From positions 52,033-116,032 of the IMG/VR virus record IMGVR_UViG_3300035698_013589: a stretch of DNA of 64,000 nucleotides. One strand, 5' to 3'. The position numbers were made by a program, and so were the translations under genes. Each line of letters begins with the position of its first letter. The stretch's first letter is position 1. The notes under the pieces were generated by a model. It searched no databases and was not told the origin of the DNA. It was given only the letters and a program-made list of their open reading frames with translations. Below, in pieces: positions 1 through 64,000 of the stretch. Source of the stretch: a virus. Lineage: Duplodnaviria > Heunggongvirae > Uroviricota > Caudoviricetes.

Positions 1-1
1 T

Positions 2-352
2 ATGGAACATGTAACAACATTTAAAATCAAAGGAAAAGATGTTGCATCATTCTTGAAAGATGCACAAATGAACAAAGACACTGCTGTGTTATTTGAAACT
101 GTAGATGGTGGAGTTAAAGTATCAAACACAGGTAAATATAAGTTCACTTACAACTTTGATTCAGAAGGAACAAAAGGCGGAGAAAAGATTAAATTTGGTG
201 CACCATTACTTGGAGCATTAAATGGAATCAATACTGGGGAATTAGTATTTCATGCTAAAACAAACTATCCGCTTTTGATAGATGACAACACAGAACATTA
301 TGAGATAACATTCTTAGTTGCTCCATTAGTTGAAAACGAAACAACTGAGTGA
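2..352 (+). CDS. PCNA-like sliding clamp, C-terminal fragment (5' end lies outside window)
   Basis: ORF open to window edge; C-terminal tail ITFLVAPLVENE resembles PCNA C-terminus (YLAPKIEDE pattern); immediately upstream of clamp loader gene. Confidence 0.4.
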   Translation: MEHVTTFKIKGKDVASFLKDAQMNKDTAVLFETVDGGVKVSNTGKYKFTYNFDSEGTKGGEKIKFGAPLLGALNGINTGELVFHAKTNYPLLIDDNTEHYEITFLVAPLVENETTE

Positions 353-362
353 GGAATAAAGA

Positions 363-1259
363 ATGAACCCAATTGATAGTATGTGGACAGAGAAGTATAG
401 ACCTAAGAAGATTGATGAGATGGTTGGTAGTTTCAAAGCTAAAATCAAAAAGTATCTTGAAGAACCATCAAAGATGCAACACTTACTTCTACACTCTTCT
501 GTCCCAGGAACAGGAAAAACTACATTAGCGAAAGCTATAATCAATGAACTTGGCGCTGATAAATTAGTATTAAATTCTTCAGACGATAGAAAGATTGAAG
601 CTGTTAGAGAGAAAGTAAATTCTTTTGTTAAGACTAAATCATCAGTGGAAGGTATGAGAAGAATAGTTTTCATGGATGAAGCAGATGGATTGACAAATGC
701 AGCACAGGATGCTTTAAGAAATTTAATGGAAACATATTCTGAGAATGCTTTATTTATTTTGACATGTAATTATTTGTCTAAGATAAGTGATGCAATACAA
801 TCTCGATGTGCGAGTATTGAATTTACAACACCAGCAAAAACAGAAATCTTAACCTATCTTGAAATGATATGTAAGAATGAAAGCATGGAATACACAGAGG
901 ATGGATTGAAACGAATAATTGAAATCAACTATCCAAGTATAAGAAATTGTGTTCAGGTTTTACAATCATTAAACACAGAAGGTAAAGGTGCTACTGCTGA
1001 AACAGCAAAGAGTTCTGATGAAGAATACCAAATGTTGTGGGATAAGATTAATACCGACAAGGATTGGAAATTTGTCAAACAGCATCTGTTTGAGAATATT
1101 GTAGATATAAGACAACTTAATAAGTTCTTCTGGTTCAAAGCTGTTGAAGAAAGTTATGTTAAGATGATTCAGATAACTGCAGTAAACGAAGATAAGTTTA
1201 CAAGAGGTGGTGAAGCAATCATAGTGTTTGTATCATCATTAATTGATATGGCAAAGTAG
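363..1259 (+). CDS. RFC small-subunit-like clamp loader AAA+ ATPase
   Basis: N-terminal WTEKYRPKK box, Walker A VPGTGKTT, Walker B FMDEAD, sensor SRC motif; GAGG RBS upstream. Confidence 0.9.
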   Translation: MNPIDSMWTEKYRPKKIDEMVGSFKAKIKKYLEEPSKMQHLLLHSSVPGTGKTTLAKAIINELGADKLVLNSSDDRKIEAVREKVNSFVKTKSSVEGMRRIVFMDEADGLTNAAQDALRNLMETYSENALFILTCNYLSKISDAIQSRCASIEFTTPAKTEILTYLEMICKNESMEYTEDGLKRIIEINYPSIRNCVQVLQSLNTEGKGATAETAKSSDEEYQMLWDKINTDKDWKFVKQHLFENIVDIRQLNKFFWFKAVEESYVKMIQITAVNEDKFTRGGEAIIVFVSSLIDMAK

Positions 1260-1281
1260 TCATTAAAACTGGAGTTGAAAA

Positions 1282-1794
1282 ATGAATATATTCGAGATAT
1301 TGAAAAATCTTTACACAAACCCTAAAGCAGATTGGATTTTAAAGTTAGATGATAAATTTATTAATCCTGTAGTGATTCAGAGATTTTTAGTAATGAATAA
1401 ATCTTCAGCTAAGAAAACCTCTATCTTGAATAAATTTTCTTTTTCTTTAACACCGAAGATGTATTTAGCATCAGCTTGGTCTTTATTATTTTTTAATGGA
1501 AAAAAAGCACATAAAGCACCATACACTAAATACATCAAACAAAAGAAAGATGAACATAACTATAAACCATTGTTTGATAAAATCAAGAGAGAATTTGATA
1601 TGTCTGATAAAGATATTAAAATCATGATTCCATTCCTTGAAAAAGATATATTAGCAAACAAGGTTGATTGGTTTGCATACTATGGTATGGAAGAAAAATT
1701 CTGGATAGATAACGAAGGAACTTATGATAGTCTTAAACTATATGGGAGTCGTCCTAAGATTGAAGTCAAGAAGGGGTTAGATATGTGGTTCTAA
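1282..1794 (+). CDS. hypothetical protein (possible clamp-loader accessory subunit)
   Basis: ORF with RBS, directly follows RFC gene; no recognisable motif. Confidence 0.4.
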   Translation: MNIFEILKNLYTNPKADWILKLDDKFINPVVIQRFLVMNKSSAKKTSILNKFSFSLTPKMYLASAWSLLFFNGKKAHKAPYTKYIKQKKDEHNYKPLFDKIKREFDMSDKDIKIMIPFLEKDILANKVDWFAYYGMEEKFWIDNEGTYDSLKLYGSRPKIEVKKGLDMWF

Positions 1795-1795
1795 T

Positions 1796-2338
1796 ATGAA
1801 AACAGAGCATAAAGGTATAGAGATACCAGATTACTTGGTAGTCATGAAATGGCTTGAAGGTGGTGGTAAGTGTATGGCTGATTTGCATAAAGAGTTAGGC
1901 GTAACATACAAACATCTTCATGAACTCAAACACACCTTTTTGGCTCTTCAATGGATTACATTTAAAAAAGTAGATAGAAGACATAACCTTTATTTAACAA
2001 AGGAAGGGAAAGCTATTGTGAAAGCTTCCGACATTCTTCTTGATACGATGGGATTTAATATCCTAGAAATATTACGTTTAATGAAGAAATCAAAATTGAA
2101 GAAAGAAGAACCAGTGGATTTAGAACAACTTGAAAAAGAGATAGCTGAAGTTCCTTTCGATGAAGATTTTACTGATATAGAAACCGAACCTGAGCCAGAA
2201 CCTGAGCCAGAACCTGAGCCAGAACCTGAACCTGAACCATTGGTTATACCTGAACCAACAGAAGAAGATTTAATACCTTTTGATGATGATGAAGATGATA
2301 ATGAGTTCCTACCATTTGATGATGAGGATAAAGAATGA
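1796..2338 (+). CDS. putative winged-helix DNA-binding protein with acidic (EP)n repeat tail
   Basis: N-terminal helix-turn-wing-like segment (LHKELGVTYKHLHELKHTFLALQWI); 12-nt tandem repeats gaacctgagcca at ~2176-2235 encode EPEPEP; DE-rich C-terminus. Confidence 0.4.
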   Translation: MKTEHKGIEIPDYLVVMKWLEGGGKCMADLHKELGVTYKHLHELKHTFLALQWITFKKVDRRHNLYLTKEGKAIVKASDILLDTMGFNILEILRLMKKSKLKKEEPVDLEQLEKEIAEVPFDEDFTDIETEPEPEPEPEPEPEPEPEPLVIPEPTEEDLIPFDDDEDDNEFLPFDDEDKE

Positions 2339-2482
2339 TAACAATTAAGAAAGCATATTCAAATTTTTTTAAATGACATCTATGTAGGTGTCCGTGCATA
2401 TATAATTGAGTTATCTGATTTTGGTTATGCAGAAAAAGAAGAGATTGTAGCAAGAGATGCGGCATCGTTTTCGTATGTTCTT

Positions 2483-2929
2483 TTGACAGGAGAAGAACCA
2501 TTAAAACAAATGTCAGCAGTGGCTTTATTATGTAAAGAAATTCAGATCTTAAATCCTTATATTAAAATAGTAATTCATACAGATGGGATGACAAGGCCAG
2601 TTAATATGACTAATATTAAAGGTGCAGAGTTTATAGTTTTTCCAAAATTGAAAGAAACAGGATTAACATATGGAGAAAGAATCAACGAGAACGCTTTGAA
2701 ATGGTTAGGTAAATCTGGAGCCAAACTGGTTTTCAAAGTAACTGGTGAAGAAGATTATGAAGAAATAAATATAATATTGGCTGCTTTATTGATAAAAAAG
2801 AATCTGGTATATGTTGATATTAATAATGATAGGTTTGAAGAATTAGCATTCTTGGCTTGCAATCACGGTTTTAATTTGTTCATCTCATATGATGGAGTGT
2901 GGTTTGATGGCACAAAAGAAGAAGCATAA
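2483..2929 (+). CDS. hypothetical protein
   Basis: ORF in track, same-strand operon context. Confidence 0.4.
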   Translation: MTGEEPLKQMSAVALLCKEIQILNPYIKIVIHTDGMTRPVNMTNIKGAEFIVFPKLKETGLTYGERINENALKWLGKSGAKLVFKVTGEEDYEEINIILAALLIKKNLVYVDINNDRFEELAFLACNHGFNLFISYDGVWFDGTKEEA

Positions 2930-3458
2930 GGAAACCAAAAGTAAGTTAGATAAAGAAATACATAAATTGGTGTTAGCTCGTCGTGAGTTATATATTAAAG
3001 AAGACACACACAAAATATCAAAGAAGGAATATGCCAAACAAATAAAATTAGTTGACGATGAATGCAGAAGGTTAACACAAATCAAAATTAAACAAATGAC
3101 AAAAGAGTTTAAAGAACGAACAACCGAACAAGATAAAATGAAAAAAGATGTTATTAACAAAGAAGCTGAAGCAAGGCGAGAACGATTAAGTGAAGGTGCA
3201 TTAACTAGGAAACCAAGAACCGATACTTGCACAGCTTTGATATTAAAAGCATTGTCTCATCCGAAAATTGATAATGAATCAAAGGTTGCCGCTATAGTTA
3301 TGAAGTGGAAACCTGGAACTAATGAACAGAATGTTAGAAAGGAAACACAAAACATAATCGGTTATATCAAAAAGAAGAAACCACAAAGGTTTGCTTGTTA
3401 TGAATGGGATGAAGAAAATTATAAGGTGAGTAAAATATGTCAAACAAAACTATTATGA
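2889..3458 (+). CDS. hypothetical basic/charged coiled-coil protein
   Basis: K/E/R-rich ORF. Confidence 0.4.
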   Translation: MMECGLMAQKKKHKETKSKLDKEIHKLVLARRELYIKEDTHKISKKEYAKQIKLVDDECRRLTQIKIKQMTKEFKERTTEQDKMKKDVINKEAEARRERLSEGALTRKPRTDTCTALILKALSHPKIDNESKVAAIVMKWKPGTNEQNVRKETQNIIGYIKKKKPQRFACYEWDEENYKVSKICQTKLL

Positions 3459-3664
3459 ATAAGAAAGGTCAGTATTATCCAAAACCATCATATACGTCGG
3501 TACATCCAGTGTTAATACTTGGAATTATATTTTTTGTTATACCATTTTTTTTCCCTGTGATAAAATTTTATCCAGCACAATGGGTGAAGACTATATTTAC
3601 AACAGGGGGAATACTAACAATAATAATTGGTGGGGCATTATCAATATTTAAATCATCAAACTAG
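3437..3664 (+). CDS. small membrane protein
   Basis: two hydrophobic helices (LILGIIFFVIPFFF, GGILTIIIGGAL). Confidence 0.4.
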   Translation: MSNKTIMNKKGQYYPKPSYTSVHPVLILGIIFFVIPFFFPVIKFYPAQWVKTIFTTGGILTIIIGGALSIFKSSN

Positions 3665-3676
3665 GAGGAGATTAAT

Positions 3677-3919
3677 ATGAGAACAGAAGGTTTGCAAAGT
3701 TTAGAAGCAAGATATAAGAGATTCATTCGTGATATAGCATTAGTGTTTGTGTATGACGTAGTTGGTTTAGTTTTATTTGTATTAGCATTTATCACAGATT
3801 ATATGGAAGCATTCTTAATACTTGGAACATTCGCTGGAGTCTTTATTGGAATGGGATTCGGTCAAAAGCTTGTTATGTTATATAGAATTTTAAGGAGGAC
3901 AAAATGGAGAAAAGCGTAA
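3677..3919 (+). CDS. small membrane protein
   Basis: AGGAGG RBS (taggaggagattaatATG); two TM helices. Confidence 0.45.
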   Translation: MRTEGLQSLEARYKRFIRDIALVFVYDVVGLVLFVLAFITDYMEAFLILGTFAGVFIGMGFGQKLVMLYRILRRTKWRKA

Positions 3920-4129
3920 GGATAATTAAAGTAGTTACCAGAAACTTTGTTCTTGATTTCTTTGCTAATATTCAGAACATCTTTGGTTCTAATTTAACAT
4001 CATATGAGAAGATGGTTCAAAAAGCAATCACACAGATAGATGATGAACTAAAAGAAAAAGACATCACCCTACAATGGTATAGATATGAAATCACACAATT
4101 GACTAATGGTGCTGTAGCAGTGTTGTTGT

Positions 4130-4639
4130 ATGGAGATAAGAATGAAAGGGAGTAGGGTATTCTTTTTTGCTATAATAGTTCTAGCATTCATGGGATTGTA
4201 TAGTGGTAGCGAGATGTATAAACATGATGCTGAGAATGGTATCAGTCGAGACATATATAATTTAACTGAATCTAAAATGGTATGGAACTCATCTATATTC
4301 CCTATGGAAAGTTATAATGCTTCTATTCATAATGATAGTAATACTATAATGTATATTAGATTAAATAACATAATATATAAGATAGGAGATGCCATGGGGT
4401 TTTCTTTGTTTGAAGGAACTAAAATCTTTATGGAGATTGGGTATAACACTCAAGGCAAATACAATCTTGGGTTCTTTTTAGTATTAATCAAATTAGTTTT
4501 TTGGGCTGTAATTATAGGTGCAATGTTTTATCCTGCAATGTTTATTGGAATGGCTTGTTATGAGTTATTTAAATGGACAAGAAAGTTTATAAAATCAAGA
4601 AACTCTAAAGGAGAAGAGAATCAAAATGAAGACAAATAA
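4130..4639 (+). CDS. membrane protein
   Basis: N-terminal signal/TM and C-terminal TM segments. Confidence 0.4.
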   Translation: MEIRMKGSRVFFFAIIVLAFMGLYSGSEMYKHDAENGISRDIYNLTESKMVWNSSIFPMESYNASIHNDSNTIMYIRLNNIIYKIGDAMGFSLFEGTKIFMEIGYNTQGKYNLGFFLVLIKLVFWAVIIGAMFYPAMFIGMACYELFKWTRKFIKSRNSKGEENQNEDK

Positions 4640-6404
4640 AGGGTCAGTCTATATCCCACAAATGGACAAAGAAGAAGTATTAATATACGACATTGAGACA
4701 GCTGTAGTTGGACCAAAACCTGATGCAACTAAAGATAGACTTAAACTATTTGGGTTCTATTCATACAAGATAGGAAAGTTTGGTATCATTCCATTCACAG
4801 ATAAAGCATCAATTCAGAAGTTAATTGACAAACATAAGTTTATGGTTGGTTTTAACAACGAACAATATGATGACCCAATTCTGAAGAGGGAAGGAATATC
4901 CTTAGAATACAAAAGGATTGTAGACCTAAGAAAAATATTAAAACTTAGAGCAGGTGGAATGATTACTAAGAAAGGAATGCTTGGTAATGTTCTAATGAAA
5001 TATTCTCTGGATTACATTACAAGATTCTTAGATATTGTTGATGAGAACTCAGCTAAAGATGAGATTGATTATAACATATTTAAAAAAGATAGTTGGACTA
5101 AAGAAGAAGTTGCAACTATGAGAAAATATACTCAAAGAGATATTGAAGTAACAAAGAAACTATTTGAATGGGTAGAAGATTATTTTATCAGTTTCAAAGA
5201 TTTTGTTCCAAAGAAAGACGTTGATGGTAAATATTATCTAACAGATACTATTGCTAAGTTTGCTTACAAAGCCATTTGCCATGCGCTTGGTTGGGAGCCT
5301 GTTTATGATAGTGAGGGTTTCCAAAACACTAATCCTGAAGATAGAATCTCTGGTGGTTATGTAGCTTATCCTGCAGGTGAAAAGTTTGAAGGGGACATCT
5401 ATTGTTTAGATTTCAATTGTTTTCCTCCAAATACTAAAATACGAATGGCTGGAAAAGGTGGAGCTGATGGCCACTACCATGATAAAAATATTCAGAATAT
5501 TAAACCTGGCGATACAATAATAAACCAAGATGGTGTGCAGGTAGTTGGTGGTGTGCAGACACAAAATTATACTGGAGATTTGATAGTTATAGAATTAGAA
5601 AATGGTAGACAAATTAAGTGTACGCCAGACCATAAATTCCCAATAATTAGAGATGGGAAAGAGATGGTTGTTGAAGCACAAAACATAAGTGATACAGATG
5701 ATATGTTAACAACTAATTCAAAACATGGTAAACTAAATGGACATCATAAAGGAAAGATTCTAAAGATGTGTGAAGTATGTGGTTCAGAACATTCTGTGTT
5801 CCCATCACATGAACATATTAAAACTTGTTCAACAGAGTGTGCAAATGTATTAAGAGAATTAAATAGTCCAAAAACAAATCTTGGAAAGACTAAATACGAT
5901 ACACCACATCTTATGAGAATGTCTGAAGCGAGAACTGGTGTGCCTAGAACAGATGAACATAAAAATATAATTAGTAATGCTACAAAAGAAGCTATGAAAG
6001 ATGTCAACATGTCTGAAGTGAATAAACAAAGAGATATGTCATTCATGCAAACATCTGAATGGAGATTAAAAGTCGCTCAGTCAAAAATGAATAGTGTGAA
6101 GGCAGGAAAATTTAGATATAAAGATATAAATTTCAGGAGTAATTGGGAAGTTATTGTTGCAAAAAACCTAGACAAGAATAACATAGAGTGGAAATACGAA
6201 CCACAAGTGTTTAAGTTAGATGACGAAACATTCTATTTGCCAGATTTCTATATTCCTAAGTTCGATAAGTGGGTAGAAGTAAAAGGTTATATGTATGACC
6301 ATAGTAGAATAAAAATAGAAAAGTTTATGGAAACACATGAAAATTTTATATTGGTTAATGATTTGAATAGTGTAAAAGACGAGGATGTAAAATGGTTAAG
6401 ATAA
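4626..6404 (+). CDS. polB: Family B DNA polymerase, N-terminal part: exonuclease domain plus motif A half (DFN), fused to intein N-terminal region and endonuclease domain
   Basis: Exo I YDIET, Exo II VGFNNEQYDDPIL, Exo III YTQRDI, then YCLDFN / CFPPNTK (intein block A) and TPDHKF (block B); AGGAG RBS. Confidence 0.85.
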   Translation: MKTNKGSVYIPQMDKEEVLIYDIETAVVGPKPDATKDRLKLFGFYSYKIGKFGIIPFTDKASIQKLIDKHKFMVGFNNEQYDDPILKREGISLEYKRIVDLRKILKLRAGGMITKKGMLGNVLMKYSLDYITRFLDIVDENSAKDEIDYNIFKKDSWTKEEVATMRKYTQRDIEVTKKLFEWVEDYFISFKDFVPKKDVDGKYYLTDTIAKFAYKAICHALGWEPVYDSEGFQNTNPEDRISGGYVAYPAGEKFEGDIYCLDFNCFPPNTKIRMAGKGGADGHYHDKNIQNIKPGDTIINQDGVQVVGGVQTQNYTGDLIVIELENGRQIKCTPDHKFPIIRDGKEMVVEAQNISDTDDMLTTNSKHGKLNGHHKGKILKMCEVCGSEHSVFPSHEHIKTCSTECANVLRELNSPKTNLGKTKYDTPHLMRMSEARTGVPRTDEHKNIISNATKEAMKDVNMSEVNKQRDMSFMQTSEWRLKVAQSKMNSVKAGKFRYKDINFRSNWEVIVAKNLDKNNIEWKYEPQVFKLDDETFYLPDFYIPKFDKWVEVKGYMYDHSRIKIEKFMETHENFILVNDLNSVKDEDVKWLR

Positions 6405-6505
6405 ATAAAATAACACGGGAACCATATAATGGATTAGTGTATGATTTATCTTTAAAGAATGTAGCATCCCCATATTTTTATGCTAATAGAATACTGACAC
6501 ACAAT
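5418..6505 (+). mobile_element. intein in polB motif A (Hint blocks A,B,F,G) carrying a non-LAGLIDADG endonuclease region (CxxC...HxH, two NUMOD3-like repeats, PD-(D/E)xK-like LPDFYIP...WVEVKG)
   Basis: insertion exactly between DFN and SLYP of polymerase motif A; N-terminal Cys, C-terminal HN followed by Ser; length 1088 nt is not a multiple of 3 (frame change near 6392-6404). Confidence 0.75.
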
Positions 6506-7771
6506 AGTCTTTATCCACACATAATGATTCAATGTAATCTTTATTCAAGAAATAAGAAGGTGGCAGATGGATGGCATGGAAGTGACATGTGGAAAGTTGA
6601 AGGGTTCTATAATGATGAAAAACTAAGCCCTGTTTGTAAACTTATGAGAGCATGGTATCATCTAAGATTAAAATATAAAAGAAAATTTGTTACTGGTGAA
6701 GGTAAAGTTGTCAAGATGCTTGATGAAAAGAAAGGAACATCAGCTATGGATTATGTTGGAAAAGAATATCATAGAGTTGTTCAAAATTCAGAAGGGCAGA
6801 TTAAACTTGAGCTTGCAATGATGACTGAAGAGTCAGCAAAGGAATATGTTGAACTTGCAAAAGAAGGTGTGGACAGAAGAGAATACACAATCAAGATTAT
6901 CATTAATACAATTTATGGTTTATTGAATAATGCATACTACAAACTTGTATATGATTTAATGGCTGGTGGAGATTGCACAAGAATAGGAAGACAATGGACT
7001 AAGTATGCTCGTAAGATATTCAAAGAAGCTGGTTATAAAATTGTATATACCGATACAGATTCATGGTATGTTATTGACCATTTGAATGATAAAAAGAAAC
7101 TGCTTGAAGTTAATAAGCAAGTGATTGATAAGATAAAAGCCACTGTTCCGTTTCCGCAATTAACCTTTGATGCAGGTATAGATGATGAGATTAAATACAT
7201 GTTCTTCTTTAAAGGAACAAAGAATGAGGAAAAAGAAACTGATAGTGAGATGGACTCAGAGGATTTCTTGAACAAACCATTAGGACTGATGAAGAAAAAC
7301 TATATCTATGTCACTAAAGAAAATAAGGTTAAGATAAAGAACTTAGGAATCAAGAAGAAAAATATAAGTGCTTTATCAAAAGAAATCTTTTGGAATCATT
7401 TAGTTCCTGTTATTAAATCAGAAGGGCGAGTTAAGTTTAGTGCTGTTGAGATTGAAAACCTTATGCGTAGATTGTTGAAAGATAACATTGAACTATCATA
7501 CATGAGAAAAGAAGTGTCTCCTATATCAGCATATTCTAAATCAATCAATGGCATCCAAGCACAAATATCTAAAGCATATGGACCAGGAATACATTTCCTT
7601 ATACCAAACAAAAGAAACATTGGTGTTGGGAAGAAAGTTAAATATTGTAATGTTGATGAGTTCCAGAAATATAAGATGGAGATTTCTGATATAGATTTCT
7701 CAAACTTCTGGAAAGAACTTAACTATTTTGTCAAAGCAAGGAAACAACCAAACTTATTTGATTGGAATTAA
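6392..7771 (+). CDS. polB: Family B DNA polymerase, C-terminal part: 38-aa intein C-terminal segment (blocks F,G ...ILTHN) followed by SLYPHIM (motif A), KIIINTIYG (motif B), YTDTDS (motif C)
   Basis: starts 13 nt before stop of previous ORF in another frame; GAGGA RBS-like sequence upstream of ATG. Confidence 0.85.
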   Translation: MVKINKITREPYNGLVYDLSLKNVASPYFYANRILTHNSLYPHIMIQCNLYSRNKKVADGWHGSDMWKVEGFYNDEKLSPVCKLMRAWYHLRLKYKRKFVTGEGKVVKMLDEKKGTSAMDYVGKEYHRVVQNSEGQIKLELAMMTEESAKEYVELAKEGVDRREYTIKIIINTIYGLLNNAYYKLVYDLMAGGDCTRIGRQWTKYARKIFKEAGYKIVYTDTDSWYVIDHLNDKKKLLEVNKQVIDKIKATVPFPQLTFDAGIDDEIKYMFFFKGTKNEEKETDSEMDSEDFLNKPLGLMKKNYIYVTKENKVKIKNLGIKKKNISALSKEIFWNHLVPVIKSEGRVKFSAVEIENLMRRLLKDNIELSYMRKEVSPISAYSKSINGIQAQISKAYGPGIHFLIPNKRNIGVGKKVKYCNVDEFQKYKMEISDIDFSNFWKELNYFVKARKQPNLFDWN

Positions 7772-7898
7772 ACATGGGATATAAAACAGAACGAGAACAA
7801 ACACAAAGAACTATAAGTGATGTTGTAGATAAAGATATAGTTAAATGGAATAAAGAACATCCTGGTGTGATACGAACAGGAAAATTTGAGTTACCAAG

Positions 7899-8399
7899 AT
7901 GGATGAGACCAGAAAAACCAAATACTACATCGGAATAGATAATGGTAATGCGGGAGGCATTGTTGTTTTAGATAGACAGCAGAATATTGTAGAGAAGATA
8001 ATCATGCCTGTGCTTGGAAAAACTAAGAAGGAATATGATATTCAAATCATATATGCATTCCTTAGTAAGTATACTAATTCTTTTGCAATACTGGAGAAAG
8101 CCCAACCACAATTCAGAGATGGTCGTAAACAGGCATTTAAGACAGGATACGGCTACGGAGTTATGCAGGGCATACTAACAGCCCTAAAGATTTCTTTTCA
8201 AGTAGCAGCCCCTAAAACGTGGCAGAGTAAAGTGTTCAAAGGACTAGAAGCTGATGATACTAAGACAGCTAGTATATTGTTCTGCAAAAGGAAATGGCCA
8301 GAGGAAGATTGGACAGCTACAGAAAGAAGCCAGAAAGCACATGATGGTATGACGGATGGTGCATGCATGGCTTATTATGGAGTGATTACTAATGTATGA
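7899..8399 (+). CDS. RuvC-like Holliday junction resolvase
   Basis: YYIGIDNGNAGG (first catalytic Asp), EKAQP (Glu), HDGMTDGAC (C-terminal acidic residues). Confidence 0.7.
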   Translation: MDETRKTKYYIGIDNGNAGGIVVLDRQQNIVEKIIMPVLGKTKKEYDIQIIYAFLSKYTNSFAILEKAQPQFRDGRKQAFKTGYGYGVMQGILTALKISFQVAAPKTWQSKVFKGLEADDTKTASILFCKRKWPEEDWTATERSQKAHDGMTDGACMAYYGVITNV

Positions 8400-9024
8400 G
8401 AAGATGATTATAATAATACTTGTATTGTTATTTTCATTGGGAGCTGTAGCAGGAGAAGAATATAAGTCTGGTGGTGTTGTCACTTTATATGAAATAGAAC
8501 AATGCCAAGGTCCAGTTAAAATAAAAGCCACATCTGAAGCAGGAATTAAAGCAAGTGAGATGCGTATTGAGAAATGTAAACTAGAAAACAATATATGGGA
8601 ATGTTCTTGTGGTGGTGGTTTTTTCAATGTTAAATTATTAACTCCAGGAGATACTAAAAACATATATGATTTCACAATTCAATATTACACACAATATGAA
8701 ACAGCAACAGTTGTTGGAAATGAAACACCATCAATTGATGAGCTTCAACGAGACAATTATTTAAAAACAGAGAAGATGCTTAATGTAATAATACAACCAG
8801 GGAAACCGATTAAACGAATGTTCAAGATTGATATGGAAACAAAAAATGCAGTTCTCTTTTCAATATTATTGTTTATATTTATTATAGGGATTGTGTTTTT
8901 TAAAGGAAAGAAAATGTTTGGTGGCAGTGCCAAAAAAAATAGTAATGATGTGTTAAGTTATAAGGTTACAAGAGACAAAGAATTAGACGACGATGTTAAC
9001 GAGATATTAAATCAGATAAAATAG
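8392..9024 (+). CDS. secreted/membrane-anchored Cys-containing protein
   Basis: N-terminal signal peptide, C-terminal TM (LFSILLFIFIIGIVFF). Confidence 0.45.
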   Translation: MYEKMIIIILVLLFSLGAVAGEEYKSGGVVTLYEIEQCQGPVKIKATSEAGIKASEMRIEKCKLENNIWECSCGGGFFNVKLLTPGDTKNIYDFTIQYYTQYETATVVGNETPSIDELQRDNYLKTEKMLNVIIQPGKPIKRMFKIDMETKNAVLFSILLFIFIIGIVFFKGKKMFGGSAKKNSNDVLSYKVTRDKELDDDVNEILNQIK

Positions 9025-9060
9025 CAACATTTATATACTACTAATCATTATAATATAGAA
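9022..9060 (+). promoter_or_regulatory. BRE/TATA-type promoter copy (gcaaCATTTATATActactaatcattataatatag)
   Basis: matches recurring promoter consensus seen before at least 12 genes in window. Confidence 0.5.
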
Positions 9061-9075
9061 GATGGGTGATAAAAA

Positions 9076-9444
9076 ATGAGCAAGGATTCAGGCGTAGATA
9101 TACTTTTAGAAGACTTAGATGAGAATGATATTGGTTCTATTTTAACAGTATACAATGATGTTAATCTTGTTAAGAAAGCAATTGAGGAACAAATCAACAT
9201 GCTTAGAGATAAGTTAAAAGTTCAATTGAAAGAACGAAAATGGGATTCATACATGGATGAGGGTAGTAAAATTTCTGTGTCGATAACCACACAACAACGG
9301 GAAAGTGTAAACAAGAAAGCACTGAAAATGTTATTGAACGATGAGCAATATGCTCAGGTAATAACAAAAACATCCTTTGAAAAGATGTTGATAATTAACC
9401 CAAAAGATAGGGAGAGGTTGAAACAATATGGCAACAAAAAATAA
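9076..9444 (+). CDS. hypothetical protein
   Basis: ORF downstream of promoter copy, GGGTG RBS. Confidence 0.45.
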   Translation: MSKDSGVDILLEDLDENDIGSILTVYNDVNLVKKAIEEQINMLRDKLKVQLKERKWDSYMDEGSKISVSITTQQRESVNKKALKMLLNDEQYAQVITKTSFEKMLIINPKDRERLKQYGNKK

Positions 9445-10402
9445 CTTCTTTTCATCCTTGTTTGGTGGAAAAGAAAAGAAATTACTTAAACAATTAAAAA
9501 AATTAAAGAAAGAGCACGACGCTCTTGATACAAAATTATTAAGTGGGAAAATAACAAAAAAGGAACTCGATAAGTATTATGAGTTAAAGGAGGATATTAC
9601 CAAAATGGCTAAGAAATTTATGTTAAAAGATGGAAAACTTGTTCTAAACACAGAGCAAAACAAAGGTGAAACAATGGACACAAAAATAGATGAAAGTAAA
9701 GTAAGTGCGCCAGCTCCTGTGCCACAACAAGCACCACAAGAGATGCCGCTACCACCAGCACCTGAACCTGTTCAACAACAAATACATGAACCTGTTCAAG
9801 AACCTGCGCCAATGAGAACAAGTCCTGCATATGTAGAAGCACAAATGAGAGCTGATGAAGATGCACAACAGCAAGCTATGATGCAAGCTCAACAACAAGC
9901 TCAAGCACAACAGCAAGCTATGGCTCAAGCACAACAGCAAGCTCAGATGCAAGCACAACAACAAGCTCAGATGCAAGCACAGGCACAACAACAAGCTCAG
10001 ATGCAAGCACAACAGGAAGCTCAGATGCAAGCACAACAACAAGCTCAGATGCAAGCACAACAGCAAGCTCAGATGCAAGCACAACAGGAAGCTCAGTATA
10101 GAGCACAACAAGAACAGGAACAACTTGAACTTCAAGCACAGCAAGAAGCACAAGCAAGAGTTGAACAGAGCAGTCAAATAAAATATGCTACTCAACAACA
10201 AACACCACCACAACAACCTGAAGGAAGAGCTTTAGTATATTTATCTGTTACTGATTTACCAGAACTTAATTTAGGAATAAACAAAGAAGCAATACCTGTT
10301 TTTGTAGATAAAATAAACAAAGCAATGCAGGATGCAACACCATTTCAGTTTGGTCCATACACAGTTAATGGAGCAAAGATATTAATGTACAGATTTGAAT
10401 AG
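9428..10402 (+). CDS. Q/A-rich low-complexity repeat protein
   Basis: tandem ~27-30 nt repeats (caacaagctcagatgcaagcacaa) at ~9890-10090 encode QQQAQMQAQ units. Confidence 0.5.
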   Translation: MATKNNFFSSLFGGKEKKLLKQLKKLKKEHDALDTKLLSGKITKKELDKYYELKEDITKMAKKFMLKDGKLVLNTEQNKGETMDTKIDESKVSAPAPVPQQAPQEMPLPPAPEPVQQQIHEPVQEPAPMRTSPAYVEAQMRADEDAQQQAMMQAQQQAQAQQQAMAQAQQQAQMQAQQQAQMQAQAQQQAQMQAQQEAQMQAQQQAQMQAQQQAQMQAQQEAQYRAQQEQEQLELQAQQEAQARVEQSSQIKYATQQQTPPQQPEGRALVYLSVTDLPELNLGINKEAIPVFVDKINKAMQDATPFQFGPYTVNGAKILMYRFE

Positions 10403-10550
10403 AGATGGAGAGAAGAATGAGCGGGTCACTAAAGGATTTTTTAACAGAAAAGAAACTTGTCGGTAGATGGATGATACTTGCTGCAGCCTTAGTAGGAGGA
10501 TTTGCAGGAGCGATTTTAATGTTTTTAGTGGCTCTGTTAGGTTTGGTATC

Positions 10551-11054
10551 ATGAAGATAAATAGTAAGTTATTGTGGGGCCTTATAATCGCATTTGGTAT
10601 TGCAAACTTACTTGATGTATCTACAGCTATGTTTATATTAGATGGAGAATCAAACCCAATTTATTTATTAACCCAATCTGTAGCAGTGTTGTGGATTATG
10701 AAAATAGGATTCATGATGTTGATTGGATGGATATATTTTAAAAACGAATATCCATCAAGATTTTGGTTATACTCATTCATATACATTTTAACAATTGGTA
10801 CATTTATTGTGAGTTTAGGTGTTTACAGTAACGTGTTAGGTATATTAAACCCAGCAATAGTTGAATCAGCAGCAGGAATATCATCAGCAGAAAAAGTAAA
10901 TTATTATACATATCTGATTAGTATTCTGATGGTCATACCATACATAATTTCAATGGTGGCATTCAAAATATATGATGTTGTTGAATCAAAAATCAAATAC
11001 AAATCACAGGTGGATGAGGAACTATGGGACTTAATGTCACAGGAAAAGAAGTAG
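10551..11054 (+). CDS. polytopic membrane protein
   Basis: 4-5 hydrophobic helices; start overlaps (ATGA) a 45-aa TM mini-ORF at 10417-10554. Confidence 0.45.
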   Translation: MKINSKLLWGLIIAFGIANLLDVSTAMFILDGESNPIYLLTQSVAVLWIMKIGFMMLIGWIYFKNEYPSRFWLYSFIYILTIGTFIVSLGVYSNVLGILNPAIVESAAGISSAEKVNYYTYLISILMVIPYIISMVAFKIYDVVESKIKYKSQVDEELWDLMSQEKK

Positions 11055-11165
11055 CAACAGGAGTACAAGACCCAATGGTAATGTTCTATATTGTTGCTGG
11101 TATATTTGGTGTTGGTGTGATTGTGATGATAGGATACTACTTGTACTCTTTACTAGGTAAATAAG

Positions 11166-11480
11166 ATGGAAGATGAACCTGATATTAAAATCCCAATAGA
11201 CAAAATAAACATCAAACTAAATTCTCTTTCAACAGGGAAAAAGGTATTCATAATAATTTTTTTGTTAGCAATACTTGGCTCATTATATTACATGACAACA
11301 ATAGATACATATGAAACAGTTAATTATATGCATCACGATACGATAGTATGCACAGAGCATTATGTTAATGGAGAGCTGAATGGCTCATCATGTGAAGAAT
11401 ATTACCCGAAACAAAAATGGCAGATAAACCAGCAATTACCAACCTTCGAAAATTGGACATTGACCCAGAATCAGAGTTAG
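11166..11480 (+). CDS. hypothetical protein with N-terminal TM
   Basis: ORF in track. Confidence 0.3.
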   Translation: MEDEPDIKIPIDKINIKLNSLSTGKKVFIIIFLLAILGSLYYMTTIDTYETVNYMHHDTIVCTEHYVNGELNGSSCEEYYPKQKWQINQQLPTFENWTLTQNQS

Positions 11481-11659
11481 GACAATCTTTACTTAAACTT
11501 GATGCTGTGTATGAACAACTCGAAAATATCGACAAACAAGTAGAATTTTTAAAAGATAAAAAGGTTCAACTTACTGAGGATGCCGACATGATGGAAATGT
11601 TATTGATGCATAAATTCAATAAGGATACGAGGATGGCTAAATGGGTCTCAAACAAATAG
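11417..11659 (+). CDS. hypothetical protein
   Basis: ORF in track. Confidence 0.3.
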   Translation: MADKPAITNLRKLDIDPESELGQSLLKLDAVYEQLENIDKQVEFLKDKKVQLTEDADMMEMLLMHKFNKDTRMAKWVSNK

Positions 11660-11788
11660 CAGCAGTTCTTATAATTATGGCTTCGTTGATGGTCATGTTC
11701 AAACAATATTTTGTAATTCTATTATTAATTTTCATAGGGTTGATAATATTATTTTTTATCATAAGATTGTTAGCTGATTTATATTGGT

Positions 11789-12865
11789 TTGGAAAAGACA
11801 GAGGTAACTGGTAATCAAATGAAACTTGGTGTTATTATTCTTTTATTATTGTTTCTTGCTAGCTGTACATATGTTGTTGATATACAAGTCTCAGACCAGG
11901 TTATGGATAATGTTGATACTTCGATAGAACAAGTAGAAGAGGAACCACAATATATAGTTAAACTTCTTCCAGGAGATACCATAACAAAAGAACTAACTTT
12001 CAAAGTTTATAACGATAAAGAATACACAGTCACATATGATTTGCATGAAAACTATTTAACATACTATGATTCATTACAACCTAATCTTGAAGCACCATTA
12101 GAAGATTTCTATCAACCATTCTTTGAAGAACAATATGGACAGGATATATTTGATGATATTTTATCCCAAGTAAAAGACATGACATCTGATGACAGAGAAA
12201 CAATTATTTATTTAATGCATCTTGTCGGCGGCATAGAATATAAAGAAGACTCAGAGTTTTATTATCCTTATACAATTTTGAATAATCAATTTGGAATGTG
12301 CACAGACAAATCATTTCTTATGGTAGAGTTCCTAAGACGTATGGGATATGGTGTAGCAATGTTAGAATTTTTAGATAACAATCACGTCGCTGTTGGTATC
12401 AAATGTGATTACAAACAATACGATGATTATTGTTTCATTGATACAACTTACGGATACAGAATAATTACAGACAACAAAGTAACATTCAAAAACAAAACTC
12501 CTTTATCTGAAGACGTTGATATTCTCTTTCTCTTTGATGGAAAAGAATATGATGCATCTTTAGATGTTAAAGAGTCAAAGGCTCTTCAATCCAACATATC
12601 ACGTTACTATGATATTTATGATGAGGCTTCAGGATACACTGAGTTCTTTGATGCAGTCAAAGACACAGGGTGTTTAGATGGTCGTGTGCTTGACCCAGTG
12701 CTAATGCCTGGTAGCATTATCATAATGGAGCTCAATGATATGAGCCCTTCATGCCGTGATATTATAATCAGACACAACGACAGAGTTGATGATTATAACA
12801 CTCTTATCGACGAGGGTGAGGCTATTGAGTCGTTGCTTGCTCGTTACAGTGGCTACAACGGATGA
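11789..12865 (+). CDS. transglutaminase-like cysteine protease lipoprotein
   Basis: lipobox LLFLASC; GMCTDKSFLMVEFLRRMGYGV (Cys motif), NNHVAVGIKCD (His) and downstream Asp fit transglutaminase-like core. Confidence 0.5.
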   Translation: MEKTEVTGNQMKLGVIILLLLFLASCTYVVDIQVSDQVMDNVDTSIEQVEEEPQYIVKLLPGDTITKELTFKVYNDKEYTVTYDLHENYLTYYDSLQPNLEAPLEDFYQPFFEEQYGQDIFDDILSQVKDMTSDDRETIIYLMHLVGGIEYKEDSEFYYPYTILNNQFGMCTDKSFLMVEFLRRMGYGVAMLEFLDNNHVAVGIKCDYKQYDDYCFIDTTYGYRIITDNKVTFKNKTPLSEDVDILFLFDGKEYDASLDVKESKALQSNISRYYDIYDEASGYTEFFDAVKDTGCLDGRVLDPVLMPGSIIIMELNDMSPSCRDIIIRHNDRVDDYNTLIDEGEAIESLLARYSGYNG

Positions 12866-13449
12866 GGCTGATGACCCTGAGTATACTCTAGTATATATTT
12901 GAAAAAAGAAAGAAAACCACAATACAAAAGAAATATATATATAAACGAGGTTCACTTTCCTCATCATAACAAGAGTACCTTACCATGCAGCGAAGTCGGC
13001 ATGGTTAGTATAGTAGGTGGAAATTTAATTTTCATAAGGCATACAAAACTGTGGATTTATGTGGTTTCACATATTAAGCATTGTATAACCTTGATACCAA
13101 AATTAACTTTTTGACGAAAAAATTTGAGCTAACCGAAGCCAAATAATTATTTCCCACCATTCTCAATAGTTTTCAATCCATCAGGATTTTCTCCAGGGAA
13201 AAAAACTTTTTTTTCTAAATAAAGGCCCTTTTCAAAAGACTCATGGTAATCTAATCCTCACTGTTTTTTGGGGGGTACGGTAGGCCCTTTCTGTGTTACT
13301 TGATTCAACTTAAATTTTTAATTTTGAAATCTGCAGCAGCACTTTCCTGGATAATGTATATACAATAAAACAATAGTTATAGAATATAACGTATAGTATA
13401 TATTTATTATTGTGTTACTTATCTTGGGCTGATTTGTGGCTGTGTTACC

Positions 13450-13492
13450 TGTGTTACCGCAGTAACACAAGTTACCTGCAAAAGCAGGTAAC
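13450..13492. repeat. twin perfect palindromes TGTGTTAC-cgca-GTAACACA and GTTACCTGC-aaaa-GCAGGTAAC
   Basis: read directly from sequence; share GTAACAC core with the cassette hairpins. Confidence 0.85.
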
Positions 13493-13499
13493 ACAGGGT

Positions 13500-13790
13500 G
13501 AACTTTGAAATTTGAAACTTCGTATTCAAATACAATATTGAATTTGGACTTTAAATTTAGAATTGATTTTTGGGGTTGAATTTTCAATAAAAGAATTGAA
13601 TTTTGAAAGATTGAATATTCAAAATTAGCTTCAATTTTGAATTTTAAAAAATTGGCTTTTGAAAATTGAATTTTTTTAGCTTTAAATTTTGAAATTGAAA
13701 ACCTTTTCAAAATTGAATCAGATTTCAATTTTAAAGGGGTTTAAATGGCTCAAAATTGAATCTTTTTTAATTTCTGATATTTGATATATC
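13500..13790. repeat. degenerate iteron field (TTGAATTTTGAAA / CAAAATTGAAT units, >15 copies, both orientations)
   Basis: visible tandem/inverted AT-rich repeats. Confidence 0.6.
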
Positions 13791-13839
13791 AAAATTTAAT
13801 CATGTAAGATTTAACATAAAAAGAGGAGTTAAAAACCAA

Positions 13840-14100
13840 AGTATCAAAGTAACACACTTGAAATGATGATACTTTGATACTTTGATATTTTTTACTACTT
13901 CTAAGTGTAGCTAAAATATTAAATAAACCACTCACTTTTTATATATTTGAAAGTGGGGTTTTATCGTGGTGAAATGGCAAAAATTAACAGCGAATTTTTT
14001 TTAAATCCTATTAGAAAACTATTAAAAAAATAGACTAATTTTAACTAAAAAATTTAGTATCATTTAGTATCATTTTTGGCGAAATGATACTAAACCTTTA
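13840..14100. repeat. short direct repeats (gatactttgata x2; tttagtatcat x2 plus inverted atgatactaaa)
   Basis: read from sequence. Confidence 0.5.
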
Positions 14101-14116
14101 TAAAGGGCTTTTATAA

Positions 14117-14238
14117 GTGTGTTACTTTTTTCTGACTTTTGAATTTTGAACATTAAAACGAAACATTTATATAGTAGTTAGTATATCCTAATTAATATAA
14201 AAGGTTATCATTAGCCATAAATTAATGATGGGGCAAAA
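14117..14238 (+). promoter_or_regulatory. leader module copy 1 (GTGTTACTTTT half-site, BRE/TATA 14166-14173, IR, conserved 5'UTR)
   Basis: near-identical to six downstream copies. Confidence 0.6.
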
Positions 14239-14550
14239 ATGGAAAAACAGAACAAATTTAGTTTATATATTGGTTTATTAAAATCAGACATGGAAACGGC
14301 TTTAAATTCTGAAAGTGTTTTAAATGTTGTATCAGACAATTTTTTAAAATTGGGAATCATGGGTTTTAATTCTGAAAATATAAAAGGTTTTTGGAACGGC
14401 AAACCTGAAGGGGCTTTAAAAATTTCTTTTATTAATACTTTTGATATTCATTTTAAAGATTTTTTAAAAGTGGTTGAATCTTTAAAAATTCAATTAGAGC
14501 AAGAATCTATTTTAATAGAGCAAGAGCAAGTTTTATATAATTTTGCTTAA
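14239..14550 (+). CDS. cassette gene 1, hypothetical small protein
   Basis: starts at ATGGAAA of conserved leader; ends at oligo-T. Confidence 0.6.
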   Translation: MEKQNKFSLYIGLLKSDMETALNSESVLNVVSDNFLKLGIMGFNSENIKGFWNGKPEGALKISFINTFDIHFKDFLKVVESLKIQLEQESILIEQEQVLYNFA

Positions 14551-14685
14551 ATTTTTTTTTCTCATGAAGCGTGTTACTTTCCTTGAATCCATGCAACAAA
14601 GTAACACAGATATATTTATATAGTAGTTAGTATATCCTAATTACATAAGGTTATCATTAACCATAAAATAATGATGGGGCAAAAA
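14551..14685 (+). promoter_or_regulatory. leader module copy 2: oligo-T, hairpin GTGTTACTTT...AAAGTAACAC, BRE/TATA, IR ATCATTAA-n7-TTAATGAT, GGGG RBS
   Basis: sequence identity with other copies. Confidence 0.7.
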
Positions 14686-15072
14686 ATGGAAACAATAAAA
14701 GAAAATAGCGAATATAAAATATTTGCAGTTAGTAGCTTTATGGCACATACAACAGCACAAATTTTTAAAGTTGTGGGTTTTCAGGAAAGTAAACCAATAG
14801 TAGTTTTTAAAAATCATAAAGGAAATTATGAAAGAAAAAAAAGACTTTTGGACATGGACAAAAAAGATATTATTATAATTCCTTTAAATGATTGTATTTT
14901 GAAAGCAGACAGCGAAACAGGGAATTTTTTTGGTAATGCGTGTTTTAATTTCTTAAATTCTGAATCACAAATTATAGAGCAATTAAAACTTAATTTAATT
15001 CAGGGTTTTGAATCAAGATGGAAATTTAACAGCGTGGACGAAAACCGAAATTATACAGAACTTTCTATTTAA
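14686..15072 (+). CDS. cassette gene 2, hypothetical protein (true start ATGGAAAC; track start MMGQK is leader read-through)
   Basis: conserved leader analysis; in copy 1 and copy 3 the upstream ATGATGGGG is out of frame or hits a stop. Confidence 0.6.
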   Translation: METIKENSEYKIFAVSSFMAHTTAQIFKVVGFQESKPIVVFKNHKGNYERKKRLLDMDKKDIIIIPLNDCILKADSETGNFFGNACFNFLNSESQIIEQLKLNLIQGFESRWKFNSVDENRNYTELSI

Positions 15073-15208
15073 TTTTTTTTTTTCGTTTCAGGCGTGTTAC
15101 TTCTCCTGAATCAAGCAAAAAGTAACACGGATAAGTTTATATAGTAGTTAGTATATCCTAATTATAAGAAAAGGTTATCATTAACCATAAATTAATGATG
15201 GGGTAAAA
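15073..15208 (+). promoter_or_regulatory. leader module copy 3
   Basis: hairpin GTGTTACTT...AAAGTAACAC 15094-15128, TATA 15136-15143. Confidence 0.7.
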
Positions 15209-15460
15209 ATGGAAATATGCGAAACGGCAACCGATAAAAAAGGCAGTTATTCAGAATTTGACAATAATGAAGAAAGGGTTTATATTTTTAATAAAAGTGA
15301 TGAATGTATAAACTATTTTGAAGCTTACGACCTTGAAGAATTGGCTTTAAATAATCACAAAAAAAGCGAACACTTATATTAATTTTTTTTTCTTGAATCA
15401 TGTGTTACTTTGTAAACGAATCAGGATAAAAGTAACACGGAAACATTTATATAGTAGTTA
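15209..15460 (+). CDS. cassette gene 3 (not in supplied track); ORF reads through oligo-T and next leader, possibly decayed
   Basis: ATGGAAATATGC start after leader (leader ATGATGGGG hits TAA here); manual translation gives 83 codons ending TAG at 15458. Confidence 0.3.
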
Positions 15461-15516
15461 GTATATCCTAATTACATAAGGTTATCATTAACCATAAATT
15501 AATGATGGGGCAGAAC
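15383..15516 (+). promoter_or_regulatory. leader module copy 4
   Basis: hairpin 15401-15437, TATA ~15445. Confidence 0.7.
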
Positions 15517-15888
15517 ATGAAAAAATCAGAACTTAAAACAACAACTTTAAAAAAGTTAATGACAGCACACAGAATAAACCAACAATGGCACAATAAAAAT
15601 AAATCAGGTGGCAATTTTGGTTTAAATTTCTATTTTGGCGAAACTTTTGAAAGGGGAAGAGATAAAAGTTTAAGTGGCTATTATAATGTAGATGGCGATT
15701 TATACAGCTTATCTTATGGTAATGCTTACGGCGTGGGGCAGAAAATACCAAAAGAAATTCTAAAAGATATTAACCTATTAGCTAAATATTTATTACACTT
15801 AAATAATAATGGTGATTGGTTGAAATTTCTCCAAGATAATAATTTATTTGAAGAGTATCAAGAAAGACAGGGGCTTAAAAATGAATAA
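15517..15888 (+). CDS. cassette gene 4, hypothetical protein
   Basis: start ATGAAAAAATCA following conserved GGGGCAGAAC. Confidence 0.55.
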   Translation: MKKSELKTTTLKKLMTAHRINQQWHNKNKSGGNFGLNFYFGETFERGRDKSLSGYYNVDGDLYSLSYGNAYGVGQKIPKEILKDINLLAKYLLHLNNNGDWLKFLQDNNLFEEYQERQGLKNE

Positions 15889-15902
15889 AAGAAATTTAGA
15901 AT

Positions 15903-16214
15903 ATGAGGAGAAATTTAAAAAATATCTTTTTAAATTTGATTTGCAGACACATAAAGAAATCTGTAAAAATATCAATGTTAGACATAATCAGGGTGGTAAA
16001 ATTGATTAGTAAACAATATATCAAAGAATTAGAATTTAAAGACATTTTTGAATTTTATAATTATGTTGTGGAATCAAAAATAAATGGCAATTACAGACAG
16101 ACAAAAGACTTTATTAACAAAATGAATCAAGAACAAAAACGGCAGTTTTTAGGGTTTTTAGTTTGTGAGGGGCATAGCGAACACATAGCAGAATTTAACA
16201 AAATGTTAATTTAG
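15903..16214 (+). CDS. hypothetical protein
   Basis: ORF in track, no own leader. Confidence 0.35.
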   Translation: MRRNLKNIFLNLICRHIKKSVKISMLDIIRVVKLISKQYIKELEFKDIFEFYNYVVESKINGNYRQTKDFINKMNQEQKRQFLGFLVCEGHSEHIAEFNKMLI

Positions 16215-16222
16215 GGGGCAAA

Positions 16223-16498
16223 ATGACAGATAAAAAAGAAGAGCCAAAACCTGAATATATCACAATTGTTGATATTAGAAAAAGCAATTTAACCAATAAA
16301 ATCTTTATTGTATCACAAGATTATATAATGCAAACTGATTTTTGTAATGGTGGATTTTATCAGGAACAAAGCACAGAATTAGAATTTGTAAACAGGAAAG
16401 ACCTTTTATTTACTATTCAGAAAAAAAAGGAACTTTCAAACAACACTATAAAAGAAGTGGGGCAGTTAGAAAAACTTTTAACAGGGGGCAAAAAATGA
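16223..16498 (+). CDS. hypothetical protein
   Basis: GGGGGCAAAATG RBS/start identical in style to leader RBS. Confidence 0.5.
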   Translation: MTDKKEEPKPEYITIVDIRKSNLTNKIFIVSQDYIMQTDFCNGGFYQEQSTELEFVNRKDLLFTIQKKKELSNNTIKEVGQLEKLLTGGKK

Positions 16499-16668
16499 AA
16501 ACATTTAGAGTAGAAATTTTTGAATATGCAACAGGAAAAACAGAAGCCGTTATTGGAACAGGATTAAACGAAGATAGGGCAGAAAAAAGAGCCATGACAG
16601 GTTTAAGCCGTTGTAATTCAGATTATGGAACAAGAAGCATAGACGAAAAAACAGGCGAAGTTTTGTAA
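16495..16668 (+). CDS. small hypothetical protein (57 aa, not in track)
   Basis: ACAGGGGGCAAAAAATG RBS/start; ATGA overlap with previous stop; ends at oligo-T. Confidence 0.4.
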   Translation: MKTFRVEIFEYATGKTEAVIGTGLNEDRAEKRAMTGLSRCNSDYGTRSIDEKTGEVL

Positions 16669-16802
16669 TTTTTTTTCTCAATAATGTGTTACTTTTTTTG
16701 TGAATCAGGATAAAAGTAACACGGAAACATTTATATATTAGTTAGTATATCCTAATTATAAGAAATGGTTATCATTAACCACAAATAATGATGGGGCATA
16801 AA
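16669..16802 (+). promoter_or_regulatory. leader module copy 5
   Basis: hairpin 16686-16722, TATA 16731-16738. Confidence 0.7.
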
Positions 16803-17180
16803 ATGGAAACTAAAAAGTTAATAGTAGGGCTTAATAAGTTGTTTAAGCATAAAGTAGATGATGGTGAAGAGATACCACAAAAAGAATTAAAGGGCTATTT
16901 AGAGCAGTCTAATGTTATTATGGTAATACCAAAAATTAGAGAACTAAAAAATTATTTAGTTGAAAATTTTGATGTTTCGGAATCAAAAATTCCTGAATTA
17001 AATTATAGTTCTGAAAATAGTGGAACTTCTAAATATTCATGTGATTTTATGAAAATGATTTTGGAACTATTAAAACACACAGAATTAGAAAGTTTTAAAC
17101 TTTCAGTTGCAAAAGATTACCCAATGACAATAGAAACTAAAGAGTATAAAGTTATTATTGCACCAAGAGTAGATAATTAA
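16803..17180 (+). CDS. cassette gene 5, hypothetical protein
   Basis: starts ATGGAAACT after leader. Confidence 0.6.
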   Translation: METKKLIVGLNKLFKHKVDDGEEIPQKELKGYLEQSNVIMVIPKIRELKNYLVENFDVSESKIPELNYSSENSGTSKYSCDFMKMILELLKHTELESFKLSVAKDYPMTIETKEYKVIIAPRVDN

Positions 17181-17314
17181 TTAATTTTTTTTCTCAACAA
17201 TGTGTTACTTTTCTTGAATCAGGATAAAAGTAACACGGAAACATTTATATAGTAGTTAGTATATCCTAATTACATAAGGTTATCATTAACCATAAATTAA
17301 TGATGGGGCAAAAA
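17181..17314 (+). promoter_or_regulatory. leader module copy 6
   Basis: hairpin 17202-17236. Confidence 0.7.
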
Positions 17315-17992
17315 ATGGAAACAATAAATGTTTATGAAAACGGCGTATTAATTGAATATGCAGAATGGGAAAAATTAGAGGAATCAGAACAAACCAATTT
17401 CTTAACTACTGATGACTTTGCAGATTGTGATTTTTTAAAAATTAAGGGCGAAATTGCAGTAAATTTTATTAATCATGATGACAAAATATTTTATATAATC
17501 TTTCCTGAATTTGAAGAGCATGAGGACATTATTAAATTTATTCTATTAAGATTTTTTTCAGATGATTTTAAGAAATCATTTACTGAATTGGATACATGGC
17601 ATACAGACCAAAAAGAAAAACAACAATATAAAGCTATATTAGAGACCAATATAGTCTTATTTTATAGGGGTGGCGTGGGTTATTCTTATGGGGTTCATAG
17701 ATTAGAGCCATTAAAATTAAATGAAGCTATTGGCTATTTAAACGGCTTTTGTGGGTATATTGATGTTGAGAATGATGAAGATTATAAAGAATCTGAAATT
17801 ATTGAGACAGCAAACAAAAAACTTTTTTCTGATTTTGAGTTAGATTATACATATATAGGGCATGAGACTATTAATAAATGCAAAAATTGTAATAGTTTTT
17901 TGCATAAAGAAATCCATGAGACAAAAGATAAATACCCTTTTGTTTGCTTAAATTGTGATGAAAATATGTTTGAATTTGAGGTTGAAAAATGA
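17315..17992 (+). CDS. cassette gene 6, hypothetical protein with C-terminal zinc ribbon (CKNC...CLNC)
   Basis: starts ATGGAAACA after leader. Confidence 0.6.
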   Translation: METINVYENGVLIEYAEWEKLEESEQTNFLTTDDFADCDFLKIKGEIAVNFINHDDKIFYIIFPEFEEHEDIIKFILLRFFSDDFKKSFTELDTWHTDQKEKQQYKAILETNIVLFYRGGVGYSYGVHRLEPLKLNEAIGYLNGFCGYIDVENDEDYKESEIIETANKKLFSDFELDYTYIGHETINKCKNCNSFLHKEIHETKDKYPFVCLNCDENMFEFEVEK

Positions 17993-18108
17993 AAATTAAA
18001 ACAAAATGTAAAAGTTGTGAAAGTGGTTTTTCAAAAGAAAAATTTTTATTCAATTGTTGTCCTATTTGTAAAGGAAAAAATTTAATAGAGGTTGAAAATG
18101 AAAACTGA
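17989..18108 (+). CDS. 39-aa zinc-ribbon mini-protein (CKSC...CPIC)
   Basis: ATGA overlap with upstream stop; four Cys in two CxxC pairs. Confidence 0.35.
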   Translation: MKIKTKCKSCESGFSKEKFLFNCCPICKGKNLIEVENEN

Positions 18109-18448
18109 ACAAATGCAAAACTTATTAATTGGGGCTTTTGAGGGTGGTTCTAATTATTGGTATCAAATAAAAGAATTTATCAACAGAAAACCAAAACAGG
18201 AAACTCCTGAATATTTGCCGTCCTATATAACTACTCCTTTTAGTAAAGATGGGGCTTTAATAATTTCAGATATTGAGGGAGATGAAGAGGACAAAACTTT
18301 AAATTTGAAAGCGTTAAAATCAGGGGCAAAAATCATGCATGAAAAATATCCTAAACATTATGCAGATGTTTTAAATGAAGATGATGATTGTATAACAGCA
18401 GATGTATATTTACAATGTTGTCTTTTTGGAGAAATTATTTTTGGTTAA
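18098..18448 (+). CDS. hypothetical protein (track start 18092 is a TTG; ATG at 18098 preferred)
   Basis: ORF ends at oligo-T before leader copy 7. Confidence 0.5.
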   Translation: MKTEQMQNLLIGAFEGGSNYWYQIKEFINRKPKQETPEYLPSYITTPFSKDGALIISDIEGDEEDKTLNLKALKSGAKIMHEKYPKHYADVLNEDDDCITADVYLQCCLFGEIIFG

Positions 18449-18540
18449 TTTTTTTTTCTTTAATCATGTGTTACTTTTCTTTGAATCAGGATAAAAAAGT
18501 AACACGGAAACATTTATATATTAGTTAGTATATCCTAATT
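18449..18540 (+). promoter_or_regulatory. leader module copy 7 (hairpin 18468-18505, TATA 18513-18520) followed by a second tandem promoter copy (TATA 18588-18595)
   Basis: sequence identity. Confidence 0.65.
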
Positions 18541-18671
18541 ATATGAATGGGATAACAAATAAAAAAATGGGATACACAAACGAAACATTTATATATTAGT
18601 TAGTATATCCTAATTACAACAAAGAAAAAAGTGTTTTTGGACACTCAAAAAATCCAAAGGTGGAAAATAAA

Positions 18672-19265
18672 ATGCGAAAAGAAATCATTGAAAAAACAAT
18701 TAAAAAGTTTGAAGAATTTTCAACAGAAGAGCAAGAAGAAATCATTGAAAATTACAGAGATATTAATACTGATTTCCAAGATTGGAACGATTATATATTA
18801 TCTGATTTTGTTGAATCAGTAAAAAAACAAACAGATTTAGAAATAGAGCCAAAAGATATTTTATGGGCAGTTGGTGATAGAAATGCTAAATTTGGGGTTT
18901 ATTCTAAAGTTATTATAAATCAATTAATCAGTAGATTTGAAGATAAAGGAGTTTACGATATTAATACTCCTGAAAAATTGGGTAGTTTTCTAAATCATTT
19001 AGGTGGTGGTATGTGTAACAAAAATAGCACAGAAACAGGGTTAGCAGACGTTTATTTTGAAGAGGATACAGATAAACAGGCAGACCAAAACAAAGCCGTT
19101 AAAGAGCAAATAAACGATATTATAGACACTATTATAGAGTTATGTAGTAAATATCACACACAGAACGAAGAAGCTTTTAATCATTCCATGAGTGATGAAG
19201 CCGTTAAGGATACTCTTATTGCTAATGAATATGAGTTTGAAGTAGAAACAAAGAGGATTTACTAA
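18672..19265 (+). CDS. acidic protein, tentatively ArdA-like antirestriction/DNA-mimic
   Basis: very acidic; DFQDWNDYILSDFVE resembles the FQDWEG region of ArdA N-domain; preceded by promoter, IR AGTGTttttggACACT and GGTGG RBS; track start at 18660 is GTG. Confidence 0.35.
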   Translation: MRKEIIEKTIKKFEEFSTEEQEEIIENYRDINTDFQDWNDYILSDFVESVKKQTDLEIEPKDILWAVGDRNAKFGVYSKVIINQLISRFEDKGVYDINTPEKLGSFLNHLGGGMCNKNSTETGLADVYFEEDTDKQADQNKAVKEQINDIIDTIIELCSKYHTQNEEAFNHSMSDEAVKDTLIANEYEFEVETKRIY

Positions 19266-19266
19266 A

Positions 19267-19512
19267 ATGGAATCTGATTATTTAAAAGACAAATTAAGAG
19301 AAATCAAAGATTTGCAGACCAAAGTTACAAGGAGTGATTTACAGGGTATTGTTATGGTTGAAGCAAAAAATCTGAACAAAGAAAAATCAGACGAAATTGA
19401 AAATATATTTTTACTTTTTTGTGATGAAGAACTTAATATCAATGAAGCAAAAAGGTATTTGTTGGATTTGGTGGATTTGTCAGTAATAGATAAATTACAG
19501 GTGGAAAAATGA
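19267..19512 (+). CDS. hypothetical protein
   Basis: ORF in track, ATGA-type coupling. Confidence 0.4.
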   Translation: MESDYLKDKLREIKDLQTKVTRSDLQGIVMVEAKNLNKEKSDEIENIFLLFCDEELNINEAKRYLLDLVDLSVIDKLQVEK

Positions 19513-19892
19513 AAATTGAAAAAGAAATGTTTAAGGATAGCCATTTTTTGATGGCTCAGGAAAAATATCAGATAGCAAAACACTTTCAAAGATTTGTGAA
19601 GAATGGATTTAAACCTAATGATTTTTTAAAAAGGGTTTATGAACATTTACATTTACATTGTGGATTTATTGCACACTATAATATCAATGGTTTTTATCAG
19701 ACATATTTTAATGGTAGTAAATCAGATTTGAGGACATTTGCAGAGCATTTTGTGAATCCTGAAAAACTCATGCCATTTGGAGATACATATAATAATTATG
19801 CAGTAAGTGGCGAATATGAGGACATTAACAAAGTTATAGCAGATATTTTGCTTGAAAACAATATATTGGAGATGATTCAAAATGAAAATTGA
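19509..19892 (+). CDS. hypothetical protein
   Basis: ORF in track. Confidence 0.4.
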   Translation: MKIEKEMFKDSHFLMAQEKYQIAKHFQRFVKNGFKPNDFLKRVYEHLHLHCGFIAHYNINGFYQTYFNGSKSDLRTFAEHFVNPEKLMPFGDTYNNYAVSGEYEDINKVIADILLENNILEMIQNEN

Positions 19893-20275
19893 TATTGAAA
19901 AGGCAAAAATCCATGCAAAAATAATGGAACATTTACAAAAATATTTCAAAGATTATGGAATGTTATCCAAAGATGATTTTTTGGGAATGATTATTCAAAG
20001 TGGTAAAGAAATCAAAGAGGAAAAGGACAATGAATAAACGAAAAGAAGAACGGATACAGGGGATTATAGACGACCTTTTAGAAGTGTTATCTTATGAAGA
20101 TTTGGAACAAAAACTCAAAGAAATTGCAGAGCATGAAGCAATTTCATTAAGAAGTTTAGAGGGCGAAAATGAAGATTGAAGAACTTGAAGAAAGGGAATT
20201 TATGGTAAATTCCAAAGGAAAAGTTTTGATAATTCAGGTAATGAATACAGGAACGAAAACGGAGAAATTGAGTAT

Positions 20276-20518
20276 TTGGATTCAGGAATGAAATTTAAAA
20301 TATTCTGTTATCAAAGAAGTTGTTATTTTGGAGATGATTCAGTTTTTGATTCATTGGAAGATATTAAAGAGCAATTAATATCTTATCACAGCAACGATTG
20401 GGAAGAGGACATAAAAGTATTGGAAAACATGGCTTTACATACACTTTTAGAATTTTTTGAGTGGGCTATACATGACGAATCAGAAAATCATATTGTTTTG
20501 ATTGGTGGAGATGAATAA
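20276..20518 (+). CDS. hypothetical acidic protein
   Basis: ORF in track. Confidence 0.35.
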   Translation: MDSGMKFKIFCYQRSCYFGDDSVFDSLEDIKEQLISYHSNDWEEDIKVLENMALHTLLEFFEWAIHDESENHIVLIGGDE

Positions 20519-20520
20519 AA

Positions 20521-21363
20521 ATGGAAATTGAAAAATTTAAAATAAGTATTGAGTTGTTAAAACGGCTTAATAACAGGAAATCAGAAGCACAAGAAATCAG
20601 GGGCAAAGCTATTGAAAAAGCACACACTAAAAAGTGGGAAAATGAAAGAAAAGTTCATCAGGTTTTTTATGATGAAGAAAGAAAAGCCAATGATATTTAT
20701 GAGAAGCTTGAAAAACAGATTGATTTTGAAAGTTCTTCTTATAGAGCCGACATTTTACAATACAACAGAGTTTTATCTTTCATGAAAATTGTAGAGGAAT
20801 CTATAAAAGAAAAACAAGATGTATCAGATTATGAAGTTTATCATTTTGATTATTTGAAAGATGAACAAGGACATAATGATTACTCACAGGAAAGACAGCA
20901 AGTAAACTATAAGGAAATTGGAACTCTTGAAGATAAGCACACTTTGAATATTAAAGTTTACATAACTGAAAACAGAAAACCAAAAAATAAGTTTTCTTTG
21001 ATTGTTGCAGGACGGAGTTTTTTCAATACTGATGTTATAGAAATTCCTTATGAATATGGTATAAATGCACATAATCATAATGCTAATATCTTTAAATTAG
21101 TAAGGGATATGCCGACAGAAAAATCATTAATTGCTTATTTTGAAAACAATAAGGACAAGATTTTAGCAGATTTCAGAAAAGAGCATACAAAACTTGATAC
21201 TGAATTTATCAATATTGTTGAAGAAGTCAAGGACAGCAAAGAGTGGCGAATTGCTTATCTTGAAAAAAGAAAAAGATACTTTGAAAATTCAGTATCAAAT
21301 CACACAGAAGAAAAGGAATATATCCACATTTTAAAATTCCTAAAGGAGTTGCAAGAATGTTAG
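20521..21363 (+). CDS. hypothetical protein
   Basis: 280-aa ORF, charged. Confidence 0.5.
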   Translation: MEIEKFKISIELLKRLNNRKSEAQEIRGKAIEKAHTKKWENERKVHQVFYDEERKANDIYEKLEKQIDFESSSYRADILQYNRVLSFMKIVEESIKEKQDVSDYEVYHFDYLKDEQGHNDYSQERQQVNYKEIGTLEDKHTLNIKVYITENRKPKNKFSLIVAGRSFFNTDVIEIPYEYGINAHNHNANIFKLVRDMPTEKSLIAYFENNKDKILADFRKEHTKLDTEFINIVEEVKDSKEWRIAYLEKRKRYFENSVSNHTEEKEYIHILKFLKELQEC

Positions 21364-21847
21364 AAATTATAAAATCAGTCAGGATTTGCGACACCTTTAA
21401 TCTATCTTTAGTTAGATTTGACAGCACACAAGGTTATGAGGTGCAATATAGTAATGATGACACAATATTAGACACAGACGGAATTTACAGCACTAAAAGA
21501 AGTGGACTAATAGCATTCAATGATTTTTTAAAATCATTAATCAAGGTGGTGGAACAATGAAAGTAAGCCAATTAATTCAGGAACTCCAAAAGGTAAAAAA
21601 CAAAGATGTAGAGGTTTACATTTTTGTAGGAGATGAAGCACAGATTAACAGCGAAATAATGCCTATTGACATGGTGGACGACAGCATGGACGATAGAGTA
21701 GATTTGAATATGGGGTTTTAAAGATGACAAAATTTGATAGCAGATTAAAGGAAAATATTGACGAATGGTTTGAGTTGAGAAAAGTCATGAGTAAAGACGA
21801 TTACAATATGATAAGAAGTTTTACACATAAGACGGAGAACAAATAAA

Positions 21848-22429
21848 ATGGGATACGAAACGACAGCACTATTTATTTCAGGTGGATACAGAAAAGAAGG
21901 ACACAAAGGATATTGTGGAGTAGAAGCCACTCTTGAAATGGGCAAAATTGCTTATGGGGAACTTCATGAATTAATGAAAAAATATACACTTCCAAAAGAA
22001 GAAAAAGACCAAATTAACAAAGAATTAGAGCAATATAAAACACAACATAAATATTGTTTTACAGCAGAGGGCGATTACACAGAAGCACTTAATGACATGA
22101 CAGAAGCACAAAAGAAAGTTCAGATTAATAAATTGAATAGGTTTGAAAAAGTTTTAGATAAAAAACTTCCTTATGTTTATCATGGCGACCACAACAAACA
22201 ACAATATGAGGATTGTTACGGAGATATTTTATTGGTTGTTGGACTTGAAGAATTAAAAATTGCAGTTATCAAAGAACAAGCAAGATTAATCACTAAAGGC
22301 GATTATGTGTTTGGATATAGACGATTTAATATTATCTTGAAAATGATTGAGGAATTTTCAGATGTTAAACAATGGGGAAGTTCAAAGATTGTAAAAGATA
22401 AAATAAAAGTAGTTTTGTGGGGGCATTAG
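21848..22429 (+). CDS. hypothetical protein
   Basis: ORF in track. Confidence 0.5.
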   Translation: MGYETTALFISGGYRKEGHKGYCGVEATLEMGKIAYGELHELMKKYTLPKEEKDQINKELEQYKTQHKYCFTAEGDYTEALNDMTEAQKKVQINKLNRFEKVLDKKLPYVYHGDHNKQQYEDCYGDILLVVGLEELKIAVIKEQARLITKGDYVFGYRRFNIILKMIEEFSDVKQWGSSKIVKDKIKVVLWGH

Positions 22430-22432
22430 AAA

Positions 22433-22633
22433 ATGGCAGAAAAAAATATACATAATTATGAAGCAGATGTTAGCAAAATAGATTCAAAATGTTTGTTATG
22501 CAAAACAAAAATCACAGACACAGAATTTGAATATGAAGATTATTTTATTGTATTCAGAGGATTTACAAAAGAATGTGTTGAGGGTTTTATTTGTTTCAAA
22601 TGTTTAAAAGAATCCATGAGGTTAAAAAAATGA
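22433..22633 (+). CDS. small zinc-ribbon protein (CLLC...CFKC)
   Basis: paired CxxC motifs. Confidence 0.45.
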   Translation: MAEKNIHNYEADVSKIDSKCLLCKTKITDTEFEYEDYFIVFRGFTKECVEGFICFKCLKESMRLKK

Positions 22634-22833
22634 ATATGTTTGAACAATTAAGTAAGGAAATAGTAGTTTTTTGCAAGAATCCAAAAAACTCACATCAAAA
22701 ATGTGTAGAGTTTGTTCAGTATGAATTATATTTACGAACAATAAGCAAGAACTATTTACAAGAAATAGCAAGACAACGAGAGCCAAAAGGCGATATAATC
22801 TTCCATGAAGAAGATAAAAGATTGGGGAAATGA
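22630..22833 (+). CDS. hypothetical protein
   Basis: ATGA overlap with upstream stop. Confidence 0.4.
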   Translation: MNMFEQLSKEIVVFCKNPKNSHQKCVEFVQYELYLRTISKNYLQEIARQREPKGDIIFHEEDKRLGK

Positions 22834-22836
22834 AAA

Positions 22837-23265
22837 ATGGGAACAAGAAGCACAACAAAAATATATCAGGAATTTGAAGATAAACATTTAGAAGATGGCG
22901 ACGACAGAACCGAATTAGTATTATCACTCTATAAACAGATGGACGGATATACTGATGGTTGGGGTCAAGAATTAAAAGATTTCATTGAAAAATGTATTAT
23001 TGTTAATGGGTTTAATGATAGTAAACGAAAGGACGACAAAATTTTATGTAACGGAGTAGGTTGTTTTGCATTACAATTAGTGAAAGAATTTAAGGACGGC
23101 ACAGGAAATTTATACGCAACAGGCAAAGACGATTCACAGCAATATAATTATGAATTAACTTTTGTTTCAAAAGATGGAAAATTTACAGAACTTAAATTTG
23201 TTTGTCTTGAAGAATCAGCGTTTAATCATGATTACAAAATTGCAGATGATGGAGTAGTAAATTAA
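22837..23265 (+). CDS. hypothetical protein
   Basis: ORF in track. Confidence 0.45.
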   Translation: MGTRSTTKIYQEFEDKHLEDGDDRTELVLSLYKQMDGYTDGWGQELKDFIEKCIIVNGFNDSKRKDDKILCNGVGCFALQLVKEFKDGTGNLYATGKDDSQQYNYELTFVSKDGKFTELKFVCLEESAFNHDYKIADDGVVN

Positions 23266-23274
23266 TAATTTAAG

Positions 23275-23547
23275 GTGAATACAATGACAGAAAAAGAACA
23301 AATAACAATCTCAAAAGACAAGTTAGTCTTATTGAGCAAACTACTAAAAGAAATTAAAGCTGTATATAAAGATGTTGAGGGTAAGGAATTACTTTCTTAT
23401 AAATACAAAACTCAGCGACGGATTGTAGAGACTTTTTTTGAAGAAAAACAGATTGATGATTTTATCAATAATCTTAAAGATAGATTATACAAAGCAAAAA
23501 TTAAATCACAGATAAAAGGAGAAATAAAAAATGACAAAGCCGTTTGA
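23275..23547 (+). CDS. hypothetical protein
   Basis: GGTG RBS. Confidence 0.4.
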   Translation: MNTMTEKEQITISKDKLVLLSKLLKEIKAVYKDVEGKELLSYKYKTQRRIVETFFEEKQIDDFINNLKDRLYKAKIKSQIKGEIKNDKAV

Positions 23548-23779
23548 AGTAGGAGACAGGATTTATGGTTTTTGTAATGGTTTCTTTGGTAGAGATTGTT
23601 ATGATAACAAAATTTGCATATTTGCTAATGATAGATACGCAGTTTTTGAAGATTTAGATGATGGATTTGCAAGAGCATTAAATTACCCATCAGAAGAAGA
23701 ATCAAAAGAAAAATGGGGAGATGAAAAATATTTTTTCAATGCTTGTCAGGAATGGAAAAATCAAGAGGAATCAGAATGA
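23531..23779 (+). CDS. hypothetical protein
   Basis: AAGGAG RBS. Confidence 0.4.
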   Translation: MTKPFEVGDRIYGFCNGFFGRDCYDNKICIFANDRYAVFEDLDDGFARALNYPSEEESKEKWGDEKYFFNACQEWKNQEESE

Positions 23780-23924
23780 TTTGTCAAGATTGTGCAGACA
23801 ATGTAGAACACCACATAACAGGGTTATGTTTACATTGTAGAGAAGAAAAAATCAAGGAGTTAGAAGCCCAAATAAAAGAACTTAGTTTATGATTTTGGGA
23901 TAAAACAATGAAAAATAGGATAAA

Positions 23925-24022
23925 TATAACGAAACATTTATATATTAGTTAGTATATCCTAATTACATCAAAGAAAAAAAGTGTTATTGAACACTAAAAA
24001 AATATCAATGGGGAAAAATAAA
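23925..24022 (+). promoter_or_regulatory. promoter (TATA 23937-23944) plus IR AGTGTT-attg-AACACT (23980-23995) leader
   Basis: same architecture as leader before 18672. Confidence 0.6.
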
Positions 24023-24517
24023 ATGGAAATAAAAAAAGCAGAAAAATTGGCAAAAGAACTTATTGCCGAACATTGCCCTGAATATGCATTTCAGTTTGAC
24101 AATGCCAAAGTTAGATTTGGTTATTGCAGTTGGCGAAAAAAACTAATTTCTTTATCAAGATATTTGGTTTTGTTGAATGACGAGCCAAAAGTATTAGATA
24201 CAATATTACATGAGATAGCCCACGCCTTAACAAAAGGTGAAGGACACAACAGAATATGGAGAGCAAAAGCTATTCAGTTGGGTTGTGATGGGCATAGATG
24301 TTATGACAGCAAGGAAGTAAATTACATCAAAGGCAAATTTGTTTATCAATGCCCAGCTTGTAAAAAACAATTTTATTATCATAGAAAAAAAAGAAGAAAA
24401 ACAGCTTGTGGCGATTGTTGTAATAAATTTAATTTCGGAAAATACTCAACTGATTTTCAGATGGTCTTTTTAGGAATCAAAAAACAGGATAATGTGGGTG
24501 GTATCAATGAATCTTAA
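24023..24517 (+). CDS. SprT-like zinc metalloprotease
   Basis: HEIAHAL (HExxH) plus C-terminal Cys cluster (CPACKK...CGDCC); track start 23981 is a GTG inside the leader IR. Confidence 0.65.
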   Translation: MEIKKAEKLAKELIAEHCPEYAFQFDNAKVRFGYCSWRKKLISLSRYLVLLNDEPKVLDTILHEIAHALTKGEGHNRIWRAKAIQLGCDGHRCYDSKEVNYIKGKFVYQCPACKKQFYYHRKKRRKTACGDCCNKFNFGKYSTDFQMVFLGIKKQDNVGGINES

Positions 24518-25010
24518 ACAAGTAGGTGGCGATATATCATATAAACAATATGGTGGTATTTTTGCGACTAAAAAACAGAACAATTCAGACTTTGATTATT
24601 GGCTTTTTGTTGAGTTAATCAATATGGAAGAAGCGACAGGCGAAACAGATAACGGCACATACATGATTACAATTAAAGCTGTAAGCCCATCAGAGCCATC
24701 TGAGGACACTAAAAAAAGTGCAATGGAATGTTTAGGGCTTGATGAAGAAGTGCCTGAAATGAGCAAAATTAAGCCGTTTAAGATGGCTAAAATCTTGAAT
24801 GAATACGGCACAGGGGCAGTTGTGTATAGTGAGATGGGTAATAATGCCGATAAACTATTCAAATTAGCAAGAGAAGAATGTGAAAAAATCCCAATGTTGT
24901 TTGGTTTTTATATGGATAGACAGCAAAACATGATAGGAAATACAGGGTGGGATTTTATCAAAGGAGAAATAGGATTTAAAAAATTAACAGGTGAAAACAA
25001 TGAAAACTGA
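24507..25010 (+). CDS. hypothetical protein
   Basis: ORF in track (start ambiguous 24492/24507). Confidence 0.4.
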   Translation: MNLKQVGGDISYKQYGGIFATKKQNNSDFDYWLFVELINMEEATGETDNGTYMITIKAVSPSEPSEDTKKSAMECLGLDEEVPEMSKIKPFKMAKILNEYGTGAVVYSEMGNNADKLFKLAREECEKIPMLFGFYMDRQQNMIGNTGWDFIKGEIGFKKLTGENNEN

Positions 25011-26103
25011 ACAAAAAATGAATGTTATATTTAAAGATAGTGAGAATGTGAGATACGATATTGATATTGAAATCACTCACAGAAACGGATACCCTGAATT
25101 TTCAATGTCAGGACAAGGAAACGGCAGTTGTGGTCAATGCGATACTGGTATAAAACCATCAAATAAGGCACAAAAAGAATTGCTTGATGTTTGGACTGAA
25201 TACCATTTAAACGGCATGAATGCAGGAACTCCAAAGCAGTCAGCGAAACTTAAAGACATGAAAGAATCTTATGAATATGATAGGGCTTGTAGTTTTCTGA
25301 ATAGTTTTAGTCCTGATGGTAAACCGATTTCAGCTTATGATTTAAAAAATATTGAATCAGAAAGGGAAGAACTTAAAACAAAAATTTCAGACCTTAACAG
25401 CGAGTTGTTTATTCTTCAAGAACAAGAGCCAATACATAAAGCTAAATGGAGAAGTGGTGGCGATTGGGTTATTATTAAAGACCTTGATGTTAAAGAGTGT
25501 TGTCATACTGATTTGAAGCGAAATCAACTATTCAAAAAGTTAAATTTAATCAGAACTAAAAGACTTGAAGTTTTAAATAAAGAATTTGAAACAGCAAACG
25601 AAAAAACAATGCTTTTTGATAGACAAGAGGACGGCACATTATACCAATATGGTCATGGGTGGATTAAGAAAGATTTACCTAAAACACTTTGGGCAGATGT
25701 TAAAAAATTGGTTAAGAAAATTGAAGATATTGAAGAAGCCAATAAAAAAACTGGTGGCTCTTGGGATAACATTTCAGATGATAAAATCATTCAACTTGGT
25801 AAACATTTGGAACTTGAACCATCAGAAGCAGAGGAAGATATTGAAGAATCATCAGACGGAATTTACTCCTATTGTGGAACTGAATATCATGTTTTAACAG
25901 ATAATGAAGCATACGATAAAGCAATGGATTATTTGGGAGATGAATTATGGCAGATGGCAGTTTCAGATGGACGGACAGAATTAGGCATGAAAGAATGGTG
26001 CGAAATGGTTATTGATACCGACGGATACGGAAGTATTCTTAATGGTTGGGACGGCTCAAAAGACGATTCAGAAAATGGCGAATATGTCATCATGAGGTGT
26101 TAA
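24991..26103 (+). CDS. hypothetical protein (370 aa)
   Basis: ORF in track. Confidence 0.5.
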   Translation: MKTMKTEQKMNVIFKDSENVRYDIDIEITHRNGYPEFSMSGQGNGSCGQCDTGIKPSNKAQKELLDVWTEYHLNGMNAGTPKQSAKLKDMKESYEYDRACSFLNSFSPDGKPISAYDLKNIESEREELKTKISDLNSELFILQEQEPIHKAKWRSGGDWVIIKDLDVKECCHTDLKRNQLFKKLNLIRTKRLEVLNKEFETANEKTMLFDRQEDGTLYQYGHGWIKKDLPKTLWADVKKLVKKIEDIEEANKKTGGSWDNISDDKIIQLGKHLELEPSEAEEDIEESSDGIYSYCGTEYHVLTDNEAYDKAMDYLGDELWQMAVSDGRTELGMKEWCEMVIDTDGYGSILNGWDGSKDDSENGEYVIMRC

Positions 26104-26229
26104 AATGGCGAATAAATGTTCAATATGTGGGAAAAATATGGTATCAGGACGAAAACATCAACCAACAGGAGAATTGATTTGTGATTCTCAGAATTGTTGG
26201 AGTGAATGGTTTATCAATAATACTAATCA

Positions 26230-26520
26230 ATGGGGGCGAATGTGATGAAAGAAGTAGATGAAGAACGAATCAGAGAAATTGTTTCAGAAGAACTTGAGGG
26301 TTCAATTTTTCAATGTTTTAAAGATGAAATCAAAGACTTAATTAAAACAATGATTGAGGACGGAGATTTTGACAAATTAAAAGAAGAAATGATTGAAGAA
26401 TCAAAAGACGAAATTGTTGATGCAGTTAGAGAGGACATTCCAATGTTAGATGTGTTTGAACAACATTTCAGATTGAACAACGGAACATTACATTTAGAAA
26501 ATGTGAGGATTGAAGATTAA
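26230..26520 (+). CDS. hypothetical acidic protein
   Basis: ORF in track. Confidence 0.4.
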   Translation: MGANVMKEVDEERIREIVSEELEGSIFQCFKDEIKDLIKTMIEDGDFDKLKEEMIEESKDEIVDAVREDIPMLDVFEQHFRLNNGTLHLENVRIED

Positions 26521-26932
26521 AATGGGATTAGATATGTATTTATCAGCAAAAGTGTATCTTTCTTCTCATATTCAAGAAGAAAAAACAGCAAGGAAAGAAA
26601 TCATAAAATTGTTTCCTGAGTTTGCGAACCTTAAAGTTACAAATGTAACATTTGCATTAGGGTATTGGCGAAAAGCTTATGCTATTCATGATTGGTTTGT
26701 AGAAATTATTGGGTGGGAAGACGATTACACAAGTGTTGATTTAAAGCAGTTGGAAGAATTAAAATCATTATGTGAACAGGTCATAAAAGACCCATCAAAA
26801 GCAAAAGAATTATTGCCGATTGAAGATAATGATTACAACAAATATTATTTTGATGATTTGAAAGAAACCATCAAGATTGTAGATGAAGCATTGAGTTTAC
26901 CTGAATGTCAATTCATCTACTTTGCAGGATAA
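26510..26932 (+). CDS. hypothetical protein
   Basis: ORF in track. Confidence 0.4.
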   Translation: MKIKMGLDMYLSAKVYLSSHIQEEKTARKEIIKLFPEFANLKVTNVTFALGYWRKAYAIHDWFVEIIGWEDDYTSVDLKQLEELKSLCEQVIKDPSKAKELLPIEDNDYNKYYFDDLKETIKIVDEALSLPECQFIYFAG

Positions 26933-26949
26933 TTGGGGGAAAAAAGAAA

Positions 26950-27561
26950 ATGCCAAACTGGTGCAATAACTCTATATGGGTTAAAGGAAAAATTGAAGAT
27001 TTAGAGAAGTTAAAAACTTTTGTTAAAGGAGAGAAAACTTGTTTTGATTTAGAGAAAGTTATACCATTAACAGATACACATAACAAATCAAAAGTTTTAT
27101 GGGATAAACTTTCCAAAGAAGAACAAAAGGAAAAATGGGATAACGATTTTGAACATTTTTGGTTTAATGTTGGAAAAGGTCATGGTTGGTGTGCAGAGCA
27201 TTGGGGAACTAAATGGAATACTGAATGTGAAGAGCCAAGAGATTACAAAGATGGAATCATATATGGTTTTGAAACGGCATGGTCGCCATGCGAACCAGTT
27301 GTTAAAAAACTTATTGAGATGTTTCCAAATTTAGAATTTACCCATGAATATGACGAATGTGGAATGGAATTTGGGGGAATACTTGCAGGTAAAAATGGAG
27401 AAATCACAGATGAAAGAACATGGGAAACTGAAAGTTTTGATTGCCCTGAATGTGAGCATTGGATTAACTTACCAAAAACAGATGAAGATGAAATAGAATG
27501 CGACGATTGTGGTCATAAATTCATGAGAAATGAGGTAGATAAAGATGACGGCGATAACTAA
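26950..27561 (+). CDS. hypothetical protein with C-terminal zinc ribbon (CPEC...CDDC)
   Basis: GGGGG RBS then ATG at 26950 (MPNW...); WGTKWN motif. Confidence 0.5.
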   Translation: MPNWCNNSIWVKGKIEDLEKLKTFVKGEKTCFDLEKVIPLTDTHNKSKVLWDKLSKEEQKEKWDNDFEHFWFNVGKGHGWCAEHWGTKWNTECEEPRDYKDGIIYGFETAWSPCEPVVKKLIEMFPNLEFTHEYDECGMEFGGILAGKNGEITDERTWETESFDCPECEHWINLPKTDEDEIECDDCGHKFMRNEVDKDDGDN

Positions 27562-27898
27562 AAGACAGGTTGGAACAATATTAAGACGGCTTGGAAAGAA
27601 GTTAAATTTTGATTATTATTCAGGATTTACTTGTTGTAATAGTTGTTTCACAGCAGAATTGCCTGAAAATAAGCCGTATGTTTACATGAAACATGGGCTT
27701 AAAGGCATGAATTATACATCATCAAAGCAGTTTAACGAGCAGAATGATTGGTATTTAGCTTACGATTTGCCTGATTACATGAAAGTGTTTAAGGCATTTA
27801 AACAAGAAGCAGAAAAAATTGGAAAAACAAAAGTCATGATTCCTGAATCAAGCAGTAAATGTTTGGCAATAATAAGGAATGGAGATGAAAAAAAATGA
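27545..27898 (+). CDS. hypothetical protein
   Basis: ORF in track. Confidence 0.4.
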   Translation: MTAITKRQVGTILRRLGKKLNFDYYSGFTCCNSCFTAELPENKPYVYMKHGLKGMNYTSSKQFNEQNDWYLAYDLPDYMKVFKAFKQEAEKIGKTKVMIPESSSKCLAIIRNGDEKK

Positions 27899-28784
27899 AA
27901 TTTTTGGTGCATTTTGAACAAACAAATTCAGTAGAATTGGAAGTTGAAGCAGACGACAAAGAAGAAGCACAACAAAAAGGCATAGACCTATTAGGCGAAT
28001 ATTCACATGAACAACTATTAGATAAAAGTCAAGTTGGTTATTGGGAATTTTGTTATACAGACGAGGACGAAAACAATGATGTTTAAAGATGGAATTAAGG
28101 TAAAAGAATTGATTGCACACTTACAAAAATTGCCACAGGATAAATTATTTTTTGTGTCAAGTGATGAAGAACAAAATCAGATATTCAAAGGTGTTTTTAT
28201 TGAACATTATGACGATTGCGTTTTGATTGCAGGGTTAAGTGGTTGTGAGGCAGAAGAATGAGAATTAATGTAACCACAACATTAGAAATTGACAAAGATG
28301 AATCAGAAAATTTCAAGCAAGAAGAAATTGATAAGATTTATGATGATTTCAAAGAAATCATAAAAGATGCACATGAATCAGGAGATTTAACTGGTTTTTT
28401 GTTTATTAATCCTGATACAAATATGCAAATTGAAGACGAGGTTGATGAACAATGAAAATCCAAATTTCAGGTGAAGATTTTGTTGCGTTTGTTGAAGCAG
28501 ACAGCAACGAGGAAGCTTATTTTAAATTAAAGAATGGGCTTGATAGTGAAGATGTAAAATATCATGAGGTAGAAAAAAAATGAAATACAAATTTAATTTT
28601 TTCAGGACAAGAGAAGAATCAGACAAATATGTTGAGATTGAAGCAGACAATGACAGAGAGGCAGTTCTTAAATTTTTTGAGAGCAATGGTAATTGTGAAT
28701 TTGGTTGTATCAGAGAAGATGGAACTTTTTTCACAGATGATAAATTTCCAAAGGAAAGAGAAGTCATCATGAATGGGTGTTAAT

Positions 28785-29216
28785 ATGAAAATCACAAGTT
28801 GGAACATTAATGTTCAGTTGGAAGATGGAAGAAGTGTAGAGGTTGCAGATATGCCTGATGATGTTTCACAAGGTGTTGATGATTATTTAACAGAACTTGA
28901 AGAGAAAGGAGAGTTCAAACTAAATTGTCCGATTCCTGAAGACAAATTAAAGAAATTATCTGATGATGTTGGATTGAAGTTTTTGTATGGCAATGCTTTA
29001 CATAAACTTAATGGTGGATATGCCAATGCAGAATTTGACGAGTGCGAGACAGAACTTGCAAATGATGAAAACGAGACACCTGAAGAAACTACATTTTTAG
29101 TTTTTAACATGGATTATGGAGAGCAAGACACAGGAGATGGTGGAAATACATCTTCTTGCAGAGTTATTGTAACGATAGATAAAGACTACAAAATAGTCAA
29201 GGTGGACGATTATTAA
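28785..29216 (+). CDS. hypothetical acidic protein
   Basis: ORF in track (ATG 28785 preferred). Confidence 0.4.
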   Translation: MKITSWNINVQLEDGRSVEVADMPDDVSQGVDDYLTELEEKGEFKLNCPIPEDKLKKLSDDVGLKFLYGNALHKLNGGYANAEFDECETELANDENETPEETTFLVFNMDYGEQDTGDGGNTSSCRVIVTIDKDYKIVKVDDY

Positions 29217-29471
29217 GATGACATTAACAACAAGAAAGTGGAAAACCACAAAAGAAGATTTTAGGGCGAGACAGGAAAAAGCAATTCAACTCATTAAAGA
29301 TGTTGAGTTCATTTCCACGCCAAAAACAAGATTTATGTTTTCAGAAAAACAACTCCGAGAAGAGTTTGCATTTGAAGATATTGACAAACTTTATGACAAA
29401 TATGATAATGTTTTTTTCAATGGTGATTATGTGGTTTATCCATTAGAAAAAATCATTTGGGTGTAGATAAA

Positions 29472-29909
29472 ATGCCATATAAATTTGATACTGATAAAAA
29501 GAAAGTCGGCAGAAAGAACGACAAACGAATAAAATTATCACTTCAAGATAGAAAGGAAATCAAAGATTTATATGGTAAAATATCACAGAGAAAATTAGCA
29601 AAAGCATACGGAGTATCAAGACGATTAATCATATTTATAGGGTGTCCTGAAAAGTATATTCAAAATTTAAAAGACCGAGCAGACAGAGGTGGTAGCAAAT
29701 TTTACTATCACCCTGACACTCAAAAAGAATATATGAAGAAGCACAGGCATTATAAAAAATCATTAAATGAGGACGAGAAATTAGAGCAAGGTGGCAAAGA
29801 AATGGAAGTCAAACAAAGGTGTAGGATTTGCAAAGAGTGGTTTATTAATCATAACGCTAACAGAGTTTATTGTTATGAATGCAGTCCTAAAACAAGCGTA
29901 AACAGATGA
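29472..29909 (+). CDS. putative HTH DNA-binding protein with C-terminal zinc ribbon
   Basis: QRKLAKAYGVSRRLI helix-turn-helix-like; CRIC...CYEC. Confidence 0.4.
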   Translation: MPYKFDTDKKKVGRKNDKRIKLSLQDRKEIKDLYGKISQRKLAKAYGVSRRLIIFIGCPEKYIQNLKDRADRGGSKFYYHPDTQKEYMKKHRHYKKSLNEDEKLEQGGKEMEVKQRCRICKEWFINHNANRVYCYECSPKTSVNR

Positions 29910-29916
29910 GGGAAAA

Positions 29917-30231
29917 ATGGAAAAAAAAATAATTACATTGAAACTTAATAGTAGAATTTTTGAAGTTAATATTGATAAAAATATTACTGATGAAGATGAG
30001 ATAATGGAAGAAGCACATACTCAAGTTGAAGAACAACTTGGCAGAAATAACGAGGCAGTTACAAATGTGTTTTTTGAAGAGTTGGAAATTGTTGATACAG
30101 AAGCAAACGACGAATACAGACAATGCAGTTATTGTGTTCATAGACATAGCAAAAGTCCATGTCCTTGTGATAGTTGCGACCAAAACACACCAACAAATTT
30201 ATCAGAAAACGAGGATGATTTAAATGAATAG
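29917..30231 (+). CDS. hypothetical acidic protein with Cys cluster
   Basis: ORF in track. Confidence 0.4.
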   Translation: MEKKIITLKLNSRIFEVNIDKNITDEDEIMEEAHTQVEEQLGRNNEAVTNVFFEELEIVDTEANDEYRQCSYCVHRHSKSPCPCDSCDQNTPTNLSENEDDLNE

Positions 30232-30374
30232 AACAGAAACAATTTACAAAATTATTGAACATTCAGATGATGAAGTTTTACGAGATTATGCATACTCACA
30301 TCTTGATACTTGGAATGATGAATCATTGAAAGAACAAGTTGAAAACATTGATTGTGCAGACGAGGATGACTAAA

Positions 30375-30707
30375 ATGGGTTGGAATGTTATAGCGTTTGG
30401 AAACATAGAAGTAGAAGAAAAACACAACGAAAAAGTGTTAGCAAAATTAAAGGAAATAAAAGAAAATCCTGATAGTGCTATTTGGAGAGTTGAAACAGAT
30501 TTAAGTTTTGAGATGTCAGGAAACAAAGGAGTTCCTTATGGTCATCTTGAGATTTTAGGTGAATGGGCAATAGAACAAAATATCCCAATGACAATTACAA
30601 CAAATGAATATTCGGAAAGTGGCGACGGATTTTATTTTGATACCGAAGAAAAGAAAGAAGAACTTGAAGTTGAAGAAGAAAAAGATGAGAAGAGGATGAG
30701 TGATTAA
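30375..30707 (+). CDS. hypothetical acidic protein
   Basis: GAGGA RBS before ATG 30375. Confidence 0.4.
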   Translation: MGWNVIAFGNIEVEEKHNEKVLAKLKEIKENPDSAIWRVETDLSFEMSGNKGVPYGHLEILGEWAIEQNIPMTITTNEYSESGDGFYFDTEEKKEELEVEEEKDEKRMSD

Positions 30708-31658
30708 TATGGCAGATGGAACTTATGTAGCAATAAATGGAAAATTCACATTTGAAATTAATCAGAATGGTTTGGATTATGATAACGAAAAAGAAAGACA
30801 ACAGGCAGTAGATGATTTCAGAGATTGTTGGGACAATTTTTTAGAGAGTATCAAACATTTAGACCATATACCAACATTTGAGTTTGATGAAGCAGAAGTT
30901 GAAGTTAATGAGGGTGAATGAGAAATGAAATCAGAATCAGAATTGAATGAAAAGGCAGAAGAAATCAAAGTTATGCTTACGGAAAAAGATTACACCATAG
31001 CAGAACAAGATAAAATAATTGCTCTTTTGATTGACAAAATGGAGAACGATTAATATGACTAAAATAGGACAATTAAGATTATGGCACTTTTCAAATCTTG
31101 GAAGCAAAACATATTTTCATGCAGACGTTGAATCAGTTGAAGAGGCAAAATCAAAATTAAAATTATTGGCAGACTATGACCTTGTTTTAGGTGATTTGAT
31201 TGAATCAAACGCACAGGGACTTGAAATTTATGTTGGTCTTGATGTTGATTATGAAACCAATGACGGATGGGAAGAGTGGATGGATGATGACGGAAACGAT
31301 ATTGGTGAACAAGATGAGTAAAGTTAAGGAAGGAACAACTTGCGAAATTGAAGCTGAAACTGGAAAAGGATTTCAAGAATACAAATACGCTGACGGCTCA
31401 AAAGTTCCATCAGGAACACCAATAGGAAAAGAGATTTTTTCAAATGGTGAATGGAAATTAAAATTATATGATGGGATATTTTTTTCAGATGAAGCAGGTG
31501 ATGATGATGAGTGATATATTTGTAAAAAACATTGATATTGATTTGATGCGAGAACAAAGAGATTGGCTTCTTGAGACATTTGAAGCTGGAACTAATGACA
31601 ATGCAGATGGGCTTGTTAATATGCTTGATGAGATGCTTGACATAGCAGAGGGACACAA

Positions 31659-32009
31659 ATGAAATTTAACGAATTGACTAAGGTTGCGAAAGCAGTAGCA
31701 GTAAATGATTACATGAATGGTTGGAAAGAAACTCATCCTGATGAGGAATTATCAATAAAAGAAGCAACTGAATTATGTATAGATACAAATGAAGATGTAA
31801 ATTATAATCATAAAGGTGTGTTAGTCTCAACACTTGATGTTAAAGTTGGGGATATTGTTGAGATAAATTCACCATTAACAAAAAGATGGTGTAGAGGAAC
31901 TTTTGAGGTTAAAGAAATAATCACAGAACACGCATTTTCAACAGGTGGAACAATATTCACAAATGAAGAAATCACAAAAATTATTTCAAGAGGTAAAAAT
32001 GATAATTGA
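31659..32009 (+). CDS. hypothetical protein
   Basis: ORF in track. Confidence 0.4.
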   Translation: MKFNELTKVAKAVAVNDYMNGWKETHPDEELSIKEATELCIDTNEDVNYNHKGVLVSTLDVKVGDIVEINSPLTKRWCRGTFEVKEIITEHAFSTGGTIFTNEEITKIISRGKNDN

Positions 32010-32225
32010 ACTTAAAATACAACATGATGAGATTTATCCTGATGGAGATTGGAGAAAAATCGCACATGAAGAAGATAAAAAAGATTTCACAGATGAACAA
32101 GACGAAATGATATATCATTATATCAATGAAGACGACGATTGTTATGATTTTGAAGCATTAAAAGTCGGTGATATAATCATGCTTGACGAAGAATTTAAGA
32201 TATTAGAAATCGGAGAATTACAAAA

Positions 32226-33053
32226 ATGAAAAACACAGAAAAACAGATAGATAGAATCAAACAAAAACTTTCAATAACATTCAAGAAATATCATTTGGAT
32301 ATTTATAATTTAATGAAGTCAATTTATGATATTAGAATAAAGGAAAAATCAAAATACACAATAATGGATTTGAGCAAAGAAAGTGTAATATCTGAAATGT
32401 TTGATTATCATTATGTTGCAACTATTATGAATATATCTCATATAGGAAAAAGAACAATGCGACTTGTTGATAATGGCACATTTACATTGTTTGAGGTTGC
32501 AAACACTTTACGGAAAAGCACAAGATTGCATAAACCAATGGAGCAATATAAATTTTTCAAGAAGAACGCTGATAAAATTGAAGCAGGAGAAATGACTAAA
32601 ACTGAGTTCAGAGAACAAATTGTTTTACAAAATGACGGCAGTAAGAAAAACATGAGTGATGAACAAATTTGGTTACTTCAAACTATTTATGAAATTAAAA
32701 GTGTTGCTAAATATGTGAAGACAAGATTCAATAAATTATCACCTTTAAATCAAGCTAAAGTTAAGAAAGAAGTTGTAAATTTATACAATTTTATTAAAGG
32801 AAAACAGAACAAAGAATTAAGTTTAGTTCCAATGAAGCATGATACATTGAAGCGATTAAGATTAATAAAAATCAAAGGTATTGGTGGGCTTAATAATAGT
32901 GCTAAAGTTGAAAGATTGATTGAGCATTATACAACAAAAGATGTTATGGTTTGTAAAAATTGTAAAAATCCATTTACTAAGAAAAGAGCAGACCAAATAT
33001 TTTGTAAACCTACTTGTAAAAGTGCATTTGGCAACAAACAGAGGAAAAAATGA
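32226..33053 (+). CDS. hypothetical protein with C-terminal zinc ribbon (CKNC...CKPTC)
   Basis: ORF in track. Confidence 0.5.
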   Translation: MKNTEKQIDRIKQKLSITFKKYHLDIYNLMKSIYDIRIKEKSKYTIMDLSKESVISEMFDYHYVATIMNISHIGKRTMRLVDNGTFTLFEVANTLRKSTRLHKPMEQYKFFKKNADKIEAGEMTKTEFREQIVLQNDGSKKNMSDEQIWLLQTIYEIKSVAKYVKTRFNKLSPLNQAKVKKEVVNLYNFIKGKQNKELSLVPMKHDTLKRLRLIKIKGIGGLNNSAKVERLIEHYTTKDVMVCKNCKNPFTKKRADQIFCKPTCKSAFGNKQRKK

Positions 33054-33275
33054 AAGTTACAAAAGACACGCACCTTTGGGTGCAACATCACAGGAAAAGC
33101 GACTTCAAGGGAATCGCTTTAAAGGATTTTGATACAGAAGCAGATGAATGGTATCCTATTGCAACATTAGAAGCGACAGAGAGCAATGTAACAGGAAAAG
33201 TTTGGGAAGCAGGGGAAGAGACACCATGTAGAAAAGGACTCTGTAAAGTGCATCTATTGAAGGATGTAGCGACAG

Positions 33276-33674
33276 GTGAAAAAGATGAATAAATATGAAG
33301 AAGAATCAAATGAGATAATTGAACTTGTATCAAGTGTTATTGAAGAACATTATGGTATTGAACCAAAAAATATCACAGATGACGATATTGAAAGTCCAGC
33401 TTTGATAAATGGAACTATTTATTATGATTTAGAATCGGCTATTGCAGACAAGATAAAAAATCTTGTTGAGAAAAAACCAGTATATTTGGTTAAATATATT
33501 GATTGTAATGATAGTAAAAACAACTCTCTTGAGGGTTATGCAATAACAGAAGAAGCATTCAAAGAATGGTTAAAACAACACAATGCAGAAAGAAAAGCTG
33601 ATGGTGAAATTGAAGAGCATGAAGACGAATTTCAACTTATTGAAGTGCATAATTTAGAGGTAAAAGAAACATGA
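33276..33674 (+). CDS. hypothetical acidic protein
   Basis: ORF in track. Confidence 0.4.
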   Translation: MKKMNKYEEESNEIIELVSSVIEEHYGIEPKNITDDDIESPALINGTIYYDLESAIADKIKNLVEKKPVYLVKYIDCNDSKNNSLEGYAITEEAFKEWLKQHNAERKADGEIEEHEDEFQLIEVHNLEVKET

Positions 33675-33851
33675 AATGCATGAAAGAAGAATGTGAGGGT
33701 GTGTTGGAACATACAGACACAGATAACAGAGATGAGTGGATGGAACAAAGGTATGTTTGTAAGACTTGTGGGCAAATTCATGTTCTTAGAACAGAATTTC
33801 AAACACAAAGCAGTTTAATAGAAAATCAAGAATTGAATATGGAGGATTAAA

Positions 33852-34238
33852 ATGGGAATGAATGAAGCAGAAAAATTTTGGAAACATTACGCTGAAATGC
33901 CAGATGAAGTTCAGTTAAAATACATGAATGAACGATTTGGTGATTTATCTTGGGATATTTCAAGAGATTGGGAAGATTATGATTGTGAACATGAAGAACT
34001 TGAAAAGTTAAAATCAAAGACAGAGTTTTTTAATATTCCTTCAATGGTAGTTCACAGGGACGATATTGTTGCACAATTTGAAGGACGAGATGACTTTACA
34101 GAAATGCAGGAAAAAATAAAGAAATTAACTTACGACCAAATGGATTCAATCGCACACAGAATGACTGATATGATGATGGAACAATTTAATTTAGCAGTCA
34201 AAGAATCATTTGATTGGGAGATGGAAAAAAATGAATAA
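33852..34238 (+). CDS. hypothetical protein
   Basis: GGAGG RBS. Confidence 0.45.
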   Translation: MGMNEAEKFWKHYAEMPDEVQLKYMNERFGDLSWDISRDWEDYDCEHEELEKLKSKTEFFNIPSMVVHRDDIVAQFEGRDDFTEMQEKIKKLTYDQMDSIAHRMTDMMMEQFNLAVKESFDWEMEKNE

Positions 34239-35255
34239 AGAAGCAGTAATGATTGGTAATTTTAAAACCAAAACAAAGACAAAGTTAGTTGATAAACCTA
34301 AAAAGAAGTTTAGGATAATCATTCAGGAACGGCTTTCAAAAGGTAATAGTGTAGAGAAAGCAAGGTCTTTTATGATATATGATTTCACAGGTAGGACAAC
34401 AATAGATTCACTTAAAAGAAGACTTGAGAACGGGATGAAAAAATGAAAGCATACGACAAAGAAGATTTACAAACTGATGTAGATTGGCTTATAGGTCAAG
34501 GTGTGGATGAAGCAGAAGCAGAACCTTTTATCATGACTCTTTTAAAAAGTGAATGGAGTGAAAAATGAGTTTTGAACAACAAATAAAAAGAAAATTGATA
34601 TTAGAATTAGATGATTTGTTTGACAAATTTAGTGATTATAATTTTAAACAGATTAACAATGGCGAAGAGGTTTCTGACGAAGAAGCTGATGAGATTGAAA
34701 CTATTTTCATGGCATTTAGAAATGTTATTGCAGGGACAGAAGTTGATGGGTCTTTGAAGTTAGAATATGAAAAATATCAGGTGTAAAAATGGAAGATAAA
34801 AAACCAATATTAAAAATATTACGAAAACCATTCATGGAATGGTATTTTCAAGATAAGGACGATTTCAAAACAATTCATGAGGATATGTATAACACTTTAA
34901 TTAAAGGTGGAACATACGAAATATCATTAGAATCTATTTGGAGCAATTTAGGATATATTGAAATGCGAATGATTGCAAATCCTGAAATTGTATCATCTGA
35001 TGATATTAAAGATAATGAAATTGCAGAACCATCATCAAGTTATGATGTAGAGTTTATTTCAGAAAAATAACAACAGAAGGTGGCAAAATAAAATGAGTGA
35101 AATGAAAATAATATGTGCAAATAAAGATTGCCCAAACAAAAATTCAATGAAACCAGTTGATATTGAACCAATGTTATTATTGATTGGGGATAGTTATAAA
35201 TGTCCATATTGTAGAGAGTATAAGTTTTTCCTTGTGGCAGTCAAAAAGGTGAAAA

Positions 35256-35855
35256 ATGATAATTAGTAGAGCAGAATTTCATAAACGAATGGGAACTTTC
35301 ACTCAAACAACAATCATTGAAGAAAAAGATGAATTGATGTCAGTTGAAAGGTTATTCAAAGAAATAATGGCAGACGCACCTTTTAGAAATCATAATTATA
35401 TGTTCAATGAAAAAATAGATTGGAAGAATTTGGAACTTCAAGAAGATAGTGTTGGTATTAAGAATAAATTTCCTGATATTAAAACTGAAGGAGAAAGGTA
35501 TGCTAAAATCAAAGAAGAAATGATTGCAGATACTTATGAGGCAATTCCAGTTTCAAAAGACATTGATTATAATGATGTAATTTATGTTAATGATGGTTTT
35601 CATCGGATTTACATAGCACAAGAATTAGGTTATAAAACAATAAGAGTTAAGGCAAAATACGGAAAGTATTTCCTTGAAAAAAGTATAACAATGAAAGATA
35701 TTACTACTTTAATTCCAATGATGATTGGAGTATTTGGAAAAAATTTAACATTAGAAAAATTGAAAGTTGGTTTAGAAAAAGCAATAGAAAAGAAACCTGA
35801 ACTTGCAAACCAATATTCAATAAGTTATGGAAGTTATAAAGAAAACGGAAGGTAA
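35256..35855 (+). CDS. ParB/Srx-like nuclease-domain protein
   Basis: VNDGFHRIYIAQELGYKTIRV fits DGxHR...G...I.V ParB N-domain signature. Confidence 0.5.
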   Translation: MIISRAEFHKRMGTFTQTTIIEEKDELMSVERLFKEIMADAPFRNHNYMFNEKIDWKNLELQEDSVGIKNKFPDIKTEGERYAKIKEEMIADTYEAIPVSKDIDYNDVIYVNDGFHRIYIAQELGYKTIRVKAKYGKYFLEKSITMKDITTLIPMMIGVFGKNLTLEKLKVGLEKAIEKKPELANQYSISYGSYKENGR

Positions 35856-36212
35856 AAAATGACAGATGAATTAACATTAGAACAAAAACGAATATTAAAA
35901 ATTTTAGTTAGCAGAGAAAAAGAATGTGCATCTGATGTAGCAGAATTTTTAACAGAGGGTGAATGGAGAAAATATAATAGTAATTTGGATGCTATTAACA
36001 ATTTTTTAGGAGATATAGAATGAAGATTTTGATGTTGAATAGAATCATTAATTATGAAATTGGGTATCTTGGAAAAGAATACACACTTCAAGAATTATTT
36101 GATGCAAACACCAACACAGAGCATTCTGTATTATATGATGAACAAGGGCATGATATAACAGACACACCGAAAGGTAAAGAGGTCTTATTACAATACAAAC
36201 GAGAAAGTTAAT

Positions 36213-36548
36213 ATGATTTTAGAAAAACAGGAGTGGGATAATGCAGTCAGTAAATGGCTCATTCAGAAGAAGAAACATTCAAGATTGATGTATGCACATT
36301 TTTTGATTTCAATACCCATGTTACTTTGGATTATGACGAGAGTAAACACAGGAGATTATGAATTAAATTTTATTGGTGGTAGCATTGTCAATGTATCATT
36401 TTTGTTTGGAATACTTATAATAATTACATTTTTTCAAATTGAAAAACAGAGGAAATATTTGATAGCTTCTCATAAGATGTTATCAATGATTGAAAAACCA
36501 AAAAATCAATGGGGGTTTACTGAAGATGGAAATAAAACAGATGCTTGA
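36213..36548 (+). CDS. membrane protein
   Basis: two TM helices. Confidence 0.4.
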   Translation: MILEKQEWDNAVSKWLIQKKKHSRLMYAHFLISIPMLLWIMTRVNTGDYELNFIGGSIVNVSFLFGILIIITFFQIEKQRKYLIASHKMLSMIEKPKNQWGFTEDGNKTDA

Positions 36549-36971
36549 TGTTATAATTGTTTGGAGAAGATGTGAACACTTCAAAGATTGGAGTATTGAA
36601 AGAGTTATTCCAACAGAGCATGAAGGACGAGGAAAAAAATTCATTAAAGACGAATTGAAGAAAGAAGCAGACCGATATATCAGAACCACATTGGTTGCAG
36701 GAAATACAGGGGCTTTTATCAAGCTTGAATACAAAGTATCTTATGGAAAATTAGAAATTGGAAAACGAGCAATCTTTTCAAAAGGATACAAGGATATTAA
36801 AACAAAAACAAGAAAGCGTGTCGTCAAAGATGTTACTCATTATGTGAAATAGATTAGGAGGATGAACAATGAATGCATGGTTAATAGGAATAGGACTTTA
36901 CATTTTGTTTTTAATAGGAATATTAATTTTTATCAGAATAGCAAAAACAAGAGACATAGAGGATTACAAAC

Positions 36972-37322
36972 ATGACAAAGAATAAAGGAAAAGGCGATTG
37001 TTATGAAGTTCATGGCAACATGATTGTTGAGAAATACATGGCACATACTGGTGATGGTTGGTTTTTATGTCATGGTCAAGCAATAGGTAGAGGTCTCATT
37101 GAAGGTATCAAACATGGTCATTCATGGCTTGAATATGGAGATGTAGCATTTGATTACAGCAATGGCATAAATGGTGCTATCAGGAAACAAAAATACTACG
37201 AATTAGGTCAGATTACAAAGGTTGTGAAATACACACCAAAACAAGCTTCAATGTTGATGTTAAAGACTGAACATTATGGGGCTTGGAATAAAAAAGAAAG
37301 ATTATTAGTGGGGTTAAAATGA
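36972..37322 (+). CDS. hypothetical protein
   Basis: ORF in track. Confidence 0.4.
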   Translation: MTKNKGKGDCYEVHGNMIVEKYMAHTGDGWFLCHGQAIGRGLIEGIKHGHSWLEYGDVAFDYSNGINGAIRKQKYYELGQITKVVKYTPKQASMLMLKTEHYGAWNKKERLLVGLK

Positions 37323-37867
37323 ACACAATAAGAATAGGAAATTATGATGTTAGTAAAGATGATGCATGGATTTATATTCAGCATTTTGGTAGAGATAAAT
37401 CTAATCTTCATGCATGGGAAAAAATGCGAAAGTATCTACATGATTATATTTTTGAGAATCTTGAGTTAGATAGAACATCTGATGAAGGTATAAAATTTGG
37501 TAGAGCGTTTGACAAATGGGCAGAACCACACATTTTAAAATATGACCCAATATCAGCAAAGGCAAAATCATTAGTAAATGCTAAAACAGATGTAGAAATA
37601 AAACATTCACAAATGCAACTAATGGCAGAAATGAAAAGAGAAGAAATGTTAAATAAAATGGGTGGAAGACATTTCAGTTCTGATGACAGCAATCTTTGTA
37701 GAATTTGTAAGAAAGATATGGTTGAAGGAATCGCAAGAGTGAATGACCATCTAATGTGTCCAACAGGATTTGATGATATTAATTCACCAATATGCATGAA
37801 ATGTGGAGAAGAAACTCCTGACGAATATCATACAGCATTTAGAAAACAATTTTGGAGTAAAAAATGA
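37319..37867 (+). CDS. hypothetical protein with Cys cluster
   Basis: ORF in track. Confidence 0.45.
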   Translation: MNTIRIGNYDVSKDDAWIYIQHFGRDKSNLHAWEKMRKYLHDYIFENLELDRTSDEGIKFGRAFDKWAEPHILKYDPISAKAKSLVNAKTDVEIKHSQMQLMAEMKREEMLNKMGGRHFSSDDSNLCRICKKDMVEGIARVNDHLMCPTGFDDINSPICMKCGEETPDEYHTAFRKQFWSKK

Positions 37868-38679
37868 AAAGTTCAAGTAAATTAGTAGAATCACATGAGC
37901 ATATAATTCCAGTAAAGGAATTTATGGAAAAGTTTAATATCAAAGGAGATTCAGATACATTAAGAGTTCACAGAGGACTTGATTCAATGAATGTGATTGT
38001 TGAAATTGATGAAAGAAAAAAATAAGGGCAAACAATATGGAACGAATTGAAGAGCAGAAATTAGAAATTATTATAGAAAAAGAAAAGATACCAATAGTCA
38101 AATTTCAACAATATGCAGATGATGAACAATTTTTTGCATACGGAAATGATGGGCATTTGTATTATAGAACAGGAAACAACGGAAAAAAACAATATCAAGT
38201 TTTATCAAGAGATTTTTGGGATGCAAAATCAGGAGAAGTGTATCATTAGGATGGTGAAAAAATGAGAGTATATGGAGATGTTTGGTTTTCTTTGATGACA
38301 GGGGAAACCATAGGAATAATAACAATGAATAATGGTCATGAAGATAAAGCATATATTGGGCTTTCAATCACAGGCGACAAAGAAGCAGATATTAAACATA
38401 TCTTGGAAAGGGGAACACCTTTTCCATTTGAAGAAGCAATAAAATTAACAGGTGGTAAACTTGACTAATGAAGAATTAAGTAAATTGGTAAAAACATATC
38501 ATGCAACAGAAGTAAAAATCCTTGACATACTTGATGGTATGGAAATGGACGAGTGTAGTTGTGATGATTGTGAGACCATTGATTTTATACATGATGGTGA
38601 ATGGGCAGAGATTATAACAAGATGCATTAATTGTGGTGGTGCTATAATGAGTGTTAGATAAAAAAGCATAAAAACGAAA

Positions 38680-38738
38680 GTTTTATATAGTAACTATATT
38701 GTATTAATCAGTATATTAGAGATGGTGGTTTTTACAAT
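38680..38738 (+). promoter_or_regulatory. BRE/TATA promoter copy (cgaaagTTTTATATAgtaactatatt)
   Basis: consensus match, 77-nt intergenic gap. Confidence 0.55.
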
Positions 38739-39560
38739 ATGCGAAATACACAGATGGAAACATACAGGGATTATATAAATATGCTAATTAAAGGGCATGT
38801 TCATAGCGTTCTGTGTCATTCAAAAGCTGGGTTTGGAAAAACACACACGACAATCACATTGTTAAAAGAGCATGGGGTGGATTATAGTTATAGTAGTGGT
38901 GTTGCAACAGCAGTAGCATTATTCAAATTACTTTACGAGCATAAAGATAAAATATTGATACTGGATGATATTGAAACCATCTTTCAAGATGATAGGATAA
39001 TAAATCTCTTGAAATCGGCATTATGGGATGTTGATGGAAAGCGAATAGTAGCATACAAAACAACATCAAAAGTGTTACAGGATTATCCTGATTCATTTCA
39101 ATACAAGGGCAAACTCATCATTCTTGCGAATGAATTGCGAGGCAGAAATGATGAATCATATAGAGCATTGATAAGTCGGTGTTTGAAATATGAACTTGTT
39201 TATTCATTAGAAGAATTAAAAGAAATATCAAAAGAGATTGTGTATGCAAGAAACGACATATCACAAAAACAAAAAGCGAAAGTGCTATTAATTATGGATA
39301 GTAACATAAAGGTGCAACACAATTTTAATTTTAGATTGTTGATGCGACTTATTGCAATGGTGAAGTATGACTTTGATAAATCAGAAGATTTGTTTCTGAA
39401 TAGTTTAGATGTGGACGAGGAAACAGAAATATTACTTGAAATATTAGAAAAGCATAGTGAATCATCAAAGCAAGTTGCTGTGTATCATGAGATGACAGGA
39501 AAAAGTAGAATGACATTTTTCCGTAAGAAAAAGAAACTTAAATCAGAGGGATTGATATGA
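38739..39560 (+). CDS. AAA+/P-loop ATPase (DnaC/IstB-like or Orc-like loader?)
   Basis: Walker A AGFGKTHT, Walker B ILILDD, SRC arginine finger-like, basic C-terminus. Confidence 0.55.
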   Translation: MRNTQMETYRDYINMLIKGHVHSVLCHSKAGFGKTHTTITLLKEHGVDYSYSSGVATAVALFKLLYEHKDKILILDDIETIFQDDRIINLLKSALWDVDGKRIVAYKTTSKVLQDYPDSFQYKGKLIILANELRGRNDESYRALISRCLKYELVYSLEELKEISKEIVYARNDISQKQKAKVLLIMDSNIKVQHNFNFRLLMRLIAMVKYDFDKSEDLFLNSLDVDEETEILLEILEKHSESSKQVAVYHEMTGKSRMTFFRKKKKLKSEGLI

Positions 39561-39799
39561 CATTTTTCACAAAAAAATATAAAAAAAGTAACATGATAAA
39601 AGTATTTTTTGCAAAACTTAAAGCAAGAGATGAACAAGAAGCAAAATATATATTGCGTGAAAAACATCCTTTTTGTAAAATATTAACATACAGATTTGAA
39701 AAAGATTTTAAATTTGTGCCTAAAGAAAAAAGAGATTATACAAAGAGAATTATTGAAGTTGTGTTTGTGAAAAATATAAAAGATATATGGAACGATTAA
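39557..39799 (+). CDS. hypothetical basic protein
   Basis: ORF in track. Confidence 0.35.
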   Translation: MTFFTKKYKKSNMIKVFFAKLKARDEQEAKYILREKHPFCKILTYRFEKDFKFVPKEKRDYTKRIIEVVFVKNIKDIWND

Positions 39800-41139
39800 A
39801 AATGAAATTACCTGAACAAATAACAAACATCATGGCTCATATAATTAGTCATGGATACAAGGCGTATGTAGTTGGTGGTGCAATAAGAGATTTCAAGATG
39901 AATTTTGAACCACACGATTATGATATTTTCACAAATGCCAGAGGAGAAGAATTGCTGCAACTTTTTCCAGATGGTCATGTTATTGGAAATGAAGAACGAC
40001 AGAACAAGATTTTAACCGTAATGGTTGATGATGTAGAGGTATCTACTTTCAGGCTTAACGGCGACAGAACTGAAATTGGTAACACGCTTGAAGACCATCA
40101 AAAGACTTGTGATTTCACAATGAACTCTATTGCTTGTGATATTAATGGAACTATTGATTTAGAGAATCCTTACAATGAACAAGGAGTTAAAGACATTGCA
40201 GGTAACATGCTAAGGTTTGTTGGTGAAGCTAAAGATAGGATTGAAGAAGACCAATTGAGGATATTGCGAGGACTTAGATTCTTGTTAAAATATAACATGA
40301 TGTGTGATAAAAACACAATGAACTTATTAGAACATCATGAAGTAGATGTTCCTAAAGAACGAATCAGAGAAGAACTTTTGAAGATATTTTCATTAAATCT
40401 TTATAGTGGTTTTTTAAGATTCATATTAAGATTTATGCCTAAATGTATGGCTCATTCACAGAATTTTTCATCAGGCGGAAAATGGCATGATGAAATGCCT
40501 TATGCACATTTTGAAAGTTCTTTTTTAGAGGTATCTAAGATAACATCAAACCCATTATTAAGAATGGCAGTGTTATTACATGATTCAGGAAAAGGTATCA
40601 CAAGAACTGAAGATGACGGCGAAGTTCATTTTTATGAGCATCAAAAAGTTGGTGCTGATGAAGTTAGAGCATGGATGAATGAACATAAATTTAGTAATGA
40701 TGATATTAATTATGTAACTACATTTATCTATAATCATATGCATGGATATGCAGAGAAAGAACCAAGTAAGAAATCATACATCAAATTGTTTGTTGCTCTT
40801 GATGGTGCAGGTATTTCGATAGAAGAATATGTAATGCATCTTTATGGAGATAATCAAGGTAATCATGCTAAACCAAGAATCAAGTTTGGTGATTTTGTTA
40901 AAGATAGTTTATACATCAAAAAGTATTATGAACTTAAATTCACAAATGAACCTTTCAAAATACATGACATGGAAATCTCTGGAAAAGATTTGATTGAAAA
41001 ACATGGAATGAAAGCAGGTAAACAACTTGGTGGCGTATTGAAAGAGATTTTTAATTTGATACTTGAAGGCGATTTGAAGAACGAAAAAGCTGAACTTAAT
41101 AATTATGTGAAGACAAAGGTGATTCCAAATGGAAAGTGA
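39787..41139 (+). CDS. cca: class II tRNA nucleotidyltransferase (CCA-adding enzyme) with C-terminal HD domain
   Basis: GGAIRD head motif, DYDIFT, TFRLNGDR, ERIREE; HD motif LLHDSGKG. Confidence 0.8.
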   Translation: MERLKMKLPEQITNIMAHIISHGYKAYVVGGAIRDFKMNFEPHDYDIFTNARGEELLQLFPDGHVIGNEERQNKILTVMVDDVEVSTFRLNGDRTEIGNTLEDHQKTCDFTMNSIACDINGTIDLENPYNEQGVKDIAGNMLRFVGEAKDRIEEDQLRILRGLRFLLKYNMMCDKNTMNLLEHHEVDVPKERIREELLKIFSLNLYSGFLRFILRFMPKCMAHSQNFSSGGKWHDEMPYAHFESSFLEVSKITSNPLLRMAVLLHDSGKGITRTEDDGEVHFYEHQKVGADEVRAWMNEHKFSNDDINYVTTFIYNHMHGYAEKEPSKKSYIKLFVALDGAGISIEEYVMHLYGDNQGNHAKPRIKFGDFVKDSLYIKKYYELKFTNEPFKIHDMEISGKDLIEKHGMKAGKQLGGVLKEIFNLILEGDLKNEKAELNNYVKTKVIPNGK

Positions 41140-41515
41140 AATAGAATACAAACAATTTGTTGTAGTGCCTAAACATCCTAAGATGAGTACTGGTAAGATT
41201 GCAAGTCAAGTGGCTCATGCTACTTTTATGGCTCTATCTAAGAATGAAGATGGTATAATCAAAGGATGGAAAAAATCAGGAATGTGTGTTATTGTGCTTG
41301 AATGCCCAACACAAACAGAACTTATGGGTATTGCTAAATATTGTGAACAATGGGATATTCCACATCATATTTATATTGATGAAGGTATGACTGAAATACC
41401 TATGGGAACAGCAACAGCATTTGCAACAGGTGTAGTGCCTAAACATCAACATTGGATGTTTGGTCAATTAAAATTATTCACTGATAAAAAAATCAAAAAA
41501 AGAACATTTTTTTAA
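41129..41515 (+). CDS. pth2: peptidyl-tRNA hydrolase Pth2 (archaeo-eukaryotic type), copy 1
   Basis: FVVVPKHPKMSTGKIASQVAHA ... CVIVLE ... IDEGMTEIPMGTATAFA matches PTH2 fold signature. Confidence 0.8.
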   Translation: MESEIEYKQFVVVPKHPKMSTGKIASQVAHATFMALSKNEDGIIKGWKKSGMCVIVLECPTQTELMGIAKYCEQWDIPHHIYIDEGMTEIPMGTATAFATGVVPKHQHWMFGQLKLFTDKKIKKRTFF

Positions 41516-41521
41516 TTCAAC

Positions 41522-41863
41522 ATGGCACTATCATTAAAAGAAGCAAAAAAACTTGGAAATCAGTTTGCTGAAGAGTTGCAGGAAGAGTTTAAAGCTGAAC
41601 TTTCATGGTGGTTTGTCGGCTCAATAAAGGAAGGCAAATATAATGCAGGAACTTCCGATATTGATATGGTCATAATTCCAAAACATGAAGGGATGTTTGG
41701 TTATGAAGCAATAAAACGTGTTCTTGCAAAGATGGAAGAATACAAAAAATACGGAATGGTTTTTAAGAAAGGTAGAGACATTTCACTGATTGATGTAGTA
41801 ATATTTTTAAACTTAGAAACCGTAAATACTATTAGAAAAATGAACAAGGAAGTGAAAAAATGA
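41522..41863 (+). CDS. minimal nucleotidyltransferase (Pol beta superfamily MNT domain)
   Basis: GSIKEGKYNAGTSDIDMVI = GSx9-13 DxD signature. Confidence 0.55.
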   Translation: MALSLKEAKKLGNQFAEELQEEFKAELSWWFVGSIKEGKYNAGTSDIDMVIIPKHEGMFGYEAIKRVLAKMEEYKKYGMVFKKGRDISLIDVVIFLNLETVNTIRKMNKEVKK

Positions 41864-42004
41864 ATAAATTTCATTGCTTTAATTGTAAGCTATGGCACAA
41901 CGTAGAAGGTAATCAGGAAGAAGGTATGGTAAGTATCGTAAAATGTCCAAATTGCAAAAGTTTAAATAGTATTAATATTTAATCTTATTAAATAAGAGTG
42001 GTAT

Positions 42005-42385
42005 ATGATGAGAACAGGAGAAGACAAAGGATTTGACAAACTAAAGTTGGTGTGTTACATATTCGGTACTTTATTTGGACTCATGGCGTTAGGCATTCAT
42101 TTCTTTGGATTACCAAATTTTACAAATTTAGAAGAGCAAAGAGAGTTCTGTTTAGAAAATAATGGCATGATTATAGAACCAACAAGAGATAATCATAATA
42201 TAATGCTTTGTGGATTTAATCATGACGGCATGTTAGTTGAGTATGCAATGGATGAAGTGGTCAATGAAGAATGGGCTGAAGCAGTCGGTTTTGAAGTTGG
42301 TGATTATTGTTTTGGTTGTTGGGATTCTAATTCTTGTGGTTCGCCACATAATAATATTTTAAGAGAAGCAGGGGTGCATTGTTAA
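42005..42385 (+). CDS. membrane-anchored Cys-rich protein
   Basis: ORF in track. Confidence 0.4.
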   Translation: MMRTGEDKGFDKLKLVCYIFGTLFGLMALGIHFFGLPNFTNLEEQREFCLENNGMIIEPTRDNHNIMLCGFNHDGMLVEYAMDEVVNEEWAEAVGFEVGDYCFGCWDSNSCGSPHNNILREAGVHC

Positions 42386-42861
42386 TGGACGATAAATATT
42401 GTAAAGCTAAATGTCAAAATTGTGGTGATGAAGTTACAATTTTAAAAAATCATCCTTATTTTGGGATTTTATGTTCCAAATGTATGAAGGGTGGAAAGGT
42501 GTATTCAAAATGAATTGTAATAAATGCGGGAAGAGAATTATAGGTGCGGCAGTTATGTCGCCGACAACAGTTGAATCAGAAAGACAAATGTGTCCTAAAT
42601 GTGCAAAGAAAGTAATGGGTATGCATACATTTCATATTCAAGGTGGTGGTGATTCTGATGTAGGTCTTGCTGACACAGATGCACAGGTTATGATAGTAGA
42701 TAACATGGATTGGACTGAAGATATGAAAAAGGAAATGAAGTCGCTTCTAAGCGAGTTTTATGATGTTCCACAAGATTGCGTTGAAACTGATGAAGAGTAT
42801 GAAAAATTACTTGAATATGAAAGAGAAATGGAAGCGAAAGTTGAAGCTGAAGAGGTCAAAA

Positions 42862-43362
42862 ATGAAAACAATAACTGATGTAGTAAAATTATTAGGTAAA
42901 ACTAAACATAATGGAATAGCTGAACTAAGTCAAGCAGTCTATGAGAAATGCAAAGAATTTGGTATTGAAAAAACAAAAGCCAAGAGAGAAATCACAATTT
43001 TAATTGTTGATAAAACAGTAAGAAGTATTTTGAGCTGTATCAAGACAGGAAAGGGAAAATGGGAGCAATGGTCGTATAGACATGGTAAGAATTATATCAA
43101 ACTCTATGACAACGCAGTTGTGGACATATTAAGCGCCAATAAGACCACTTTGGAAGCATTTGAATATGTTGATGCACCTGAGATTAAAGTGCGTGTAAAC
43201 CCTAAGAAAGAGGGTGTGGACGCAGAACCATTTTACCATGTGTGCAAGACATTATCTGAAGCACAAGAGTATTATGAAAAAGAAGAATTTACGACAGGGA
43301 TATTCGTAGCAGTTGGCAATATTATTATCCCATTAGATGATATTGAAAAACGAAACATTTAA
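42862..43362 (+). CDS. hypothetical protein
   Basis: ATG 42862 preferred over track start inside upstream gene. Confidence 0.4.
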   Translation: MKTITDVVKLLGKTKHNGIAELSQAVYEKCKEFGIEKTKAKREITILIVDKTVRSILSCIKTGKGKWEQWSYRHGKNYIKLYDNAVVDILSANKTTLEAFEYVDAPEIKVRVNPKKEGVDAEPFYHVCKTLSEAQEYYEKEEFTTGIFVAVGNIIIPLDDIEKRNI

Positions 43363-43459
43363 ATATATGTTGTATTATACTAATTAATACAACACATATA
43401 TTAAATTACATATAAGAAAATAACGGTCAAATATGACAAGATATACGAGGTAGAACAAA
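43350..43459 (+). promoter_or_regulatory. promoter copy with 10-bp IR TGTTGTATTA-n7-TAATACAACA at start-site region
   Basis: consensus cgaaaCATTTAAATATA at 43351-43367; IR 43368-43394. Confidence 0.5.
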
Positions 43460-43795
43460 TGGAAGACATATTAGAATACACTGAAATACAAGGTTTCAAC
43501 AACGAAGACATCGTGCCAGACATCGACCCACAAGGGATTATTGATGATATTTTAGGCACAGATACGGAGTGAGGTAAAACAAAATGGAAGAAAGAAAATT
43601 GACCAACATTGAGATGTTTTTAATGTTTGTAGGACTTGCATGTCTAATTCTTGCAGTAGGATACCAAAATATAATTCTTGGTGGAGTATTTGCAGTATGT
43701 GGATTTTTTGTAGTTGCAAGTATCGTTCTTAGACGAAGCAAACAGAAAAAACAAGAAGAAGAAGGCGACAAAGAATTTTATTAAGATGAGATAAA

Positions 43796-44659
43796 ATGGA
43801 AAAATCAAGAAGGTTTGTTATAGGCGACATTCACGGCAGATTTAATCCTTTGAAAAAAGTATTAAAATTAGCCAAGTTCGATAAGGACAAGGATTTATTA
43901 ATTGTTCTTGGAGATATAGTGGATGGTGGTTTTAATACTGACAAAGTGTTAGAGCAGTTGTTGAAAATTAAAAATGTTGTGTTTATAACAGGCAACCATG
44001 ACCAATGGTTTATTGATTACACCTTTAAGGGTAGAACACCATCAGAATGGATTAATCAGGGTGGTGCTAATACTCTCAATAGTTATGGTGGAAAAGTAAT
44101 TCCAGGGAAACGGTTTCGAGATAAACCCATTTTAATTGATGTTAATGGTGTGAAAATACCAAAGAAACATATAGAATTTTTTGCGAATAGATTGTATTAT
44201 TTTGAGTTTGAGGGAATGTTGTTTGTGCATGGTGGGTATGACCCATCAAAACCGATAGCAGAACAAACACATGACATTTTGTTATGGGACAGGGATTTGA
44301 TAGCATTTGCAGGTCATTCAAAGATTCCAAAGTATGAAAAAGTTTTCATAGGTCACACAACAACACAACACATTGAAAGAGAATGGGTTAATTATAAATG
44401 TCGTGATTGTGAAAAAGAATGGTCATTAGAAATTAACACATTTGAAGATTTGCGTAATAGCAAACAAGATATTTCTTGTGAAAAATGTAGTTCAACAAAC
44501 ATATTTCAGGCGTTAGGATGTGTGAATCCAATAAAGATTGGTAATTTATTTTGTTTAGATACAGGGGCAGGATGGAATGGAAAATTATCCATCATGGATA
44601 TTGATTCAGAAGAATTTTATCAGTCGGAATTACAAGAACCAGCGATAACAAAAGAGTGA
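43796..44659 (+). CDS. PPP-family metallophosphatase (calcineurin-like) with C-terminal zinc ribbon
   Basis: GDIHG, GDIVDGG, GNHD motifs; CRDC...CEKC. Confidence 0.8.
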   Translation: MEKSRRFVIGDIHGRFNPLKKVLKLAKFDKDKDLLIVLGDIVDGGFNTDKVLEQLLKIKNVVFITGNHDQWFIDYTFKGRTPSEWINQGGANTLNSYGGKVIPGKRFRDKPILIDVNGVKIPKKHIEFFANRLYYFEFEGMLFVHGGYDPSKPIAEQTHDILLWDRDLIAFAGHSKIPKYEKVFIGHTTTQHIEREWVNYKCRDCEKEWSLEINTFEDLRNSKQDISCEKCSSTNIFQALGCVNPIKIGNLFCLDTGAGWNGKLSIMDIDSEEFYQSELQEPAITKE

Positions 44660-44907
44660 GTAGGAGGACAAGCAAATGGAAAAGTTTATGGCAATAGTGT
44701 ATAAGGAAATGGAATTGATACAACTTAAAAGTTCTGAAGAATTAGATAATTTATATCAAATCATTGAAAGTGAAGAAAATTTTATTTTACAATGGACTGA
44801 AGGGGAGAAATTAAAATCAGAAGTAATCATAGTAACGAATATCTCCAGTAAAGTAAAAACAGGAGAAATGAAATTAACTGCTCAAGAGCAGAACGGAGGA
44901 AAATAGA

Positions 44908-46317
44908 ATGATACCATTAATATTAATAGGAATTGGAATAGTAATTTTAATCGCAATTATATGCTCATTTGCATGGTATAGAATTGTAGACCCAAGTGAA
45001 GCACATTTGGTAGTAACACCATCAGGAAAATTTGTAGTATCACCTGACGAGAAAGTTGGAGAACGAAGAACATATTTCGCAATTCCAAGTTGGTTGCCAT
45101 TTGTCGGTAGAGCAATTAGAATCATGGATGTAACAATCAAAGAAATTCTAATTGAACAAGAAACAATTGAAAAGAATCAAGCAAGATACAGCGTTAAATC
45201 ATCTACAAAATATAGAGTTAAAGATGTTAAAGTTTCAGCAGAAACATTCATTAGTGATAAAGACCTACAAGAACAATTAAAAGAAATTGTTAGAGCAGGT
45301 GTAAGAGCAATCTCGGTTCAGTATGATGTTGTTGATGCAAGAGGAAACAAAAGAGACATTGAGAAAAAAATCAGAGAAGAAATTGTTGATGACTTACAAA
45401 AATGGGGTCTTGAATTAATTAACTTCCAGTTAGTTGAATTTAAAGATACTGCAGATAGTAAGATTATTTCTAACATATCACGAAGAAGTGAAGTAGAAAT
45501 TGAAGCAAGAACAAGAGAACAGAATGCTGAAAAATTAAAACAAGCTAAAATTAAAGAAGCTGAAGCTGACGAAAAATCAAAAGAAAGAGAAATTGCAAGA
45601 GATAAAGTAGTTGGTGAGAAAGAAGAGAACAAGAAACAAGCTATCGCCGAACAGCAAAAAATTGCTGAAGAAAAACGATTTGCAGTTGTTCAAGTTCAAG
45701 TAATTAAACAAGCTGAAATTGACAAAGAAAAAGCAATTGTTTTAGCAAACCAAAACAAAGAAACTGAAACTATCAACAAGGAACAGAAAAGACTTGAAGG
45801 AGAGGGTGACAGACTTAGAGCAGAAGAAGTTGCTAAGGGAGATGCCGCACCAATCTTACAGAAAGGTCTAGCTGAAGCTAAAGCAAAAGAAGCACTTCAG
45901 GAAGCTTTAAACAAGTTTGGTGATGATGCAATCAGAGCATTAGTTGCAGAGAAAGTTGTAGCTATGCAGGAAGTTGTTGGAGTTGAAACCGCTAAAGCAC
46001 TTATGAATGCTGATGTAAAAGTATTCGCAGGTGGCGGAAAAGCAGGAGAAGAAGGCTTTGAACTTGGTAAGATGATTCAGTCTATGGCTGTATCAAATTC
46101 CACAACAGCAGATGCAGTTCTGAATAAGATTGCAAGACCAAATGATTTGGGTCTTTCAGTGTTAGGTTTAGAATCTTTGAAAGATAAATCAGACAAAAAG
46201 GCAGAAGGAAAGGCTGATTTTGTGAAAAAATCACAAAAACAACCTAAACAGAGGCCAAATCAAGCTGAGTTAGCATCAAGGAATCAAAAACCTATGGGGA
46301 ACAAAAATAAGGCTTAA
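44908..46317 (+). CDS. flotillin-like SPFH/band-7 protein
   Basis: N-terminal TM, SPFH core, long EA-rich coiled coil. Confidence 0.7.
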   Translation: MIPLILIGIGIVILIAIICSFAWYRIVDPSEAHLVVTPSGKFVVSPDEKVGERRTYFAIPSWLPFVGRAIRIMDVTIKEILIEQETIEKNQARYSVKSSTKYRVKDVKVSAETFISDKDLQEQLKEIVRAGVRAISVQYDVVDARGNKRDIEKKIREEIVDDLQKWGLELINFQLVEFKDTADSKIISNISRRSEVEIEARTREQNAEKLKQAKIKEAEADEKSKEREIARDKVVGEKEENKKQAIAEQQKIAEEKRFAVVQVQVIKQAEIDKEKAIVLANQNKETETINKEQKRLEGEGDRLRAEEVAKGDAAPILQKGLAEAKAKEALQEALNKFGDDAIRALVAEKVVAMQEVVGVETAKALMNADVKVFAGGGKAGEEGFELGKMIQSMAVSNSTTADAVLNKIARPNDLGLSVLGLESLKDKSDKKAEGKADFVKKSQKQPKQRPNQAELASRNQKPMGNKNKA

Positions 46318-46340
46318 TTGCCTTAATTTTTTTATTTTTT

Positions 46341-46586
46341 ATGTCGCCTACACTGAGAAGAACATTATCTTTATTGATATTTACCATATTTAATTTAGTT
46401 GCAATCGTAGTATTACATTTGGGAGTATCAAACAAGAAGATAGTGTTTATAGGAACAATATCAATCATAATAATTCATGCATTAGAGTTAATTCATATAA
46501 CACATATGCAAGATTCATATGGTAATTTTAATATAAAAATACCATTACCGCCAAAACCAACAAACGATAAAAATGGACATAAATAA
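46341..46586 (+). CDS. small membrane protein
   Basis: TM helices. Confidence 0.4.
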   Translation: MSPTLRRTLSLLIFTIFNLVAIVVLHLGVSNKKIVFIGTISIIIIHALELIHITHMQDSYGNFNIKIPLPPKPTNDKNGHK

Positions 46587-46791
46587 TCCAAAAGACCGAA
46601 AGAATAGAGTAGAGCAGTTGCAGATATTCAACATAATACTATCTATATCAATGGCGATATACTATAGTAAAACTGGAGATATTAGATGGCCTGCATGGTT
46701 TTGGTTATTCAATATGATTATCAATATTGTATGGTTTGTAGGCAATTCACAGAGGCAAGGGAGGTTAAAACATGAAATCCAAAAAGGGTAG
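46573..46791 (+). CDS. small membrane protein
   Basis: TM helices. Confidence 0.4.
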   Translation: MDINNPKDRKNRVEQLQIFNIILSISMAIYYSKTGDIRWPAWFWLFNMIINIVWFVGNSQRQGRLKHEIQKG

Positions 46792-47143
46792 TGTAGAAGT
46801 ATGGGTAATAGGCATTTTCCTAATACTGTTAGCAATATCATTAGTATATAATGTAATTTATGCTTTCACATCAGGAAGCGAATCAATTACGATAGAAGAG
46901 AAGTGGGTTAAGTATAAAGGAGATAAAGCGAAATATCTTGTATCGACCACAAACGACCAAGTGTTTGAGATTTCAGATACTTGGATAAAAGGTAGATGGG
47001 ATAGTTCAAATCTTTATGCTAAACTTAAAGAAGGTCAAACATGTAAATTAGAAACTCAAGGCTGGCGTTTTCCGTTTTTGAGTGATTATAAAAATATAAT
47101 TACTGCAGAATGTAACGAAGCCATTGAGATGATAATACCATGA
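46772..47143 (+). CDS. membrane-anchored protein
   Basis: N-terminal TM. Confidence 0.4.
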   Translation: MKSKKGSVEVWVIGIFLILLAISLVYNVIYAFTSGSESITIEEKWVKYKGDKAKYLVSTTNDQVFEISDTWIKGRWDSSNLYAKLKEGQTCKLETQGWRFPFLSDYKNIITAECNEAIEMIIP

Positions 47144-48195
47144 ATCAACAAGAAAAGTTAAGACAAAGAAGACTTGAGCAAGAAGAAAAGCTTACACAAC
47201 GGCGTGCCGATTTAGGCATTGCAGGTCGTACAAAAAGGTTCTTTTTTGAAAAGAAAGAACAAGAAAAAATCATTGAGGATGTTCCTGTTGAAGATGTTGA
47301 AAGAGTTTTAGAAGAAAATCAAATTCAAGCTGAAGAACTTAAAAAAATTACTGAAGCGCCACCTGGCGAATCATCAGAAGAAAAAGTAAATAGGCTTAAA
47401 GTTGTTAGAACAAAGATTTTCATAAAACATAAAAAGGTCATCAACGATAGATATTCAGAAGCAACAAAAACACTTGATACTGAGTTTGGAAGAAGATTAA
47501 CTGAAGCTGAAACTGAGTATAAAGATACGATTAAAAGTCATAAGGAAGATTTAAAACAAGCTATTGAAGATGCTTATGATGTTAGCGATAAACGAGAAGC
47601 AAGAAATAATAATCGTGAATCCGTTGAGGAAGAAACTCAAGGGCATGAAGAAAATAAAGAAGCTATCGTTGAAGAACATAAAGGAAGTTTGAAAGAGTTA
47701 AAAGAAGAGCTTGAAACTAAACTTAAAGAACTTCAACAATCATTTGACAATGATATGTCAGATATTCAAGATGATACTTTTGGTGAAGCTGATATTCAAG
47801 AATGTAATAAAGAATTTGAAGCTGAAACTATCACATTTGATACACTTGAAGAATATGATTCAGGCGATGATAATTCCGATGATGATGATGATTCAAGCAG
47901 TTCAAGTTATTCAAGAGATTACAGCAGTTCAGGGCCAAACATATTTAGTATGGTGATTGGACTTATTGGGATTGCGATTGTCCTTATGGTAGGATTTACT
48001 GTTGTTAATAGTGTCACAGATGCACTAGAAGACTCAGGACAAATGACAAATTCAACAATGGAAGGAATGACATCAATATCATCATTGTTTGGTGGATTAA
48101 ATCAAACAGCATTATTGTTATTATTAGCACCATTAGGTCTTGTAATATTTTTTCAGATATTCAAGATTTTTGGTGGTAGAGGAGGATACATGTGA
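47140..48195 (+). CDS. acidic coiled-coil protein with C-terminal TM anchors
   Basis: E/K-rich, DDDDDSSSSS tract, hydrophobic C-terminus. Confidence 0.5.
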   Translation: MNQQEKLRQRRLEQEEKLTQRRADLGIAGRTKRFFFEKKEQEKIIEDVPVEDVERVLEENQIQAEELKKITEAPPGESSEEKVNRLKVVRTKIFIKHKKVINDRYSEATKTLDTEFGRRLTEAETEYKDTIKSHKEDLKQAIEDAYDVSDKREARNNNRESVEEETQGHEENKEAIVEEHKGSLKELKEELETKLKELQQSFDNDMSDIQDDTFGEADIQECNKEFEAETITFDTLEEYDSGDDNSDDDDDSSSSSYSRDYSSSGPNIFSMVIGLIGIAIVLMVGFTVVNSVTDALEDSGQMTNSTMEGMTSISSLFGGLNQTALLLLLAPLGLVIFFQIFKIFGGRGGYM

Positions 48196-48403
48196 TACCA
48201 GACTTAAAACGATTTGGAAGATATTGGGCAACATTACTAATTGCAAAAGAATTTTTGTATTTACTATTTGCCTTTGTTTTCAAGATTAGCATAAACATTG
48301 ACCATATTAGATGGACGATAGGAATTAGTTTTATTGGGGCATGGATTTGGTATGGTATTTGGTATGTAGAACATTCTGATAAAGACGAGGGGAGTAAAAC
48401 ACA

Positions 48404-48652
48404 ATGAAAACACCGATATGGATGAGATTTATACTTCATATAGAGAGCGACAACATGAGCAGATTATCATTCAAGATGGATGTGACATATTCACATTTAT
48501 CAAAAACAGCAAAAGAAATGGAAGCTAAAGGATGGTTAACAAGAATTAAACGTGGACGAGTTAATCAGTTTGCGTTAACACAAAAAGGTATTGAAATGCG
48601 ACAAGCTTGTCAAATAATAGCACAAGAAATTGGTAACGCATATCTAAAATGA
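48404..48652 (+). CDS. winged-helix transcription regulator (MarR/TrmB-like)
   Basis: SHLSKTAKEMEAKGWLTRIKRGRVNQFALTQKG. Confidence 0.45.
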   Translation: MKTPIWMRFILHIESDNMSRLSFKMDVTYSHLSKTAKEMEAKGWLTRIKRGRVNQFALTQKGIEMRQACQIIAQEIGNAYLK

Positions 48653-49005
48653 CATACACACATAAGTTAGTTGTTGTCGTTGATAACAACGTAAAGATGC
48701 CAAAGGGTAAACTTGCAAGAGAAGTAGCTGGAGCTGTGACACATGTAATTATGTATCATTGGAGCTTTTTTAAGTTTGCATCAATGCTTGCTTGGTATAA
48801 GAATGGCATGAAAACTGTCGTGCTTAAAACAGATGACATGGGTAAATTTATGGAAGATTTAAAGGTGTTTAGGATAAAACATTTTCCTATGGTAGATGCA
48901 GGTGACACAGTATTTGATGGTGTTGCAACAATGACTTGTATTGGGTTTCCTATCTGTAAAGAAGAGAAAACACCAGTAATATTACAGGAGTTAAAATTAT
49001 TATAA
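48649..49005 (+). CDS. pth2: peptidyl-tRNA hydrolase Pth2, copy 2
   Basis: KLVVVVDNNVKMPKGKLAREVAGA ... KTVVLK ... DAGDTVF...TMTCIGFP. Confidence 0.7.
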   Translation: MTYTHKLVVVVDNNVKMPKGKLAREVAGAVTHVIMYHWSFFKFASMLAWYKNGMKTVVLKTDDMGKFMEDLKVFRIKHFPMVDAGDTVFDGVATMTCIGFPICKEEKTPVILQELKLL

Positions 49006-49714
49006 AATGGTATCAGAAGCAACTAAGAAACGCTGGAAGCAGAATGAAGAGTTAGCTAAAGAGGAGAAGGAAAAGGTTATTGATTTCATATTATTTTTAA
49101 TGGAAAAATATGACCTTGATGGGATAAATCCTTTGGAATTAAAATGACTAAAATATTAGAATATTTACGGAAATTGAAAGGTCACAAGACACTCAGAAAT
49201 GTATTTGTTTGGAGAGTGGTCGGTGGTATAGAAATGGCATTTAATTTCATATATAAAATAACAGTTCCTCTTATTCCAGCTATAGTATTTTTCATAATTG
49301 GTCAGGATTTTCTTGGAATTATATTACTTATCTGTGGAATGTTAAGAATCATATACGGAGCATTCAATAGATACTCAATCAAAGAGATTTGGCTTTTAAT
49401 GAGATGGAAGCGTGAAGGCAGATGATTGAAGAAATATTAGAAGGAATTGTAGCATTTTGGGATATGATAACAAGTATATTCAAGAGGGATGATGATGACT
49501 GAGAAGAAACCACGGACATATGTAAATAGAGTATTAGTGAAACAATTAGAGAATGAAGTGCAATGCGCACTTGGTGAAAATTTTGGGATTAGAAAAGGCA
49601 TAGAAGCAATGAACACTTTAATTGCAAAAAATAAAAGACGTATTAAAAAAATACAGGATAGAATTAAAGACGAGAAAAAGGGAACTCTTAGAGGAACTCC
49701 AATAGAACTTAAAA

Positions 49715-50032
49715 ATGATAATAGCAATAAATGATAACAAATGTTGGGTGTGTGATAAAACAAAAGGTGTTACAATGCATCACGCTATTCCTCAACATAT
49801 CAAACCTAAACAGAATATCATGATACCAATTTGTAGAGGATGCCATGATAAAATACATTATGATGATGTCACAGGCATGTATTCATATCTTCATAAGATA
49901 GAAAAAGTGTTTGAAGATGGTGGACGAAACATATCAATTTTGAAGAAAATGCTTGGTGAAAATACTAAATATAAACAAGATTTAGAGAAACTTATGAAAG
50001 GAAAAAAAGTAAGTTTGAGTGGTCAAAAATGA
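49715..50032 (+). CDS. HNH endonuclease
   Basis: CWVCDK...HHAIPQH...CRGCHDKIH. Confidence 0.65.
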   Translation: MIIAINDNKCWVCDKTKGVTMHHAIPQHIKPKQNIMIPICRGCHDKIHYDDVTGMYSYLHKIEKVFEDGGRNISILKKMLGENTKYKQDLEKLMKGKKVSLSGQK

Positions 50033-50672
50033 AGTCTCAAATATTTATGCAAATATTTATGATGTGTTTATCTGTATTTATAGTAGGATTAGTTGGATTT
50101 TTTGTAACTGATGCTATGTTGGATTCAGCAGTTGGTGAACATTATACTGAAGAAAAATGGTTTGCTGCAGAACAAATACATTGTGTATCACAAGGCATGG
50201 AAGCTGTTGAATATGTAGGACAGAATTGTGGATTGTTTGGTTGTATTGATGTTGAGAAAACTAAATGTGTTGGAACTAATAGAGAAAAATTGATTGATTA
50301 TGATGATAAGATTTTTTGCAAATATAAACTTGCAGGAGATTATGGATGGTGCTAAAATGGTAGAAAATATAAAAGGAATATATGATATTAGTGGAATGGG
50401 AGAAGGTTATGAAGAAGCATGTCAAACAATGCTTCAGTCAGGATATGAATGGTTAGTTGAGAACGGCAAAGAAGCTGATTTAAAGGCTACTACAATTAAG
50501 AATGTTTATGGTATCCTAACACCAGAAAGTGACGATGCTAAGGCTTTATCAAAGGCTGTGACATCTAAGGTAGACGATTGCTCAGGTGCTATGCATCAAG
50601 CAGTTATGGGACATTTATTTTTTATCAATAAAAACGGCATAACTAAGTGGAAAGAAGAAGTTCAAAAGAAGA

Positions 50673-50945
50673 ATGGAAAAAAAGACTAAGGCGAAAGTGT
50701 TCAGTATAATTACTATTGTAGTAATGGTAGTTATTATTACATTTGTACTTAGTATAATTATGCCAGGGCCAAATTGTTGTATGTGTGGAGACACAGCTAA
50801 CAAATGTTGTCCTTGTCCAAACCCAGAGCTTATTGATTTAGTTGAAGACCATACAGGTCAAAGAGCTTCATCAGCAGGGTCATGGTTATCAATGTGTGAA
50901 AAATATCAAAGAGATACTAACGACACAAGGATGTGTTTTGAGTAG
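50673..50945 (+). CDS. TM plus Cys-rich small protein
   Basis: ORF in track. Confidence 0.4.
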   Translation: MEKKTKAKVFSIITIVVMVVIITFVLSIIMPGPNCCMCGDTANKCCPCPNPELIDLVEDHTGQRASSAGSWLSMCEKYQRDTNDTRMCFE

Positions 50946-51705
50946 AGTAGGTGGAAATATATGGGAAAAAAATTAAACAATAAACAAGCTAACATGTTAT
51001 TTGATGATGTGTTGGAAGGTGATGTTCAACGATTCGGTAACTTTAAGATTGGTAAATATAGCGTGACAATATATAGAAATGCTACTGATACAGGAACACA
51101 AAGAACAAGAGCTTTAAATGATAGAAGAAAAGAAGCTGGTGTTTGTGTTGATTGTGAAGCTCCTTTAACTAAGGTTGTAAGATGCAGAGTTTGTCTTGAT
51201 AAAGTAAACAAAAGACGAGCTGAACGATTATTAAAAAAACCTAGAAAGAATAGTAATTCTGAGGCGTACTATTAAGATGAGATGTCCAATTTGTGGTGGA
51301 GGATTAGACCTAAATGATGACGAACTTATTTGTTGTGGTTGTGGTGGTGTGTTTGGCTTACAATATTTAGGTGTATATCCTGAACCTGTAAGTGAACGAT
51401 TAGATGAAGGATTCGAACCTGAATGGTGGAAGGAGAAATATTATGACCGATTACGAAAATCTGGAACAAGACTTTGATAAAAAAGTTAAGGAATTGCAAG
51501 ATACTTGCCCACATAAGAAAACCCATTGGGCAGAACATTGGTGGGCGATAGCTCATTCATCAGGATATAGTGTGCTTGTATGTGACAACTGCAGGAAGAC
51601 TTTAGAAGAAAAACCAACTAAAGAAGAACGAGAAAAAACTAAGCAGAAATGGTTAGATGAGCACAAACATGAATTTAATAAAATTACAAAGGGGAAAAAG
51701 AAAAA

Positions 51706-52143
51706 ATGAGCGCAGATAATTGGACAATATGCCCTGACTGTCAAAAGAGAGTTAAAGGTATGAAAGAAGCTTTTGTTAAGAAGTATTATGGAGAGTTAGA
51801 CGCTTTTGTGTATGGACAGATGCTTGATGAAGTCTCTAAAGCTGTGGAACATATGGCAAGTTATTCCTCTGATGAACATAAACCAGACGAAAAGATATTG
51901 GCCCTGATGGAAGAGCGTGATATATCTGTCAAATGGAGTGGTCATGATTATGACGCTGGTGAAATCTTATGTCAATGCTGTATTTCATGCTGTTTAAGAG
52001 AAGATTACGAGCAGGGTGTTAATGATGATGGTTGTATATATTTTTATTACACATGCTCATGTGATTGCGGATTTGGCGACGATGTTAAATATGAAGCAAG
52101 TAAACACAAAATAGTAGAAAAGACCGATGGAACTAAACAATGA
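51706..52143 (+). CDS. Cys-rich hypothetical protein
   Basis: ORF in track. Confidence 0.4.
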   Translation: MSADNWTICPDCQKRVKGMKEAFVKKYYGELDAFVYGQMLDEVSKAVEHMASYSSDEHKPDEKILALMEERDISVKWSGHDYDAGEILCQCCISCCLREDYEQGVNDDGCIYFYYTCSCDCGFGDDVKYEASKHKIVEKTDGTKQ

Positions 52144-52581
52144 AATGAGTATAACTGACATAGTTCAAAGAGCTATGACAGACAAAAAGATGCCTGTATT
52201 GTTGCCTATCATAGCTAAATATGATAAAGAATATAAAGGTGTTTCAATGACAGGCCAAAAATATGATGAGTATGTTGGGAAAGTATTTAAGGAATATATG
52301 ACGGAGACACAAAATGACACATGATTTTGAATGCCCTTATTGTGGAGCAGAAGACGATTATTGTGACGACCCAGTGGGTGAAGGCGACCCAATAGAAATA
52401 GAATGCCATAAATGTGAAAAGAACTTCATTATCAGACCATCATATTCAATAGATTATTCAAGCGAAAAAGCACCATGTCTTAATGGCGGAAAACATGAAT
52501 GGAGACCACAATGTGGCGCACCAAAAGAGTTTTTTGAAGGTAAGTTTGAGTGCATAATTTGCGATAAGAGGAAGAACGAAA

Positions 52582-52851
52582 ATGTGCAAAAAAACTGAAT
52601 ATAAGATACCAAATCCACGGATTGATAAGTGCATGAGAGTGTTCATGCATAATCTATCTCAAGGATGTGACGGAACATACGAAATACTCGGATGTTGTTG
52701 CGGACACGGAAAGTACCCAATGACGATTGTTACAAAAAATAAACGAGGACAAATCTTCGATATGGTCAGTAACGTCGATATACCAAGAAAAAGAAAGTTT
52801 TACAAACGAGATAAAGATGGTTATTATTACATTCCAGAGATATTAAAATAG
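52582..52851 (+). CDS. Cys-rich hypothetical protein
   Basis: ORF in track. Confidence 0.4.
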   Translation: MCKKTEYKIPNPRIDKCMRVFMHNLSQGCDGTYEILGCCCGHGKYPMTIVTKNKRGQIFDMVSNVDIPRKRKFYKRDKDGYYYIPEILK

Positions 52852-52889
52852 AAACCTTTATATATTAGTTATCTTATACTAATTACATT
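52852..52889 (+). promoter_or_regulatory. BRE/TATA promoter copy (gaaaccTTTATATAttagttatcttatactaattaca)
   Basis: consensus match; TATA 52858-52865. Confidence 0.55.
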
Positions 52890-53205
52890 ACACTCACAGG
52901 CTACCCATCTAGCCTCACCTGATGGGAGTTTACGTTTTTTGCTCTGAAAAAAACAGTCTTCAGCAGGTTGCAACTACATCAACCGCAGTTCGGAGTGAAT
53001 TGACCATCTGAGCAATCAGGAGTGACCAACAGCTTGTGGGCGTGTCACGTCAGGTCTTTTTACATCTACAAGCCCAGACATTTGGATGCAATACTCCATT
53101 TGTTTTCATACTCACATTAAAGATGTGGGCTAAGAGCAGAGTTGATGGCCATGATTGTGAGATTGTGGAACCCCTGATGAGTTGCTCTCCATGTCTTTAA
53201 TCATG
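52890..53205 (+). ncRNA. candidate structured non-coding RNA (GC-enriched, promoter-driven, ~315 nt)
   Basis: no ORF; nested helices 53116-53128/53189-53201 and 53134-53138/53183-53187; pseudoknot candidate 52898-52926; several other hairpins. Confidence 0.4.
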
Positions 53206-53211
53206 ATTAAA

Positions 53212-53340
53212 ATGGAAAAAACAAACAAACAGAAACTACACTCTTGCACACATAGAACATATTGTAAAAAAAGTGCATTTGATTGCAAGGAATGTAATGA
53301 TTGGGAACATGACAAAAGAGTTGTGATTTCAAAGATATAG
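53212..53340 (+). CDS. 42-aa zinc-ribbon mini-protein (CTHRTYC...CKEC)
   Basis: manual ORF, four Cys plus His. Confidence 0.3.
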   Translation: MEKTNKQKLHSCTHRTYCKKSAFDCKECNDWEHDKRVVISKI

Positions 53341-53350
53341 GGGGATATAT

Positions 53351-53581
53351 ATGGAAAATAAACCAAAAAGCAAATTAACATTTACTATTATTATGATTGT
53401 CTTGGTTGCTACTATGATTGTAATTGCAGGATTTTTAGGCGGTGCAATCAAGCATAAAGAGATACAAAATAACCTTAAAGTTGGCATTGATACTTGTGCT
53501 GATGTAGAATCAGAAGCACGGCTTGAAACGGCTGAAGGTAGCAAAGATATAATCTGGCGATGTGTAAAACCAGCTAATTAA
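53351..53581 (+). CDS. TM protein, paralog family member (KHxEIQxNL...IIWRC)
   Basis: similarity to 54485-54802. Confidence 0.5.
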   Translation: MENKPKSKLTFTIIMIVLVATMIVIAGFLGGAIKHKEIQNNLKVGIDTCADVESEARLETAEGSKDIIWRCVKPAN

Positions 53582-53619
53582 TTTTTTTTATTTCACAAAT
53601 ATTAGAGTAGGTAAACAAT

Positions 53620-54252
53620 ATGGGAATAATAGGTTCAAGACAAATAAAATTCGGAACAGCATCCGTACCACCAATCAAATACAATGAAAGCGTTAACATT
53701 GATGGATACGAGAAAGTTGTTACAGTTTTTTCTAAATTGTTTTTAGCAAGATTCTCTGCAGAATCAGAATTTTATCCTGATTCATCAGATAGATACAATG
53801 ATTACATTAAACAAACTATAGGATTCTTGACCAAGATTAATGCCTTACATAAAGTATCAAATAAACATCTCAGGAAAGTAAAGCTATGGAAAGAACGTGT
53901 TGAGATGCCACCTTTTTATGAAGGTATCGCAGTATCACTAAAAAGTATGTTGATTAAGAAACATTTTCCATCTATGGACAAGGCAATGAATGAAGGTGCG
54001 GTTTATAGTCATTATTCACTAACTGTTGTAGGTGAATGTGTTGAATATATTATGGAGTTTTTTCAGTCTCATAAAATGTTCAAAGATGTAGATGTGGTGA
54101 TTAAAAACCCAGTAGTTATCAAATGGGTTGATGACCATAATAAATATCTTGAAGAAAATAAGGAACGGCTTGAAAAGGAAGAGAAACAACGAGAAGATAA
54201 ACGAGCTAAGGATTTCGAAGAAATTAACAAAAAGCTTGACGAATTAAAATGA
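53620..54252 (+). CDS. hypothetical protein
   Basis: ORF in track. Confidence 0.45.
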   Translation: MGIIGSRQIKFGTASVPPIKYNESVNIDGYEKVVTVFSKLFLARFSAESEFYPDSSDRYNDYIKQTIGFLTKINALHKVSNKHLRKVKLWKERVEMPPFYEGIAVSLKSMLIKKHFPSMDKAMNEGAVYSHYSLTVVGECVEYIMEFFQSHKMFKDVDVVIKNPVVIKWVDDHNKYLEENKERLEKEEKQREDKRAKDFEEINKKLDELK

Positions 54253-54484
54253 CTAAAGAATTTGAATTTAAACCAATTACTTATGTTGTTGGTTTTGTTA
54301 TAGGATATTCACCATCATTTTTCATGTCAGATTTGACAATTACACGATTTGGTTACAAACTTGGAATCTTATTTGTAACATTAGGTATGTTTTTATTTCT
54401 GATGTATCTTTTAGATAAGAAATTTTATAATGACCGAATTAAGAGGCAAAAGAAAAAAAAATTATTAAATAATGAGGATGAATA

Positions 54485-54802
54485 ATGAGTGTACATGATA
54501 AACCTTGGAGACCACAAGCTCGTGAAATATTAGAGCATTTAGAAGAAGAAGAATACAAAAATTTAATGGTTATTCGAAAGCCAAACATTATAACTGGTAT
54601 ATGTTTTATTATTATTATCGGTTGTATTGCAATGTTTGGTAGTCTCGTTGGTGAATCAAACAAACATGCAGAAATTCAAAAAAATCTTGCTAATGGTATC
54701 AAAACATGCGGTGAACATTCAGCAGAAGCACGGCTTGAAATTGATGTTAATGGAAGCATTATTTGGCGATGCATGATACCTTCAAACTACACAGGTGATT
54801 GA
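54485..54802 (+). CDS. TM protein, paralog of 53351-53581
   Basis: shared NKHAEIQKNLANGIKTCGEHSAEARLE...IIWRC. Confidence 0.5.
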   Translation: MSVHDKPWRPQAREILEHLEEEEYKNLMVIRKPNIITGICFIIIIGCIAMFGSLVGESNKHAEIQKNLANGIKTCGEHSAEARLEIDVNGSIIWRCMIPSNYTGD

Positions 54803-54988
54803 TAATGAATAAAGATTACGACAATGCAGTAAACGATTATGAACAGGTACAAGGAGATGCAAGTTTAGAGACATCGGACTCTTATATATTACTATTAATC
54901 TTAGCTGAATTGAAAGGCATGAGGCGTGAGATTAGAGCAACTAACAACAAAATCGGTAGGTATTACCAATAAAAATTGAGGATGAAAT

Positions 54989-55345
54989 ATGAAGACAGTA
55001 TTAATCGTGGAAGACACTGAGGCATTAGCTTTTTTGTACGAAGAAGTAATAGAAGATTTAGGGTATAATGTCATACTTGCAGAAAATGGTGTTGAAGGGT
55101 TTAAAAAATACAACGTGAATAAACCTGATGCGGTTATCACAGATAGTAAAATGCCTATCATGGCAGGACAGGAATTGGTTGACATCATAAGAGAAATTGA
55201 TGGGAAAACACCAATCTTGTTTCATAGTATGGATGACTTACCAACTGTGTATGGAATACCAAATTTATACACAGCAAAGAAAGACCCATGCCAAGATTAT
55301 ATAGTTGAATTTTTAGAAAGAACAATAGGTAAATGTGATGTTTAA
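54989..55345 (+). CDS. standalone CheY-like response-regulator receiver domain
   Basis: VLIVEDTE, DAVITDSKMPIMAGQEL, KTPILFHS (Thr and Lys positions). Confidence 0.7.
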   Translation: MKTVLIVEDTEALAFLYEEVIEDLGYNVILAENGVEGFKKYNVNKPDAVITDSKMPIMAGQELVDIIREIDGKTPILFHSMDDLPTVYGIPNLYTAKKDPCQDYIVEFLERTIGKCDV

Positions 55346-55690
55346 ATGATAGTTTGTTTTGATTGTGGGAACACTAAAGTGTGTTCTATATGGGATAGAG
55401 AAAAATATCTTTGCAAGAAATGTTGGGAAAAGAGAATGGCCGCAATGAAAAAAGATTTTGAAGAAGATTCAGGGTATTATTAATGAGAAAATGTGAAGTA
55501 TGTGGGGACGATGCAGAAAAGTGTATTCTTTTCAAACCATCAGATGTATTCGTATTTTTATGCTACCCACACATGGCTAAAGTGTTAAGAGAAAAACCAG
55601 GAGAAATGCCTATTGCAAGCTGGTTAAAGACACAAAAAGCTAAACATGAATCATTACAAGCATTTTTAAAAACAATCGCTAAAGCGAACT

Positions 55691-56179
55691 TTGAGGATAC
55701 ACACAATGGATAGAGATATGAACGCACCAAATGAATGGCAATGTAGCCATTGTAAGAAAACTTACACATTCAACGAATTTATCAAGCTAAAGACTGAATA
55801 CGTCAATCCTGACAAACCTGAAGAATATGGTAAGCGATGTATCTGTGAATGCGGAAAGCCATTTCACAAGGGTAAATGGAGCATTGTAGAAGACTTTACA
55901 ACATTCCCTCATTGGTTCACTTGTCTATTATATCCTAAGATTAGGTTATCTACTGTTCATTTAGAACTTAATCACTTTGGTCATTGGTATGAAACTATGG
56001 TATTTGCAGAAGATAGATTTTTTCCTGCATTGTTACCAGTTGAAATATACATTCAAGATAGATATAAAACTCAAGATGAAGCAATTAAAGGTCATGAAGA
56101 GATACTTAGAAAACTCAGGATTGGTCAATACACTCTTACACATAATGATGACGGAAAAAGAGAGTTGAGGCTACAATGA
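55691..56179 (+). CDS. hypothetical zinc-binding protein
   Basis: ORF in track. Confidence 0.4.
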   Translation: MRIHTMDRDMNAPNEWQCSHCKKTYTFNEFIKLKTEYVNPDKPEEYGKRCICECGKPFHKGKWSIVEDFTTFPHWFTCLLYPKIRLSTVHLELNHFGHWYETMVFAEDRFFPALLPVEIYIQDRYKTQDEAIKGHEEILRKLRIGQYTLTHNDDGKRELRLQ

Positions 56180-56405
56180 ACTGGAAACATTTGTTTTGGA
56201 TTGTGCCTTTAGTATTAATTATTGGAGCACTTATCGGACTGAGATTTTTTTCTTTTACACTTGGTGTTTTAGATGATATGGTGCAAACTGTAGACAAATG
56301 CTCAATGCAGACATTGACTTATGTTGCAGAACAAAACGAAGATTGTCAAATTTTAATTAGTGGGTATTTAACACAATGTGTAGAAGATACCTCTGGGAGT
56401 TAACG

Positions 56406-56861
56406 ATGGAAGCAAAAATAAAACAAGGTATGCCAAAGTCTATAATGGGCTCAGAAAAATTAGCAGGTAGCGTTGCTATGCTTGGAGTTACGGCAGGGAT
56501 TACAGGTTTACTTTTAGGAGGAATGGAAAAAATGTTTGGAAGTTTAGGAGAAAACGAAAAAGTCCCAAAGGGCGTAGTTAAGGAAATGATGCACGGAATG
56601 GTTTTAGGTTTTGTAGATTTAATTAATGAAAAAGATGCAGAAATCAAGAACTTGCAACAAAAGATTCAAATGAAAGAAGTTGAAGCTAATGAAGCATGTG
56701 CAGACAAAGAATCAGCAGACAGAAGATACGAAGAAGTAATGGGATTCTTGCAAGATGCTAAGAAAAGAGAAGCTGAAGCAATGAAGAAAACTCGAAAGAA
56801 GCCAGGGCCAAAACCAAAATACAAAGGTAACAAACCAGGGCCTAAACCTAAGAAGAAGTGA
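56406..56861 (+). CDS. coiled-coil protein with basic PGPKPK tail
   Basis: ATG 56406 preferred. Confidence 0.4.
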   Translation: MEAKIKQGMPKSIMGSEKLAGSVAMLGVTAGITGLLLGGMEKMFGSLGENEKVPKGVVKEMMHGMVLGFVDLINEKDAEIKNLQQKIQMKEVEANEACADKESADRRYEEVMGFLQDAKKREAEAMKKTRKKPGPKPKYKGNKPGPKPKKK

Positions 56862-56865
56862 TTTA

Positions 56866-57246
56866 ATGGCAGTCACAACAGGAAGCGGATTTTTAGCTAA
56901 AAAAAGTAAGCTAAAAATGTTTGAGTATGACATCACGTTTTATGCTATTTGGATTTTTATTGGACTTGGTATCTGGTTAAGTTTAGGACTTTTTAGTAGT
57001 TTAATAGGCTACTCTAAATCATTTCACATGATTGAACGAATGTTTTGGTGGTTATGGTTTTTAGTATCAGCAATGGCATTTAACATGAGAGTGTCATCAT
57101 TGACACACAAACACAACATGCAAGTCATTGATGCAGATTTTAGAGAACTATTTGATGCAAGAATTAACAGAGATTTGATTAGAGAAGTGCTTGAACAGAG
57201 AAGAGCAGAGGAAAAGAAGAAGAATGTCAAAAGAAGAAAAAAATAA
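56866..57246 (+). CDS. membrane protein
   Basis: ORF in track. Confidence 0.4.
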   Translation: MAVTTGSGFLAKKSKLKMFEYDITFYAIWIFIGLGIWLSLGLFSSLIGYSKSFHMIERMFWWLWFLVSAMAFNMRVSSLTHKHNMQVIDADFRELFDARINRDLIREVLEQRRAEEKKKNVKRRKK

Positions 57247-57625
57247 AAAACCTTTTCCCATGGTTCACCCTGAACATTTTCAGGTAAAATTATCGAGCTG
57301 TGGGGTTAGTTCTTTTTCAGGTAGTTACAAGATTATGAAGGAAAAGGATGGGTTAGATTTGTTATTACTTGCAACACATGTAATGGCAAAAGACTTTGTT
57401 GGTAAAGACCAATCACCTACCTTAAAGTATCATTTAGCTTGTTGTTTACTTAACGGAATAAACTTCCCTGCAGAAAAGCTTTTAAAGGACATTGAGGACT
57501 CTAAAAAGTTCATGGGGCGTTGGGTTCACATTCCTAAAGAAGAGGCAGAGAAGCGACGTGAAGAAGCTGAATTGGTTGATGAGAAAGCTTTAAAAGAATT
57601 AAAGAAGACTAAAACAGGTAAATAA
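57224..57625 (+). CDS. hypothetical protein
   Basis: ORF in track. Confidence 0.4.
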   Translation: MSKEEKNKKPFPMVHPEHFQVKLSSCGVSSFSGSYKIMKEKDGLDLLLLATHVMAKDFVGKDQSPTLKYHLACCLLNGINFPAEKLLKDIEDSKKFMGRWVHIPKEEAEKRREEAELVDEKALKELKKTKTGK

Positions 57626-57764
57626 TGGTAGAAGTAGATAATTTCGAAATAGGAAAACATTTCATACAGAAGCGTTGGGTTTGTTCATGTGGAGCATCCA
57701 ACCCAGACACAAAGACATTTTGTTCTGTGTGTAAAAAGGATAGATACAAGAAAGGAAAAACAAA

Positions 57765-58034
57765 ATGAACATCTTAGAAGAAGCTAACAAAATCACGTCA
57801 GATGATAGGCAAAAGGCTTACGGCAAGCCTAAAGAGAACTTTAATCACATTGCTAAGATTGCATCGTCAATACTTGGTAAGGAAATCACTGCAAAAGAGA
57901 TTGTAATGATTATGTTTGCTACAAAATTGAGCAGGGAAATGCATTGTTCAAAACATGATAATCATGTTGATTTAGCAGGATACTCTTGGGTTTTGAATCA
58001 AGTTGTTGAAGAAGAAATACCAAAAACAGAGTAA
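57765..58034 (+). CDS. hypothetical protein
   Basis: ORF in track. Confidence 0.4.
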   Translation: MNILEEANKITSDDRQKAYGKPKENFNHIAKIASSILGKEITAKEIVMIMFATKLSREMHCSKHDNHVDLAGYSWVLNQVVEEEIPKTE

Positions 58035-58095
58035 AAACGAAACATTTAAATATAAGTTACATTATACTAACTATTATACATGGAGGTGTATACAA
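58030..58095 (+). promoter_or_regulatory. BRE/TATA promoter copy plus GGAGGTG RBS upstream of Ro60 gene
   Basis: aaacgaaaCATTTAAATATAagttacattatactaactatta; TATA-like 58045-58054. Confidence 0.55.
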
Positions 58096-59691
58096 ATGAG
58101 TAGGTTCAATAAAACAAGCGTAAGCGACAAGATTACAACAAACAAAGAAGGTTCAAAAGCATTCAAGCTAACTTCTGATTATGAATTATATACATTAGTT
58201 GCAACATCAGCACTAAATAACAAATTCTATGAAAAAACAGATGAAAGAATTGAAAGATTAAGAACTCTGATTAAGAAATGCGACCCTATGTTCGTGGCTA
58301 AATTAGCTGTGTATGCAAGGGAATCAATGTATTTGAGAAGTATTCCATTAGTATTAACTGTGGAACTTAACAAACATCTTAATGAAATCAAAGCTAAGAA
58401 AAGCATGATTACAACATTATCAACAAGAGTAATCCAAAGAGCTGATGAAATTACTGAAATCCTAGCATATTACTCACTTGCTAACAAAGCAAATGAGAAA
58501 GCTGGTGAAGCTGGTCAAGTTAAGAAATTAGCTAAATTATCAAAGGCACTTCAAAAAGGTGTAGCTAATGCTTTCCACAAATTTGATGAATATCAATTTG
58601 CAAAGTATAATAGGAAAACTGACATCAAATTAAAAGATGCATTATTCCTTACACACCCAAAACCTGAAAGTTCTACAGAAACAGAACTCTTTAAGAAAAT
58701 TGCAAGTGATACTTTGGAAACTCCTAAGACTTGGGAAGTTGAAATGTCTACTGCAAAAGGTAAAGACAAAACACCTAAACAAGTTTGGGAAGATATGATT
58801 GATTCAGGTAAACTTGGTTACATGGCTCTAATGAGAAATTTGAGAAACATTCTGCAAGCAGATGTATCCCAAAAACATGTATTCAAAGTAGCTGATATGT
58901 TAGAAAACAAAGAACTTGTTGTGAAAGCTAAACAATTACCATTCAGATTTTTGGCAGCATATAACGAACTGAAAAAGGCTTCAGGCGACTATCCTAGTGG
59001 TAGATACTCCTATTCCGATGAAACAGAAGTGACATTAAAAAATAAAGCAAATGTCACAATCATCTTGGAAGCCCTTGACAACGCAATCAAAGCATCTGTT
59101 GAAAACTTAAAAGGATTCAGCAGAGACATGAATGTAATGATTGCTTGTGATGTTTCAGGTAGTATGATGTCAAAAATCAGTCCTCAAAGTTCAATCGAAA
59201 TGTATGACATTGGATTAACTTTAGGTATGATTTTACAACATAAATGCAAGTATGTAGTTACTGGTATCTTCGGTGATACTTTCAAAACTAAAGCATTCCC
59301 AAGAGATAGTATCCTTGAAAATGTAATGAAGTTTAAGAAAATCGAAGGTGAAGTAGGTTACAGCACTAACGGATACAAAGTACTTGATTACCTAATCCAA
59401 GCAGGCGATAAAGTAGACAAAGTAATGATGTTTACTGATTGTCAAATGTGGAACAGCTCTGGATATAATAGAGATAATCTTATTCCTGCAAGATGGAACA
59501 GATACAAAGAAATTAATCCAGAAGCTAAACTTTACTTGTTCGACATGCAAGGTTACGGAGATACACCAATTGACATGATTCAAAAGGATGTATTCTTGAT
59601 TGCAGGTTGGTCTGACAAAGTGTTTGACATACTTGAAAGTCTTGAAAATGGTGAAGATGCGATTAAAGTAATTAATGACATCAAATTATAA
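58096..59691 (+). CDS. rsr: Ro60 orthologue (TROVE domain plus vWA domain; Rsr-like)
   Basis: TROVE features (RSIPLVLTVEL, LPFRFLAAYNEL like Ro60 PFHILIA...Y), vWA MIDAS MIACDVSGSM and MMFTDCQMW; ~530 aa typical size; true start ATG 58096 after GGAGGTG. Confidence 0.85.
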   Translation: MSRFNKTSVSDKITTNKEGSKAFKLTSDYELYTLVATSALNNKFYEKTDERIERLRTLIKKCDPMFVAKLAVYARESMYLRSIPLVLTVELNKHLNEIKAKKSMITTLSTRVIQRADEITEILAYYSLANKANEKAGEAGQVKKLAKLSKALQKGVANAFHKFDEYQFAKYNRKTDIKLKDALFLTHPKPESSTETELFKKIASDTLETPKTWEVEMSTAKGKDKTPKQVWEDMIDSGKLGYMALMRNLRNILQADVSQKHVFKVADMLENKELVVKAKQLPFRFLAAYNELKKASGDYPSGRYSYSDETEVTLKNKANVTIILEALDNAIKASVENLKGFSRDMNVMIACDVSGSMMSKISPQSSIEMYDIGLTLGMILQHKCKYVVTGIFGDTFKTKAFPRDSILENVMKFKKIEGEVGYSTNGYKVLDYLIQAGDKVDKVMMFTDCQMWNSSGYNRDNLIPARWNRYKEINPEAKLYLFDMQGYGDTPIDMIQKDVFLIAGWSDKVFDILESLENGEDAIKVINDIKL

Positions 59692-59788
59692 TTTTTTTTT
59701 ATTTATATTCATAATCGAAAGAAATAAAAAGGAGAACAACTCCTGTTCATGTTAATGAAGACTGAACCTCTTCATTATTTGTTTGTTT

Positions 59789-60250
59789 AATGGCGTAGAA
59801 TACGGATACTTCAAATCTGGAAAAAAACCGTATTTGTTCTTTCCTTAAATAACCTACTCATGGTGGCGTAGGTTGGTAATACTTCGAAACTGAAAATATC
59901 GTTGGGAGCAATCCCAAAACCTTACCAATCGTTTGTTCCCCTTCATTATCCTAACCAGCTATGGTGGATTATGGGAGCCAAGGATGTGCACACTAACTTG
60001 GTAAACTCAAATAGTAAACAATGGTGGCGTAGAGCACGATTTCATCGAAACTGAAACCAAATTTCAACTAAAAACTTCGTGTTTGATTGTTCCCCACTCA
60101 TATTCAAAAGGTGGCGTAGTAAAGAGTTACTTCGACATGTAATCGAGAGGCCACGGGTTCAAATCCCGTTGCATCCTTCGGGATGTATAGCTCAGTCTGG
60201 TAGAGCGCTAAAATCTCTCTTTACGATTGTTCCCCTTTCATATTCAATCA
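59789..60250 (+). ncRNA. array of five tandem structured RNA-like units (candidate Y RNAs) with conserved junction motif ...GATTGTTCCCCWYTCATATTC...(A)GGTGGCGTAG
   Basis: units start at ~59789, 59862, 59963, 60023, 60110; each has a different but internally complementary helix (ATACGG/CCGTAT, TTGGTAA/TTACCAA, GCACGA/TCGTG, TAAAGAG/CTCTTTA). Confidence 0.5.
60110..60235 (+). ncRNA. YrlA-like Y RNA candidate with circularly permuted tRNA-like module (T-arm 60153-60169, acceptor hairpin closed by TTCG 60170-60187, D-arm 60190-60206)
   Basis: ACGGG-TTCAAAT-CCCGT, TGCATCC-ttcg-GGATGTA, TA-GCTC-AGTCTGGT-AGAGC all readable; enclosed by helix TAAAGAG/CTCTTTA. Confidence 0.55.
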
Positions 60251-60409
60251 AAAAGGTGTATATACGATGAAAAAGAAAGACATAACAATGTTACCAGGTA
60301 ATGTAAAAATCACTCCTGAATTAAGAATTTTAAAACGTAATAATTATCTTAAATATCTAAGTGAGTATCAAAAACTTCTTCTATCTAATAATAAAAAGGT
60401 GCAAAAACA

Positions 60410-60742
60410 ATGGTAGAGTTTAAAGAACATCCAACTAAATGGGAATGCCCATATTGTAATGATGTGTACGATGATGAAGACGAAGCTGAAGATTGTGCAA
60501 GAGATTGTGTGTTAGATGATGTAGATTCTCCAAGAGAAGTAGAGGGGTCTGCAGACGAACACATTTGTGAATACTGCAGCAAATCATATAGAAGTAATAG
60601 TAGTGCAGTAGAGTGTGAGGAAAAGCATATTGAAAAAGAAGATATGCATTTCCAAGAAAAAGAGAGGAGAGATTCAATGCAAAAATTAGCTGAAGCTGCG
60701 GAACATCCGTCGCAAATTACACTAGAATCTTTTTCTAAATAG
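60410..60742 (+). CDS. acidic zinc-binding protein
   Basis: CPYC...CARDC...CEYC...CEEKH. Confidence 0.4.
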   Translation: MVEFKEHPTKWECPYCNDVYDDEDEAEDCARDCVLDDVDSPREVEGSADEHICEYCSKSYRSNSSAVECEEKHIEKEDMHFQEKERRDSMQKLAEAAEHPSQITLESFSK

Positions 60743-60753
60743 GTTAATTTAAA

Positions 60754-62598
60754 ATGTATTGGAACCAAGTATTTACTGAAAACGGACAGGCTTTAACGCC
60801 AAGAAAATACTCTTCTGGAAAAACTCAAGAAGATGTTATTAAAGAATGTGTAGAATATTTCTTAGAAACTCCTATAAAATTTGATGCTGAAGATAATATC
60901 AGACCTACATTTTTATTGTTAAAAGGTGGGGTTGGTTCAGGTAAAAGTTCAATCGGGTTAGGTGTTGCAAGTTTCTTTAAAAAAACACAACTTGTAGTGC
61001 CAACAAAGATTCTACAAGACCAATATAGAAATGATTATGCAGGCGACAAACCAAGAATATATATCAAAAAACCTGAAACTGGTGAAGTAGTAAAAATAAC
61101 TACACCGAAAGGGAAGAGTAATTTTAAATGTATTTTTGAAGATAGAGACATGCACGATATGAAATGCGATAATATATTATTGCCTTGTAATGTTGAATTA
61201 ATGAAGAATGAAAAGCGTGTTGATATGGCAGTTGAATGTCCGCATTGGTCTCCTGTGTATCCTGTGATTGATGAGATTAAGAATGAAAATCTTATAGAAG
61301 TTGATAACAGAAGCAAACCTATTATCTTTGAAGCTATGCGTGATTGTAAGACATATTACAGAGCTGAGAACCCTTGCAAATATAATAAACAATACGATGA
61401 AATTTTGGATTATGATGTCTTAGTTCTAAACAATGAAAAGTTTAAGATAGAGCAAATGATAGGCAGGCTTCCTCAAACAGATATTGTTATTATAGATGAA
61501 GCAGATAAGTTCCTTGACGATTTAACAGAAAAAACAGAAATTAGTATCAATCTCCTTCTCAAGAAAATTGAGAAAAAAACATTCTTGTCAAAAGATGTGT
61601 TTGAAGCAAAGCTTAATCTCCTTAAAGGATGGTGCGAAATGCATTCATATAAGAATAATGAGTCTGATGTTTTCAACATGAAAAATAGTGAATTATTAGA
61701 CCTAATAGATTTCATGGTTAATGATAAAGAAATATGTAAATTAGATGAGCTGGAACAAACAATGGCAAAAATCCAGTTCATTAAAAGGTATGTTGATGAT
61801 GCAATATTTGTAATAAAAAGAAATGAATACAATGGTAAAATATATATCAAATTCGAGATATATATCTTAAATTTTACTGAGTATATGCAAGACTTATTCA
61901 AAGGGTTCAAACATGTATTATTCATGAGTGGAACTTTTATTGAAGATAGAAATCTGTTGAAAGAGATGTATGGTATAGATAAAATCAAAACAATCAGAAC
62001 AGAGAAAACTATATCAGGTAAACTGAATGTTATGATGTCAAAGAACGCAAAATCTTATAGCAGTGCAGTAACAAAAGCTAATAGAGCCACATACCTTAAA
62101 AGTTATAATTCAGCCATAGAGTTTTGTAAACAACATGGGAAAACTCTTGTTCATGTGAAGGCATTTAAAACTGATTGTAAACAGAAAAATGATGATATAG
62201 ATAATACTAAATATCCACATATTATATATGAAGAAGACTTACGAAAATATCAAGAAGATAATGTTCCTCAAAACATTTTGAAAGATTTTAAAACAGGTGA
62301 TAATAATGTTTTATTTTCAACCAATTTTGTTAGAGGTGTGGATTTACCTGGAGACCAATGTAGATTTATAATCGTACCAAGAGCGCCATATTCATACATG
62401 GATGCTTTCTGGAAAGGATTGGCCGAAAAGTATAAAATACAAAGAAGAATAAATATATATTGGAGCTTGTATAAAGATAAGATGTGCAGAGAACTAACAC
62501 AAGCAGTTGCAAGAGGATTAAGAAGTAATGCCGATGAAGTTACTGTCGTATGTTTTGATACAAGATTGCATGAACCTTTAAATAAAATAAAGACTTAA
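60754..62598 (+). CDS. SF2 helicase, XPD/Rad3/DinG-like with putative Fe-S cluster insert
   Basis: motif I GGVGSGKS, four Cys between motif I and II (CIFED...KCDN...LPCN...ECPHW), motif II VIIDEADKF, motif VI TQAVARGLRS. Confidence 0.6.
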   Translation: MYWNQVFTENGQALTPRKYSSGKTQEDVIKECVEYFLETPIKFDAEDNIRPTFLLLKGGVGSGKSSIGLGVASFFKKTQLVVPTKILQDQYRNDYAGDKPRIYIKKPETGEVVKITTPKGKSNFKCIFEDRDMHDMKCDNILLPCNVELMKNEKRVDMAVECPHWSPVYPVIDEIKNENLIEVDNRSKPIIFEAMRDCKTYYRAENPCKYNKQYDEILDYDVLVLNNEKFKIEQMIGRLPQTDIVIIDEADKFLDDLTEKTEISINLLLKKIEKKTFLSKDVFEAKLNLLKGWCEMHSYKNNESDVFNMKNSELLDLIDFMVNDKEICKLDELEQTMAKIQFIKRYVDDAIFVIKRNEYNGKIYIKFEIYILNFTEYMQDLFKGFKHVLFMSGTFIEDRNLLKEMYGIDKIKTIRTEKTISGKLNVMMSKNAKSYSSAVTKANRATYLKSYNSAIEFCKQHGKTLVHVKAFKTDCKQKNDDIDNTKYPHIIYEEDLRKYQEDNVPQNILKDFKTGDNNVLFSTNFVRGVDLPGDQCRFIIVPRAPYSYMDAFWKGLAEKYKIQRRINIYWSLYKDKMCRELTQAVARGLRSNADEVTVVCFDTRLHEPLNKIKT

Positions 62599-62692
62599 TA
62601 CTCATGAGATTATCAATGACGGAGCGTGGTTGTAGCAATACTTGGAAGGTTTACACCTCTTTTTCCCTACGAGCATCTATGAACCGATGAAA

Positions 62693-62800
62693 GATACGAG
62701 AAGGCTTTCGCTTTCTTTCGTATGCATCAAATGCAGAAAAGAGTATACCACACCTCATGCGGTAAACCCACCCTTAATTTATTTGATGCATACGTCTTTT
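62693..62800 (+). promoter_or_regulatory. structured leader with mutually exclusive helices; 14-bp perfect IR CGTATGCATCAAAT(62719-62732)/ATTTGATGCATACG(62781-62794) followed by T-tract
   Basis: read from sequence; alternative helix ATACGAGAAGG/CTTTCTTTCGTAT shares the CGTAT segment. Confidence 0.35.
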
Positions 62801-62806
62801 TAATGA

Positions 62807-63118
62807 ATGAAAATGGAAAATAACAAAATACAAATCAACGGAATGAATAAGAAACACTTATTTTGGATAATTCCAGTAGTGCTTATAGTTGGATTCTTTA
62901 TGGGGTCTTATGTAGTTGCATCAGGCACAGCTATCGCTATGGAACATTATCCTATAATGAGTTGCATACAAAATCTTGATATGGCACTAAATCCTATGTC
63001 TAACAAAATGCCAATCACTAAAGAAAGTCAGTATGAAGCTATTCAGTGGCGTTGTGCTAAAGAAACGGTAGATTTTAATATAACTGATTATGCAGATATT
63101 TTCGTGATGATTGAATAA
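62807..63118 (+). CDS. TM protein of IIWRC/IQWRC paralog family
   Basis: KKHLFWIIPVVLIVG TM, C-terminal AIQWRC. Confidence 0.45.
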   Translation: MKMENNKIQINGMNKKHLFWIIPVVLIVGFFMGSYVVASGTAIAMEHYPIMSCIQNLDMALNPMSNKMPITKESQYEAIQWRCAKETVDFNITDYADIFVMIE

Positions 63119-63251
63119 TGCCATTTGTGGAAAACACACCACTTAGACCTGCATTCTGTCCCTATTGTATAGATGGGTATGTTGTCTTAGATAGACATAC
63201 AAAGATTCCTTGTTGCGCAGTTTGTAATCAAAAAATTCTATTAGAAGAACG

Positions 63252-63500
63252 CTAATCAGCAATCGCTGCAATAATTATAACTCCTAATAAAAAGATTAAC
63301 AATCCTACTATAATTGTAACGAACATTATTGTTGGGAACCATACAACCCACCAAGGCATTGTGTATTTCAGTCCATAGTGTAAGAAAAACATCACACATT
63401 GAATCAATACATAACCTGGTTTTGGTATCAATGAATTAGTAACATTATTTTTAACTTTTTCTTTGTCTATCTTAATCACCTTTGTGTTCTGGGTCTTCAT
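63252..63500 (-). CDS. small membrane protein
   Basis: ORF in track, minus strand, two TM helices. Confidence 0.4.
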   Translation of the reverse strand: MKTQNTKVIKIDKEKVKNNVTNSLIPKPGYVLIQCVMFFLHYGLKYTMPWWVVWFPTIMFVTIIVGLLIFLLGVIIIAAIAD

Positions 63501-64000
63501 ATGAAACTAATGCTTTAAATCCGCATAAATAATTCTTTATTTGTTCATCAGTAAATTTGTTGCCAGTTGTGATTTTTTGAACCATCAGTCCTGGAAAATA
63601 AATTATTTTGTTATACCATTTGTCGCCACTAGCTCTTAAAAATAGCTCATATCCTATCGTTGGAAATAGCAGCCATACAAATGCTGATGGTAAGTTAAAT
63701 AACCCTACCCATATAATCTCAATAATGATTGCAATACCTAATAAAGTTCCGCCACATCTTGGTGTTTCTTTTGGCTGCTTTCTAACATTTTCAACTGTCA
63801 ATGGCAATCCTTTATTATATGCTGCAATTATTTTATGTTCAAGACCATGCAAATTTCTAATAGATATTATGTAAGTAAATATCCCTGCAACCATTACAAA
63901 ATTTAATACTATCCATATCACATCAAACATTGTATAAACTTTATCTGCAGTTGGAACTGGTTCGCCAATAAACAGACCGAGAATGAATGATACTAAAGCC
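63472..64000 (-). CDS. membrane protein with HGLEHK...PRCGG motif (possible metal-dependent membrane enzyme), 5' end beyond window
   Basis: reading frame stays open upstream of the Met at 63930 to the window edge. Confidence 0.4.
   Translation of the reverse strand, partial: ALVSFILGLFIGEPVPTADKVYTMFDVIWIVLNFVMVAGIFTYIISIRNLHGLEHKIIAAYNKGLPLTVENVRKQPKETPRCGGTLLGIAIIIEIIWVGLFNLPSAFVWLLFPTIGYELFLRASGDKWYNKIIYFPGLMVQKITTGNKFTDEQIKNYLCGFKALVSYEDPEHKGD

What the first reader, a model, noticed from the sequence alone, without database searches (positions are those of the whole stretch)
60148..60212. Circularly permuted tRNA-like module inside the last repeat unit
Reading 5' to 3' the module contains:
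- a T-arm, ACGGG-TTCAAAT-CCCGT
- an acceptor-stem hairpin closed by a TTCG tetraloop, TGCATCC-ttcg-GGATGTA, with one G-U pair
- positions 8-9 (TA) and a textbook D-arm, GCTC-AGTCTGGT-AGAGC

The tRNA order is rotated: T-arm, then acceptor 3' strand, loop, acceptor 5' strand, then D-arm. An enclosing helix, TAAAGAG/CTCTTTA, stands in place of the anticodon stem. This is the architecture described for YrlA-type Y RNAs. In those RNAs a tRNA-like domain hangs off the Ro60-binding stem. The resemblance supports the Y RNA interpretation. It also suggests the RNA could be handled by tRNA-modifying or CCA-adding enzymes; a CCA-adding enzyme is encoded at 39787-41139.
Basis: partly seen in the sequence, partly recalled or inferred. 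Interest (0 to 1): 0.75.

Follow-up and report, generated by a model that had tools for sequence, protein, structure and literature searches.

The report
Phage Y RNA with tRNA-shaped module
The sequence is a real, circularly permuted tRNA look-alike inside a small non-coding "Y RNA" that a large phage encodes just after its Ro60 gene; this type of RNA (YrlA) is already known, so it is a correct identification and not a discovery.

Summary
At 60153-60206 the + strand reads T-arm, a 7-bp acceptor-like hairpin closed by UUCG, U8-A9, then D-arm. An 8-bp helix (60119-26/60217-24) and a bulged outer stem enclose it. It is unit 4 of a four-unit array 419 nt downstream of a Ro60 (TROVE+vWA) gene.

Rfam's YrlA model aligns its tRNA-like core here (35.7 bits, below its threshold of 69). 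A strict pattern found the same module in 93 viral contigs. Where a Ro60-like ORF was in the fetched DNA (63 loci), it was always on the same strand, median 265 nt away. On 100 distinct homologues the permuted fold is 92.8% paired, with compensatory changes in 32 of 35 pairs.

Its own acceptor and D helices are at background (45% and 56% paired), so it is an artefact.

One correction: there is an anticodon-arm-like hairpin (60131-60147), conserved and covarying.

Verdict: a new viral member of the known YrlA class. Ro60 binding, modification and CCA addition are inferred, not shown.

The parts
58096..59691 (+). Ro60/Rsr homologue (TROVE ring + vWA domain). The start codon is uncertain: the ORF opens at TTG 58003 and the first ATG giving MSRFNK is at 58096.
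   Evidence: Pfam TROVE 1.6e-31 and vWA_Ro60 1e-8. Best solved relatives are Thermus phage phiLo Ro60 9KOP/9L5Y (E 2.9e-24) and Xenopus Ro60 1YVP (2.5e-5).
59789..60095 (+). Units 1-3 of the array (about 59789-59845, 59862-59941, 60023-60095). These are simple stem-loop Y-RNA-like units with the same 5' (A/G)TGGCGTAG and 3' TTGTTC(C/T) ends and no tRNA-like module.
   Evidence: Direct-repeat families D1 and D2. Each unit folds into an outer stem plus an inner helix. They are not matched by model R1.
60106..60239 (+). Unit 4 as a whole: the YrlA-type Y RNA.
   Evidence: Model R1 scores it 130.7 bits with full-length coverage. It is 73-76% identical to units in Xanthomonas/Xylella phages that lie next to a TROVE+vWA gene.
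60110..60116 (+). Outer-stem 5' strand GGTGGCG, with U60112 bulged. It pairs with 60228-60235 (TG..CCCC). It contains GGCGTAG, one base away from the published GNCGAA(N)G Ro60-recognition motif. This is the presumed Ro60 docking site.
   Evidence: MFE fold. Helix 1 is 89.3% paired with 4/4 pairs showing compensatory change. Homologues range from GGGCCGAAG/GTCCGAAG to GGTGGCGTAG. The motif is from Chen 2014.
60228..60235 (+). Outer-stem 3' strand (TGTTCCCC).
60119..60126 (+). Enclosing helix, 5' strand GTAAAGAG.
   Evidence: Inverted repeat I20, 8/8 complementary. 91.4% paired with 8/8 pairs showing compensatory change. For example GTGGGCAG/CTGCCCAC in Xanthomonas phages.
60217..60224 (+). Enclosing helix, 3' strand CTCTTTAC.
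60127..60130 (+). TTAC, the conserved YUAY linker.
   Evidence: TTAC in 54 of 100 homologues, with the other YUAY form TTAT in 7 more and near-variants (GTTC, TTTC, ATAC) making up much of the rest. YUAY is described in Chen 2014.
60131..60147 (+). Anticodon-arm-like hairpin TTCGA-CATGTAA-TCGAG (5 bp, 7-nt loop). It corresponds to the 'V' stem-loop of Chen 2014.
   Evidence: 91.9% paired, 4/5 pairs with compensatory change. 40 distinct stems. Loop consensus N-U-N-N-U-A-A: U33 69/84, U36 60/84, A37 66/84, A38 75/84. The window has A at position 33.
60148..60152 (+). Variable-loop equivalent AGGCC (tRNA positions 44-48).
   Evidence: AGGTC in 56/84 modules. C48 pairs with G15: 15:48 is GC in 94 and AU in 3. 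26:44 is GA in 67 and AU in 18.
60153..60169 (+). T-arm ACGGG-TTCAAAT-CCCGT.
   Evidence: 99.6% paired, 4/5 pairs with compensatory change. G53, U54, U55, C56, A58 and C61 are invariant.
60170..60187 (+). Acceptor-stem hairpin TGCATCC-TTCG-GGATGTA (7 bp, closed by a UUCG tetraloop).
   Evidence: 94.2% paired, 7/7 pairs with compensatory change. 82 distinct sequences among 84 modules, 68 of them with at least 6/7 pairs, against a control mean of 3.3.
60188..60206 (+). U8-A9 followed by the D-arm GCTC-AGTCTGGTA-GAGC.
   Evidence: 100% paired. U8, A14, G18 and A21 are invariant or nearly so.
60207..60216 (+). G26 plus the conserved single-stranded linker CTAAAATCT.
   Evidence: RCTAAAA was part of the search pattern. 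It is invariant between this AT-rich phage and GC-rich Xanthomonas phages. Its function is unknown.
39787..41139 (+). CCA-adding enzyme gene. Context only; no link to the RNA has been shown.
   Evidence: Pfam PolyA_pol head, tRNA_NucTran2_2 and HD domains. No such gene is in the flanks of 102 related loci.

Best explanation
Window 60106-60239 (+) encodes a YrlA-class Y RNA of a large uncultivated phage. It is the last of four Y-RNA-like units, probably co-transcribed with the Ro60 gene just upstream.

The 5' and 3' ends pair into a bulged outer stem carrying a GNCGAA-like motif, which by analogy docks on the phage Ro60 ring. An 8-bp helix leads to a junction from which a complete tRNA body is built in rotated order: anticodon-arm-like hairpin, variable loop, T-arm, acceptor stem closed by UUCG, U8-A9, D-arm, G26. 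All the nucleotides that form the tRNA elbow and core tertiary contacts are present, so the module should fold into the tRNA L-shape.

By analogy with characterised systems, the module is the effector-facing end of the Ro60 RNP. It would be modified by host TruB and Dus enzymes, resist nucleases, and tether Ro60 to a host partner such as PNPase.

Shown here: the sequence anatomy, the conserved and covarying secondary structure, two covarying tertiary pairs, and tight same-strand linkage to Ro60 across viral contigs.

Inferred: expression, Ro60 binding, modification, effector recruitment, and any RNase P or CCA processing.
For: Anatomy and fold.

Rfam YrlA core match: 35.7 bits, model positions 24-84, E 5.3e-6.

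Ro60 gene 419 nt upstream on the same strand.

Homologous unit next to TROVE+vWA genes in Xanthomonas/Xylella phages, with compensatory changes in every helix.

The same module is in 93 viral contigs. In 63 of 63 loci where a Ro60-like ORF is in the fetched DNA it is on the same strand, with median distance 265 nt and 62 within 1.5 kb.

Structure count on 100 distinct sequences: 92.8% paired against 64.2% shuffled and 38-46% slid, with 32/35 pairs showing changes on both sides.

Tertiary positions are tRNA-like, and 15:48 and 26:44 covary.

Re-ordered in silico into tRNA order, 79 of 84 modules are called tRNA by ARAGORN, against 11 of 83 in the native order.

Literature: YrlA architecture, Psi55 and D modification, and Ro60 adjacency within 4 kb on the same strand, including 22 phages (PMC4201824). 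Crystal structure of the tRNA-like domain (10.1101/312249). A phage Ro60 binds phage Y-like RNAs and host PNPase (PMC12135203).
Against: - The Rfam YrlA score is below the gathering threshold (35.7 against 69), and only the core aligns. None of 18 related viral loci reaches it either.
- The 5' motif is GGCGTAG, not GNCGAA(N)G.
- The enclosing helix is not contiguous with the D-stem as it is in the Salmonella crystal structure, so the junction geometry may differ.
- There are no expression, binding or modification data for this phage.
- Thermodynamic z-scores are modest (-1.2 to -2.1).
- The covariation alignment was fitted to the model, and shuffles ignore phylogeny (caveats stated). The alignment-free counts agree.
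- About 8 viral loci with at least 2 kb on both sides of the module show no Ro60-like ORF.
Confidence: 0.85

Rival explanations
1. It is an ordinary co-linear tRNA-Thr(UGU) gene at 60109-60179. The acceptor would be GGTGGCG/TGCATCC, the D-arm GTAA-AGAG-TTAC, the anticodon arm TTCGA-CATGTAA-TCGAG, and the T-arm is the same one.
For: ARAGORN calls tRNA-Thr(tgt) at 60109-60179. Rfam tRNA gives 30.0 bits against a gathering score of 29. GenBank OQ622092.1 annotates the homologous unit as tRNA-Thr.
Against: - In the window the acceptor has 2 mismatches in 7, the D-loop lacks GG, and position 33 is A.
- The span does not fold as a cloverleaf.
- Across 100 homologues its own two helices are at background: acceptor 45.1% and D-arm 56.3% paired, against 38-51% for slid controls.
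- At the window's offset the co-linear acceptor averages 3.0 pairs of 7, equal to the random-partner control of 3.3.
- ARAGORN makes such a call in only 11 of 83 modules, with identities scattered over Asn, Ser, Thr, Pro and Lys.
- Real phage tRNAs in the related loci score 45-67 bits.
Confidence: 0.02
2. The RNA is a YrlA, but it is opened after transcription as in Mycobacterium smegmatis. RNase P would cut 5' of G60181. The new 3' end after the acceptor strand would be trimmed and CCA-tailed, possibly by the phage's own enzyme. The result would be a two-piece RNA with a free tRNA-like CCA end.
For: - The acceptor stem is exactly 7 bp. Chen 2014 name that length as the determinant that lets only M. 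smegmatis YrlA be cut by RNase P and receive CCA.
- The phage encodes a CCA-adding enzyme.
- A few relatives carry NCCA right after the 7-nt 3' strand: L034 ACCA, and L013/L050 ACCACCAG in a 34-nt loop.
- Open-acceptor, co-linear versions exist in viral Ro60 loci, one with an encoded ACCA (L006:5272-5407).
Against: - The stem is capped by a UUCG tetraloop, so there is no single-stranded leader or trailer.
- In the family, 37 of 100 loops are 4 nt, mostly GNRA or UUCG, which argues for a stably closed hairpin. Stem length beyond 7 bp is not conserved.
- No CCA-adding enzyme is linked to the module in the flanks of 102 loci.
- The window loop reads UUCG, not NCCA.
Confidence: 0.12
3. It is a permuted tRNA gene in the sense known from Cyanidioschyzon and some archaea. 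The transcript would be circularised or ligated across the 26/27 junction and opened at the acceptor loop to give a functional decoding tRNA.
For: All four arms, with tRNA-exact lengths, are present in rotated order. Re-ordered in silico, the window module is called tRNA-Thr(tgt), and 79 of 84 homologues are called tRNA. Wang et al. raise this possibility for YrlA in general.
Against: - No splicing-endonuclease/ligase pathway of this kind is known in bacteria.
- Removing about 40 nt between G26 and position 27 would destroy the conserved, covarying Ro-type stem.
- The 'anticodon' loop is conserved as N-U-N-N-U-A-A and is not diversified across codon families, and the window has A33.
- The module tracks Ro60 genes, not codon usage.
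Confidence: 0.02
4. It is a decaying remnant of two adjacent tRNA genes (the 3' half of one and the 5' half of the next), with no function of its own.
For: Adjacent genuine tRNAs give partial hits to the model at positions 26-103. In L061 the 'permuted' match is the junction between two tandem units.
Against: The two acceptor strands pair perfectly with each other and covary in 82 distinct sequences. The enclosing and outer helices also covary. Conservation spans AT-rich and GC-rich phages.
Confidence: 0.01

Closest known systems
YrlA (Y RNA-like A) of bacteria and phages: Rfam RF02553; Chen et al. 2014 RNA 20:1715; S. Typhimurium tRNA-like domain structure PDB 6CU1
   Same: - It lies next to Ro60 on the same strand.
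- The 5' and 3' ends form the stem carrying the Ro60-recognition-type motif.
- The internal order is (V hairpin)-T arm-closed acceptor stem-D arm.
- YUAY precedes the V hairpin.
- T and D loops are near-invariant, and the Levitt pair 15:48 covaries.
- Phage members were already reported (22 phages, including mycobacteriophages, CcrColossus and Bacillus phage G).
   Different: - It scores only 35.7 bits on the Rfam model (threshold 69), over the core only.
- The 5' motif is GGCGUAG.
- The helix leading to the Ro stem is separated from the D-stem by a conserved CUAAAAUCU linker, whereas in the Salmonella structure it directly continues the D-stem as an 'anticodon stem'.
- A hairpin with the dimensions of an anticodon arm (5 bp, 7-nt loop, U33/U36-A37-A38 conserved) sits exactly at positions 27-43.
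- It is the last of a four-unit array in which the other three units lack the tRNA module.
M. smegmatis YrlA (Chen et al. 2014)
   Same: It has a 7-bp acceptor stem and is processed from a precursor together with a second Y RNA (YrlB) encoded next to Rsr.
   Different: The M. smegmatis RNA is cut by RNase P and receives CCA. Here the stem is capped by a UUCG tetraloop and processing is untested. The array lies downstream of Ro60, not upstream.
Thermus phage phiLo Ro60 with Yrl1/Yrl2 (NAR 2025, PMC12135203; PDB 9KOP, 9L5Y)
   Same: It is the closest solved relative of the window's Ro60 (E 2.9e-24). It is a phage-encoded Ro60 with several Y-like RNAs encoded beside it, and the complex forms with host PNPase in vitro.
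   Different: The phiLo paper describes stem-bulge-stem RNAs with a CGAA motif and does not use the terms 'tRNA-like' or 'YrlA' (zero occurrences in the main text). Those RNAs lie upstream of the gene.
Canonical tRNA (Rfam RF00005)
   Same: It has all four arms with canonical lengths, the variable loop AGGYC, and tertiary-contact nucleotides U8, A14, G15, G18, G19, A21, G26, A44, C48, G53, U54, U55, C56, A58 and C61.
   Different: The strand order is rotated and the acceptor stem is closed with no free CCA end. About 40 nt of Y-RNA stem are inserted between positions 26 and 27. The co-linear reading that the software reports is not conserved.
Circularly permuted tRNA genes of Cyanidioschyzon merolae and some archaea
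   Same: The 3' half precedes the 5' half, and the acceptor ends are joined by a short loop in the primary transcript.
   Different: Those are matured into decoding tRNAs by a splicing endonuclease and ligase. Here the extra sequence is a conserved functional stem, and no such pathway is known in bacteria.

Membership tests
YrlA-type Y RNA | Encoded within about 4 kb of a Ro60/TROVE gene on the same strand (the criterion used by Chen et al. 2014). | tested here: met
   Ro60 stop at 59691 and unit 4 start at 60110, same strand. The same holds in 63 of 63 viral loci with Ro60 in the fetched DNA.
YrlA-type Y RNA | Near-invariant T and D stem-loops in the order T, closed acceptor-like stem-loop, D. 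| tested here: met
YrlA-type Y RNA | Score at or above the Rfam RF02553 gathering threshold (69 bits). | tested here: not met
   35.7 bits, model positions 24-84 of 114 only. No viral relative among 18 loci reaches it either. This is a limit of a model seeded on bacterial sequences and does not mean a defining structural feature is absent.
YrlA-type Y RNA | GNCGAA(N0-1)G motif near the 5' end (the likely Ro60 contact). | tested here: inconclusive
   The window has GGCGUAG, one mismatch. Homologues of the same module carry exact GGGCCGAAG or GUCCGAAG, and intermediate forms exist.
YrlA-type Y RNA | Conserved YUAY followed by a 'V' stem-loop upstream of the T-arm. | tested here: met
   UUAC at 60127-30 and the hairpin at 60131-47.
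YrlA-type Y RNA | tRNA-type tertiary pairs, including a covarying Levitt pair 15:48. | tested here: met
   G15:C48 in the window. Family counts are GC 94 and AU 3. 26:44 also covaries.
YrlA-type Y RNA | Physically bound by Ro60/Rsr; carries Psi55 and dihydrouridine. | not testable with these tools
   Needs immunoprecipitation and modification mapping.
Canonical co-linear tRNA | A 7-bp acceptor stem formed by the 5' and 3' ends, and a D-arm 5' of the anticodon arm, both conserved in homologues. | tested here: not met
   Acceptor 45.1% and D-arm 56.3% paired, which is background. Mean 3.0 of 7 pairs at the fixed offset.
Canonical co-linear tRNA | Score typical of real tRNAs on RF00005. | tested here: not met
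   30.0 bits against 45-67 bits for phage tRNAs in the related loci.
Permuted tRNA gene (matured to a decoding tRNA) | 3' half, then linker, then 5' half; the intervening sequence is dispensable and excised. | tested here: not met
   The order is met. The intervening stems, however, are conserved and covary (helices 1-3) and are linked to Ro60. Excision itself cannot be tested here.

The most novel reading that the evidence does not exclude
In this viral subgroup the module is a complete four-armed tRNA mimic, including an anticodon arm whose loop is held at N-U-N-N-U-A-A (U33, U36, A37, A38). The Ro-type stem is inserted between positions 26 and 27.

The phage Ro60 RNP would then present a full tRNA decoy or substrate to anticodon-loop-reading factors. 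From my own knowledge, candidates are the t6A37 machinery, which requires U36-A37, or host anticodon nucleases. In some phages the RNA would be opened by RNase P and CCA-tailed.

The occurrence of both circular permutations in viral Ro60 loci would mean that function needs only the tRNA body plus the Ro stem, in either strand order.
Probability: 0.12. Interest if true: 0.65.

Novelty: new member of a known kind. Interest (0 to 1): 0.3.

Why it matters
The identification is correct but not new in kind. YrlA RNAs with a permuted tRNA-like domain next to Ro60 have been known since 2014, including in phages.

The follow-up adds practical value in three ways:
- The module is common in uncultivated viral genomes (at least 93 IMG/VR contigs with one strict pattern).
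- The curated Rfam model misses all the viral copies examined at its threshold.
- tRNA finders sporadically mis-call them as ordinary tRNAs of varying identity, and at least one GenBank phage record carries such a mis-annotation.

It also yields a 133-position covariance model and two leads worth an experiment: the conserved anticodon-arm-like hairpin, and the coexistence of both strand orders.

Tried and rejected
- Rfam at gathering threshold on the whole window returned only the marginal tRNA hit. The YrlA match appears only with permissive thresholds.
- DNA search of the 5-kb neighbourhood against isolated phages found no related genome. Only the 125-nt RNA unit matched.
- L004 and L005, Ro60 relatives at 44-50% identity, show no module in the 900 nt downstream of Ro60. 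Their upstream sides were not read.
- MAFFT alone misplaced gaps in the hairpin region. I therefore used fixed-offset counts and a model-based alignment.
- Thermodynamic z-scores are weak evidence here (-0.6 to -2.1).
- The ARAGORN hairpin-shuffle control is only weakly discriminating: 57 of 84 modules are still called tRNA, against 79 of 84 intact. That test therefore supports the tRNA body more than the anticodon-arm reading.
- The test for CCA-adding-enzyme co-occurrence in locus flanks was negative, but it is limited to a few kb around each module.
- Two review articles (PMC10870794, PMC6047535) are not held.
- An alternative local pairing (GAGA 60145-48 with TCTC 60215-18, plus GGC/GCT, in the MFE) competes with the hairpin. 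I set it aside because the hairpin stem covaries and the variable-loop nucleotides are held as tRNA-type tertiary partners.
Full report
**1. What is in the sequence**

Reading the + strand, unit 4 of the array runs as follows:

| Element | Sequence | Coordinates |
|---|---|---|
| Outer-stem 5' strand | GGTGGCG | 60110-16 |
| Spacer | TA | 60117-18 |
| Enclosing helix, 5' strand | GTAAAGAG | 60119-26 |
| YUAY linker | TTAC | 60127-30 |
| Hairpin | TTCGA-CATGTAA-TCGAG | 60131-47 |
| Variable-loop equivalent | AGGCC | 60148-52 |
| T-arm | ACGGG-TTCAAAT-CCCGT | 60153-69 |
| Closed acceptor hairpin | TGCATCC-TTCG-GGATGTA | 60170-87 |
| U8-A9 | TA | 60188-89 |
| D-arm | GCTC-AGTCTGGTA-GAGC | 60190-60206 |
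| Position 26 | G | 60207 |
| Linker | CTAAAATCT | 60208-16 |
| Enclosing helix, 3' strand | CTCTTTAC | 60217-24 |
| Spacer | GAT | 60225-27 |
| Outer-stem 3' strand | TGTTCCCC | 60228-35 |

The enclosing helix is 8 bp and lies outside the stated coordinates (I20).

The MFE fold of the whole unit recovers the outer stem with a bulged U, the enclosing helix, and the T, acceptor and D hairpins. The 65-nt module alone folds into the three hairpins, with the MFE structure accounting for 47% of the ensemble.

**2. Context**

The unit is the fourth of four tandem units that share 5' (A/G)TGGCGTAG and 3' TTGTTC(C/T) ends. Units 1-3 fold as simple stem-loops without a tRNA module.

The array starts about 100 nt after the stop codon of a 531-562-aa protein with TROVE and Ro60-type vWA domains. 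That protein's closest solved relative is the Ro60 of Thermus phage phiLo (E 2.9e-24), followed by Xenopus Ro60.

The window as a whole looks like a large phage. It encodes a clamp-loader-like AAA+ protein, an intein-containing family B DNA polymerase, a CCA-adding enzyme with an HD domain, an SPFH protein and a helicase, all on one strand. The nearest Ro60 in isolated phages is only 32.5% identical. The nearest metagenomic relatives are viral contigs of 193-204 kb.

No convincing + strand promoter lies inside the array. A weak hairpin at 59730-44 is the only terminator-like site between Ro60 and unit 1. Co-transcription with Ro60 followed by processing is plausible but not shown.

**3. The rival that had to be dealt with**

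ARAGORN calls tRNA-Thr(tgt) at 60109-60179. Rfam's tRNA model scores 60110-60177 at 30.0 bits, just above its threshold of 29.

This reading shares the T-arm and takes the 60131-47 hairpin as its anticodon arm. It then uses the outer-stem strand GGTGGCG as acceptor 5' strand (two mismatches against TGCATCC) and GTAA/TTAC as a D-stem with a 4-nt loop. The span does not fold as a cloverleaf.

**4. Comparative evidence**

*Xanthomonas and Xylella phages.* The whole unit has 73-76% DNA matches in twelve 43-kb Xanthomonas/Xylella phages. There it is the last unit of a five-unit array directly upstream of a TROVE+vWA gene. One record annotates it as tRNA-Thr.

The four-way alignment shows compensatory replacement of the enclosing helix (GTAAAGAG/CTCTTTAC against GTGGGCAG/CTGCCCAC). 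It shows the same for the T-stem and the acceptor hairpin, while the linkers stay invariant.

*Viral contigs.* A strict pattern (T-loop, 18-40 nt, TAGCTCAG...AGAGCRCTAAAA) hit 93 viral contigs and gave 85 distinct modules.

Alignment-free counts at fixed offsets:
- The closed acceptor has 7/7 pairs in 45 and 6/7 in 23 of 84 modules, with 82 distinct sequences. Random partners average 3.3 pairs.
- The co-linear acceptor at the window's offset averages 3.0 pairs, which is chance.
- The T-stem is fully paired in 82 of 84 modules, with 31 distinct stems.

The enclosing helix is 6/6 in 62 of 84 modules, with 47 distinct strands.

*Covariance model.* A model built from 15 of these modules with my structure (R1) scores the window unit at 130.7 bits. 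It finds no other hit in the window, and 102 hits at E < 1e-11 elsewhere.

On that alignment (100 distinct rows) the permuted structure is 92.8% paired. Shuffles give 64.2% and slid partners 38-46%. Changes on both sides occur in 32 of 35 pairs. Per helix:

| Helix | Cells paired |
|---|---|
| Outer stem | 89.3% |
| Enclosing helix | 91.4% |
| Hairpin | 91.9% |
| T-arm | 99.6% |
| Acceptor | 94.2% |
| D-arm | 100% |

On the same alignment, the two helices specific to the co-linear cloverleaf are 45.1% (acceptor) and 56.3% (D-arm) paired, which is background.

ARAGORN makes a co-linear call on only 11 of 83 modules, with identities scattered over Asn, Ser, Thr, Pro and Lys. Genuine phage tRNAs in the related loci score 45-67 bits on Rfam. 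The co-linear tRNA is therefore a software artefact produced by a real T-arm plus a real hairpin.

*Caveats.* The alignment was fitted to the model, and the shuffles ignore relatedness. The fixed-offset counts do not depend on the alignment and agree with it.

**5. Link to Ro60**

An iterated profile search of ORFs found a Ro60-like ORF in the fetched DNA of 63 of the 93 loci located by RNA pattern alone. In all 63 it is on the same strand as the module. The median distance is 265 nt, and 62 are within 1.5 kb. The module lies upstream of Ro60 in 47 loci and downstream in 11, as it does here.

Most of the other 30 loci end within 1 kb of the module. About 8 have at least 2 kb on both sides and no detectable Ro60.

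This meets the adjacency criterion Chen et al. used to define YrlA candidates.

**6. What it is**

Rfam's YrlA model aligns its positions 24-84 (short closing stem, T-arm, closed acceptor, UA, D-arm) to 60146-60209 at 35.7 bits, E 5.3e-6.

Chen et al. 2014 describe the same parts:
- near-invariant T and D stem-loops;
- a variable AS stem-loop between them;
- a less conserved V stem-loop upstream of T, introduced by YUAY;
- a 5' GNCGAA(N)G motif;
- a covarying Levitt pair.

All of these are present here:
- YUAY is UUAC.
- The V stem-loop is the hairpin at 60131-47.
- The Levitt pair is G15:C48.
- The 5' motif is GGCGUAG, one base off. Homologues of the same module form a continuum from exact GGGCCGAAG or GUCCGAAG to the window's form.

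The sub-threshold Rfam score is a property of the model. None of 18 viral loci reaches it.

Phage YrlA-like RNAs were already reported in 22 phages. A phage Ro60 has also been shown to bind phage-encoded Y-like RNAs and host PNPase in vitro.

**7. Refinement of the anatomy**

The hairpin at 60131-47 has a 5-bp stem (40 distinct stems, 91.9% paired) and a 7-nt loop. It is followed at once by a 5-nt AGGYC that matches tRNA positions 44-48.

The loop is conserved as N-U-N-N-U-A-A: U33 in 69, U36 in 60, A37 in 66 and A38 in 75 of 84 modules. The window's A33 is an exception.

Positions 26 and 44 covary: G-A in 67, A-U in 18 and A-G in 5 of 100 sequences. In tRNA that pair sits between the D-stem and the anticodon stem.

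By contrast, the enclosing helix is 10 nt from the D-stem and 21 nt from position 44. So the place of the anticodon stem is occupied by a three-way junction, and the hairpin is the better positional analogue of the anticodon arm.

Re-ordering each module in silico into tRNA order makes ARAGORN of 84 modules as tRNAs, the window module as Thr(tgt). With the hairpin shuffled the count is 57, and with a foreign acceptor strand it is 29. This supports a complete tRNA body. The hairpin control is only moderately discriminating.

This is a reinterpretation of the published 'V' arm, not a new element.

**8. How it most likely works**

Shown here: the anatomy, the conserved fold and the Ro60 linkage.

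Inferred from the characterised systems:
- The outer bulged stem docks on Ro60.
- The tRNA-shaped domain faces outward as the effector-binding or stabilising end.
- It is a likely substrate for TruB (U60159) and Dus enzymes.
- The RNP may engage host PNPase.

Whether the acceptor hairpin is opened is unresolved:
- For opening: the stem is exactly 7 bp, the feature that lets M. smegmatis YrlA be cut by RNase P and CCA-tailed, and the phage encodes a CCA-adding enzyme.
- Against opening: the stem is capped by UUCG. In the family, 37 of 100 loops are 4 nt, mostly GNRA or UUCG. No CCA-adding enzyme lies in the flanks of the related loci.

**9. Side observations bearing on origin**

Several viral Ro60 loci carry the opposite strand order, with an open 7/7 acceptor stem and the Y-type stem closed by a loop:
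- L006:5272-5407, with an encoded ACCA and 45.2 bits on Rfam's tRNA model;
- L015;
- L061, with two units in tandem;
- L082.

In L061 the 'permuted' match is the junction between two tandem co-linear units. This fits the dimeric-tRNA origin discussed by Wang et al..

**10. Verdict**

It is a new viral member of the known YrlA class. Interest is modest.

The useful by-products are the mis-annotation warning, a working covariance model for the viral subgroup, and two leads: the conserved anticodon-like loop and the existence of both permutations.

Noticed in passing
L006:5272-5407 (IMGVR_UViG_3300033153_012477); also L015 from 2154 (+), L061 from 525 and 371 (-), L082 from 2025 (+): These carry the reverse strand order of the same chimera. 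An open 7-bp acceptor stem is followed by UA, the D-arm and RCTAAAA-type linker. Then comes a Y-type stem closed by a loop, then the hairpin, the variable loop, the T-arm and the acceptor 3' strand. L006 encodes ACCA and scores 45.2 bits on Rfam's tRNA model. In L061 two such units are tandem, and the 'permuted' pattern match is the junction between them.
   Followed up: partly
L001:4001-4068 = GenBank OQ622092.1 20624-20691 (Xanthomonas phage 10KY502B): The homologue of window unit 4 is annotated as tRNA-Thr in the public record. ARAGORN calls the same unit tRNA-Asn in phages Tabio and MET23-P3. These are mis-annotations of a YrlA-type RNA.
   Followed up: yes
L001:3541-4128 (Xanthomonas phage 10KY502B), upstream of the TROVE+vWA gene at 4171-5490: A five-unit array in a 43-kb phage. 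Three units have tRNA-like modules (3541-3673, 3779-3911, 3997-4128) and two are simple units. So small phages carry Ro60 with multi-copy Y-RNA arrays, not only jumbo phages.
   Followed up: partly
Window 60136-60142, and the equivalent loop in 84 viral modules: The 7-nt hairpin loop is conserved as N-U-N-N-U-A-A, with U33, U36, A37 and A38. From my own knowledge, this matches the U36-A37 requirement for t6A37 formation. All the common 'anticodons' are NNU (GUU, GCU, UGU, UCU, UUU). The window has A at position 33.
   Followed up: partly
Window 60207-60216, and homologues: The single-stranded linker (G/A)CUAAAA(UCU) after the D-arm is invariant between this AT-rich phage and the GC-rich Xanthomonas phages. 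It is more conserved than any helix, and its role is unexplained.
   Followed up: no
L030:101-374 (-), and L030 generally: A permuted tmRNA (Rfam RF04321, 110 bits) and about 25 tRNA genes lie within a few kb of the Ro60/YrlA module. 45 of the 93 viral loci have at least 3 ARAGORN tRNA calls in the fetched DNA, so the module often sits in phage tRNA clusters. The window itself has no genuine tRNA.
   Followed up: no
L015, L071, L073, L074, L082, L086, L102 (and L039): These are modules with at least 2 kb of flanking DNA on both sides and no detectable Ro60-like ORF. They could be Ro60-independent copies, or have very divergent or distant Ro60 genes.
   Followed up: no
Window 59950-60017: The spacer between units 2 and 3 contains TATGGTGGATTATGGGAGCC, which resembles a degenerate unit start (ATGGTGG). 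It may be a decayed fifth unit.
   Followed up: no
Window 4626-7771: The family B DNA polymerase appears split over two ORFs. The first carries an intein splicing domain (Pfam PF14890, 5.3e-9).
   Followed up: no
Window 59730-59744: A small hairpin, AGGAGAACAACTCCT, lies between the Ro60 stop codon and unit 1. It is flagged terminator-like on both strands and could be an attenuator or a processing site for the array transcript.
   Followed up: no
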